64,000 nucleotides of DNA from Paecilomyces variotii. Lineage: Eukaryota. Positions 1 through 64,000 of the stretch are shown here, piece by piece; positions within the stretch are counted from its first letter, which is position 1; the number at the start of each line of letters is the position of its first letter. The stretch lies in the NCBI GenBank assembly GCA_004022145.1, contig RCNU01000002.1. One strand, 5' to 3'. The notes below the pieces were generated by a model, which saw nothing but the letters and a program-made list of their open reading frames with translations, had not been told where the DNA came from and searched no databases. A program made the translations under genes and the position numbers.

Positions 1-1513
1 TCCCCTAGCTGAGCCAGGGAGTCCTGAAGCTCAGCCGAAGATATCGGCCTTCGTCAATGTCCTAATCAATTTGCCCGAGCAAATGAATTTTGCTGTGGAT
101 ATACCCCGTGTGCGTGCTAATGCGGATGTCTTCTATCATGGAAACAAGCTTGGATTTCTAGATCTGAAGAAGTGGCAGCCTGCGAACGCTACCCGTCTTG
201 AAGGTTCCGACGGGCCCCCTAGCCTGCTGGTAGTATTCGATATCAAAGATGCACCGCTCCACGTTACAGATGAGGATGTATTCACCGAAGCTATACAGGC
301 TTTGATCTTTGGAGGACAGCCTATTTCCCTCAAGGTGGCTGCAGATGTTGATGCGGAGGTGAAGACGGCATTGGGGCAGTTTCTGATACGCAAGATACCT
401 GCTGAAGGCAAGATCAATGTGAAGCGTAAGTCGAGGCCGACTGACTTGAAGACCCTCACGACTGAACATCCTTTAGCTCCCTACGGTCAGTCTTTATCTG
501 ACATAAACCCCCGCGTCGAATCCCTGAAACTTCTACACACGACGGAAACGTCTGTTCTAGTTCAGGCAATGGTCAACTTCACGAACCCGACAAAGTATGC
601 GGCGATGATCCCCCTGGCTGACCTGCTCCTGTCATACAATGGAATAGGAGTCGCACATTTGATTATGCGAAACGTCTCTGTTGTTCCTGGATCAAATTCT
701 GGTGTTCCTCTAGAACTCCTCTGGAATCCATTCGATTCAAATGGCACTGATGGGATAGCAGCTGGTAGAGACATGCTGTCACAATACGTTTCAGGTCGGT
801 ATCTTTGGGATATATTTTTCTTGGGTTAAGTGACTAAATTATCTTAGGAATGAACACTACTGTGACGCTCCAGAGCCACGAGGGTACTATACCTGCGCTA
901 CCGCAGCTTGGCCGAGCGTTTTCCGAATTGCGACTAGATCTTCAAGTTCCCAGGCTTCGGTTACCGGGTGCACCACGCGATGACGATGACGATCCTGATG
1001 CTGATGATGGACCCCATTTCATCAAGGATGCAACGGTACTGTCTTCTTTCCTCGCTACTTCAGCCTTCTAGCGATTCTAACCAGTGTATACCGGTGGGGT
1101 GTCCCTCTTGTCACCACATTTGACCATTCCAGTCTAAATCACGACAGCAAGCTAACATCTATGCTTGATAGTTTCATCTGTGGACTTCAACCGCTGTTTT
1201 TACGCTGCTCTCACCGTTCGCTGAGACCACTGTATTTGTGACTTCGGTCGATGCGGTAGCTTTCTACAACCATACAGAAGCCCTTGCGAAGATTCTTTAT
1301 CAACTTCCTTTTGCAGTTCCGCCCGGCGAGTCAGAGACTCCAAGGCTCCCTGTCGATTTAAACGTGAATGATGCTGGTCTTGATGTTTTGAAAAGAGCTC
1401 TGGGTGGTACACTACGGATGGATGCTCTTGCGAAGATAGGCGTTAGGATGGGGGAATACCAGACAGTTATATTATACAAGGGTAAAGGTATTGGAGCGAA
1501 AGTCAGGATATAG
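1..1513 (+). CDS. 3' part of a Tag1-like / DUF3712 (LEA2-like repeat) membrane protein, often annotated 'pre-rRNA processing protein' in Aspergilli; 5' end lies outside the window
   Basis: ORFs 71-829, 850-1071 and 1238-1513 join through GT-AG introns at ~426-476, ~795-847 and 1036-1171. Beta-rich repeats (NFTNPTKY, AFYNHTE..LYQLPFAVPPGESETPRLPV) and C-terminal YKGKGIGAKVRI*. Confidence 0.65.
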
Positions 1514-3432
1514 CGCTGGTTCGTTATGATTTGCGGAATATCCCCGCCATTGTTCTTCAGGGAGGGGTTATTGGAGTATAGGGATAGGACCATTATCTAG
1601 CTCAGTTGGTTTTCTCTTCGCGGATATTTCATCCGCGACATGGCAAATATTAGGTTGCGTCGATTGATTGCTTATGAAGTACCAATTCACAGACTCTAGG
1701 TTATTGTGCCAGATCCTCGGAGCGGTTTCAGCTTCAATTTCTTTCATGATCTATAAGACATTCTCCTCCCCATTTTGCCTAACGAGATTCCCAGTGTCAC
1801 TTCAGTAACTAGTATGATGCTGAGGTGGCTCGTCTTGTCTTTTAATTCGACAACACCGTCGATCAACGAAGCAGCTATACAACGCACCATCGACTCGTAC
1901 CTATCATCGCTCACCCCGTGGTCTCGGATGGCTGGAAAGAACGGTCTTGGAACAAACTCCTCGTTCTATCACCTTTGACCAGAAATTGCACCTCATTACT
2001 AACCATCACCGAACATCCAATCCCCTTGACCCGGAACTTCTGCGGAAACTAATTACCTCTCTGTAGGTATCGGACGGGACGCGCCTATCTCCGCTTGCCG
2101 AGGCTGCGCAGTCCCCAGGATCTTTCGTTTTCAATCTTCCCTGCCTGCTAGCGTCTACTCATAGATATGGTAGGTAGGGGAGTGTTACTCTTGTCCTACG
2201 TACGTGCACGTTTCTGTGTTCTCTTTGACGTCTTTGACGGGGGCTGTCTCCATAATGTGAGGATGCCGCGTACTGATAATATAATAGTGGATACATTTTC
2301 GATTCGGTGTCTAGATATTGCTGTGTTATATGCCGTGTCAGTATTCATCTAGGTCCAAATTGCGATACTTCGTCGCCGCATCGCCCTAGCAGTACTCCTT
2401 GAATCTACTTACATCGTCCTCGGACCTATATATCTATGAACTTCACCGATGCAAACTAACAGAACGAGGTACACTTGTTACAGCGGGAGGCAAGTTGAGG
2501 TTTCGATAGCTGGCGGTGATACAGTGTGATGAGTCCCGCGTATAACTGTTTGCCTTATGGCAACTCCTCATAAAAAGGTCAAGTTTACCGAATTAATGTT
2601 GCACAGTCATTTGATCAATGCATTAGAGCTACTGCCCATGGCAAGAAAGCCTGGGATCATATGAAGACCAACTTGGTCATCTTCATATCCGAGAGCCAAC
2701 CGGGTCTGCAGGGAGCGCTTATTGTTTGCCATATCACCTGTTCTCCTATAAGGAAATAGCCGCTGGACACCCATGCATGACATGGCAAATGCCTTGTCCA
2801 ATTGCCGCTCAAGTTCCACAGCATTTCAAATATACCGGGGGAATGTTGGTGTTCCGCAAGGCAAGCGCGATATGGTACACTTGCGGGAATGATATCAAAT
2901 CTCTATATATTTGCTGCTATGATCCATGTCATGAACTGTTCTTACTGATAAAGATTTTACTCCTTTGTGGATTTACTGCTTCGTCATTCCGATAACTTTG
3001 TAACTGTTCCCCATTGATTCAACGGCTTCTTGTGAGAAACTTAACAAGTATTCTGTGTCTGAAGACCTGAGTACATTCACAGCTACAGTCCAGGCCGACC
3101 TCATAAATGGGCTTGCACTGCGCCTTGTTCCATTCAATAGTGGACTTGTACCCCGACAGAGTTAAGTCCATGATTTAAGCCACAACTGTGGTAAGACCTT
3201 GTCTTCGCATTTTAAGGTACGTCCTAATGTCTTTGAAATATATCCTTAAGTTACTATTGAAGCGTCGTTTTACCCGGATACTTAGTTAGGCTGACTATTG
3301 ATCCCAGTTTCCAGTCAGACTCGTGATTACAGCTTCATTTTCGATTTGATATTTTTCGTGATCTAAACCAAATACCACCAAGCAATCAGCTGCCTTATCA
3401 GGAATCTACAAGAGGCGGGCTTGAAAGCAAAC

Positions 3433-3570
3433 ATGTGTCACAAAATTATTCACTACGTATGTGGCGCTGTTGAGAAGGTCTTTTCGGAGACATGCAGCTG
3501 TTCGCGCAAGGCTGAGGAGAATTACAGTCAGCGCCACTGCGGCATCTGCGAGATTTGTACCAATGGCTAG
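3433..3570 (+). CDS. Small Cys/His-rich protein, 45 aa (MCHKIIHYVCGAVEKVFSETCSCSRKAEENYSQRHCGICEICTNG)
   Basis: ATG in AAAC context. 7 Cys and 3 His with MC-x-Y-x-CG and CxxCxxC patterns. Upstream candidate 5'-UTR intron: donor GTAAGA 3191 or GTACGT 3217, branch CTGAC 3291, acceptor CAG 3307. Confidence 0.55.
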   Translation: MCHKIIHYVCGAVEKVFSETCSCSRKAEENYSQRHCGICEICTNG

Positions 3571-5211
3571 ATTATTATTGTCCAATTAGGTGAAGAATAC
3601 ATGCGTCTACAAGTGGAGTTGCCCTGAGGTCAAGACATTTCGTGAAACATATCTCTGACCGAAGTTGCGAAGCGCGCACTGCGCAGGGAGCAAGTCGAGG
3701 TACATGGATCCTTTGTAAGGAAACAGCACATTCCTATTAAGCCTGTGTCCCAGTTCTCACAGTGAAACTCTTATGGACTTGGTAACTCATATGTATTGTT
3801 TTTTTCTCATTGCAGCTGACGCCGTGGCCTCATTCTATTAAACCGTCTCTCTTCGGCGAGATGAACTTGTATGATTCAAGGAAACTAAATCATAATTTTA
3901 ACGCGGTCTATTCGCTCTTTTATCAGCTGTTATGGTCGAACTCGGCGAATAATAAATACAACTACAAACTTACCATGTTATGGCTCCCATGAATTCGATG
4001 TAGACACCGGGAACATGCAAAGATTCTACATACCAAAGCAATTTTCTCGTAAGAAAGTATCTATATGTCCCTTTCAGCTGGGGTTTGTAAAACCGAGCCG
4101 TTTGAGAAAGGCTACTATTCCCTTTGACTCTTGAGATGGAGGCAGAAACTGAGACAGTGGGCGCGACCAACACTGGCCAGCAAGTCTGCACATTGATCAA
4201 AAGACCAAGAGAGTGACCGATTAGCCGGGGCGGAAGTCGATTTCACATCATAAAATTCTTACCAAGACCCTATGATTCTGTCCAGCTAGGCTACCAGTCT
4301 TGCAAATATAACGGGCTCCGAATTCATTGAGACTATCTACAAGACGCCAATACGTCAATGCTTCGAATCACAACAATGCTGCTCAGCGACATCCTTTGAC
4401 AAGTCAGACAGGATATAATAATACTTAGTGCTCCTCTTCTCCTGTGTTTGTATAAAGTATATTGGCGAATACTTTTCTCGCGTGGTGTTTCAGATGTGAG
4501 AAGGAAGCTACATAACTAAGTAATCCCTCAGGTAGGTAGTTATCTCCGCTACGCCTAAATCAATTAATGCATGGACGAAGCATGTTAACGGAGCTATGGC
4601 GCTTCTGGAGCTGTATAGACCAGAATAATCCTATGGGCCTCCTCGACTTACTGCTTCTTTGCAGTAAGAAACGCGATAACTAGTGATGGCCTACTTGTTT
4701 CAAGGTCCTAGATAACTGGCTGTGTACATCGAATAATGCCCATTTCTGCAAGCCCCCATCAAGATGTCAGGGCAAGCAGTAGAGATCAAGCGTTCGCCTA
4801 TAGTAGCTTGTGTTCGTCGACTAATAGAAATAATGGCCGAGTTGCGCCCTATATATAAAGGAGGCATATACTTCAATGGTTCATATGAAGAAAGCGGAGC
4901 TTCGCAGTGGTTACCGAGTTCCCTCCCAACATAACATGAAATAGTATTATAACTATTGCGCCAAATGTACTGGATACAGTGTTGTGGCGGTTTATCAGAC
5001 GGAAATACTCGATAGATAAATGGGTCTTCGAAAGAATGACTACAGCCGAGAGACCCTACAAAATCGGCGTATTCGATCGCTTAACCGTCCGAGTTCCTAC
5101 ACTAGGTGGAAATTACGAGACATGGATGAAACAGAAGGATCTATCCCCGGCATGAATTACTAGTTGCTGAATACAAAAGAGAAAGATATCTGAATATTTG
5201 ACACATGCTTT

Positions 5212-6269
5212 TTAACCAGGGGGCAGAGTGCTAGCGTCGACAACGTCAGCGGCCTCCTTCTCGACCTCCTCGTTGGGATCCGAAAGAGGGGAACGAGGCA
5301 AGGCCATCAGACCCGTTCTCGTAGATTCCAGGATACCGAAGGGGGCGATCAGCTTGAGGAAGGAGTCGATACGAGAGGGTTTGGCGGAACTGGTCTAATG
5401 TTAGTTGTTTCCATCTGAATGAAGGGGGATAGATGCACTTACACCTCAACGATACAGTTGTTGTTGCTGATATCAAGCACCTTACCGCCGAACTGATGTG
5501 TCAGACGAGTGATAGCGTCGAGATGCTCGTGCTTGTGTCGCAGAGCCTGACTAGGGGGAAGGTGACGCGGGTGGAAATCAGAAGTGTCATCAAGAGATCC
5601 CGCAACCTTCTGCTGCTCGCGCCTCTGAGCCTCGCCCTCTGGAGCAGGGCGAGAACTGCCGTCCTCGGGAGTAGTGATTTCGCGGTGATGCTGCAGCAGC
5701 TCCTCGAAGACCTCGGGGCCTAGAATGCTGACCTTGGCCAAAAGCAGTTCACGCTGCACGAGAGCGGCATTGGTGTAGTCGAGCACAGCCCACACAGGAA
5801 CGAGGTCATCCAGCTGGCGACGAGCCTGTTCAACAACGCCGTCGAGGCCTTGGAGAACGATGGTCATGCGCGAGAGGTCCTCCACCTCCGTGTTGCAGAC
5901 CACCAGACTGTCAATGTTAAAGCCTCTGGCAGCCAGAATTCCGGAGATGCGAGAGAGCACACCGGGCTCATTCTGAACCAGGCAGTTCAGGATATGGCGC
6001 TTGGGAGGGTTCGTCGGAGGAAGAGGTGTCTCGTACAGGATGGACGACACAGCAGCGGGGGCATCCCACTGGGGTGACGAGTCCTGAACCGGAAGCGGGA
6101 GAGGAGCACGACGGTGCAGGGCCTTGTATGCAAGTGCAGACGTCGAGCTGGAAGAAGACCTGATGGATGTGAAGCGCGGCAGGGCGGCAGCGGTCTTCGA
6201 CGTGGCCGCGGAGGTCGCTGTCAAAGACGAAGACGCTGAGGACAGCGTCCAAGCGCGCCGGAAAGCCAT
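5212..6269 (-). CDS. ILV6: Acetolactate synthase small (regulatory) subunit, mitochondrial
   Basis: ACT domain HILNCLVQNEPGVLSRISGILAARGFNIDSLVV and S/R-rich presequence. Intron 5442-5390 (GTAAGT…CTAAC…CAG). Exon 2 reads VSAKPSRIDSF…LPPG*. Confidence 0.96.
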
Positions 6270-6420
6270 TTTCCGTAGCTGGCCTGTGACGGGAGACAGG
6301 CAGACAGCAAGCGCAGATCCTCTGATCCTCTCCCGTCAATGAGGAATGGGAACCGGGGAAAGAAGGTGAGGATCTTTGGAGGAGAAAGAGACGAGATATG
6401 ATTCTTTTCGAGTCAGCCGT

Positions 6421-6468
6421 CCGACGTCGGCTTGACTCACGCGTAAGTCCGATACCGGTAAATTACCG
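6421..6468. promoter_or_regulatory. Two Leu3/LeuB-type CCG-N4-CGG sites flanking a CpcA/Gcn4 TGACTCA site in the ILV6 / KH divergent promoter
   Basis: CCGACGTCGG 6421-6430, TGACTCA 6433-6439, CCGATACCGG 6449-6458, palindrome CGGTAAATTACCG 6456-6468. Confidence 0.7.
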
Positions 6469-6733
6469 CTAGTCTCTGTTGGGACAGGTCCAGTGGGCGC
6501 AACAATTGGCCATGATCGTTTTGCGTATCGAGATCTGGTATTGCTCGTACTAGCGTCTCTCGCCGCCTTGGCCGGCCACTAAACATGGACTTTGAACTTC
6601 CTCTCACGCTTCTTGGTATGCGACTTTTTTGATATAATCACGGCAGCTCTGGTTCTGCCCCCACGATCAGATAATCCGACTATATTTCATCGCCCTCTTC
6701 CTCTCCCGTTACCTTCCGCTCATTGAAGACGTC

Positions 6734-8750
6734 ATGGCTGATGAGGAGCGCCGGACGAAGCGCTCCCGCTTCGATCAAACGGAGCCTGAACCACGACGAT
6801 CCAGATTTGACCGCCGTTCGCGATCGCCCTCAGCGCGACAATCTGAATCTACTCGGACTAGAAGCCCTCTGAGCCGGGAACCGCGCAGTCCTGCCGCGGA
6901 GGACAAGAAGGATCCCGCAGCAGCAGCAGGTAGGCCGGCGTTGCCCCTCCAGGATGTTGCCTGTCATGAAAACTAACATTTCCGCGATCCAGCTGCGGCG
7001 GCCGCCAAAATCAACGCGCAGTTGCAAGCAAAGAAGGGAATTCAGCATGTCGATGTCCCTCCAATCCGATCTGTGAGCGAGAATGGTCATCGGCCTGCGA
7101 GGGATGTAGCTAACATACAGGAGACCGCGAGCCCGGTCGGTCAATCAGCCTCGCCGTCTGGCAGTCAGAGTGCGGGCAAGCTCAACGATGAGATCTATAT
7201 TGCGGACGGAGATTATATCAAGGATATCGAGGTCAACGATCTGCGCAACCGCTATACGCTGACAAAAGGCTCTACGCAGAAGATGGTAAATAGTTCCTGT
7301 TATATCCGCTGATATTCCCAGGCATTTGGCGCAAGGTGGCCAATGGGCCGCGCCTACTAACCTCTTTCTCGCGTTATTCCCCCCCATACTTTTGTCATGA
7401 CTGTGCCAGAAGCTTACCCAAACATAACCATAGCATCTCACATCCCCTCTTTTGCATCTGCTGACCTCGGCTGCGTGACATTTAGATCAAGGAAGAAACT
7501 GGCGCCGGTACGCCTCACTCCATACATTTTATATATCAACTTTGAAGGGATAGAAGCTCATCAGGTTTTTTTTTAAAGATGTCACCACCAGAGGCAGTTA
7601 TTACCCGGATAAGAGCATGGCCACAGCTGCCGTATGTTTCCCTCGACGCTTGAACAATCTGATTGTGGATGTTAATTGAAGCGCATACAGAACCCGCCGC
7701 TCTATCTGCACGTCACGAGTACTAGCAAGGAAGGCTTGGAAAAAGCCGTTGCCAAGATCGAGGAGCTTATGAAACAGGAGTTGCCCAATCTGGTCGATGA
7801 ACGACGCTTCCGCCGTCGAGAGCCAGAGAACTTTGAGCGTGACGAGTTTGGTCGAGTATGAGATGCGTATATAACCGTCTTCCGGGTTAAGAGGCTAACT
7901 TTCCCAGCGCAAATGGCCCGAAGAACGCATTCCTATCGACCTCGAGCCCATCCCAGGATTTAACCTTCGTGCACAGGTTGTTGGTCAGGGCGGCGCTTAT
8001 GTCAAGCATATCCAGCAGAAGACCCGTTGCAAGGTCCAGATCAAGGGTCGTGGCTCGGGATTCACTGAGGTCAGCACCGGTAGAGAAAGCGATGAGCCCA
8101 TGTACCTGCACGTGGCGTACGTAGACCCATTCCAGTGACTGCTTTCTTATACTAACCTTTGGCGCAGAGGACCTGATCCCAACGACGTTAAAGCGGCCAA
8201 GGAGCTTTGTGAGGATCTATTGGCCAATGTGAGAGAACAGTATCAGCGCTTCAAGGAGAACCCTCCTCAGCATAGATACGGTGGCTATGAACATCGCGGC
8301 GACCGTCACCACTCCTATGGCGGCGGCTATGGAGGAGGATATGGCAGCCAGTCGCACCATGCTTCTCCGCCTGCTTCTGCCAGTCCGACGGGTGCTGCTG
8401 CCCCTGGCACGCCTGCCGCTCCTGGCGCTTCTAGTGCTGCCGACTACGCTGCTCAATACGCCCAGTACTATGGTGGTGCTGATCCGTATGCTGCCTACGG
8501 GGGATACCAGAACTATCTTGCCTATTACCAGTACTACCAGCAGGCTGCTCAGCAACAGCAACAGCAATCTCAAAGCCCACCACCCCCTCCTCCGTCTAGT
8601 GAAGCTCCTCCGCCACCTCCACCTCCTGGTGCTGGCTCGCCGCCCCCGCCTCCTGGGGGAAGTGGTTATAATGCCGTATGTACCCCCTAAAATTGTGAAA
8701 ATGATGCGTCGACTAACTCGTGATAGGTTCCGCCACCTCCTGGTTTGTAA
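6734..8750 (+). CDS. KH-domain RNA-binding protein (KHDC4/BLOM7-like splicing factor)
   Basis: RS-rich N-terminus, YIKDIEVNDLRNRYTLTKGSTQ, DVTTRGSYYPD, FNLRAQVVGQGGAYVKHIQQKTRCKVQIKGRGSGF, and a Y/Q/P-rich tail. About 8 introns, including a 22-nt exon at 7486-7507. Ends VPPPPGL*. Confidence 0.9.
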
Positions 8751-9069
8751 ACGATCAGTCGATCGTACTCGCCCATAGATCTGGAAAACTTGGAAATCCA
8801 TTCCCCAGTACGTTATCCGGTTCATCACTAGGGTTATATGACAAGGTTATCTTGGTACTTAATGCCACCCACGTCTCGTACCACAGCCTTATCTGAACGA
8901 CTATCTTGAAGTGCAATTAATCGACAGACCTTTTACGAGATGCGTCTTTCAGGTATAGCGCCTGGCGCAGGTGCCCGGTGTTCGAGCCGATACTCGAGTC
9001 TGATTTTGTAATTTTTCCGCGCTTTCGTCGATTTTAATGGTACCCAAAAATCCCTGTCTTTGTGTTTAC

Positions 9070-9804
9070 TGATAGTAAAGAAACAAAAACCTGCCTCTGT
9101 GGCATTCGCACAACTGTAATGCTCTTCGTTTTATAATCTGTCGCTTCCGCAAAATGAAGAAATCTATCAGCTTTGGTAAGCACCTGTATTCGATACTTGC
9201 TATTTAGTAGTGTTGATGACAGCTGCAGTTCGACAATCAGGCTTCGCCTTCTCTCACTCAACTGTCCTCCGCTACAGAGTGTTCTCCTGACACGTATCTT
9301 CCTAGATGGCATCCGGTGCGTATTATTCGTAAGTCAGGTCGCTCTTGAGTAGTTGGTGAGGCGTTCCACGGAAGACAATACTGTCGTTTGACATTGCGGA
9401 ATATGCCCGCTGGCTTTGTTTATTCTACCCGGGCAAAACAAAGGTATCTACCACTAGTGCTTGCGACCTAACACTGAAGGAAAATATTCCAATAGCTAAG
9501 GTTCCCACCATTGGAGGGAGCGTGCGCTCCACCGTTCTAGAACAGCCAAGGCTATGATTGACCTGGATCCAACAACCACGGAAAACGTGCAGGACTTATA
9601 AGCTCCAGAGCTGTTATCTCGGGCAGTGTCCGATATCAGTCTTTTTATCTCATGGTGTCGGTAACCAAAGCACGAGATTGACAGGTCCATGTGGTATTCT
9701 GCATCCAATTATTTGATAGAAATGACGCGATCCTGCGCTTACCTTCGAAACAGCTGTTGGCCGAAAGTGGAGCCTTATGGTGTGATCATAGCAGCGCAAG
9801 ATAG
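9070..9804. promoter_or_regulatory. Cluster of HGATAR (AreA-type) sites upstream of the urea transporter
   Basis: TGATAG 9070, CTATCA 9164, TTATCT 9614 and 9645, TGATAG 9714, AGATAG 9799. Consistent with nitrogen regulation, but the motif is short. Confidence 0.35.
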
Positions 9805-9949
9805 ACCAGGACTGTAGGTTGAAGTAGTTCATAAGAAGATGCGATGTTCGCGACGCGGTGTCGTAGTTGTGTTGTAAGTGCCATACTCGATCCATGGTGA
9901 TACTCAATAGATCCCTGGTCGCGCAGAACCTCATTTCCCAGATATAGAT

Positions 9950-12852
9950 ATGTCTGGAGAGAGTCTGGTTCCATTACCCCAAGGGGCGGGGTATGGGGTA
10001 GTTGTTGGTGTTGGTCTTGCTTTTGGTATCGGAATGGTTGGCGTCAATAAGTTTCTGGAGAAGTTTCTACTTGAAAAGTCGGATCATACTGAAATGTAAG
10101 ATTCCCCGTCTAGATCAATGTGTTATATGCTTCGATTAGGAACCGCAGTTTGGAATTGATGCTCATGCGGTTTTGCAGGTTCATGGTCGCCAATCGTAGC
10201 GTTGGTACTGGGCTAACAGCTTCCGCTGTTATATCCTCATGGATGTGGGCGTATGTCTTCAGAGCTCCTGTCTAATGACGTGCTACTAAAATAATATACA
10301 ACGCACAAAGTACAGCCATTATCTGGACAGCTGCCCAGGGTTACCTCTACGGAATCGCAGCGCCATTCTGGTACGCCGCTGGCGTTTCTATACAGATTGC
10401 TTTGATGACAGTGCTTGCCATCCACGCTAAAGTCAAGGTCCCGTATGTTATCCCTTTCTTCGTCTTCGAAAACAAGAAAAGGAAAAAAAAAAGCAGATGC
10501 TTGAGAACTGCCAAGTCTATGTTCAAGCAATTGACAGCTGGGTCAACCACTAGGAACGGCCACACTGTTTTGGAGATTGTCAGACTCAGATATGGGACCC
10601 CGGCCCATGTCATTTACATCTTCCTATGTTTCGTCACCAATTTACTTTCAGTAACGTCTATGATCCTGGGAGCTGCTGGAGTTATTACCGCATTGACTGG
10701 CATGCACATTGTTGCGTCGACCTTTCTTCTGCCTCTTGGAGTCGTGGTGTATACAGTATCAGGAGGATTGAAGGCGACTTTCCTAACTGATTATGTGTGA
10801 GTGCTTCGTCAAATATCTTGTTAGGGACTGACTTTTGGAGAAGAGTGGGACACTGACTATATTATAATGTTCCAGCCACACGCTCATAGTAATGGTCATA
10901 CTCTGCTTTTTGACCGTCAAAACGTTCACAAATCCAGCCATTACCGATTTGAGTTCCTTCTACGATATCCTGGTTGCTGCGGATAAGACTCGTAACATAG
11001 AAGGGAACTATCAAGGCTCGATACTTTCATTCAAGTCCAAGAGCTCGATTATATTTGGACTTGTCCACTCTTTTGGAGATTTCGCTTTGGTCATTATGGA
11101 CACCAGTTTCTGGCAGAAGGGTATGTTTGAATGGAGATGTTTTCGACAGCAGCCAGTCTCCTAACTAATTAATAGGCTTTGCTGCCGACACCGCTGCTAC
11201 CATGGTAGGCATCGAAGGAAATGTTATGTTAGCCAAAAATTCTGTGACTAACGCCTTCTAGCCAGGATACATGCTTGGAGGAATATCTTATTTCGCCGTT
11301 CCTTGGGCTGTAAGTATCACGAAAGTAGCATCTTTTTTCTAGTCTACATAAGCTTACGTATTATCCTCCATTCAGGTTGGTACTACAGCCGGTCTAGCAG
11401 CGATCGGGCTTGAAAACACTCCCATCTTCCCAACTTATCCAAGAGTTCGTTACTCCGAAACAGGATAATTTGCCAATACATCACTCACATTTTCCAGAAA
11501 ATGACTACCAGCGAGATCAACGCCGGATACGTCCTTCCTTACACCGTCATGGCCATCGCCGGAAAAGGAGGTGCATTTTCACTGCTCTTAGTGGTCTTCA
11601 TGTGTGTAACGAGTACAACTTCTGCCGAACTGATAGCTGTCTCGAGCATATTCTCGTTCGACGTCTATCGAACATACATCAACCCCAAAGCTCATGATAA
11701 GCAAGTAATTCGCGTGTCTCATTGGTCGGTTATCGCATTCGGAATCTTTGCTTCGGCCTTCGCTACAGCGTTGCATTACGGCGGTATCGACCTGAATTGG
11801 ATGGGATATTTCCTAGCAACGATCATCTGTCCGGGAATGTTTCCATTGGCGTTTACGATTCTCTGGAAGCAACAGTCTGCTGCAGCTGCGACAATTGCCC
11901 CTATCCTAGGTTTGGTGAGTGACTCTCATCGTTCTGTATGCGTATCTAAAGATGGAGTCTGACTTAGAACCCCAAGGCGAGCGGCATCGCAGTATGGCTC
12001 GGGACAGCATACGCTTACGCTGGTGAATTGACCGTCATGTCGACTGAAGCTCAACTGCCGTGTTTATGGGGAGCGCTCACATCCACATTTTCCTCTGCTA
12101 TCTACTCGGTGATCATCACATATATCAAAGTACAGTACATACATATCAAACCCACCATCCCCCTCTCTATCCACGCAAATACACAACACCACCTTTCATA
12201 ATGACTACCTACTAACGCACACGCTTCCCACCAGCCTCAAAACTTCGACTGGCGCGTCTTCCTCCTTCTCAACGAAGTAAAAGACTCCTACTCGGAAGAT
12301 TCTTCCAGCACCGGACCCGAAGCTACGAACCCTATCGCAGACACGCAGGATCTGGACAGCGTCCAGCATCCGTACCCACCGGAAGAACTGAACCGAATGA
12401 AACGCGCTGGTATCATCGCGAGCGTTTTCAGCGTCATCGTAGGTCTAGTCACGTGGGTTGTGTGGCCGTTGCCATTGTATAGGGATTATATCTTTACGAA
12501 GTCGGTGAGTTTGGTCATCTTCTTTCTCTTCTCATGTATCTCTTTTCTTTTTGTCTGATTAAAATTATAGTTCTTCTCTGGTTGGACGGTTGTTTCGGAA
12601 ATATGGCTCTTCTTCTGCCTGCTCGTTGCGTCTGTTTATCCCATCGTTGATGGAAGGGATGTTCTGCTGAAAGCGGCAAGGCTCGCGTGGCAGAGTATTA
12701 CAGCGAAAGGGGAGGGTCAGTATCAACCTGAGGAGAGAAAAGGAGCTCATGATCAGTCTTCATCGAGTGGTGTTGACGATGAAAGGAACGAGAAGGTGCC
12801 TGCGGGGGTGGAGGACAAGTCGAAAAACATAGATGTAGTCTCTGTTTCATAA
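9950..12852 (+). CDS. Sodium:solute symporter family urea/polyamine transporter (DUR3/UreA-like)
   Basis: MSGESLVPLPQGAGYGVVVGVG, FMVANRSVGTGLTASAVISSWMW, GGLKATFLTDYVHT, FMCVTSTTSAELIAVSSIFSFDVYRTYINP. 11 coding introns. Last exon ends DVVSVS* at 12852. Confidence 0.92.
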
Positions 12853-13223
12853 GGGTTGAGAGAGTATGAGGTTCTCGATATACCCACAACATCTAACGGG
12901 TTGTTTATAGAATATGGGGTATCGTTCAAAGATAGAATAGAGCGTGAAGCTCCTTTCTCAAGGGTTCTGCTTTGTGGATATGTTTAGAAATGAAATATGA
13001 TGAGAATAAGTACATTATTCCGCCCGTGAGTGTTCCTTGCGCCATTTAATAGAAACATATGTTCAGTCAACCATAGCACTAATCCCGTATAACGACCAAT
13101 CAAATTGATCATTTCGTCCCTAAAAAATCGTAGATATCCACAGAGGTTGAGAAAGGCCAAGGCATAACCACCATATGCGGATAAAGTTCATCGGTCATAT
13201 CTTGCAGCAGCAGAACGCTCGGC

Positions 13224-15041
13224 CTAGCAAAAATCCGGAAACATCATTTCGAACAGCTGTTGTGGAAGAGCGCCTGTGTGTTCGAAGTCCTCCATATCCG
13301 TCAACATTTTCTGTTTCCTCCTCGTCACGGATTGAGCGCCCTCTTTGCAGAAATCGCAGGCGAAGTCGCACGGGGAAGTGGGAAAGGAGCCGTTTTGCCC
13401 TGCCTGCGTTGAGTTGTATTCCCGCGGAACTTGCGAGCCCATCATTTCGAGGTCCAGGTCCCCGGAGTACTCTTTGATGATTTCGTGTCTGCAGCGTGTC
13501 GTCGTCTCGCAGTACCGGACGACTTTTTTGAAACTATCTATTCGAGCTCGGTGGCTTTTGACCTTAGTGCTCGTAAGGCCATCTTTGGTCTTGTTCGAGA
13601 TAGCATTCTTGAAGTCCCGTTTCATAAGTTCATAGGCCCGGTCACGCTGTAGAATACCATAATAGACCAGGGACATAGCAGCACGTCCATCGCGACCTGC
13701 ACGGCCAGATTCTTGGACGAAGCCTTCGAAACTCCGTGGTGTGTTCCAGTGGACCACAAAGCGAACGTGAGGATTGTCGATTCCCATACCGAAAGCGTTC
13801 GTAGCAACAATGATCGAGAAGGCAGTATCATCATCATCCGCTGCGTCAACAGGTCCGTTGGATGTCCACATTGCCTGGATGCGCGACCTTTCTGCGGCTT
13901 GGAGGCCAGCATGGTAGGCCACGGCGTGGATGCGGTTACCTGAGGACGACAGTGCCTTTGCGAGACTTTCGCAGATAGAGCGATACGGGGCATATACTAT
14001 ACCGGACATTGGCTTGAGTTTCTTACCAGGAGTCTTCGGCTTAGCAGTATCATCTCCAGAATCCGTGGACATCCTGGCTTCTCGCCGGCGCTGTATAGAA
14101 TTTAGCCACGCTAGGAGATCGTCCAGCTGAGACTTTGCCGTGCAGATCTCGTCGTTTTCACTATCCGCAAAGTACCTGACCTCATAATGGATATTAGGGC
14201 GTGCTGACGGCGTGTTAAATGTCCTCAGAGTAGCCGGGTCCAAACCGAGTAGATTGATAATGTCGGTACGGACACGCGGCGTAGCTGTGGCTGTAAGTGC
14301 ACTTATAGGAACCGGAGGATTGACCAATGCCCGCCTGAACCATGATAGTTCTTTATATGCGGGACGAAAGTCGTGGCCCCATTCGCTGATACAGTGCGCT
14401 TCGTCAACAGCGATGCGTTTCAGCTCTCCTTGCGCGTGCATGGTTTTGAGAGTCCGTCTAAACGTCTCCGTCAGGCAAAGCTCAGGCGTCACATAGAGGA
14501 GACGAATTATCGGATGCCCGGAGAGAAGATCATCCACGATATTTCTCCTCTCGGATAAAGGAGTAGTCGAGTTTATTGTTGACACCGCTACTCCAAGTGT
14601 CTGAAGTGCTGAAACTTGGTCCATCTGCGCAGTAGAAATTAAGAGTAATTCTTCAGAAGACCTAAATGAAGTCATTTCGTACTTACCATCAACGCAAGAA
14701 GCGGAGATACAACAACCGTGACTGCACCTGATATTAACGTCATGTTATCGAGAGATAAGATGCATGCACTACACAACTTACCGCCATGATTGATGACAGC
14801 AGGCAACTGAAAACACAAACTTTTGCCGAATGACGTTGCAGCTTGTAAGAAAATATCATGGCCTTCAACAGCAGCAAGTATAACCTCTCGTTGCAGAGGC
14901 CTTGACTATCTATATCAGCACAAAAAAGGCCGCTGGAATCGGGGACGCGGAGTTGAACTACCGGAACGAGGTTTTACCAAAGACTCGCCGTAGGGTGAAT
15001 TCGAGATCCACCTTTTGGCGTTCGAATGTACGCTCTAGCAT
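13224..15041 (-). CDS. recQ: Short RecQ-family DNA helicase
   Basis: Motif 0 (LRRVFGKTSFRPLQRE), Walker A AATSFGKS, AVDEAHCISEWGHDFRPAY, ALTATAT, ATNAFGMGID, QESGRAGRDG, and RQC Zn ligands CRH…CDFACDFC. Three 5' introns. Start ATG uncertain (15041 or further upstream). Confidence 0.93.
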
Positions 15042-15500
15042 TTCCGCATTGCTTCTTTTGAACCTGCGATCTTGAATGTCTATTCGATAAGAACTGATGT
15101 CGACTTTGATAGCTCGGATAGGCAACGCGCTGCACGACATGGGACACGCGATGTCACGTGATACATGGTAGATTGCTGATCTGAGCAGGAAATAACGACG
15201 ACGCATCTTGATGAATTGCTGGAATCATAGATGAACCGCATAAGTTTCGGGATATAGAGCCTTTACTTGAAATGTGTGGGTTTCATTTCCATGCCTGTGA
15301 TGCTGTGCTTTTATCCGCTCGTGCCAGATGATTTTGATTAATTTAGTCTATCGCCAGTTTGATAACGATCACATGGGATTTCGCGAGTTAATATACATAA
15401 AATGCCAACAGATATAGTACGAAGATATAGACTCCTAGCTATATGGCGTATACAACAGATCTATGCAATTACACCAGGCTGAGCAGAGATCCTACTGCAG

Positions 15501-17969
15501 TCAGCGCCAAGAACCTTTAGACAATTGCCTCTCCAGTTCGTCTTTAATGGCCATAACATCGACGGCCTTTCGCTTCTTAGGCTGCCAGATCCGTTCGAGC
15601 CGTAGCCAAACATTCATGACAGCATAAGGCCCACTGCAAGCGCCGAAAGCGCGCAAAATGGCCAATATAACTCTGCGTCCAAGGAAAACACCGTTCTCAA
15701 TTCGCTTCTCCAGTTCTCCCAATTCCTTTTCGACTCCAGCCTGCCTTGGATTCTTCAGCATCTCTTCAGCTTCATCCTCGTCAGCGTCTTCTTCAGTCTC
15801 ATCAGTCCCATAATGGTCTTCCTCGCCAAGAGCGTCTTCTTTGCTTTGCTTCTTGGAGTTCATCTCACGGAAAGGCAATGGTGCATAAAGTTCGTTGGGG
15901 GTATTCTTCAAAAGCTTCTCTCTCATTTCTTCTTCCATGCTATTGCTCAACGGGTTTTCCCACAATAGTTTGTCACGTCGCAACGTAGTCCGGTCAATGA
16001 CACTCATTCTAGTTTCGTACAGGAGACGGAGGTAGGATTTCCAGACGTCTTGTAGTCTCTCAGCTGACCACTGTCTTCTCTTCCGGCCGAATCGAGCAAA
16101 ACCCTCGAAGAGAAATAGATATACCATAGCACGGGGAGGGACATCGAAGGTGCGCTCCATATCTTTGAGAACAGACATGAATGCGAACAAGTTTCCCGTC
16201 TGTGAGGCATGATACGAGAGAAAGATGTGAAAAGTTCTCGTATCCGGAGCCATTGATAGGGAGGCCTGTAGCAGACGATGCTCCTCAGGAAGTTCATCTC
16301 TGAGGGACGTTGACAAATTCAGCGTCCTGCGCAACTCCTTCATCCTTTTCCGGTAAGTCGGCATATCAGATGTGAGAGTCGGGTGGTGTGGCAGACGCTG
16401 GTTGCCAGCCTGAAGCTCCTTTTCTAATTTCTTCTGTGCCTCCATCATGCGATCGTATAGTTGCTCGGCCGTGCCAGGTTCCCCAGCCCTAAGGAAAGAG
16501 ACAATGAGACAGTTCAGGACCACGGTATCAACTATTTCCCCGGACTTGATGAAGTCATCGAACGCCTGGCGGATGCCTTCCACGTCTCGAAGGAATCCGT
16601 GGTAGTAGATCTTAGAGACTTTCAAGGACCGCCTGAATGGAATACCACGTGTTTTCATCTCCTCCATCAGACGATCTGCGACCGTATACTGACCAGCTTT
16701 AATGGCTATGTCGAAAAGGGTGCTGAAGACAACATTATCCGACTCTATACCCGCAACTCGTTCCATCTGATGCCAGATGCCAATTGCCCTCCGCAGGTCC
16801 CTTTTGAACACTCGACCGGATGCACGTCCTGCGAAATGGATAGCGCTGGTCCAAAGCGCCCTAGAAACGGGAAGTCCAGCTGCATTCATATCTTCTATGA
16901 GGGCAAGGTAACGACGAGCATCTATCCATCGCCGATCTGGAGGATCTGCAAAGCGGCGTAGCAAGAAACCGCGCGAGCGCTTGGAAAGGTAGGCCACGCC
17001 CGGTGAGGGAATCTCCCTATATAGTCTGAAAATATACTGAGTCGACTTAGTTTCGTCCCATAATGCAGCAACGAACCGCTCAACTGCTGGGTTTTCAATC
17101 ATATCTCGAGATGTGTCCTTTTTGCCCATCTTGGGACTGGCGGCAGAGGTTGAGGTATAAGACTCATTCGAGGAACTCTTCTCAGATCGAGCACGCTGTT
17201 GATCATGGGAATTGATCCCTGCTGTCTTCCCATATGCTTCCGGAATTGATTCTGTACGTATAGTGTCCGGTCTCGATATCTCCTCGTCCGAAGGTATCTC
17301 TGTTGGAGCAGCAGGTGTTCCCGATAGACTTGGGTCATCGACCATTGAAATTTCATCACGTATCAGGACATCTCGTTTCCCGATAGCAGGTAAAGGTGCG
17401 GTTGGTGTAGAGTCCTCCACATCTCCATTTTGTTTGTTCTCAGTGTCTTCTTCAGGATGCTGCCTTTCTGAATCGGCAGCTTCTCTGTATCCATCATCAG
17501 GTCCAATAGTCCAAGGACGTCGTTCAGTGTCATCGTTTTGGCTTGGTGCGGCTTGAGTCGAAAACATTCTCGTTGTTTTCAGACCTCGTCGAGCCAAGTA
17601 ATCGGCCGGAGATCTCGAATAATTCAGGCCTCTCGCAAGCGATAAACGTCTGTGTCTCGTTGTACTCTTCCTACGCCAATCCGGCGTTCTATCGTCCAAA
17701 CCGGGTTTTGATATTGGCGCTAGGCCCCTCCCGCGAGGAGAATGTTCGCGACAGAATCCTGCTATCACCAGCGACGTGACAAAGATGTCCGCTATCGACG
17801 CGACAGAGGGTCGGGGGCCTCGAGAGCGGAGTCTTCTGACAGAGGTACTGCAGGCATGCGATTCAGTATGCGGCATTGAAGGCGTTCTCAGAGAGGAAGG
17901 ACAGTCCAGGCCCTGCCTGGGTATCACGCCGATGCCCGTCGAGCTTGCGGAGCTGTTGAGACGAGGCAT
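15501..17969 (-). CDS. Pentatricopeptide-repeat (PPR) protein, probably mitochondrial
   Basis: Intronless ORF with PPR-like repeats (VVFSTLFDIAIKAGQYTVADRLMEEM; DTVVLNCLIVSFLRAGEPGTAEQLYDRM; PDTRTFHIFL). First ATG at 17969; frame is open to 18113. Confidence 0.88.
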   Translation of the reverse strand: MPRLNSSASSTGIGVIPRQGLDCPSSLRTPSMPHTESHACSTSVRRLRSRGPRPSVASIADIFVTSLVIAGFCREHSPRGRGLAPISKPGLDDRTPDWRRKSTTRHRRLSLARGLNYSRSPADYLARRGLKTTRMFSTQAAPSQNDDTERRPWTIGPDDGYREAADSERQHPEEDTENKQNGDVEDSTPTAPLPAIGKRDVLIRDEISMVDDPSLSGTPAAPTEIPSDEEISRPDTIRTESIPEAYGKTAGINSHDQQRARSEKSSSNESYTSTSAASPKMGKKDTSRDMIENPAVERFVAALWDETKSTQYIFRLYREIPSPGVAYLSKRSRGFLLRRFADPPDRRWIDARRYLALIEDMNAAGLPVSRALWTSAIHFAGRASGRVFKRDLRRAIGIWHQMERVAGIESDNVVFSTLFDIAIKAGQYTVADRLMEEMKTRGIPFRRSLKVSKIYYHGFLRDVEGIRQAFDDFIKSGEIVDTVVLNCLIVSFLRAGEPGTAEQLYDRMMEAQKKLEKELQAGNQRLPHHPTLTSDMPTYRKRMKELRRTLNLSTSLRDELPEEHRLLQASLSMAPDTRTFHIFLSYHASQTGNLFAFMSVLKDMERTFDVPPRAMVYLFLFEGFARFGRKRRQWSAERLQDVWKSYLRLLYETRMSVIDRTTLRRDKLLWENPLSNSMEEEMREKLLKNTPNELYAPLPFREMNSKKQSKEDALGEEDHYGTDETEEDADEDEAEEMLKNPRQAGVEKELGELEKRIENGVFLGRRVILAILRAFGACSGPYAVMNVWLRLERIWQPKKRKAVDVMAIKDELERQLSKGSWR

Positions 17970-18416
17970 GAGACTGACATCGTGGCATTGGGTCAGCCAT
18001 GCATGTCCAACGTCGAGATTACCCAGCTCCAGAGATTCCAGTATTCTGCCTCCGGTACAGTAGTTGAGAACAACTGGAGCCGTTGTGACGATTGAGTTTG
18101 CGAGGACTTTCACATCAAAGGTGGCCGCTCCACGAAATTATGTCTGGGGTTTTGCAGGTCTGCGTCGCGCGGAGCCTGGTCTTGGGCCAATCGGAGCCGC
18201 GGATTTGCGATCCTCTTTTTCACGACAAACTGCGCGGCTGATGCTTCGAGTCCTCTCCGACCATCGTCGTCTCCAAGAACTCGACCAACGCATATAGCTC
18301 CCCTTTTCTCAACACCGGGCAGCAGGGTTCCGGCTTTTTCTAGGAGTTATCTTCGACTACAGTCGCATTTCGCAAACGACGGGATAAGGCCTGCGGCCTT
18401 CCTCTCTTGGTCCGCC

Positions 18417-19275
18417 ATGGGCAAGTACAACCTTACAGCTCTTCGGGTTCGACAGACCGCTCTCAACCAGAAAGCCGCCGGAAAGATCTCAAAGCTTCCG
18501 CAATGGGTGGATGTTGTGGGTGATATTCCGCCAGCTCAGGTGCTGGTCCGTAACCAGCCGCTACAACATCAATTGGTGCGACAACGCGTGAAGACCTTGC
18601 CCGGAACTTCGAAGCCACAGGTTGTCTTTGAGGTTCAGGAAAAGCGAGTAAAGCCGAAAAAGCCTAGTCGCATGTTCTCGCCGTTGGAGATCAAGTATGA
18701 AGAGGATCAGCTGCGAAAGGAGTTCTTCCGGGACCACCCCTGGGAGCTGGCGAGACCGAGAGTCCTCATCGAGAGCTCTGGCAAGGACTTCGAGAAATAC
18801 GACTGGAGCCGGCTGCAGCAGCCCGGGAAGAGATTGGATGGTGAGAGGTTCGTGATTCCCCTCAAGCTTTTTCAGTGGACTCTCTATCCCGGAATTGCGT
18901 CGGTGATGCTAACATTGACCGCTCTCCAGTGTTGTCCAGCGTCAGCTTTACCTTCTGAACAACGTTCCCGATATGACGAAGAGCCGCGCATATGATATTG
19001 CACGACGAGAATTCTACCAACTCCGTCTCCGTGAAGACATCGAGCGACGAGTGGCAGCGGAGGAAGCAGAAGCCACTGGCGCAGAATTCGGTCCCACCAA
19101 GTTGGAGGTTGGTATGGAACTGGAGAACCAGGAATATGAGCGCTGGAAGGCGTGGGCGAAGACGGAGGCGCAAGTGCAGGATCAGCGCGCCGCAGCCTTC
19201 GTCGGTGCAGATGCCACTGGTTCTGACGACTCTATCGGTGAACCGGCTGTCGATGGAAAGACTCAAGTTGCATAA
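18417..19275 (+). CDS. RSM25: Mitochondrial small-subunit ribosomal protein mS23 (Rsm25)
   Basis: [53 protein letters not shown]. Intron ~18848-18929. Confidence 0.92.
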
Positions 19276-19778
19276 TAGAGCGGCTGTATTCTTTCTACCT
19301 GATCTTTCTTTCTTTTTTCAACGGCCCTTCCGAGAACTATGATTGACATCCGTGTCCATGTATATTACTGTCTTTGTGTGTCAAATCGAATGATATGGTC
19401 TTTGGCTCGGGACAAATCAATATAATCGAAACCTCTACAATTGATTACGGAGTCACGTTCTTATATGCACTATGGGGCTCGAAGGAAAGAAACCATGTTG
19501 ACAGCGAGCTTGCGGAGGTCAAAGTTGAGTTGACCGGGGAAATGCAGGCAGGTGGTGTCACAGTTTCTGATATCACACAATTAGACCTGCCTGGTGGAAA
19601 TAATCCCAGTTCATGCCCGTGACGACGAAGCTCGCATACAATTCAGGCCCGCGTAACTTTGAAAATATTCAAACGGCGGTAGGAGCTATTATGAGACATA
19701 ACGCGCTTACGAAATACTTCTTTTTGCCCCTCCTTATTTGTCTCATATTCGCCGGATGGTTACATTCTAATACACCAT

Positions 19779-19880
19779 GTCAATGTGGCCGAGTGGTTAA
19801 GGCGTGCGACTCGAACCCTATATTCTGATACGTGAGAAATGGCATAGGCCCGCCTGCATAGTTAAATGCTGTTGCTGACG
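19779..19880 (+). pseudogene. Degenerate intron-containing tRNA-Ser(CGA)
   Basis: Intact 5' half with A-box TGGCCGAGTGGTTAAGGC, anticodon loop CT-CGA-A, ~22-nt intron, variable arm AGGC-CC-GCCT, 3' end GCTGACG and a T-tract terminator. The T-arm/B-box is decayed (ATAGTTAAATGCTGT) and the acceptor and anticodon stems have mismatches. Confidence 0.72.
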
Positions 19881-21294
19881 ATATTCTTTTCTTTTTTTTT
19901 TTTTATTGATTTATTCTACCGCCCCTTTCCAACAATGACCCTCTTAATTGGCTGAATAGAGACTGACGTACCAGCGGCATATGTCATAGAATCCGTCTAA
20001 AAACTAGCATGCTTTTGACAATGGGAAACAACTTTACATCGGAATCTCAACATCCACATGGGGTGGGTTATTGCCTGAGCTAGAAGCGGATAGAGTCTAT
20101 TAAGAGTCTACACAGTCGCGAAGTCTTCCAGAGATGCGGGGCATTTCATGGGGATATCTTCACTGTACACGGAGATCCTGCAAGTGCAGAAAGAGGTAGA
20201 GCGACCTGTGGTCTCCATTAGTCTCTCTCATTGGTCTTCCAGGAGGTCCTCAAGACGTTTCACAGCGGCAAATGAAACAGAACAGTTTTGGAGCTGGAGG
20301 GGCAGACCACCCTAGTATGACAGCGGTCCGTCAGATCAAGTACAGTACGGAGCGTCTGCATTACGGATAATGCAGAGCAGCGAACTCCAACTGTGAAGAA
20401 CATTCAGGAAGAGTCATTTAATATTGTATAAGAGAGCACATCTCCTTGGACCTCCTCGACATCCCAATAACCATCTCATCACGTGCCAACCCTAAGCGGT
20501 TCCTGCCAAGCCTTCTGCCGTCCAATCAGCAGCGCGCCGCGTAGCGGCCGTTTTGCGTTCCTGAGGCAGAGCAAGTCGTGACATCCAGGCCCATCATCGG
20601 ACTTATCCCATCCCTAACTGATCGTCCCCGTCCCCAGATTCCCGCTATCGAACGTTTGGTGCTAAAGGAATCGACCATCGTTAGCAAGCGGCAGATGGTG
20701 CATCACGTCTGATACAGACGGCGCTGGCAACCCTCGAGTCCTGGCCTTCAGCCACTCGCGCCCAACGTTATCCCGAGTCCTAACTGCAGTAGGGCGACAC
20801 CTCACACGCTCCACCTCCAACGTCCATTCCTCGGAGAGTCATACCCATAAGCTCAAAAGCATTCCTCTCTTCAAGAACCTTCGAGTCGAAAACCTTCTGT
20901 TGTTGCAAGGACCACCGCTTATCTCGTCGACACTCCCCTTGGTCGCTTTGAGGCCAAACGCGGACCATTTCCCCGTTCGAAAGCGACACGGTCAACCGCG
21001 GCGGGATGCATTGAGCAGCACTGAGAACCCGTGCTTTATCGGCTTGTTTTCTCGAAAGCTACTGTTCCACTACAAACATCCTATATACGCAGAATCGATG
21101 GCATCTCCGTTTATAATCGTCTAAAGTCGCTGCTTAACGTCTCCGGTGATCATATCGCAGACTATGCAGTATATTGTGCCTGGTCGACTCTACAGGACAA
21201 GCTCTGGGAACCTGAGGAATATACGGAAGGTTTTATATTGAATTGAGGGAAGGAATACGGTACTCGAGAGGAGTCGCCTGGTAGATCGCCCATC

Positions 21295-24200
21295 ATGCTT
21301 ACCGCTATACCCCATACGGATGATATGATGAGGGTCCCTCGAGGGTATCGTGAAGACACAGATGAAGAAGACAAGCCTAGGGGCGCTCCGGAGCCAAGCT
21401 ATCCGTTACAGGCGTCGAACAGCAACAGATCGTCCAGCCACGAGGATGACAGCTCGCAAACCAGTGTTACCAATGGCGAAAATGGCAGTAATAATAGCAA
21501 CCGCAAGCCCATTGGGCCCAGGCAACTTACACAAGAAGAGACTATTGAACTCACCCGTCGCGCGGTCGAGAACGGCTTGCTGGAAACAAAACGGTCGCTG
21601 GCTGGAAGTGAGCCGGTCAGTGATGTGGTGCGGCCAAAACTGACAATCGACTTGGGTCATTCCAACATCGTCCGGATTCCAGAGGCAGTGGTCGACATCA
21701 TTAAGGATGAAGTGGAGAGGTACGAGAGCCCAACGGAGCACCTTCCTGGATAGTGGATGCGTATATACTGCCATTCATATAGCGGAAGTTAACAAATCGC
21801 AGGCTTTCCCTCTCGAACAATCAAATATTTCATATCCCCTACCGCTTTGCCGAATGCTCCCATCTGCGCTACCTGAATATCAGAGCAAACAATTTCCGTG
21901 AATTTCCAAAAGGGGTATGTCGAGTAATTGTGTCTTATATTTGCTCGGCGGCACTGACATCGTGATAAGGTGTACAAATTGCCACTACTGGAGATTTTGG
22001 ATCTAAGTCGCAACAAGATCAGCAAAATTCCCGAAGAGATCCGGAAACTTAAATCACTGCGGGTATTTTCAATTATGCAAAATAGGCTGGATGACCTTCC
22101 GGTTGGACTGTCGGAGATGAACAAGCTGCAGATTCTGAAGGTCTCCGGGAACTCTCTGAAATATCCTCTACGTCGGGTACTTGAACTCAAGGAGGCGGAA
22201 GTAGCCACCTCATCCATGACGGATAATGAAAAGGAAGTAGCCGTCACTGCGGAGCTCAAGAGATATCTGAAAAGCAGGCAACCAATTCCAGCCCCAGATC
22301 CTGAAAGTGGTAGCGAGGCAAGGTAAGGATCCTTCAACTACCTTGTCGATGGCATCCTGGAAGCTGATACGTCCGCAAAGTGAAACTATGATCGATACAC
22401 CAAAGCCTGTCAAACGAGGAGCGAGCAGCCGGTTTCCAGTCATACCTAGCACTGGTGATGGTTCCGGGGATCCACGATCCCCGTCGCTGTCAAGACCTCC
22501 GCCAATCCCTCTGAGATCCCACTACCGAATCGCCTCTGGCCAGAGTACCATCTTTTCGAGCAGCGGCGTTCAGCGACCTGGCGCCAGCCCTCTTATTGGA
22601 GTGAACGAGCGTAACCGAAGTAACAGTGAAGGTATCATTCAGTCTTCTATTACCGCTCGCAATAGGCGGTTAGGCATGCTTAACAGAAAGAACCCAGATC
22701 TGGTTACTCTGGACGAGATGCGCCCGTATCGTAACAGTCATCTGCGCGGTCTCAGTTATGGCTCGATCTTGAGGACTCGCCCATCGAATTTGTCGAGTGG
22801 CGGCAGCAACTCCTCCAGTCCAAGCAGTCCGCGCGAAAGAAAGCGAATGAGAGAAGGCTTTGTCCGTCGAATGTCCAGTTTGCCGGAGCAGAAGAATGAG
22901 GAAGGGCCTACAGAGCCGATCATCGAGGGCGCTAAGGGGATCCTATATGCTCTCTTCCAGATGCAACCTCACATTTCTGCTTTGATAAATGTCATCAAAG
23001 GCGATGGGTCGCGCCGCAATAGTCTTGAGATCGTCTTCTACAATGCTTCCACCCACGTGGATCAGCTCAACGAAGCCCTGGAGAATGCTGAGAACATCGA
23101 TTCTGAAGATCCAGAGTTTATCAGGATGGCGCTTGACTCTGTCAAGCGTGAATGCGAAACTTGTACGATGGCCTATACTCATGTCAGCACTCAGTTGCGG
23201 AACAATATAAGCAGAATCGTTGCTCATGGCGATTCACGCTATGTGCGCTCCCTAATGCTCACGATCTATGGCAGTCTGGTTGAGTTCCGGAACGCCGCCA
23301 TCAACCTTGGTGTCCTTCAAACACAGAAGCAAATCCGCACTATGGGTGATAAACGGCCAACACAGGAGGCTGCACAGGAAGGACTCACGTCCGAGCATTT
23401 TATTGGCCCGACGGTCACTCCCACGCGGGATCGACCTCAGCCTGTTCGGCGGCTTCGAAGTGATACCACGATCCAGCATTCCCCCGCTCCCTCTGGAGGA
23501 TCGTTCCCGCCTACTCCGAGCTATCAGGGCCCCGCTACCTCTCCAGGCTTTCCTCCCAATTCTGCTATACTGAGCTACGGCGGGCGTAGTCGATCCGGAA
23601 GTAGATCGAACACTTTGGTAAATACTTCGGTTCCTTTGTCCTTGGCCACACCGCGTTCCGCAGAATCCTTCGGATCGCTTTCCACATCGACTGTCGGCCG
23701 GATCAACCCGGTAACGGGATTAGACGAAATGGAGGAAGAGAGGATATTCGAGAAAATTTTCTATCAACTGACATCCGCCTATACTGCAGCTCTTCAGGCG
23801 CTTCCTCTTGCTCGTCGTCAGTTCAGCCGATGTCTGGAAATTGCGGAGCAATCACGAGAGTCCGAAGATCTTCGGTTGATCTGGACTAACTTGATACGCC
23901 GCTGCCGGGCTTGCTTGGAAGTCTCTGAAGCCCTCGGCCTGCGCCTGTCGAATATGAAGGTGAAGGAACCCGGTGGTGGCATGCGCAATCAACGCGAGTT
24001 CTGGCAATTATGCAAGGCGTTCATGCAGTCATTCGTCGACCTCGTGACTGATATGCGGGACCTGAGAAGCATGCAACTCTTGCCACCTGATATCATCATC
24101 ACTCTACGCCCCGTTCAAAAGGCAAGCAGGGAAGCTGGAAGACTCATTGAGGCTTCCCCGTGGTCTTTCCTTGCCGATATGAATTCGACGAACCCCCCTG

Positions 24201-24472
24201 CAATATACGGTCCACCTCTTCAGACGCAGCAGGCGCAGCATCAGCAATCAGCATCTGCGTCACAAGTACATCTAAATTCTGGTCTGTCGCCTCAGTCCGT
24301 CCCTCTACCAGCCACGCCATTGAGTGCTGCCCTCGGTCCTGCTGCGCAGGCAACCGTGCCATCTACTCCAGCAGGCACATACAGTGACAGAGTTTTCGTA
24401 GGCGACGTGTTTCAGAGAGCGGATACCTTACTTTCGATGCCAATCCAAGCGCCCTTTTTCAGTCGGCGATGA
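21295..24472 (+). CDS. SOG2: RAM/MOR network leucine-rich-repeat protein Sog2
   Basis: N-terminal LRRs (LTIDLGHSNIVRIP, LEILDLSRNKISKIPEEI) and SOG2 domain (SLEIVFYNASTHVDQL, EEERIFEKIF, FWQLCKAFMQSF, LPATPLSAALGPAAQATVP). Three introns. Confidence 0.92.
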
Positions 24473-27400
24473 TCGTAGCCTAGTCTTACTGCTCTTCTGT
24501 TCATTTTCGTCCGGCATCGATGCCTTCATTACTTCTTGTCACGCATGTCGTGCCGGGGTATCATCAGCAGGGATGCCTACAACTCTCTGGTCAGAGTTAT
24601 GGTTTATTCTGACAGGCGATTGCGCCTGTCTTTTCACCGGGGAGCTCACTCCTAGGTATATACTTTGAAGGGTCTAAATTGACCATGTGGTGTTTCTCTT
24701 CTTTTCCTTCGACACTGCAAGGCGTTTTGTATGGAGGTGATGGCTCTACCCATCAATTGTTTCACTAACGGCTGTACTTTTCCATATCACCACTGTGTGA
24801 CTAGCAAGCATTGAACGACGGAGTATGGGTCTTACATGCGAGTTAAGTATTCAGTCGATCCTTATTTTCTGCTGGTGTTGTTAGGTACTGGGGAGAAACT
24901 TATATTTTGGGTTGCCATTTTGAGCAACTGGCTTTGCATGCATCCATTTTTGAACGAAGCTATGATTCTGCAATGATTGTTGTCCTAAGAGATTGTAATT
25001 CTAGCAGCAATTTTATATATAGTGACTAAGGAAAGAAACAGTGTTCAGAAGGAGACTCATTCGTGTCTATTTGTAGATATCAGGATTCGTTTCTTGTTCC
25101 TTCCTGTATCTAACTACAAAGTATCCGAGGAGCGACGGATTGCTTTGAAGAGCAATTATACATATACAGCATAGTCCGTATCTCTATTTTGACTAGGAAG
25201 CGCTAGTGAAGAGACACGTTTTCCGATAAGCATCTGGATCAACTTATCAAGCATCGTACCCGCCAAGGTAAATAAGATGATCTGCTCAGCCACAATATGC
25301 AGAAGACCAGTACACATCTCCACGCTATTTGACTGGGACAGGTCGATATTCCGTGTGAGGCTGTCAGCTACTACACCGCATCGGCTTTGCCTGCGAACGA
25401 GATGGGCTAGAGGCAGTCACCTGATAAGACGGTGGATCGGATCTCTAGAACATCCTGCGCAGTTACGAAGCCTTACTAGAACTCACTTCATCCTTGACTC
25501 TCTAGTTCAACACCAATCATCCATTATTTTTATCTTCCCGGTATCACGGGCCGCTAGTACGGTGATCTCAAGCCTCAAAGTTCCCCGATGCTGTCTGGGC
25601 ACTATTTCAGCCACATCTCCGCTCCGGGTCTCGGCTTCGATTCTTCATCCCACCGCTCTTTCGGGTGAGGAGGCTAAACAAGATCTTTCTGCACTCAGTA
25701 GTGTCGATGATGCTATGGTGCTTCTATCAAGACCAGTCTTCCTACCGCCAGTTTGAGCTTCCTGGTAGGATCCGACCACCGGCTGATGATGAGGCGGATT
25801 CACCGGATCGTGGGCTACATAAAAGGGAAAGTGAGGCGCCAACACAGCCGAGAATCTGAGAGCCCAGCCCCTTTATTCGTGAACCACCGGCACATTCGGT
25901 CTCAGAATTGCTTTTCTGCCGCCGTAGACGATGGCGACATGACGTTCTGGGAACCGTTGTGCTTGTCGATCTTCCTCGCCCCTGAAGCAGAGGCCAGCCA
26001 TCGCATTTCCTCAGGAGTCTGATGTCCTGGCAAGAGCTACGGAAGAAACGATGCGTATTGCGCTCAGCAGCAGAACTCCCGAAGAGAGACAATGTGAAGC
26101 CGCATCTGAGTCACTCTTCTGGGTTTTGACAGTGGATAAGAAGGATTGCGTGGAGATCATTTCCACGCTGAGCTCGCATAGTGGACAACACGCTGCATGC
26201 TCCGACAATCGATGAACTGTGAAGTGTAAGCCAGTTAACTTGGCCATGCCTCCTCCGCCACGGACATGTGCCCTCGTGAATTCTCGGTGGAGTTGATCCA
26301 CTCGCCCCGTCGCGGTTCAACCGTCGGGCTGGAAGAGTAGTGCCGTCGTACTATGACACGTTATTGGAACATGCATTTGGCATTTGCGTTCATAGTTGGT
26401 TCGTCTGCCCCGGCGTGGCTGTCAACAAGGATGGTCGCTGCAGCAAACCGTCAGCGTGATCGTCAAAGAAAAAAAAAATTTCTCAGCATATACTGAATCA
26501 TGAGCTCTCGTGGATATATTTCGAACGGTCTGAGGACCGGGGGATATATAGATTTCCGACCTCGAGACAACACTGGGGTAGGCGATGATGCTGTTGCTTG
26601 ATCTTTCCCCGTACCGGGCAGGGTCAGGCGTGGCTGACAGCTATTTTGAAGCTTGATAGCTCCAGCAAGCCCCGACGATCGCGACGGCGGGGCGGAAGGT
26701 TGCGTCCACACACGCATCAGCTTTCATACTTGACCGACTAAGTCCGCTTTCGACCTCTCAGAAGGCCGAGCGTGTGCTTTACAACACTATCATCGGGTAG
26801 CAGCGTTCGTCCATGGTCATGAAGGAGGGAACTGTCGCTTCCTTTGCAAAGAATGCTGGTGACAGTTGTCCAGGCCTGCCGTCTTATTCCCTCGCGCCTG
26901 TGGTGGAATTTTTGGCGGCATCGTTCGTTCGCGGTAATAGATCTCCTTGCGCGGAAGTGTAAGTTAAGTATGGATTCCGTATCCGGCGACAAGACACAGG
27001 CTCGACAACGTCACTCAACATGTGGCTCGTGCAGTAAGGGATCTCTCAATTAACCCTGGAAGCTCTGCCTCGACGCTGCTGGTCAGCCGGTACGGACGTC
27101 AGAGCAATTCATGCTGAAAAAGCACTGAGCGCTCCCCTTGTAAAACCGCAAGCAACCAATCTGATCGGCAGCCTCACTTTTTTGGGCCACCTCAGAGACG
27201 ACCAGGGAAAGAATATTAGCATTCGGAATTAAAGTGGCGCATCCGCTAGCCAAATTGTTTTCCATCTACTCCGTAGATGTGAAAGTCTTCTGGGATCTCA
27301 TACAGTCTTCCCGTCTCTGATCGCTCTCACCCATCACCCCCTTCTCGGCCGCGAGATTGAACATCCCTGCACCCTTTTGCTTCGCAATAATAACGATCCT

Positions 27401-27886
27401 TGATATCGCTTTGGTCTTACCGCCGCCCCGGTTCCGCCGATCTGTCGACTTAGTTCCACTCCTTCCGCTGCATATCTGCGCATTCTGCTCTCGTCGCGTA
27501 ATCGCCCTGCCTTCTCCTGGTTCCTGAATAACCCAACGTCCACGCCTCGTTTCCCACGGTGCGCCTTACTCGCCGCTCTTGCGGAGGCGGTTGGGGCTCT
27601 GAATAGTGTACTTGCGTCTCATTATTGCTCATTGTTCGTTTGTCTTTTGTCGTCTGCTCTACCTCCGCCATTTACAACAGGCAAACCTCAAAGGTGTCTA
27701 CAGCATCGCCCACTACAACTTCTGCGCTGTCTGCGAAACTGATCATGTTGTCTGCTTTCTAGCCAAAGCAATTCGGGTACCATTCCCTTGGTCTTCTTGC
27801 TTGCGCATACTCTCCATTTGCGAAAGTCCTGTGACACGGCTCGGTTCTTATATCCGCAATAACTTCGCGATTCAGGTGGATGGAAG

Positions 27887-29814
27887 ATGGATCTCCAGAA
27901 GACGAAAGAGGCTAGGAGGAATATGCGTAGCAAGCAGGATGAGAGCTCTGAATATTGTCTGGAGGCCTACGGCAAGAGTAACAATTCTAAGAATCTCCCA
28001 AAAAATGATTCTCTCGACCATCCGCACGATTCGCAGAACAATGAATCTTCGGCAGACGACAGTGAAAGGTCACACATGACAAACCAGTCGCTCAGCAATG
28101 TGCCGCAATCTACTTCGTCATGCCCGGCAGATGCGCAAGAGGGTCTCCAAAGACGGTCATCAAAAATGCTCGCCATTCCCAGCATTCTGCGGTTAGATGC
28201 GAAAAGGCTGAGGTTGCTACGCTCAGCAAAACGCCTGCCTCCAGTGACCAAGGAGACCCTCAGCGAGCTCGATTTGCATCGCATCATGGCCAATATCAAT
28301 CTCCGCATGGATGCGAACTTCGACCGTGATCTCCATTTCAAGCCAGACTTGGATGGTGAGAAAGGCAGGAGGAAAAGGAGAGAAGCCGCAGAGTACTGGG
28401 AATCTATGGCGACAGAGATATTGGTGTACTCTTTTTGTGCATCTAATGGGCTTGAGCTGCGTCAAGAGACTGGATCAGACAACGTCGATGAGCCGACTTT
28501 TGAGCCTAGACTACCAGCTATGTTCGAAACTTTGCAGGATGTCCTGAAGACCCTCGTCCCGGAGCGCGACCACCCGAGTGTTATGCAAAACTTGGATGTA
28601 TCTTTGATGATGCAACAGATTCGGAAGGGTGTTCTGGACCTAGTAGGTTTAGCAACATGGTTAGCGGGACTCTTGAAAACTCATTGCGCGCCTATGAGAG
28701 ACGAATGGGCGGATCAGATGGTGGAGCAGATCAGTTCAGGATCAGAGGCCCAGGACATGCGCAGGGTCGTCGACGGACTCCGCACACTTTTCGGAATCCT
28801 CGAAGCCATGAAACTGGTTAGTATGCTCTTATTATATATATCGATCTCACCGCTGACCTGATCTAGGACGTCGCAAATCACCAAATTCGTGCGTTTAGGA
28901 TCCTCCTAATTGAAGACACGGTTCCGTTCCTACAAGAGTACTTCATGAAAAGAATGGCAACTCTCGATTTCCCTGTTGAGTCATCGAGGATATGGTATTT
29001 GAATCTTCGAAGACGTGAGCTACTGAGTCTTGAAGATCGTTCCAAGATAGACAGCTTCTGGCCTATTGGGGTTCTCTTTCGCGGACTATCGGACATGCTT
29101 CTACAATTCGACAGTCCCCGAGCGTTTCCTAAAACATTCCAGTTCGATTCCGGGAGACTGTGGCAATTGCGCGCCGATTTGCAGAACCTGATCAACCTTG
29201 ACATCTGCTGGTACATCTTCGATGTCTACGTCCAGAGCCAGCAGGGATATATGCCGTCGCAAGCTGAAACGTACGCCACATTCCGATCCCGGATATGGCC
29301 TCTATTGGAGGGAAACGACGATGGGTATCGCGAAGCATCACGCTGGCAAGGAAATATATCTAGTGTCGCTCTCGAGATTGCAAGGATGGCATCTGTTGTC
29401 TGCCACCGTGATGATATGGTCTGCGACGATGTTATTGCCCCAATAGAACGGGCCTTGGAATGGCACCTGTCGCATGAGTCAAGTGTCTTCCAGCTCTTCC
29501 AGACAGCTGCTCGGGAAAAGCTCTTGGAGAGAATTTTCTCATTCGCGAAGAAGTATTTGCATATGTCACCACTGGCGATATGTGAGTCTCAGCGGCCATT
29601 GCAATCCCAATATGGAGGGTCAGTCTCTCAACGCCACATGGACATGGATTTCATTGCGATGCGGCTTGCTCATATGGTCGTCCTCCACTGGAGGGTATGG
29701 GCTCCTATACTATATACGCGCGATGAAAGCTCCGAATCGCGAACAACAGAGGATAATCCTGACCTCGCACATTTATTCAAAAATGGGTCTACGAGCGCAT
29801 GTCCTCGGTCATGA
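27887..29814 (+). CDS. SOK1: T-complex protein 11 (Tcp11) family protein Sok1
   Basis: LPPVTKETLSELDL, LRMDANFDRDLHFKPDLDGEKG, LKTHCAPMRDEW, LEAMKL|DVANHQIR. Intron ~28817-28867. Exact start uncertain; an acceptor at ~27875 suggests an upstream intron. Confidence 0.9.
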
Positions 29815-30662
29815 GGGACTAGAGGTCAAGACGTCGACTTGCGATACGGATGCTCAGTCTCCTCCCGTCAAGACACATCTGACGCCCGGAGATTCATTTT
29901 CTTTTGTTCAAAAAAACAATTCCCTCTTGTTTATTGTTTATCTTTTGTCTCTCTTCGTCTTGCCCTGTCATGCGATTTAGCGTCTTTGCATAGCCTGGAA
30001 GTTATTCGGTCGGTTTGGTCACGGGGCATCCAAGCATCTCAGCGTTCTCATACGGTTGTTGGACAGTTTTTATGTTGAGCACTTTCCTGTTTTCCCCAGA
30101 ATATCGCAGGGCGTGTGCCTCCTGTTCTAATCAGTCTCTTTTTTTTTTTCATTGTACATAAGTCTGTATCATGATTTATTACGCTAAGATATCATAATTG
30201 ATCTATCTGATTCTGCAGTCTACACTCGCATATCACGTGATTGGACTCTCAAGGCGACGCAACTCTATCCGGCGGAGCTGTTTTCTAATAATATGTATAG
30301 ACTCATGGCTTATAATAGCTAGAAACTCGTCATTAAGAATGGTTTCAGATGCGCTTCCTATGATCTAATGACATTTCTCCTGCAGATTGAGTCTCATGCG
30401 GTCATCGTTTATCCGAGAAAATCCTGCCATGATCCGCACCTCGATCACTTTTATTTATCTCAGAGCATATTTACACCGTCAACAAATACAGCAATAGCAG
30501 GCCGCCCACCCGTCTATGTCTCCTTAATTCTGTGAGCACTATACATTCTAAAAGCAATGGCCAAATGTTATCTTTAAACCTGTCTTCTTCCTCGTCTGCG
30601 AGTTCCGTGCTGTCATTTAAGGACCTCTCACTTCTATTTTATTCCGGAGCAGATCAGACACC

Positions 30663-32021
30663 ATGCGAGCGTTCACTGAAACTTTAACATCGACTTATCA
30701 ATGGCTTGGCCATCTAAAGTCCTCGCAACTCAAAAGCATCGCCCAAGCAACGGGTATACCAACAGCCGGACCCAAGCTGGCCTTGGCCTTACGATTGCAG
30801 AGAGAACTCCCGCAATGCGAGTATCTGCCAACTGAGCTGACTATGTCGGCGGGCCAGGGTTCATCAATACCCCAATCCGCAGGCCAGAATAGTGTACAGA
30901 AAGAAAAGATGACCAGCGGCCAGGGAGAGAGTCTAAGTATTCTCAGTATCGATATGGGGATTCAGAATCTTGCCTTTGCGCATTTGCTAGTTCCGGGTCC
31001 TGCGATGAGAAAGGATTCTATTTCCAGTTCTGGTTCTCCTCCTTCAGGGGATCCTGTTCCCACGCTCACTGCATGGCATCGTCTTGCCGTTTCGGCATTT
31101 CCAAGGTCGTCTACTCTTGGGTTATCTTCGCTTTCGTTATCTACGTTTCCACTATCGGGGTCTAGGTCCAGGAGGCAGAAACTACCGACAGAAGACAGAA
31201 CTAGCCTGCTCTCCAGCGACGAGGAAGGAAATACGGCTACGAGATCTACAGAGGACGATGACAAAATGTTATTCACCCCAGATCTCTACGCCGAACATGC
31301 TTATACGTTAATAACGTCGCTCCTCGCGACCTACAACCCAACTCACATCCTCATTGAGCGCCAGCGCTTCCGTTCCGGCGGAGCCAGCGCTGTGCAGGAG
31401 TGGACGCTCCGCGTAGGTGTCTTTGAAGGGATGCTCTATGCTGTTTTGCACACGCTGGCGCGAGAGCGGGCACATTCGGTATCCGTACAGAGTGTCGAGC
31501 CATCGCGTGTAGCGAGGTATTGGTATGGTGATTCGGAGACTGATGCTCTTCAAGAAGAGGAGGATTCAGAGACAACGCAGACGAAGGACGAGACGAGGAA
31601 GAAGAAGAAGAAGAAAAGGATGACTTCGAAGGAAGGGAAGAAAGCGAAGATCGACCTCGTGGGCAAATGGCTTTCTGCATGGGAGACAGGGAAGGAAAGC
31701 ATCAGCGAAGGTGTTCCGAGCACGTCTCTCATGAAGGGACAAAAGATAGATGTCGCACCCGATGACAATGTCAGACGAGTTGTCAATGCATATCTCCGCG
31801 GGTGGCAAGGAAAGAAGACGACAAGATCTCGCTCTGCAGTCGGTTCGGACGAGGGATTGGAGAAGGCCGATATTGGCAAGCTGGACGATCTTGCTGATTG
31901 TCTTCTTCAGGGAGTGACATGGCTAGATTGGCATGTCGCAAGGGGACAGATTTTGCGTGATGGAGTGGACGCTCCTGTTGTTAAGGATATACTCAATCCT
32001 GAAGCGATAAGAAGGGCGTAA
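30663..32021 (+). CDS. ydc2: Mitochondrial Holliday-junction resolvase (Ydc2/Cce1, RuvC-like) with N-terminal SAP motif
   Basis: SAP-like LKSSQLKSIAQATGIPTAGPK; catalytic motifs SIDMGIQNLA, LIERQRFRS, KLDDLADCLLQG. Intronless. Confidence 0.9.
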   Translation: MRAFTETLTSTYQWLGHLKSSQLKSIAQATGIPTAGPKLALALRLQRELPQCEYLPTELTMSAGQGSSIPQSAGQNSVQKEKMTSGQGESLSILSIDMGIQNLAFAHLLVPGPAMRKDSISSSGSPPSGDPVPTLTAWHRLAVSAFPRSSTLGLSSLSLSTFPLSGSRSRRQKLPTEDRTSLLSSDEEGNTATRSTEDDDKMLFTPDLYAEHAYTLITSLLATYNPTHILIERQRFRSGGASAVQEWTLRVGVFEGMLYAVLHTLARERAHSVSVQSVEPSRVARYWYGDSETDALQEEEDSETTQTKDETRKKKKKKRMTSKEGKKAKIDLVGKWLSAWETGKESISEGVPSTSLMKGQKIDVAPDDNVRRVVNAYLRGWQGKKTTRSRSAVGSDEGLEKADIGKLDDLADCLLQGVTWLDWHVARGQILRDGVDAPVVKDILNPEAIRRA

Positions 32022-33940
32022 TGGTTGGATGGGATACTGTTATTTGTAAAATACACAGTTCTATATGTACTATATGAAAAGACATAAAAAACATTTTCCT
32101 TCCCTTCCAAATCTCACTTAAAATCTATATCCTCACAAATTTACTTATTGACTAACTAAATAGAGAACCAACCTGGATCCCATGTTATAATACCCCAACT
32201 AATATATGCCCATGTCTATCTTTACTCCATACTACATCTATCATGGTCCCTGCCATCATGATCATCATCCAGCACTTCATTTCCTTATCCAAACCACAAC
32301 CACCACACTACTCCAATTACCACTATATAAAATCTACCTCAACCGCACCGATCCAGCCCCAAGATTCACATATGTACCATAAATAGAATAAATAACCATA
32401 CCTAGGACCCCGTACCAAAGCATAAGGAGATAACTAAATGACAACAGGGTCCTGAGATTAAGATGTGTTCAATCATCATTACTTACCCACCCGAGCATGA
32501 ATGATATTCTGAATTATGGATCTACACCCCCCACCCCGCACCGACCAAGGCGCAGCTCACGTTTCAGAAAAAAGCCATCTCTCTTTATATATAAAACAAA
32601 CAAAGAGAAAAGCAAAAGCAAAACTGCCAAGAGTCAAGAACGAAACAAGGGAAAGAAAAACAGAAGTGGAGAAGGTGGGAAGGAAAGAAAAATGTAATGA
32701 AAAATGGATTTCCCTTCATTGTTATTATTATCTGGAAAGCCAGAAAAAGGTGATACAGGAACACGAAACATACGCGGGAAGGTTGACTTCATTCAAAGCG
32801 GGTGGAGACAAGAAGAAGAAAATAAAAGGGGACGGATAGATACTACATACTGTTCCCGCGTTCCTGATCCGGACTTTTGGGTAACTCAGTCGGGTTGGGT
32901 TTGGGTCTGGAGATTAGTTTACACTCACTATACCATATTATTATTATTACTTTCTGCTTGAGTCGCACGAGGCCTCTAGATGTTACGCCTCGTGTGGGTG
33001 CATCTTAAGATTAATGACTAGTTATGGAATGGTTGGGACACTTTGGCTGAAGAGAACCGGGATATAGCGCACTCGAGCTATCATCCCCGACCAGAGGTCA
33101 AAAATCGATAGCCAGACTCGAGAGGGAGACTCTTCTCGTTCCCCACATTGTTTATCGCTCGCGGGCCGCATTCTACACGTCCAGTCTGTTTTGGGAAGAT
33201 TCTGGAATCGAGACTGCGATGGGATCTTCGCTACTACATCGGGGAATGATCTGCGTATACAATTCGGTCGCGTACCAAGATTCTTCGCGCTCGCTGTGGA
33301 TGCAAAACAGAAGGCTCAAAGGCGTAGTCGCATGCCTTGCCAGATAGAACTGAGATTCTGGCCACTCGGAGACATGCGAATGGAGTCAGAGATCGGGAAT
33401 GTATCATATGGGATGGATTTTCCGAAGAACGGTCAAGAAGCACAGAATTGAATACAATGTATTTACACACTTCACTGAAGATAAATAGAAAAGGGGGAGT
33501 TGGCCACCCTTGACCCTTCTATTTTTGGTTCCGGTACGCCTCTGCCAAGGGAGACTTGTCTGCATCCAAAAATCACGAAACGTACAAACGATGAAACAGG
33601 GATCTTGATGGCCATCTTATTTTATTCGTCCCGTACGTGACACAGTATAAAAAAAGGTTGGATAGAATGAAATCTCGTTGGAAGAGAGGAATCCGAAAGG
33701 GATCCTGATCTGGTTAAAGAAAAAGGGGGCGGGAGCGCCGACTGAACCACGTTGGAGAACATGCTGTTCATCGCAGCCGGAGTAGCCCGCAGAGAATTGA
33801 AAAAAGTACGAAAAGTTTGTGCCATCAAATGGTCCGCAATAAGTACAAATCCAGCGCGCGACTGACGCGAGTGAAATTGATCTCTCAATCATGGATGGTC
33901 GATACCGGCGACTTGATCGAAAACAGGCATTTTTCTCCGC

Positions 33941-34895
33941 TTACATGCGGCGGGCGAAGTTGGACGGGAGAGGCAGCTTGCTCGTCAAGAAGCCAGAGGG
34001 AGTCGACGCCTTCCTGAAGGTGGGGAAAGTACCGTTGCCGTAAGGAGGACCCGCCGGCACAGCTGGAACAGCTGGGGCAGAGACAGCAGGCGAGCTGGGG
34101 ACAGCAGTGGGCTCAGCAACCTGCTTCTGGACCGCGGAGGTGATGTCAGCCTCGTTGACGGCATTGGCGATGCTGTTGGAGGAAGCAGCATCGGTAGCAG
34201 TAGCACCAGCAGTCTATAGAACATGTTAGTGCTTAGTCGAGGATAGAATCTATTCGCGTATACGGCACTTACCACTGTGACGGTCTCCTTCTCAGTGACA
34301 GTGACAGTGACGCCATTGCAGGATCCGGCGGCGTTAGATCCACCGACGAGGGCGGAGCTAGCAACAGGATAGACGGTAACAATGGAGGTGGTAGTAGAGG
34401 TGGTGGAGATAGTGGTGGTGGGCTCGTCATCAGCGACTGCCTCCTGGGTGACACTGGCCTCAGGGGTCTATAGATGAAATTAGGCTCTGCTCTTGATAGC
34501 ATCACTCCCAAAATATAAAAAAAGCATACCTGAGTAACAACGACGGTGTTGGTAGCGGTGCGCTGGACAGTAGTTGTCACGACAGTGGTAGAGGCACCAC
34601 CCAGAGTGTAGGTGAGGGTGAGGTCCTCCACCGAAGTTTGAGTAGAGACAGCAGCCTCGGGATCGATCTCACGAGCAGCACCAGTGCTCAGAGGGATGGA
34701 GGGAGTGACCTGGGGAGTCTTCTCAGCGGGCGTCGGGATCACGAAGACCGACGAGACACCGTCGTCGGCGGTGCTGTTGAATCCTCTGGCATGGTGGAGG
34801 AACTTCCCCGAGCGAGCGTGGAAGGGGTACGAAGCCTCTCCCAGAGCCGCAAGAGATGCCACGAGGGCGACGGAAGCAGAACTTGTGAAGCGCAT
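33941..34895 (-). CDS. Secreted Ser/Thr/Pro-rich (mucin-like) protein
   Basis: Signal peptide MRFTSSASVALVASLAALGEA; TLTYTLG..TTVVTTTV; C-terminal PPYGNGTFPT…NFARRM*. Two introns (~34529-34468 and ~34272-34215). Confidence 0.8.
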
Positions 34896-36816
34896 GTTGG
34901 AGATGATGCCTTTGGTGTCTTAAAGCTTGTCCGGAGAAGTATATCTTTAGCGTGCTCGATTCAGGTTAATGAGCGTGGGTGCGAAATCTATTCGCAATAA
35001 AGAATGACAGTGAGGAAAAGAACGACAAGAGTCCTCTGGCACAGAGAACAGAACAGAACGAAGCAACGCGACAAGTTGGCGACTTAAAGAAGGAGAAGAG
35101 AGAGAGGATGCCAGCAGACGGAGGGGTGGGATAATAAGAAACGGGGGACCCGAAGCCTTAGCAATTTAGCTAAATTGCAGGGTGGGCACGGGGCGGATCA
35201 GACCGCCAGCCTTAGCTCGTTCGCTGCCCCTGGCGCCGTTTAATGAAGTCGCTCTTCTTGCGATGCGGATTCGCCAGAGAAAAGGCGCCAAATCGGCCTC
35301 GTGCGATTCCTTTGGCTGGATTCTCGTCAGACTTTTTGTTTTCTGCAACGTCGTCGTTTGGCGGGATGTGTTCTAGTGCAATAGTCGGCGTAGTCGGCGT
35401 GCTGGCAATCCATCGCTGTCCTTTATAGAAAATGTATGCTCCCTGAGAACGCCTTGAGATCGCTGCCAGGGTCTGTATCGCGTCGTAGAGTATACAGAAT
35501 GACGCCATATGGAATCTGACTCCCCAGATTCAATAACAGCGCGTCGCGCTTGTGGCATGTTGCTCGCGTCCCCCCTATCTAGGCGAAAGAGCGGACTGAA
35601 TGATGAATTCACCGCACGAGAGAATTTCCAGCCACGGCGGCGGAAGAGGCGTGGCACCGTCCATCCCATCGCCAGCTGCATAAATCTTATCTGGCATTCC
35701 TAGTGGGGGACTCGTCACGTCCCTCACCCGCAAATTATTACTCTAGACGCCACGGACTGTCATTTTGAAGAAAGGGAAAACAAAGCATAGCGGCAGACTG
35801 GTATAGCCTTGGAGGGCACGGCGCTTTCCACACCGCGTTCAAAGTTGAGATGAGACCTAGTCGGCTGGGGGCTTCTGGCTTCTGGGCCTTTCCTTGGAAG
35901 TTGGGCTAGAGTATCACGATGTATGCACATCAAGCGAAAAAGATCTGGACTCATCTGAGCGTCGGGAAACGCAAATCTTTTGCCATAATCCCATTAGCAG
36001 CCGACGCCGGTCCCGAGAAGACTGCACGGATGCCCTGAGCGTCGTGCTCTCGACTAAGAGGCTAACTAAGACTTGCTGGGCGTTTTAGTTTTTGAGTCCT
36101 TGGGCCCGTTTCGGATATCGGGAACCTCCCAGGGGTCAAACCATCGTTTCGCAGGGGACCAGGGGCTGTTCAGCTGTAGCACCCGACAACTATATGGGTG
36201 GACGTAGGACCACGTCACAAAGAGATCAGAGTCGTGATGGTCGTGGCAGCAAGAAGACTGCTGCTGACCATTTGACAGCTCTGACACGGACCACTGTCTG
36301 TACTCCGTACTTCGTCCAACTGCTGATCTCTGCTGGTGGCAGAGAGGAGAGAAGAGTAAGTGGAGAGATCTCTCCTGTGAGTACCGTGCGAACTGGTCTG
36401 TTCTCTGCTCGGTAGACTCGGTACGGTAACTTACTTAGTTAGTGTTGCCAGAAAGGAGTGATTTGCGTTGATCGCATACTCTGTGCTTCCAGAATTGCTT
36501 GATGCGGCTGACCCTTTTTTTCTAGCCTGAGAAAATTACCCGACTGTGATGCATGACACATAGCAACAGATCTCCCGATGCGCAGATTCCGAGATAGACG
36601 TGATCGCCAGGGGCGCTTCTGTAGGAAGTTGAAGAAGAGATGCTGGTTGTCTCGCGGCTCGGAAGCCAGTGGAAGAGGGGCGATGGAGGCTGGTTGCTAC
36701 CGTCATAGCCGCTGGCTGCCCCATGGATTCCCCTCAACTCCATCTGCTCTCCACGCTTTCTGTATTCGAGCTATCTAGAGCTAGAGCTATCAGATACCTG
36801 ACGCCGGGCACAGCTC

Positions 36817-37677
36817 ATGACAGATATCGCGGACATGGCTGCCCGCCTGCGCACGCAGTACGCCTCCGCGTTGAAGCAGTTCGCATCGTCCTCCAAAGCA
36901 TTCGAGGTTGTCGGTAGTGTTCCTGCTGAGCCTGCACCAGTGACTCCGAAGGTGCTCTACGTTCTGGATTCCTCGTTCAATCCGCCCACGTTGGCCCATC
37001 TGAGGATAGCAAGTTCGGCCTTGGCTGAGAATCCGGGTCCTTCATCGCGATTACTACTGTTGCTGGCGACGCAAAATGCAGACAAGCCGTCGAAACCCGC
37101 GCTGTTCGAGGACCGGCTCGTTATGATGGACCTGTTCGCCCGAGACCTACGTTCCGCTCTGCAGGGCTCTGCTGCATCGTCCACTCCAGATACACTCCCA
37201 CAGGTTGATATCGGCCTGACGAAGAAGCCGTACTTCATTGACAAGGCTGCGGAGATAGAAACATCGGGCGTCTATCCCAAGTCCCTTGAACAGGTTCATC
37301 TAGTGGGATACGATACCCTGATAAGGATCTTCAATCCGAAATACTACCCCCCAACACACACCCTGCAGCCTCTGGAGCCCTTCCTGACCCAGCACAGATT
37401 GCGGGTGACGATGCGACCCGATGATGAGTGGGGTGGACGAGCAGAGCAAGAGGATTATCTCCGTCACCTCGCCCAAGGCGGGAGGGAGAGCGAAGGAGCC
37501 AAGAAAGAATGGGCGCAACGGATACAGCTCGTGGATGGCAAAGGAACGGACGATCGAGCTGTGAGCTCTACCAGGGCCAGACAGGCCGCAAAGTCCCAAG
37601 TCAATGATTTAGACTTCCTAGTGACAGCCAATGTCCGTGATTACATCGTATCGCACGAGCTGTACAAGAATGATTGA
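36817..37677 (+). CDS. POF1: Cytidylyltransferase-like / NMN adenylyltransferase family protein (POF1-like)
   Basis: LDSSFNPPTLAH (HxGH-like), ATQNADK, PYFIDK, VGYDTLIRIFNPKYY, VSSTRAR. Single coding exon. Confidence 0.88.
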   Translation: MTDIADMAARLRTQYASALKQFASSSKAFEVVGSVPAEPAPVTPKVLYVLDSSFNPPTLAHLRIASSALAENPGPSSRLLLLLATQNADKPSKPALFEDRLVMMDLFARDLRSALQGSAASSTPDTLPQVDIGLTKKPYFIDKAAEIETSGVYPKSLEQVHLVGYDTLIRIFNPKYYPPTHTLQPLEPFLTQHRLRVTMRPDDEWGGRAEQEDYLRHLAQGGRESEGAKKEWAQRIQLVDGKGTDDRAVSSTRARQAAKSQVNDLDFLVTANVRDYIVSHELYKND

Positions 37678-38038
37678 CTGGAGCCGGGAAACTCTCTGTA
37701 TGAAGCAGTCAAGCTCAGATCAGATAAATGCCGACTATGAATTAACTATGCAGCACGATGATATGTCACCAATTGGGCATTTGGCGCCCTCGCGATGGGG
37801 CGATCAGAACTCTACCACGCATAAGACTGCCCGCCTGTTGTTTGCAGTAAGCTATACTGGTACATAACTGATAATGATGGGCTATGAATGAAACTGTGTG
37901 ATAGATACGTATCTATACGCCTATATATTGGAACCTCATACAAACAGGACGTGATGACCAGTGGACCTCTAGAAACACCATGCATTCCCAGGAAACGCCT
38001 AACCAGCTTTGCTCCTCCCCCCAATTAGTGTCATGACT

Positions 38039-38522
38039 TTAGTCTTCTTCTTCTTCATCCTCTCTCTTGCCTAGCGTATAGGCCAGTCCGCCCGAGACCA
38101 TGTTGACAAAGCAGAGACCCATTGTTGCGCCCCGAATGATGCCTCGTGCACCCCACTTCTTCATGAAAGGCTGCTTTCGTCGGCCAGCAAGGAGAAGGTA
38201 TAGACCGGACCATGCAGCACTGATTCCAGCACTGTCTGTTTTGAAACCATTGACACTGGCGTAACTCGTGAACAGAAGGACCGGGGGAAAGAGCATCGGG
38301 AGCGCCTGGAAGGGTCGCATATACTGCGCTGTGATGAGCGACGCCAGCAGCGTGGGTGGGAATGGATTTTCTGGGATATTGTTAGCGATTAACCAGCCAA
38401 GGGCTGTCTACAAGAAGCCGGAAGCTGTATAATGGCAAGTTGAGCTGCGCACCTCCCCATGCTCTGGCCTTCTGCACGAGCGACTTCTTCGCTGCTTCGG
38501 CCGTAGACTCCGAGCTAGCCAT
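38039..38522 (-). CDS. AIM19: Aim19-family small mitochondrial membrane protein
   Basis: MASSESTAEAAKKSLVQKARAWG|ENPFPPTLLASLITAQ…GFKTDSAGISAAWSGLYLLLA. Intron ~38453-38371. Confidence 0.75.
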
Positions 38523-39073
38523 TGTTCTGGGCAGCGGATACTTTCACTGAAGATTGGTTGTTGGCGGTAATTGCGGAGAGAGAAAATAAAACTAAGTGAC
38601 GGGTAGGAGATGTAGATAATGCGATCCTCAGCAATCGTAATCTGCGGACAAAGCAGAGTGCTGAAGACTTGTTCACGAGCTCTCCCAGTTCAAGAGTTCC
38701 GCAGCCGGCAGCTCCCCAAGAATTTGTGTCCTGAGCGGTGCACAGGGCTGCCCGAAGCTAGCGTCGGCCATCAAGGCTCCCCAAGACACCACGTTGGTTT
38801 GTTATCCTTCTCCAGATTTCCAGGTCTGACAGCCAAAGAAATACAGTCCAACCTAACACTCTACCACCAGAGACCAGCTTGATAGGAGACCCCGGAGGAT
38901 ACAGACAGACACCGCTGCCCTTTCTCGTTTGACGTCTTGCCTTATCTTTCCGTCCCCCGGGGCGGCATCAGCTTCTCCCCGCCGCCACCAGTGGTCACCA
39001 CGCCGGCCAATCCATCGAATACCGTCGAGTTGAAGCGAGATTGACCGTCTGATATCAGTTGAATCCTGGCGCA

Positions 39074-40269
39074 ATGCCTTCTGCCACGGCATCCGGCGCG
39101 GACACCGGGTCCGGTGCGAGGTCTCGCGACCACAATCAAGGGAATCAGGAGCGTAAATACACCCCCGAGCAGAAGGCCGCCGTGCTACGGGTACGGAAAT
39201 GCTCTACGCACGCATACTACGAGATTCTGGCGCTGGAGAAGACCGCATCGGACGGAGAGATTAAGAAGGCATACCGGAAGTTGAGTCTGTTGACACATCC
39301 GGATAAAAACGGCTATGAGGGAGCAGATGAGGCTTTCAAGAGTATGTTGCGTCGTCGCCCGCATGTGCAATCGAAGGATCCTCTGCTGACAGATGGGAAC
39401 AATAGTGGTGTCACGAGCATTCCAAGTGCTGTCAGATCCCGAGAAGAAGTCTAGATATGACAAATTTGGCGGCGATCCAGATAGCAGATTCAATCCTGGT
39501 GCTTCTTCCAGCGGTCCTTCGCCGTTCAGTGGATTTTCTTCTGGCGGAGGCTTCCCTCGGTCGACGCCAGCTGGATCGGCCTTCTTCGAGGAGGAGATCT
39601 CCCCGGAGGAGCTCTTCAACCGATTCTTCAATGGTGGCTTTGGTGGCATGGGCGGAGGCTTCAGTCCTTTCGGTATGGAGATCAGACTGTCACATGTTTG
39701 TGGGAAAGTTTGCTGACATTCACCAAGGAGGACCTCAGTTTGTCTTCAATATGGGAGGAGGACCGGGATTCCGTGTACATCAGTTTGGCGGTACGCGGCC
39801 GCGGAGAAGGCCGCGGGAGGCCGCTGCTGCTTCAGAGCCACCGCCATCGGGATGGGCGTATCTGCAGCAACTGCTTCCTCTTATTCTGTTGTTTGTCCTG
39901 CCACTGCTCTCGTCACTTTTCTCCGGTTCTTCTACCCCTTCAGGTCCTACCTATCGCTTTGATGCTGCTGTGCCACCCCACACGATGCAGCGAACCACGC
40001 CGAAACTCAAGGTGGACTACTTTCTCAACCCCGTGGATGTCGAAGATTACAGCGCTCGAAAATTCCACCAGCTGGATCAACGAGTGGAAGTGGATTATGT
40101 CTCGAAACTGCGGCATGAATGTGAAGCTGAGGTGCAACATCGGGAGCGCATGATCCAAGATGCGCAGGGCTGGTTCTTTCCGGATGTTGAGAAGATGAAG
40201 GAGGCGCGAGCGATGGAGCTGAAGAGCTGTCGGCGGTTAGACTCGCTGAAGGGCCGATTGAACTACTAA
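39074..40269 (+). CDS. HLJ1: ER-membrane J-domain co-chaperone (Hlj1 / DNAJB12-14 type)
   Basis: [16 protein letters not shown]-domain with HPD (LTHPDKN), G/F region, [11 protein letters not shown], a TM segment and a lumenal domain with a Cys pair. Two introns. Confidence 0.92.
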
Positions 40270-40827
40270 TGGCATAATGCAACCCATTATTATTTGATTA
40301 TTCATGTCTACTTATGTTGTCTGTTAGATATTTCATGTCACTCACGGACTGGCGTAATAATGGGGAGGTTGTATGAATCATGTGGATTGCCCAGGCCCCT
40401 TTTTGGAAGGGGGGAGGTTCCTCCATTGTATGTACACAAAGCAATGACTGCTGTTTTTCTTTTGAAATAAGGATACAACCTGTAGCCAGAGTGACTGTAT
40501 TATTATCTATTATCACGGCTTTGAGCTTCCGGGCGGCGCAGAATTGGTCGTCCTGGGGCAAAAGGAACCAACTGCCACGGCCTCAGGCTGCCCGCCTCCA
40601 ACTCTTGCAGCGGCCGGAGAAACGTCCAACGCCGCCGATTAGTTAATGCGGAACCTCAACGATCATGGCCGAATGTCGCCTGCGAGTTCTCAGCTGATTA
40701 TTATACCTTCATCTTCCCTTGGGTGGCTCGTACCATCCAGTTTGACCCTGGACATAATCACTGAGCACCGGTTGCCTTCGTGAGAGGAAGCGTGACCGAT
40801 CGCCTCTGGCTTAATTACTGATAGACC

Positions 40828-43800
40828 ATGTCCGATACACTCTCTGACGCGGACAAGGTCAGTTCTCTAATCTATGCAACCAGCTTTCCCCGGATTCTCC
40901 AGTACTGATCTCGGCCTAGATCCGCAACAAGCGTCTTGCGAAGCTCGCCTCACAGGCGCCGCCGTCGCAGTCTTCGTCGCAAGCTGCTGGAGCTTCAGAG
41001 CAGTCCTCCACAACGCCGTCAGAGGCGCCCTCAACACCGCAAGAGCCGCAAGCCCCACGGCCCCAGATAAATGTTCACAGTGCGCCCCCGTCACTGTCGC
41101 CATCGCCGCGACCCGATATCCAGCAGTCAGATGGCAAGCGCATCAAGATAACACCTGCTCCTGGGATTTCGACGGTACCTGAGCGGCCGCAGTCGACTTC
41201 GATCCCTCCCAAGCGGCAAACACCGAAACCCGAAGAGTCTCTGGAGGCGTTTGAGGACCGTACGCTGAGCGCGATCTTCAAGCTATCACTGAAGGAGGAC
41301 CGGCAGCAGGACATTCATGGCCAGAAGCTCATCTACTTGCCCGGGTTACGGGCGGAGCTAGAGGAACAGGGACGAGACCTGCGGATAGATGTGTCCGTTC
41401 TGGACCAGGCTCTCCTCGAAGCAGCCTCAAACCTCGACAGGCAAAAGCCCTTGGATTATCTGCTACCATGCTGGAAGAGGGTGTCGAGGCTCTACAAGGG
41501 TTTTAAGAAGTCGCGTGATGATGATCCCAAATTTGACGTCATTCGGGAGGCCAGGCGCCTTTGCATGAGTTATTGTATCTTTGCGATTACCATGCCGGAG
41601 ATGTTTGGGTATGTTCTATTGACTTCTTATAGTTTATTGGTGGTCGCGATGAGGTTGCTGACGGGTGCCTTTTGTACGCGATAGACTTGATCCCCCTGAC
41701 CAGTCGCCGCTCAAGCCCTACCTTCTCTTGGATCCAGAGGAGGACCGAGGTATTGACATGGATTTCCTCGTGGAGGCTGTACGCCGGTTCCCTGAAGATG
41801 AGAGCATCAAACCAGCTTTCATATCCGCCGTGGAGGCGCTGAGCCAGGATCTTGCTGAGAAAAACATCAACGATGACTACAAGCCTTATGTCATGGTAAG
41901 CTAAGACAAGACACCTTGGTGCTCTATTCGTGTGCGCTTTCTCACATGCTCGCAGGCTCTACGGAATCTTGTCCGACATGCTGCTATCGCATCTGCTATT
42001 ACAGAGTCTTCTATCTTTAATGCAACCCAGGATCCCCCCACGTTTGAGACGAAAACATTGTTGGGACCGTGGTTTCGGCTATCCCCTCTTCATGGTAGTG
42101 TCACGACTTCATATTTTTCTTCCCCGAAGACTAGGGACCAGGGCTATATTCTGACAGCTCAGAGGTCGCTGCGCATGACGCAGCAGATGCTTAATTCTGA
42201 CCTACTAGATGTTATAAATCATCTAATCCGGGCGTCGAAAGATGCCAGAGAGAAAGTTTTGGATTGGTTTGCGACTGCGGTGAACATCAACCACAAGCGA
42301 CGAGCAATGCAGGTTGATCCGAAGACGGTTTCGTCGGACGGATTTATGTTCAACATTACGACATGCCTTGACCACCTCTGCGAGCCTTTCATGGATGCTG
42401 GATTCACTAAGGTAAGAACTGGCGTCTGTATGTATCAGCACGCTTTAATCTGACTTGAGCAGATTGACAGGATCGATGCGGCCTATCTTCACCGGAAACC
42501 CCGCGTCAACATGCGGGACGAGACCAAGATTAATGCTGACCAGCATGCCTCAGACGAATTCTATTCTAAGACCGTTGAAGGAACCAACAACTTTATCACT
42601 GAGATCTTTTTCTTGACCGTTGCTGCTCATCACTATGGCAGCGAGTCGCTTACGTCTAAGTTGGATCAGCTTGAGAAGGACCTCCGGCAGATGGAGGCCA
42701 CTATTGCAAAGTTCGAGTTGGAGAGACACAAATGGATACACAACCCGATGCAACTACGTACATTCGAAGAAGCTCTCAAGAAGTACAAGGACAAGTTCGA
42801 TCTTGGTCTTTCGTTCAAGTACAGCTTGCAGGGTGTCCTATTTGATGATCAGTGGCAAGCCCGCTCCATGCTGTTTATGCGGTATGTGGCAGTATGGTTG
42901 CTACGAGTGGCGTCAGGCGTCGACTTTCCGAAGCAGCAGATCAAGCTACCGCTGCCGGAGCAGCAGCCGGACGTCTGGAAGTGCCTTCCGGAGTACTTCC
43001 TGGATGACATTGTTAGCAACTTCAAGTTTATCATGTGGGCCATGCCCCAGATCATTACATCTACTGAGGGAGATGAGCTGGTTATGCTCTGCATCACGTT
43101 CCTTGAGAGTTCTGAATACGTCAAGAATCCCTATCTGAAAGCCGGACTGGTGTCCATCCTGTTCCGGGGAACATGGCCGCGGCCCGGGGGTGCTAGGGGT
43201 GTCCTTGTGGACCTCCTCAATTCCATGCCTTTTGCTAACGAGTACCTTTTGCATGCTCTCATGAAGTTCTATATAGAGGCCGAGTTTACTGGCACGCACA
43301 CGCAGTTCTTTGACAAGTTCAACATCCGGTACGAGATTTTCCAGATCATCGAATGTATCTGGCCTAATACGCTTTACCGGACGAAGCTGTCGAACCAAGC
43401 GCAGCAGAACCTCGACTTCTTCGTGCGCTTCGTCAACCTGCTTCTCAATGACGTTACATTCGTGCTCGATGAATCGTTTGGTGCCTTCATGACCATTCAT
43501 GACACGCAAGTTCTACTCAACCAGGCGGGAAGCACGATGGATCCAGCTCAGCGTCAGCAGAAAGAGGAGCAGCTTGCGGCAGCGCAGCGGAACGCAAAAT
43601 CGTATATGCAGCTGACGAACATGACTGTTGCGATGCTTAAGCTTTTTACAGAAGCGTTGGCTGACTCCTTCACGATGCGGGAAATCGTGCAGCGTCTGGC
43701 CGATATGCTCGACTACAACTTGGACGCCATGGTGGGCCCTAAGAGCTCCAACCTCCGTGTCGACAATCTGCAGGAATATGGCTTTAGCCCCCGAACACTT

Positions 43801-44427
43801 CTCAGTGAGATCGTTGACGTGTATCTCAATTTGATGGACAAGGAGAATTTCATTTACGCTGTTGCGCGTGATGGACGCTCGTACAAGCCTGAGAACTTTG
43901 AGAAAGCGGCCGAGATCCTCCGCAAATGGAGTTTGAAGTCACCCGAGGAGCTGAAGAAGTGGGAAATACTGCAGAAGAGAGTCCAGGCAGCTAAGAAGGA
44001 GGATGAGCAGGCAGAGGAGGACCTGGGAGAAGTCCCAGACGAGTTCTTGGGTATGTTCTTATCACGATTCAGCGCTCTGGAAGTGATTATGCTGACGGTT
44101 GTTATTAGACCCTCTCATCTATACGCTGATGGAAGACCCCGTCATCCTCCCCGGCTCCAGAGTGACTATTGACCGAGCAACGATCCGTTCCCACTTGCTA
44201 AGCGATCCTCATGATCCGTTCAACCGTATGCCTCTGAAGATCGAGGATGTCACGCCAGGTAAGACCTAACCCACTTCTGTTCGACTTAGCAGAATATGAA
44301 CTGACGTGATGTCCGTTAAGACACCGAGCTTAAGGCTAAGATTGAGGCCTTCAAGGCGGAGCGCAAGGGAGCGAAGCATCGTCAAACGGCACAGGGAGCC
44401 GAAACCATGGACACTTCGTCCGGTTGA
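40828..44427 (+). CDS. UFD2: Ubiquitin conjugation factor E4 (U-box)
   Basis: [59 protein letters not shown]-box [20 protein letters not shown]…DPFNRMPL. Six introns. Confidence 0.96.
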
Positions 44428-45180
44428 GACAGTGACGCACTGCGCGTGGATTGCGTTGGGTAGGGGTTTTGGGGATTGCATATAGTTCGGTGTCGATATC
44501 GTGTTTCTATTTGTAACTGACCACTGTTATCAAGACTTGCTACATTGAGACACAGTCTATATTGAAAGAAGCGCCTCGGTTCCGGGTCTGACGAGAGGCC
44601 GGCCGTGTCGGGGTGTCATATCACGAGGAAACTTAACATGACCTACATGAGCTAGACTTTGAAGATAGTCGCTATGATGAGAACATATGAAATTGGCTAG
44701 ACTGTAGAATTCGCATGTGCTGTAGCTATACTCGTACTCGTATATTTCCATTCGCACCAAAGATTTGTTTTTCATCACGTGCTGCAGTGACGCAGTGACA
44801 CGCCGGCGATGACGATTGATTATTTAAAGGTTTGAACATCCCAACTAGTTAACTAGTTTGCTTTCCTTCACTGTGAGCGATCAGCAACAATACCAGCATG
44901 TAAATGGCATAGCGGTGTATTATTATTTATTTCCCGCTCAACCAACGCGTTTCCCATCCATGTTTCCTACTGGGCTTTAAGGAAGCTCGGACGTTACACC
45001 ACATAACTAGCTAGGTACAGTACTTATAAGAGTGTTAACTACTCGCCCCTTCTGGAGTTTCAACTGCTTCCTATAGCAGACAGATTTCTCTATCCATCCA
45101 TCTACATGAGATAGGGTCCTATATTGAACCCAAGAGAAAAAGAAAAAGAAACCAAAAAGGAGATTCAAAGAAAAGACAAA

Positions 45181-46395
45181 ATGGGATCTATCAGCTCATC
45201 TTGTCTAGATTCAATTCCTCCCTTGGGGGATTTCTTCCCGCCTACACCGCAAGCATATGCCTTTCTCTTGAATACATTTCAGTATTTTCCATTGGTGAGT
45301 AAATTTAATTAATTTATTCTCTCTTTTTTCCTAGTATGTGACTATATGAATATCAATTAACGAAAAAAAACCACAACGCAGATAACACTCACCCAATGGC
45401 TAATATCCTACCACCCCGCGGGCAAAACCTCTCTTCAAACCTCGCGTCTAAACCTCCCTGGTCCGCTCGCTTGGTGTCTCATGGAAATCGTCGGTCCCCT
45501 CAACCTCATCTACATCCTCACCACCCTGCCCCCCGCAATCAATATATCCTCTCTCCCATTCTGGAATAAGCTCGTCGCTGCGCTTTATGTGATTCATTAT
45601 ATAAATCGCGCTATTATTAACCCGTTCTTCGCGGCACCGAGCATGTCGCCTATTCATGCGTTTATTATGGTTTCTGCGATGGCGTTTAATTGGTTCAATT
45701 CGTCGTGTTTGGCGGGTTGGTTGGTTGGGTATGAGACGCCTGTGACGGGCGGGTGGAAGGTTGATGGACGGCCGAAGTTGAGGCGGGAGGGTCCGCAGAA
45801 TGCGGTGCAGAGGTATGCGCCGTTTGTGGGTGTGGGGTTGTTTGTCATTGGGATGTTGGGGAATACTTATGCGGAGAGGACGTTGTATAAGTTGAGGAGA
45901 GAGGAGGCGGATCGGCGAGTCGAGGAACGAGATCGAAATGAGAAGGAGGAGAAGAAAGACATTACCTCTTCTACCTCTTCTATTTCTGAAGAAAATGAAA
46001 AAGAAAGGAAGAAAAACAAATATCACAAGGTCTACGTCATTCCGCCAACTCGAGGATTATTTCGCTCGATCCTCTATCCGCATTATGTCTTCGAGTGGCT
46101 TGAATGGATCGGTTTCGCTCTCGCGGGTACAGCAGTGTTTCCTTCTCGCAAGCCTGTGATTCCAACTTCGTATGCTACGCCGCCCATCACGCTCGCGCCG
46201 TGGCTTCGACCAGCGGCCGCGCTGGCGGATCGGTTCCAGGTCCCGTTGCCATTGCCGGCGGTGCTGTTCGTGGTGAATGCGGTTGCGAATATGTTGCCGC
46301 ATGCGAGATGGGGGAGGAAGTGGTATGTGGAGAAGTTCGGGGAGGAGGGTGTTCAGGGAAGAGGAGCGGTTGTGCCGTGGTTTAAGTGGTTGTGA
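45181..46395 (+). CDS. 3-oxo-5-alpha-steroid 4-dehydrogenase (steroid 5-alpha-reductase) family protein
   Basis: AWCLMEIVGP, HYINRAII, YVIPPTRGLFRSILYPHYVFEWLEWIGF, WYVEKF. Intron 45295-45381. Confidence 0.88.
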
Positions 46396-47101
46396 AAGGA
46401 ATGAGGCATATCCAGAGATAATGGCAGAAGAGCAGGAATAGGGAGAGATTTAGATAGGTAGATGAAATATGGTATAACCGATTGCTTTTCTGCGCCTGCC
46501 TAGAAACTAAAAAGCGATAAGCCATACAAAAAAAGGACAGCAAGGGGCAACAAGCAAGTCTTCCGCATGCTTTTCCAGAGGGGATAGCAATAACAACATT
46601 TATGTACGGATTCAACACCACAAATGAAAGATCCCCTGCCTCCAAGCTGAAGAAGACGACAGACCGGGGGGAGCGCTGAAACGAGTAAGATCGGGAGAGT
46701 TGTAAACCAGACCACGGCATATCCCGTACCGAAACAATAAGAAATCAAAGAAGAAAAGAAAAGACGGGAGAGGAGAAAGATGGGTTGCTTAATAAAACAT
46801 AGACCCCATGCCGGCTGGGAGGGTTGTTCTCCGCAAGCGTCGATGGGCGGTTCCGGGGTCATAATCACTGGCCGGATGACGGGGATGGGATAGAATCGGA
46901 GGGCAATTGGTCATATTAGATATCATCTCATTGACGTTTCTCTCCACGATCGTGCTGTCTCCCCAATCGCCGCTCGTCCGCGTTCTGGACGGAACCACAG
47001 CCATCTCGTACATCAACCCCCGCGGGGTGTCTCTCCCAACCGTCGCCCATCTCGCCGTTCAGCATCACACATTGGTTGATTGATTGATCGCTCGTACACG
47101 T

Positions 47102-47531
47102 CTAGTTGAACAGGCTGGCACCGCCGGTCTCGATGGCCTCGATCTCAGTCTCGGTCCAGGGCAGACGGTGGAAGCGCTGGGGCAGTTCATCGCGGTCGAA
47201 GAACTCGCCCGCCTTCGGCTCAACGGGGCCCAGAGCGGCACCGGGACGACGGCCAATCCATCCAGCACCAACGGCAGCAGCGCCCAAAGGACCGTGCTGC
47301 TGGGCTTTGGCGCGATATGTCACGAAGGAGTCGGGCAGGCTGCCGGAGGGCGAGGCAGGATGAGCTCGGGGAGTGTGGTCGACGGAGGCTGGCGGAGATT
47401 ATGTTAGCACGCTGACGGGGCTCCATTGAGCAGACACCTGATATCCTCTACATACTAGGCACAGAGCGCTTTCCGAGGAACCTGATGAGCGGGGTTCTGG
47501 CCGCGTTACGGAGAACAGAAGTGGCGTGCAT
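47102..47531 (-). CDS. KGD4: Alpha-ketoglutarate dehydrogenase subunit 4 (Kgd4/Ymr31/MRPS36)
   Basis: MHATSVLRNAARTPLIRFLGKRSVP|SVDHTPRAHPASP…YRAKAQQHGPL…FFDRDELPQRFHRLPWTETEIEAIETGGASLFN. One intron (~47455-47389). Confidence 0.88.
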
Positions 47532-47717
47532 TTTGGCTGGAGATGTGCTTTGGTGGCGGAGAGAGCGCAAGAGTCAGAGAATTATCGATATTCCGCGGGA
47601 AGAAGAACGGATCCGGCACTGTCCGCCCTGCTCAAGCTCAGGCTAGACGCGTCGTGTGGGAAAACGGGATGGTTGGGCGTATTAACTGAGCATTGATGGA
47701 CTGACAGAGAGAGGAGG

Positions 47718-47735
47718 GAGAGAGAGAGAGAGAGA
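47718..47735 (+). repeat. (GA)n microsatellite; a pyrimidine tract on the KGD4 strand, upstream of the gene
   Basis: GAGAGAGAGAGAGAGAGA seen directly. Confidence 0.8.
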
Positions 47736-48726
47736 CAGAAGAGATGGAATGGGATGGGCGATAAGTTAGTTAGTAAAGGCCCGTAGGTAATTCCGCCGTA
47801 GACAACCGCGTGCTGGTCCGACTGGCCCGAAGACGGGACTTGCTCTAAGTAAGTACCTATGGTCCTATCTACACTCGACGAACTAACTATGTCCTTTCTC
47901 TCCCCCGCGGACCCAATTACTGACTCTAGAGTCTAGAGTCTATAGCCCTCTGGATTATTACGCTTTAGAGTATCGACTGCATTCCTGGCAGCGCGGGGGA
48001 TCAATTGCTTGCGCCATCCGGCCTCTCTGCCGCATCATCGTCAAGCTCTCTTGCACGAAGCGCTGCAGTCCTGGTCATTGGAAGAACGTTCGTTGCCTGT
48101 GAAGAGGAACCAGAAAAAAGATCGGATGTGATTACGCCCTAGAGCTCACGCTTGTGATTCTCGTGCTCTCAGAGACGCCTGGGGTCGCATCGGAACCGCT
48201 CACGCTCCAAGTCAGATCACTGTGATCGCTTCAATCCCGCGTTCCGATTATTGTCTTGTGTCTGGTGTCTGTGCCTGTCTGTCTATCTGCGACGGCCCCC
48301 CGCGCGGAGAAGAGCGTTCGATCTTCTCTCCCTCCGTTCCAGGCTTCTCCGCACTCTGCGGGCACCGTGCTGACAGGCCAGTGCTCGCAGCCTATATCAA
48401 AAAATAGAACCCAGTCTTTACCTTAGCTGTCCTCGGTGAGCACCCTGTGGAGGGATCTGGCTACTACTCTTTGCCTCCCTTGGCGCCGTCGCGGCAGGGT
48501 CCTTTGGTCGTTCTTCTCTTGACTAAGAACGGAAAAGAAAATCACAGCATCCCCTTCGGGATTGGGATTCCTGGACACGGTGTGCGCCCGACACCTCAGT
48601 GTTGCTGCCTTTCTACCCATCTGGACTGTGCCGTAGACTTCTCGTGACAGGAATAGACGCCTTCGTGCCGCCTTCTACCTAGTCTTCCAGGACCTCTGGC
48701 GGAGACACAGATACGCCATTATCACG

Positions 48727-49612
48727 ATGCATGAACTGCTTCTGTTCGCGTCCATCCCGGCGCACCAGCACCATGATTTGCTCCAGCAGCTGGCCGGTCT
48801 GACGGCCATGCAGCCCCGTTATCGGCTGGAGAGACGTCTGCTGTTCAAGGCATATCGAAAGCCGGGTTACGTGAACACCCGTATTGGGGGCAGTCAGGAC
48901 CTGCAATCGTCGGAGATGCAGCGCCTGACCAAGATGCTCAATGGCGGCATGTACTACACCCAGGTTGTCGGACCGGTGCACGAAAGCGACTTTGGTTCCA
49001 CCCCTCCGCCATTGATGGGTCCAGATGCCCCGGATCTCGGGCCAGATGGGAAGCAGACGGCCGATCTGGAGTACGACTTTGACGAGCAGCCGTGGAGGCT
49101 CGAGTTCAGGGATATCCCCGAAGCGGGGACACGCTCCGCCGTCACCTCGCGAGTCATGTCCAACGCAACTCTTCCGCGGGGAGATGTGATCCTGCCCATG
49201 AGCGCCTGGGGTTACAGGTCTGTGCACTCTTTTCATACACAGGATCTATACTATTTTTTCCTAGCAGTCTTTAGCTGACCGTCATGCTAGCTTTGTAACC
49301 GAGTATGTTCTGGAAGGGCATGTCTTTGTCTACAACGATATTGTCATCTTCATGCATCGCGTGCTGAACTTCCCCGACGATGGTCAGGACACCAGATCGC
49401 CGAGGCGGCGGCTGCCTCCTCTCAAAGACATGACGCCGCTGGATAAAAGTGGCGGTTATGTGCTCCAGGCCGCCATCACCGTCCAGGACGGTGCCAATCC
49501 GGAGACCATGAAGATGGCGTCGCAGCACCTCTTCGGACTGCGAGAACAGCTCAAATCCGTAGTTCGCTTGGAGCAAGCAGATCGACTGGCACTAGACACG
49601 CGAGTAAAATAG
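48727..49612 (+). CDS. MED18: Mediator subunit Med18 (Srb5)
   Basis: [11 protein letters not shown]…[57 protein letters not shown]. Intron ~49218-49290. Confidence 0.9.
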
Positions 49613-50027
49613 AAAGAAACGGGCTGTTAAACATTTTACATGTACGGTTATGATACCCCATAGCGCGGTGGATATTATTAGTTTTTGCGTCAAAAAAAGA
49701 ATTAAACTCTCTTGATAGAAATTTGTCATGATATTCGTGACATAGTTTAACGAAGAATTACTTTCGTTACACTACGTATCAACAAGAGGTATTATATGGT
49801 TGGCTATCTCCGATCTCAATACAAATCTCACATTGCGGACAACCAATATAGAACATGTGACTTCGTGAAGCTCACCTGCGCGTTCCTCGCGTCAAGCCAC
49901 TCCCGATGCTCGAAGTTCATCGCCCCGTCACCTCAACTTTGAACCGCCCCCGGAGACTTCATCAGTGAGAATTAATTGAGATATTCCTGAACTTCTATTC
50001 ACTATTCTCACCCTCCAAGCCTTCAGA

Positions 50028-52137
50028 ATGGCCGGGGCAGGCAGTATGAAGAGGGCTGCCTCCCCCGCACGTGCGTCCATCTCTCCGCCTCCAGTAAAGC
50101 GAAAGATCGAATCCACGACCACTAGTGAGTTGACTGGATACTTTACAGAGATCTGACTGGAACTACGATTCTAACTAAAGCTTCAGGCAAGACGGTCGCC
50201 TCGTTCTTCACTCCCGCCTCACAAAAGAAACCCGAGAAGATCACCTGGAGGATCCTCAACAACAGCCTCATCATTGGGAGATACTCTACTGATCCGACAG
50301 AAAAACGACTCACGGAACCCGGAACAAGACGGAAGATTGCAGCTTTCGATTTTGTAAGAGTTTACTTTCGTCTCGTCGGTTCAGGGTGCACGTTCACACG
50401 AGCTGATACATTTGATGCAGGACTCTACGTTGATAGCGACGGCATCCGGGAACAGATTCGCTCGCGATGCCAGGGATTGGAAGTGGTGGCATCCTACCGT
50501 TCCTACGAAGATAAAGGAGCTCAATGCTGATGGGTGTGTCTGAGGTGGAAGCTAGATTTATAGCGGGCATGATGTGGACAGACAGGCTAATATCGAACCA
50601 GGTTCCAAGTCGTCGTCGTCTCGAACCAGAAGAAGATTAGTCTGCAAAAGGAGATCAAGGGTGGTCGGAGCGAGTCCAAGAGCCTTACAACATTCAAGGA
50701 GAAGGCCACGGCCGTGATGCGACAACTTGATGTGCCCCTCAGTCTTTACGCAGCTACCCAATATGACGAATACAGGAAACCGCGAATGGGCATGTGGAGG
50801 GAGTTGGTGGAGGATTACGATCTCGACGTCGACGACAGTCTGGACCTCCAGAGTTCTTTCTTCATCGGAGATGCAGCTGGACGACCGGGAGACCACTCCA
50901 GTTGTGACCGGTAGGTGCTGCGGACAGGATGGGAAGTACGAAGCGCAAGCACATACTGACCGATGCTACTCAGGGACTTCGCTGCGAACATCGGGATAAC
51001 ATTCAAGACGCCAGAAGAGTTCTTTCTGGGGAAGTCGCCCGAGCCAGTGTCACGAGCGTTCGACCCTGCAGTGTATATCAAGGAGGAATTAAGTGGTCCT
51101 AGTAAGTTGCATTTCATCCACCTCGGCTCACATGTGTGAAGTCCTATCACTCAGACAGACTTCGTATTTATGTATTCTTCAACGTGCGATCACATGCATA
51201 TGCAGTCGAGCTTACAGCGCGGGCTATAGAACCAGTGACCTTCGAGAAGCGCAACCCGCTCGACCTAGTCATCTTTTGCGGTAGTCCCGGAGCCGGAAAG
51301 TCGACATTCTATTGGAAGTACCTGCAGCCTCTTGGCTACGAGCGCGTGAACCAGGATATTCTTAAGACCGTATGCGTTGATCATTCCCGTCCTTGGTTGC
51401 CATTTCAAAGCTCCTGCTTGCATCTGTTCCATAATTGCGAACTGATCCGGCAGATAGACGTCAAGCTAACTATCCGTACAGCGCCAGAAATGCATCAAGG
51501 TCGCTCAGGAGCATCTTGCTGCTGGAAGATCCGTTGCAGTCGGTATGTAACACTACCTATAGTGCCCTGTATTTTCGATTGGATCCTGCAGCCATTATCG
51601 TCGGTTCGCCCGGTGCTACTACGCTCACCCCGATGTCCAATCCGTGCACCCCACGTTCTCTGTCATGTACATACGGCTGGTAGCTTTCGGGTATCAACAT
51701 CAAGCATAAATCCGCGGGGCGCTAACCACATGCAACTTGCCAGATAACACGAACGCGGACCTGGAGACAAGAGCGTACTGGACTGAGATCGCGCGGCAGC
51801 ATAAGATCCCCATCCGTGTTGTATACTTCACCTCACCGCCCGAGTTGTGCCGACATAACGACGCTGTGCGCGCAGCAAATCGAGATCTGGTATGTAGAAA
51901 CCCGTCGCATTTTGTGTTTTTAGACATGAAGGCCAGCAGAAAGAAGTAAAGCTGATACATTCGGACAAATAGAACCCCGAATCCCGCACACTCCTCCCTG
52001 GCATCGCATTCGGTGATTTCGCCCGTCGCTTCCGACCCCCAGACCTCTCCGAAGGGTTCCAAGACATCACTCGTGTTGATTTCCGCTTTGAAGGTGACGA
52101 GGAAGCGAAAAAGAGATGGCGTCAGTACTGGATCTGA
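50028..52137 (+). CDS. PNK1: Bifunctional polynucleotide 5'-kinase / 3'-phosphatase
   Basis: HAD motif AAFDF|DSTLI, DWKWW, RKPRMGMW, FFIGDAAGR; P-loop GSPGAGKST; VNQDILKT; DNTNAD. Eight introns. Ends QYWI*. Confidence 0.93.
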
Positions 52138-53925
52138 ATATTTTCCTTCACCAGGCGCATTCATCATCTCCATGATTCCACTAATGTCCACGCAAAAGCG
52201 TCGAGAAACAGGATCTCGGCGTAGGAGGGGGTTTCAAGTTGCTGTCCCCATTAATCGGAAGACTTTAATCTCTCAAGAAAAAGAGCTTTAGTCGCATGCA
52301 TGTACCATGTAATATATTATGTGATGAAAAAAGTCATGTCACTCAGTCTGGGACGCCATTCTTTCCCTACGGTATGAAACTGATTCCCATAGAGCACGAA
52401 AGAACTACAACTACGAGTCTCTCTGCTTCATTCAAATCATGAACTGAACTCCTCAATATAACTCCCAGATCTAGGTACCTCATTCCACAACAAAGTCCAG
52501 ACACATGGTGCTTGTTCCATCTATATCCTACCATACCCTACCGTAGTTGTAGTAGATAGTAGAGTAGTAAAACAATGTACATACCATCCCCTTCCCTCCC
52601 TTCCATCCCCAGGTTAGAATCAGATAATACTTGATTAATCAGTACTATCACCGTACGGTATTTGCTTCTTCTACCGATCCAATCACAATCCCCAACACAC
52701 CGACATCCCCAGTCCCCCCCCAAAAAAATAATAATAGAGAGACAAAAAAGATAGAAGACAAGAATAGACAAATAGAAGAGACTAATGGAGAAACCAGTCC
52801 ACGTTCCCTAAAATTATTATTATTAATCATGATCTGAAAACGGACCTGTTCGTATTATTATCCCGACGGGTAGTTAGGTAACTAGGAGTCTAGGATCCTT
52901 CCGCGACGAGAACCGTGGAACACGACATCCGAACACGAGGTATCCGTGAGCCCCGGGGAATGGGAAGCAAGTGAAGGGATGATCCTAGTTTTATGCGTGG
53001 TACCTGAAAGTTTGATCTGTTGTATCTTGACGACTATGTTTGCCGGGGTAGTTACAGCCACTACGTGTTATGTTTGTTATATGATCGTCGCAAGTAATAC
53101 GATTTAGTATATTGATGGATGCTTCCGGTTATCTTCTCAGCTGGGTCTAATTTAACACTGGTGTTGTAAACTAGACTATGATGACTAGAATATAATATAC
53201 ATCCTCGAAACAAAGGATGAGCCAGACAGAGTGAGATATCACGTATGATGATTAACTTAATGTTCAGGTACCAAGGGCTGCCTCGGTCCTTTAGTTGGTG
53301 GCCTCGTCGCCAGAGTACATATGTGAATAGAATGGTACACAATATGACATGGAAACTTTTTTCCTTTCCTGATTTTCCATTTCTCCCGACGCCCAGTCGC
53401 TCAATACAGGGAATGACAAATCTATAGCAGATGCAAGAGAAATGAGATATGGAAAACCGAGTCTGATACTCCAGGTTCCGGGTATAAATGTACAGAAGAA
53501 GCGAACACACAAGAGACCGGGCGTATTGGCGCAGGTTTGTGCGCGAGGCTGTCCGCGGAAGCTGCTTGCGAAAGCTGCTTGTCGGAGACCCGGCTCTTGA
53601 AACAGGCTGGCTGTCAAAGCGATATTCCCTGCTCTGGATGCACTGTAGAAAAATAAGAAGATATAGGGCGCCAGTCAAACAGGAATAAGTTCACAATGGT
53701 TCGAGTACACTGATGACAGAGAGTGTGGGTATAATGAACGTGATTCGTCAAAGGAATGTAACGCGCGTGAGTCGTATCCGCAGCAGGATTAATCGTCATA
53801 ACGGGTCATTATCAACATAGATAGTTGTAAGAGATCATTTGCGTTGAAGCAAGTCTGATGCGCCCAAGGAGCATATGTCAACAGCTGTTGTACATATCGA
53901 CAGCCCTCCAGTTCCACCCAGTCTC

Positions 53926-55539
53926 TTATGACCGGGTGGCGGCGACAGCAGAAGGGTAGGACTTTGCGACAAGATCCTGGAGGAATTTGAAGAACGAGCG
54001 TTTTCGTTGTGACCTCGCTCGTGGAGGTGATGGGCTGCGCACAGCAGGAGCCACGGTCATCGGTCCAACAATCTCCTCATCGCCCAATTCCGGGAACTTC
54101 TCATTATCGTGGAGACGCGGAATCTTGACAGTTTCACACGGATGCAGATTGGACATCGTCAGACCCAGACCTGCGCCGCCGTGGGAATCCAGTTCGGCCA
54201 GCACTGCCTCATGGTTATGTTTCCATTCACGATCGATAGATTCCCACTTCTCCTCCGTGAGTTTGTAGATCTTGGAGGTGACTCCGTAATGTTCGCCGGT
54301 ACGCACCAGGTGCTTTGCGTAGTTGCATCGTGCAACTTCCCAGTCCGCCCGAAGTTGCTGGAAAGATTCCAGGTCGCAAATCTCCGGGATATAGGGCTCA
54401 GGCTGGACAGTGAAGTTAGCATGTCCTAGCTTATGCGCCCACTCGTCATTCGGATCCGCCATGATCAGATCCCCTGACACGGTCCGCATCGTGTTCGTTC
54501 GTGGTCTACTAATGGACACCATAGAAGGCTTGCTCGACAGTGGTGGAGAAGGTAGACTCGCCAGCCGTGAATCCAGAATTGGACTCATTGTCGACTCCTC
54601 CGTCACGTCTGCGACCGACGGCGACTGCAAAGGCGAATGGATAGCCGAGGAATCTTGGTGGTGTGGAGGGCAGCTGCCCATGAAGGGCGGGAGAAGAGGA
54701 GTGGTCGCTTGGGGTTCGCTTTCGTCAATGTTCTGGCAGTTCGCCTTTCCGATATCTATCGGCTGGACACTCGATTGGCTCAATCGCTCCTCAAAATACG
54801 TCCTGGCAGGGGAGGGAGGGTTTTGGGCATCGATTCTCGTTCCGGGACTGATTGCTGGGCTGAAGATGGATGATGCGGCCGAATTTTCTCGCGAGAGAAT
54901 CTTGTCACCGAACAAGTCCTCCGAGACGGTGCCATCAGAACCTTGTCTTCCTTTGAAACGGGCAGAGATGGTCGAGAGGCGCGTGCTGATGCTACGCGAG
55001 AGACCCTTGGGAGACATGCTCTCTGCGCGGCGCTTCTTCGGGGAATGGGGAACATGTGACGCTGTGTCCGTCAGATCATATTCGTCCGGATCAATCGTAG
55101 AGATCTCCTCCGTGTGAGTAGTTGATAGATAGTCGTCGAAGTGTTCTATGTAGAAGCAAGATATCAGTAAACAGGCCCAGAGGGAACTTCCGTGTCTCGA
55201 GGCGCATCACTTACTGAAATAATCATCTTCAAGCTCCCGGCTTTCGCGCTCGATAGGCTCTTCTTGAAGGTCTGTCAATGGCGTTTTCATGGAGCCGGAT
55301 ATAGAGCCGGAACTCTCCATGGACATGCCCATGGCCGGGGACGAGATTGATGAGGACACCGAGCTGGAGAATTTGGTGTGGCCTTTGGCAGAGAAGAGAG
55401 AGACAGCCGGTGACACCGGCGCAGATGTGGTGACGGACAACGAAGATTGCGGCGAAGGATACGCTTGAGAAGAATCGATGTCTGCCTCTGCACCGTAAGA
55501 AGGTCTCTTGGAGTCCAGTAAGTTGCTCAGCTTTAGCAT
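53926..55539 (-). CDS. Conserved Pro/Ser-rich fungal hypothetical protein
   Basis: Exon 1 MLKLSNLLDSKR…PVSPAVSLFS, intron ~55213-55147, exon 2 with QATTPLLPP, PSPPLSSKPS, DEWAHKLGHANFTVQPEPY, HLVRTGEHYGVTSKIYKLTEEKW, KFPELGDEEIVGPM. Confidence 0.82.
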
Positions 55540-58500
55540 ATTGTGCTCTTCACGCGTCGTGGTACAAGATGACGTCTGAAGGTACACGGATGGGGGTGTT
55601 GTCGGTTAATATGAGCGAGACGGGCTCTTCATTATTGTCCCGTGGCTGGATTGACTTGAGGAGCAGCGATCGCAAGATACGTGGCGGTGAATCAGTGCAA
55701 GTAGCCGGTGGGGGGTTTGGAGAATTATCGAGATTGCGGTGTGCAGTTGTCCTGAGAAATCGGGCAGATACAACACCAAAGAACCGCTCTGTCGCACCTT
55801 CCAGACTGTGCAGAGACGGAGGTTTTGTGTTTATTTGGAAGTCCGCGGCCTGTTGGTTTATCGTGTCAGTCTTCGTATGTTTTGGACGTGTAAGAAGCGC
55901 TTGTTGCCCGACTGAGAAAATAGCTCCAATAGCTGCCAGAAGGAACAACCGGAGCACAACGCGAACGGGGTAAAAGGGAAAGGTCAATGAAGGCGCCACA
56001 TGGTACGCCCGGGGGATAATAGTTCACAGGTCGAGCAGTCTAGTGCAAAGACCAAAAAACACGCCAGAGGAAAAAGAAACAAAGCAGGGTTCAAGGGATG
56101 CTGACCAGTGATACCAACACAGCCCTACAGGCTTTGCCAGATCAGGAAGATTCGTGCCCGTACAGCTTGTCCAGCTTGCACGCGAAACAGTCGTGACGCC
56201 CAAAGGGCCGGTTCCGGTCTGCAGGATCAATGCTGGCGCCGTAGTGATGTGATGAGATGAGACGGTCGAGGACAGCAGCTTGTCGTGCTTCCAATAGTAA
56301 CGATGATTCCGATGGCAGGTGGTTGGGAGAGAGACACTGGGAGGAGGTGGAAGATGGTCGAGGTTGACCTGGGCGAAACGAGCGACGGATGAACTGTCCC
56401 CACGACGGGTTACTACGATGAGTAAAGCACAGTCTCTTGGTAAGTTGGTAGACTCTCAGAGCAGATGGAGGCGATTATTATTCCGTGTAGAGGAGAACTT
56501 TTGACAGTTCAGGTTCTTTTTTGCCCCACGTCCAACTGGAGACTGCGATGGAGCTCCCACATTCACAACGCGATCCCACAACGCGGACGAACACCGGAGA
56601 AAAAGGTTATCGGACGCTCTATCTAACTACTAAGTACTAACTCAATTGACTCGGGGCTATGATGCTTGCTAGGAGATCAAGATATCGACGGTGTCTGTCA
56701 TGTTGATCAGACATGCAGTCATAGTTCTTGATACTCTTAAGTTACGACTCTATCGAGCATTTACCGAGATTTTCTATGGCGAGTCCCGAACCACGGGCCA
56801 CCCATCGAACGATGCGAAAAGAAGCAGCGTCCCCGAAAGTCAAACCCAATCGCACGCACTTCGGGTTTCTCATGAACCATGGGCGATTGTCAGAAAACGT
56901 TGCGGAGTCCCGCGGTCGCCCGGATGAGCGTGAGGTCACTGCGTTCGCGCTGCAAAAGTGGTTCGATCCACTCGCTGGTGAAAATTTCTGAGATGGCCAC
57001 AATAACTGAAGCGGTAGTTGGTCCCTGAGCGGCTCCGAACTAGCCACCAGGTCCAAGGATGTCGATGTTGTTCTGGCCCGGGGACGAGCATCGGGGAACT
57101 CGCCAGAACTCAACCAACCCTGTGGGAAGCTTGCTAAAGTCTGAATGAGGAAGTCCCCGAGCAGTGACCGCGCTCTCCAAGGGCAGAAAAGGAAAGGTCT
57201 CTAGGGCTCAGCCGCAATAGTAGCCATGCACGGTATCACAATCATCTGTTGGGATTGCTGGATGTGTATCTTCTATGAGATACGTCAAGCAAACTTCGCC
57301 AGTTCTGCTCAGCCTCCGGAGATGGAGTCCGCTGGTTGCAAGAAGCTCATCCTCAGCAGGGCTCAAGCACACGACGATCTCGCCATGTCCGGAAGTACTG
57401 ACCGTTTCATAGAAAAGACAAGGACAGAAAGAAAAACGAGCCCTCATGGCTTGTCGTCGGGGATTGGCTATTGGCGTCAGCGGCGCCTGCAAGGACGGGT
57501 GTCAAAAATTCATGCTTTGCCCACCCAGTCAGAGTCTCAATTCGAGGAATAATGCAAGAAAAGGCGGCCCAGGCACCGATCCGACTCGTTTTCTCCCGAT
57601 TCTCGGCCTATAATCCCGGCTTACTGGTCAATTCCTCAGGAGTCAGGACAAGATGGTTGGTCTGATTTCCAATATCTCCATCAGCACGTCCCGTGTTTGT
57701 ATGCACAACAACCATGATAATAATACGTAACGGTGGTGGTTGGAAGCAATAATGTATTATTGACCTCTGACTGACCTCATCAATGTGGTCAATGCCGTAC
57801 TTGCAAGGTGGGTGAGCGCGACGAAAATCAAATTGCTCGTGTGCTCCTGGGGCATCTGTGCTCCATTGAAGCTTCGACCGGGTGACGATCGCTGTCGTTC
57901 TTGACCAAGTTATGACTGAGCGTACTCCGTAGAGTAACTACTATTGCTTGTTTGTCCGCGCTATGGTACTTGGACCCGGAGGTTTTTTCAACAAACAGAC
58001 AAGGAATGGTTACAGCATACTCTTCTTGACCAGATCCCGCGAGTAAGGGCTATGGAAGCCATTGGGGGTAGCAATCAATTCAGCATTGCTTGCCGAGCAT
58101 CTCACTAGAGGCTGGCCCAGATCCGTTCTCCTTCCATTATTATTAATATTGGAGATATCCAGCTTAACACAGCTTCCACCGAGGTTGAGTAATAATAGAG
58201 TGTTGATTGTTTGTTGGCCAGCTTCCTCGGGCTTGACGTGATGCAAGGTACGCAACAGTACTGTGTTCTGCTGAAGACAGCCAAGCCCGATCTGGTGTCT
58301 GCAGTGAACATCCTTTCTTTCTTCAGCTTGTCCGAGCTTCTGGATCCGATTCCCTTGGTCCACCAATATGGAACGAAACTCTTTTCGAGCTAGATACTCT
58401 ATCGAACAGACGAAGGGAAGACGTCAGATCCACATGGCCAGCACCATTCAGTTGGGACGCCAGTTCCCGTGTTGCTCTCCCGGGTGCCCGAGGGAAAGGT

Positions 58501-59134
58501 GCTGCGGAGTGCGGACACATTTCGGCCGACTGCGAGCCAAGTATATTCTCTGTTCTTCCACGGTTCTGCTGTGCCAAACTCTCGATGCGTTGCCGTCCTG
58601 ACTCCTGAGCAGCCGAATCGATGGCTCCGGTCAAGTACCAGTACCATAGTGTAGCTGTTTTTTGCTTAGCGCACTTGTCCAGAGTTCTTCTATTTCGGGA
58701 TACAGGTCTGCTTGCTTGTGCGTCGAGTATATTATTATATCAAGACTGGCCAATATGCCAAACCAACAATAGTAGTCACCAACAAGAGTGGCAGTGCATG
58801 TCTAAATCTTCTTGTCGAGGGTCGACAACATTAGAAGAATAGTTCCGAAGTGAGCATTTGTTGGTTTGTCTTGCTTGTGGATGGGATGTGCAACAAAGGA
58901 GGATCAAAATCACGTGAATTTGTTGCCCTCAATCCACCCCGCTCATGATCCATGGCGCTGACGAGACGTTTTTTCTCCTGTGGCTTTCAGATGGGAGAAT
59001 ATTGCCCGTATGTGGAAGGTTTGGCGAAACGTCCTTGAAGACAACAATAATAACAATACTACTGACATCGAGAATATGTTATTATTTGGCGTTGTTTACT
59101 GAGTACGCTACACAAGCGAAAGCACCGGCCTTCG

Positions 59135-59160
59135 CCACCACCACCACCACCACCACCACC
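59135..59160 (+). repeat. (CCA)n trinucleotide microsatellite
   Basis: About 8 tandem CCA units seen directly. Confidence 0.85.
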
Positions 59161-59699
59161 ACTACGGACCAGGTTGTGGTGGCTTAAAGGTCCTATCTAA
59201 AATTTGGACACTGGCCAATCGAGTATATATGCCACGGGGGCTAGTAGTGTTTAGAGAATGGCCTTTGGTTCTAATGAAGGCGAAACGCCCTCATTTGGGA
59301 TCGCTGTGCAGACAAATAATATAGTTATGTTGCCCTGGCGAAGTTACCAGAGTTTCAATAATAGACGGAGACGTCTAGTACTGTATATGCGAGATATCAT
59401 CATTGTTAGGGCTTATTGGATACGAAAACATGACAAGTATGTCTCCAAACTTCCAGATTCGGCTGCTGTCTAGTTCCAAGCCGCCAGCAGACAGACGCAT
59501 CTAGGCTTCCTGGAGGCGAAAATGCCTTGAGATGATCACAACCTTTTCAACATATCATTATTCCTTGGCGCGTATGTGTGCCTAGAGCTTTGTGCCAGGA
59601 CCCGCTCCCTTTTGCTATTCCGTATGTCTGTTCCAGGCAGGTTCACATTTATGAGAATGTGCACACAGGGCATACCCAATGCTAGATTTTGTACTACAT

Positions 59700-62600
59700 G
59701 GTGGTCAAGTACTCGAGTATTATTCGTCTATTCCATCTACTTTGTAGAATATGAAGACATCATCACGATATCAACAAATAAACCAAAGGATAGACGTAAT
59801 AACTCCAGTGTCATATACACTTTCCTCGCGTTTTCCTCGGAGTTAGCCACTTCTACTAACCAGCCTATTAGATTCTAATCTGCATTTTTAAACCCCACGC
59901 AGATATTTTCTTCTGTTCTAGAACTCGCACTAGAATTACAGGAAAAAGGTACTTCGGAGAATAGCGTAGCTTTTTCAATTAAGCTAAAAGCAACTTAAAC
60001 AACCTAACTGATTACCGAATGCGTCGAAAATTTCATCCAGGCGCGCGGCTAAGCAACACTTCCTTGTTATTTCCCTTCTTAACAAGGAATCCTGCAACCC
60101 TATCGAAGCGACAAAGAAGAAAAAACTTATCTGTATATGATTGGGTAGGGAGGACTATTGCCTTTCACTTCACGACCTGGACTCTATAATACGAGCAAAT
60201 CCAGTCTAGATCCTTGTTTTAATGATTCGCAATTAAATTAAAGTTATATCGTCTATGCTAATTATCAGATTGCCAGACGCATGATATAACCCAAATATAG
60301 GATTCGTGGAATGAGATCTGTTTACTATATTATTCCCAAACTATATCTGCAAACGGATTAAGCATATTCTAAATCTATTAGTTTATGTTTCTCGTCTTTG
60401 ACCTCAGCAGGCAAAAGGCCAAGTTTACGACAAATATAAAACTAGCTGGTTTTTTCTTTACTTAGAGGCAGTGTTGGGTGTTTAGAGTGGATAATGTCCT
60501 GCGTACCCTATGCTTCGCCCCCAACGTACTTTCTGAAAGAAAGGAAAGCGCACGACTACAGTATAAGATATACAAATCCGACACTTGATCTAATAAAGAA
60601 GAGAAACTATACAGTGATTTTTTAGCCCCAGGCTAACGAAGAAATGTGAGCGTACAAGTTTCTATTTGCATTTCCACTTTCCTTTCTTTGTTCTCTTCCT
60701 CCGTCACCCCTCCTTTTCTGACTTATACTCGTCGATGGTTTTAGGAGCCGAGTCAAGGGACGTTCGATAATGGAATGGCTTTTTAGTTCTAGGGCTATTT
60801 ATATATGATATTCTATGTGTTGTTAGACAGTCATTACAGATTCCAGTAGCGGGAAATTAGCTCTGTATTAGTAAAATATCATATAGTAGATACTAGAAAG
60901 GTGATGAGCTACATAGGCTCCCTTAAATTATTACTGGAGATATGTAGTTATTTATAGATCCTCTGTCTTCTTTATTCGCAATAATGCAAAGGCAGACTGT
61001 GATCTTACTCGGGCGATATCGAATATTAATTGAAGTGTCCTTCGGATCTCACTCATCAAAGTCTTACCTCAGAAACCGATTTATCCCTTATGGTAAATGA
61101 GTATATTCCCAATTTGCTCAAGAACTGTACTACTAATATAGTAACTAAATATACTACTAGAATAATTCGAAATAACTTAACTACGGCCGTGGGCCTAAGT
61201 AGCTGCGAGATCGAATAATTGTTGTTTGGATTATTACCGGATTACATGGAGGTGAGCTCGATTCTTGAGCGCATGTCCGCAGTATAAACGAGAGAAATCA
61301 CGATGCTTATCTACAGACGTTCTTGACTTTCCAAGTACGAAGAGTTTGCCATAAGTTTATAGCATCGACTTCGAATCGTCTAAATTCCTGACCTTCCTTA
61401 GATACCTTTTGAGCGTGTCTAGCCACTTAGCGCACTATTCGAATCAAGCACATGACCATCTAAAAAGCTCCAACATATAAACGATAGATCAACGAAACTA
61501 TAAGAGACTTCAATGTAGTATTCCAGACAGATTATCATAGCACCATCTCACGCGAAAAGAAGCTTTCCGTAAGACCTGTCACTTGATATCTCCAAGTTAC
61601 TACACTCTAGCTTACAAGTATGCATCACATAATATTGTGCAACGTCCGCATGGAAATGTCTCACGTAAGTCTTCAATTTATACGCATGATCGGTTAATGT
61701 AAGTAAATACCTAGGTACCCACTGAGAGCAATTGGTACTACATGCAACCTAGATACTACTTGCAGGGAAAGCCCAAAGTATAATATATATTGCCTTCCTT
61801 GGAAGCTTGTCGGATGACTTTATTCTCATGGTGAATATTCAGTTAGCTGTCTGGCCGGATGCGCCTGCAACATCAGTATCATTGTCAGCGAATGGCCGGG
61901 AAGGATACAGCGTTGCATTATGGGTAAAACGAACAATAGTATTGATCCTGCTGACCGGGAGAAGATTTCACAATTGTGTTTTCCGGACCAGTTGCTATAG
62001 GGTGATATCGCGTCAGCAGATCATCTGTCCCCGTCAGCTTATATCTCTGGAGTAGACTTCGCCGACGACCTATGTTATCTGAATATGATATCCTCATGCT
62101 AGGAATCCTCCAAGGCAATTATTGCAACGCTTGTCGAATTGGTATTCGGGAATATGAAATCAATATAGCTGTTACCTGGACGAATGAGGCACTTGCCACA
62201 CGCTTGTACAGTACTTAGGGCTCATAACTCTTACTATGTGCGAACATAGTAAAGGCTTTAACCGCAGACTCTGTAGACGAAAAGATGAAACTGGAATACA
62301 CTTGTGGAACCTAATAGATATTATAAGATAGCCCCCCTCAGTCTTCAGGGTTGCACAGGGGCTTGGTGCAACAAGCGAAATAGCACTCAGGAAACAAGAC
62401 CGATCTGTACTCCACAATACTATACTATGTCATATATAGCTCCTTCACGTGGATATGAACTCAGTGTGATAAGGGTAGATTCGTAGCTAATTGTTTTTTC
62501 TATTGCTGGCCACACACATTGTGCCCCCGCTTTGGGAAGTAACGGCTGTAGCAACGATAGACCGCATCTAGATCTTGAGAATCTATTCTAGCAGGATCCC

Positions 62601-62900
62601 AGTTTACCATCATTGCCAACACGATCTCCTTCATCTGGACCCTGCCGTAGAGTGGTGTTCCTTGTGTTATACACACTGCTTCACACCTTGGTCTCCAGCC
62701 ATTGGGTGCATTGGCTTGATGCCAATTTGTTGCCTCATCCTCATATTAGTACTAGCTTCACGTCTGGAAGTCTACTGACCACAGAAGACCCCACATGTTC
62801 TCAGAGAGAGATATTAGGTACTCGCCTCATCCTTAAGCATGAATATTCGCCTGTATGAAGGCGTAAGCGCTAATACTCTGGGCCATATTTTGGGAATAGG
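59700..62900 (+). pseudogene. AT-rich, TpA-rich tract with intron-like signals and interrupted reading frames; possible RIP-degraded gene or element relic
   Basis: Visibly lower GC than the genic regions. Intron-like segment 60646-60744 (GTGAGC…CTGAC…TAG). Protein-like frame ~61767-62245 broken only by one TGA and three TAG codons. Family not recognised. Confidence 0.35.
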
Positions 62901-63423
62901 CTGATTGGCTGTACCTCAGTTGTTTCTCGGCCCTTCGATAAACACGGGTCTCCGAGAGGATGCATCACACAAGAAATTATTAGCCTGGGTGGTGTGGTTG
63001 TCTGTTCGTTAAAAGGAGGGTTACTTATTGAGAGGCCCGAGCCATCTGGACTACTGTTTGTCTATATTCCTTCTGGGTCTTTCATGACCCGGTTTTAAGG
63101 CCTTCGACTAGATCATCTCGCCATGCGCGAGATAGCTGATTGACAGGCCAGCAACCAGTCGTGATTGCTTCTTAGTCACTTACCTAAATTTACCATATAC
63201 CCGGAAGAAGTTGTATAGAACCGAATCAGGCAACCCCGTCCGAGGTGTGATGATGCCACGGATATTGGATAGTGAGGCACAGCTGGCTTGCGCGAAAAGT
63301 GCTCTCGTTGTACAATATATATGTGAGTAAGATGTGTACCATGCTGAGATCCATTCTATTGAGTATTGTCCATTCTAATATGACTTAGCTCTCTTCCAGC
63401 TAAACGTAAACTGCCTGCCCAGC

Positions 63424-64000
63424 ATGTTCAACTTACCGTCACTTATCGTTATACTTGCTACGCTGTCTTTGGCGTTAGCCACTCCAACTGACCGAAATGT
63501 TACTGATGGGTTACCTGATGGACTCGTTGCGGGGAATCTGGGTGCTATTGCTGGCCTCGTTGGTGTTGAGGAAACCTTCGATTATATCGTCATCGGTGGT
63601 GGGACCGGTGGAAACGCAATTGGCGTCCGTCTCGCAGAAGCTGGGCACAAAGTTGCAATTATTGAAGCGGGTGAATACTACGAGATTGGAGAGATCGTTC
63701 TTGCAAGTACCCCTGGGGGTGACATAGTCTTCGTTGGGGCCGATATTACAGATTCGGATCCTCTCGTCGACTGGGAATTTGTGACAGAACCGCAGGCAGG
63801 TGCTGACAACAGAGAAATTCATTATGCTCGTGGCAAATGTCTAGGTGGATCGTAAGAATTTCCTGGCCTTAGAATTACGAATATGGTCTCTAACAGTTAT
63901 ATAGATCCGCCCTTAATTTCATGGTCTATCACAGGTACGGTGACCCACATCGCAACACTCTTAGTATATATTAACAAATCTCCTATTAGGGGAACCAAAG
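63424..64000 (+). CDS. Secreted GMC oxidoreductase (glucose-methanol-choline family), 5' part only
   Basis: Signal peptide, FAD motif FDYIVIGGGTGG…IIEAG, YARGKCLGGS|SALNFMVYHR|GT. Introns at ~63852-63904 and ~63935-63989. Runs off the window. Confidence 0.92.

Follow-up and report, generated by a model that had tools for sequence, protein, structure and literature searches.

Cryptic PTS1 signals that fungal metabolic enzymes gain through stop codon readthrough are said to have been described by Freitag et al. in 2012. Closest to the locus presented here are Pgk1, Tpi1, Rpe1 and Art1 of U. maydis (Stiebler et al. 2014, PMC4207609), which combine a UGA-CU stop context with a short in-frame 3'UTR extension carrying a PTS1 and are, like the locus here, cytosolic metabolic enzymes with a tie to NAD chemistry. 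In U. maydis, a CU directly behind UGA is enough for readthrough to be efficient, efficiency being set mainly by the first two downstream nucleotides and lowered by UAA or UAG (PMC4207609). According to Table S1 of that paper, 66 U. maydis genes end in TGA CT and three of them (RPE1, PGK1, TPI) are scored 'Targeted'; since all three are genuine, strong TGA-CT/PTS1 matches are rarely false in this fungus. Its authors also exclude chance motifs by demanding that context and PTS1 alike be conserved between species, and state, in the legend to Figure 2C, that the PTS1 lies within the ORF in some species and is reached via readthrough in others. Mammals offer a second parallel: human and mouse MDH1 have readthrough extensions that close with ...SKCRL and score as 'Targeted' (PMC4207609, Table S2), and the same supplement gives TGA CTG for mouse LDHB. 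Elsewhere, readthrough-PTS1 sites are described as patchy across species, and the region behind stop codons as an evolutionary 'playground' that explains this distribution (PMC9549241).

On the NAD side, the relevant system is the third NMNAT of yeast, Pof1 of S. cerevisiae (YCL047C), which is described as an NMN adenylyltransferase (PMC7072712, PMC13191266, both as excerpted). Within these excerpts no peroxisomal location of Pof1 is mentioned, and the word 'peroxisome' concerns Npy1 or redox shuttles. Npy1 (NADH pyrophosphatase) and Pnc1 (nicotinamidase) do set a precedent for partly peroxisomal enzymes of NAD turnover and salvage; they differ from the case considered here in their activities and in using a signal of their own or, as Pnc1 does on the PTS2 protein Gpd1, a piggy-back route into peroxisomes (PMC9549241). 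In a review, the origin and upkeep of the fungal peroxisomal NAD pool are called poorly understood. Neither a peroxisomal Pof1/NMNAT nor a readthrough PTS1 for the POF1/NMNAT family was found in the literature searched, and no POF1/NMNAT-like cargo appears in those tables of Stiebler et al. that were examined (PMC4207609, in part). For a Histoplasma peroxisome proteome, the main text likewise held no adenylyltransferase, cytidylyl, nicotinamide, NAD, readthrough or read-through term and the five supplementary files no adenylyltransferase, cytidylyl, nicotin or nucleotidyl term, albeit an ortholog under a different name could escape such a search (PMC13343957).

The gene under study lies in a 64-kb window - the whole stretch of 64,000 nucleotides of Paecilomyces variotii DNA that was analysed - and is a single-exon CDS for a POF1/NMNAT-like nucleotidyltransferase at 36817-37677 (plus strand, as are all features below). 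Read from the ATG at 36817, the ORF encodes 286 aa that end in ...HELYKND and are followed by TGA; a second Met at 36835 serves as the start in some public gene models (280 aa). A protein homology search with a limit of E <= 0.001 retrieved 1587 homologs, headed by Eurotiales proteins whose source names include 'POF1 homolog C694.03', 'nicotinamide-nucleotide adenylyltransferase' and 'cytidylyltransferase'. By exact look-up, the protein belongs to a 90% cluster of 13 members (280 and 286 aa), nine of them named, from Paecilomyces variotii, P. lecythidis and Byssochlamys spectabilis No. 5. All 13 end at the same position with ...YKND, ...YKDD or ...YKED, so that no hard-wired extended form exists among these annotated members.

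Scores against curated families stay below threshold, both for Pfam PF01467 (CTP_transf_like; 17.8 bits vs a cut-off of 21) and for TIGR00482 (NCBIfam NadD; 31.6 bits vs 112.45), while a precomputed PF01467 match is present in some homologs. Judged by these scores, the protein is part of a divergent fungal branch that does not reach curated family thresholds. In an alignment of 40 orthologs, D51, S52, S53, N55, P56, P57, A60 and H61 of an N-terminal ...DSSFNPPTLAH... block are invariant, as are V249, S250, S251, T252 and R255 of a C-terminal VSSTxAR block, and both align to human NMNAT ('gsfnPitnmHlr' and 'iSSTkiR'). We take the former to be the ATP-binding motif region and the latter the SxTxxR motif. 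An AlphaFold2 model of the read-through form (mean pLDDT 88.2, pTM 0.88) returned only NaMN/NMN adenylyltransferases as top Foldseek matches (E 4e-8 to 6e-6, probability 1.00), and the modelled fold is of the Rossmann-type, NMNAT/NadD-like nucleotidyltransferase class. Source names, NMNAT-type motifs and fold are the basis for assigning the protein to the family of yeast Pof1, and they agree with the earlier note, which had called the gene POF1/NMNAT-like. The protein is a putative ortholog of yeast POF1 and a putative NMN adenylyltransferase, both on the basis of the source names of homologs. The original paper on Pof1 as an NMNAT is said to be that of Kato and Lin from 2014.

The idea put forward in the earlier note was that a minor readthrough isoform of this enzyme may regenerate NAD+ inside peroxisomes, and its description of the 3' end is exact in every coordinate. 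The stop codon and its context read TGA CTG (37675-37680), with G as the next base at 37681; an in-frame extension of 20 open codons, LEPGNSLYEAVKLRSDKCRL (37678-37737), would be translated solely upon readthrough of the TGA and closes with the candidate PTS1 tripeptide C-R-L (TGC CGA CTA, 37729-37737; preceded by K) in front of a second in-frame TGA (37738-37740). The read-through product would measure 307 aa, and the segment that suggests itself for PTS1 scoring is EAVKLRSDKCRL. For residues 287-307 of the model, block-mean pLDDT falls to 74, 55 and 46 in the last blocks, which suggests, as weak evidence, a flexible and accessible tail.

Set against the published systems, the individual elements compare well. 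TGA CTG qualifies as a readthrough context because the UGA-CU core suffices in U. maydis (PMC4207609), so that by published rules the stop is potentially leaky, a point on which the earlier note is supported, and the same TGA CTG is found in mouse LDHB; a 2025 stop-context paper held no CUG data in its accessible part (PMC12233894). CRL fits the PTS1 motif [A/S/P/H/C][K/R][L/I] deduced from proximity labelling in the Eurotiomycete Histoplasma in 2026 (PMC13343957), and the ...DKCRL end of the P. variotii extension resembles the ...SKCRL end of mammalian MDH1x, KCRL being identical in the two. By analogy to these cases each element is individually competent and mechanistically credible, and the literature search described above, in agreement with the note, turned up no paper linking the POF1 family to peroxisomes. 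The differences are equally plain. In vertebrates the context and PTS1 of MDH1 and LDHB are conserved (PMC4207609, Table S2 in part), and MDH1x and LDHBx are dehydrogenases in redox shuttles, not NAD-synthesising enzymes. The U. maydis cases, for their part, were accepted on cross-species conservation and localisation experiments, as opposed to a sequence-based case in P. variotii with conservation at none of 75 orthologous loci.

Transcript data place the extension within the mRNA. Contigs of four public runs (four studies, two strains) were aligned to 36400-38600, contig ends marking those of transcripts only approximately. In two metatranscriptome studies, RNA contigs that begin at 36609 or 36762 cover the stop and the extension without a break, and two of them end at 37947 (run X16) and 37949 (run X19), each followed by a non-templated run of A where the genome reads ...gga cgtgat. 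The rest of the 3'UTR accordingly covers 37741-37949, with a poly(A) site at ~37947-37949; the 3'UTR measures ~270 nt and, because polyadenylation occurs ~210 nt past 37740, the extension is part of the message. A poly(A) site before 37740, which the note had named as evidence against its idea, is not what these contigs show. Contig starts at 36732 (run X11, presumed to be RNA) and 36762 (run X19) give an approximate 5'UTR of 36732-36816, while a 25-kb contig from X15 spans everything, may be DNA and was not counted as expression evidence. Neither the TGA nor any base of the extension varies among the contigs of the four runs. No other letter within 37561-38566, no indel in the gene or its 3' flank and no splice joint between 36480 and 38370 occur in these contigs, in which rare forms can be hidden. 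Since no letter change, indel or joint is seen in four runs, stop and extension are real and the gene is single-exon.

How often would such a combination arise by chance? Rates were drawn from ORFs that run from stop to stop over 30 codons or more, in the 64-kb window and in 80 orthologous loci. Extensions ending in [SAC][KRH][LM] follow 4 of 1349 ORFs in the window and 18 of 4898 in the 80 loci, and TGA-CT stops close 33 of 1349 and 96 of 4898, respectively; both features coincide in one of the 48 window ORFs of at least 150 codons. The joint expectation is ~7e-5 per ORF. A fungal genome holds ~10^4 genes. This amounts to about 0.3-0.9 cases, or on the order of one, per fungal genome. By itself, the feature is thus only weakly beyond chance: unusual within 64 kb and to be expected somewhere in a genome, with a very large number of such windows under survey. 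The U. maydis record, on the other hand, would lend matches of such quality a respectable prior.

Conservation, by which readthrough-PTS1 sites have been told from chance motifs, speaks a clearer language. Scanning metagenome contigs with the 40-sequence alignment gave the 80 orthologous loci, five of which were dropped (L021, L050, L071 and L073 run off their contigs; the C-terminus of L054 could not be matched) to leave 75 usable loci, 59 of them distinct. Stops at these 75 are TGA in 44, TAG in 16 and TAA in 15 cases. A TGA-CT context is found at none of them, the nearest having 75% aa identity, and the same holds for in-frame extensions ending in [SAC][KRH][LM], in [ASPHC][KR][LI] or even in x[KRH][LIVM] (0/75 each). 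The nearest loci (L001-L003) end in ...ELYKDD, match a protein named Thermoascus aurantiacus and read TAA CTT GGC, with LGQLHSCCA as extension and a 3'UTR that past ~10 nt after the stop cannot be aligned to that of P. variotii. If functional, the feature must therefore postdate the divergence from Thermoascus aurantiacus. Closer relatives fall outside the 75 loci and are known as proteins, with aa identities of ~92% for the lineage of P. lecythidis and B. spectabilis No. 5, 86% for the protein P0002 and 78% for T. crustaceus. Loss of stop context or terminal tripeptide in orthologs was what the earlier note had said would speak against its idea, and wherever ortholog DNA could be read, neither TGA-CT nor an extension ending in a PTS1 is present (0/75 each). 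We do not see a refutation in this because readthrough-PTS1 sites are patchily distributed (PMC9549241), so that non-conservation at 75% aa identity leaves room for a younger site. Two further scans yielded little: genome contigs gave just two distant matches in bacterial assemblies (39-42% over partial length), and viral contigs gave 178 pattern matches with no relative among them.

Taken together, we favour, at a probability of roughly 0.55, the view that the UGA-CUG stop and the KCRL frame form a coincidental or very young combination rather than one demonstrably maintained by selection. It gains the upper hand because no related fungus that could be checked shares the feature. The locus would then be an ordinary gene for a POF1-family, NMN adenylyltransferase-like protein in a mould of the P. 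variotii complex, whose leak-prone UGA-CUG and 20-codon KCRL frame would occur, as far as checked, in the P. variotii lineage only. UGA-CU stops are leaky by nature in fungi, and KCRL has been proven to act as a PTS1. A small fraction of the protein, at the per-cent level or lower, is therefore probably extended through the UGA-CUG leak to a KCRL end, and some of it may enter peroxisomes as a by-product. Leakiness, import and lack of a selected function are what we infer from these analogies and from the ortholog comparison. Read this way, present evidence mainly illustrates how a 3'UTR can bring together a leaky stop and a good PTS1 without conservation, and conservation testing is needed before such readthrough-PTS1 matches are believed.

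A more ambitious alternative sees a selected, lineage-specific cryptic PTS1, with UGA-CUG readthrough giving rise to a minor 307-aa isoform that Pex5 would import via KCRL and that would act as a peroxisomal NMN(H) adenylyltransferase, for instance by rebuilding NAD(H) from NMN(H) freed by an Npy1-type NADH pyrophosphatase. To our minds this is possible, albeit tentative. The stop that fits the UGA-CU core, the KCRL shared with the MDH1x PTS1 and in line with the Histoplasma motif, a 20-aa extension that by its length and low pLDDT may well be an accessible tail, and its presence in an mRNA with a 3'UTR of ~270 nt are all in keeping with it. So are the U. maydis data (all three 'Targeted' among 66 TGA-CT genes genuine; PMC4207609), the patchy, ORF-or-readthrough distribution known for the mechanism (PMC9549241, PMC4207609) and the links between peroxisomes and NAD through Npy1 and Pnc1, with the origin of the peroxisomal NAD pool being described as little known. 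Against this stand the 75 orthologous loci, none of which has the feature and the nearest of which reads TAA. Comparison within the species is of no help: the second strain differs at 14 of 2201 bases and at none within 37561-38566, so that the extension is free of differences, as are the remaining 209 nt of 3'UTR, and constraint on the extension is neither favoured nor disfavoured. C-terminal tails in a Penicillium clade cut both ways, given that 17 of 35 end in x[KR][LIVM] and -AKI is verified as a PTS1 in Histoplasma (PMC13343957), yet most of them (SKV, TKI, TRI, GKI, NKI) lie outside the verified fungal motifs and in a different clade.

If a selected signal were true, a peroxisomal NMNAT would provide a missing biosynthetic step beside Npy1 and piggy-backed Pnc1. 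The proteins targeted by readthrough would gain a new enzyme class as well, as new cargo for a known mechanism. We regard as doubtful an extended version of this alternative, in which a young functional readthrough site of the P. variotii complex yields a peroxisomal KCRL isoform in parallel with hard-wired, weak PTS1-like tails (SKV, TKI, TRI, AKI, AKM) in Penicillium; peroxisomes of Eurotiales could then resynthesise NAD(H) in situ, beyond import and redox shuttles alone.

Readthrough could also take place without any peroxisomal pool, the extension destabilising the protein or having no effect, or KCRL going unrecognised in this context. An acidic residue (D) at position -5 of the extension would suit this option, as would the report that one tripeptide may function in one fungus and fail in another (PMC13343957). 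Upstream of CRL, however, K, R and K provide a net basic context, and the identical KCRL works in MDH1x (PMC4207609, in part), so that we consider failed import improbable rather than a serious competitor of the coincidental or very young combination favoured above. Hardly credible, finally, is an artefact in which the TGA is a sequencing or assembly error, is RNA-edited or is spliced out and the long form is the normal one, since four runs from four studies and two strains lack any other letter at 37561-38566 or a joint at 36480-38370 and every close homolog has its C-terminus at the position shared by the 13 cluster members, even if minor splice forms can stay hidden in contigs that mask rare variants.

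Two routes to the extended form had been considered separately. A sequencing error or editing at the TGA was ruled out by the run contigs, and alternative splicing as a way to the PTS1 was set aside as contigs of the gene and its 3'UTR are free of joints, with the proviso that rare forms drop out of contigs.

A side observation concerns the family at large. Among the best 120 of the 1587 homologs, 17 proteins end in x[KRH][LIVM] (SKV, PKV, TKI, TRI, SRI, NKI, GKI and one strict AKM), 18 more in L, I, V or M and 85 otherwise. Aspergillus orthologs have PYSE, PYAE or PYPQ as their last residues. In a FastTree phylogeny of these 120, from which the last 15 residues had been removed, long tails are a trait of a single 35-row clade (support 99) that holds Penicillium-named proteins; its tails finish with x[KR][LIVM] in 17 rows, with L, I, V or M in ten more and otherwise in eight. 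The gene of P. variotii sits in another clade of 23 rows, whose members bear the names Thermoascus, Rasamsonia and Talaromyces and have short, acidic C-termini that lack a tail of this kind. SKV, TKI, TRI, GKI and NKI are outside the fungal-verified PTS1 motifs cited here. A native tail in Penicillium next to a readthrough frame in P. variotii recalls the ORF-versus-readthrough picture of Stiebler et al., and the tail sequences hint that peroxisomal targeting may be recurrent in the POF1 family, a pattern that makes a peroxisomal role of the family more plausible and proves nothing for the P. variotii gene itself. Five metagenome loci with tails of the Penicillium type end natively in SKV, AKI (twice), GKI and AKV.

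POF1 orthologs of the Penicillium-named clade carry native C-terminal tails of 4-12 residues, seen in the homologous proteins P0068, P0072, P0078, P0080, P0083, P0087, P0089, P0090, P0093, P0095, P0098, P0106, P0108, P0111, P0112, P0119 and P0120 and at the orthologous loci L004 (~1806-1823), L005/L006 (~2338-2349), L007 and L008 on metagenome contigs. The body of these tails is variable and their last residues mostly read x-[KR]-[IVM] (SKV, PKV, TKI, TRI, SRI, NKI, GKI, AKI, AKV, AKM) or are otherwise aliphatic (SSL, SDL, GVL, ETL, PLI). Among the 35 members that this clade has in the best 120 of 1587 homologs, x[KR][LIVM] endings account for 17, other endings in L, I, V or M for 10 and the rest for 8. 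The tails could represent either a weak native PTS1 or a different C-terminal signal.

As for how common the TGA-CT stop context is, it closes 4 of the 48 stop-to-stop ORFs that reach 150 codons or more across the whole window (8%, from small numbers), and 33 of the 1349 that have at least 30 codons (about 2%).

At the other end of the POF1-like gene, public gene models place the start of the protein at Met1 (36817, 286 aa) or at Met7 (36835, 280 aa), and a single model extends the N-terminus by 66 aa (352 aa). In a second strain, four changes cluster shortly before the first ATG (36802-36808), and 36830 carries an A5V change. In view of these changes and the differing models, 36817 and 36835 are both only candidate starts. 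Further upstream, one contig of X11, a run presumed to be RNA, has a 50-nt joint at 36430-36479 whose CT..AC borders correspond to a minus-strand GT..AG intron; this implies a divergently oriented minus-strand gene with a transcript reaching up to ~36564.

Coverage by run X15, labelled metatranscriptomic RNA-Seq, consists of one 25-kb contig over window positions 36400-38600, which spans genes of both strands plus intergenic DNA at uniform depth. This suggests genomic DNA carry-over in the library, and X15 coverage is therefore no evidence of transcription.

Downstream of the POF1-like gene, in the stretch 37918-38600, lies a convergent minus-strand gene. Its last coding ORF (38039-38407, minus strand) specifies a small hydrophobic protein with the C-terminus ...GKREDEEEED, and an 82-nt minus-strand intron (38371-38452, CT..AC on the plus strand) is found in contigs of three runs. 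RNA contigs of this gene start at 37918-37920, so both transcripts meet or overlap at most ~30 nt from the POF1-like poly(A) site.
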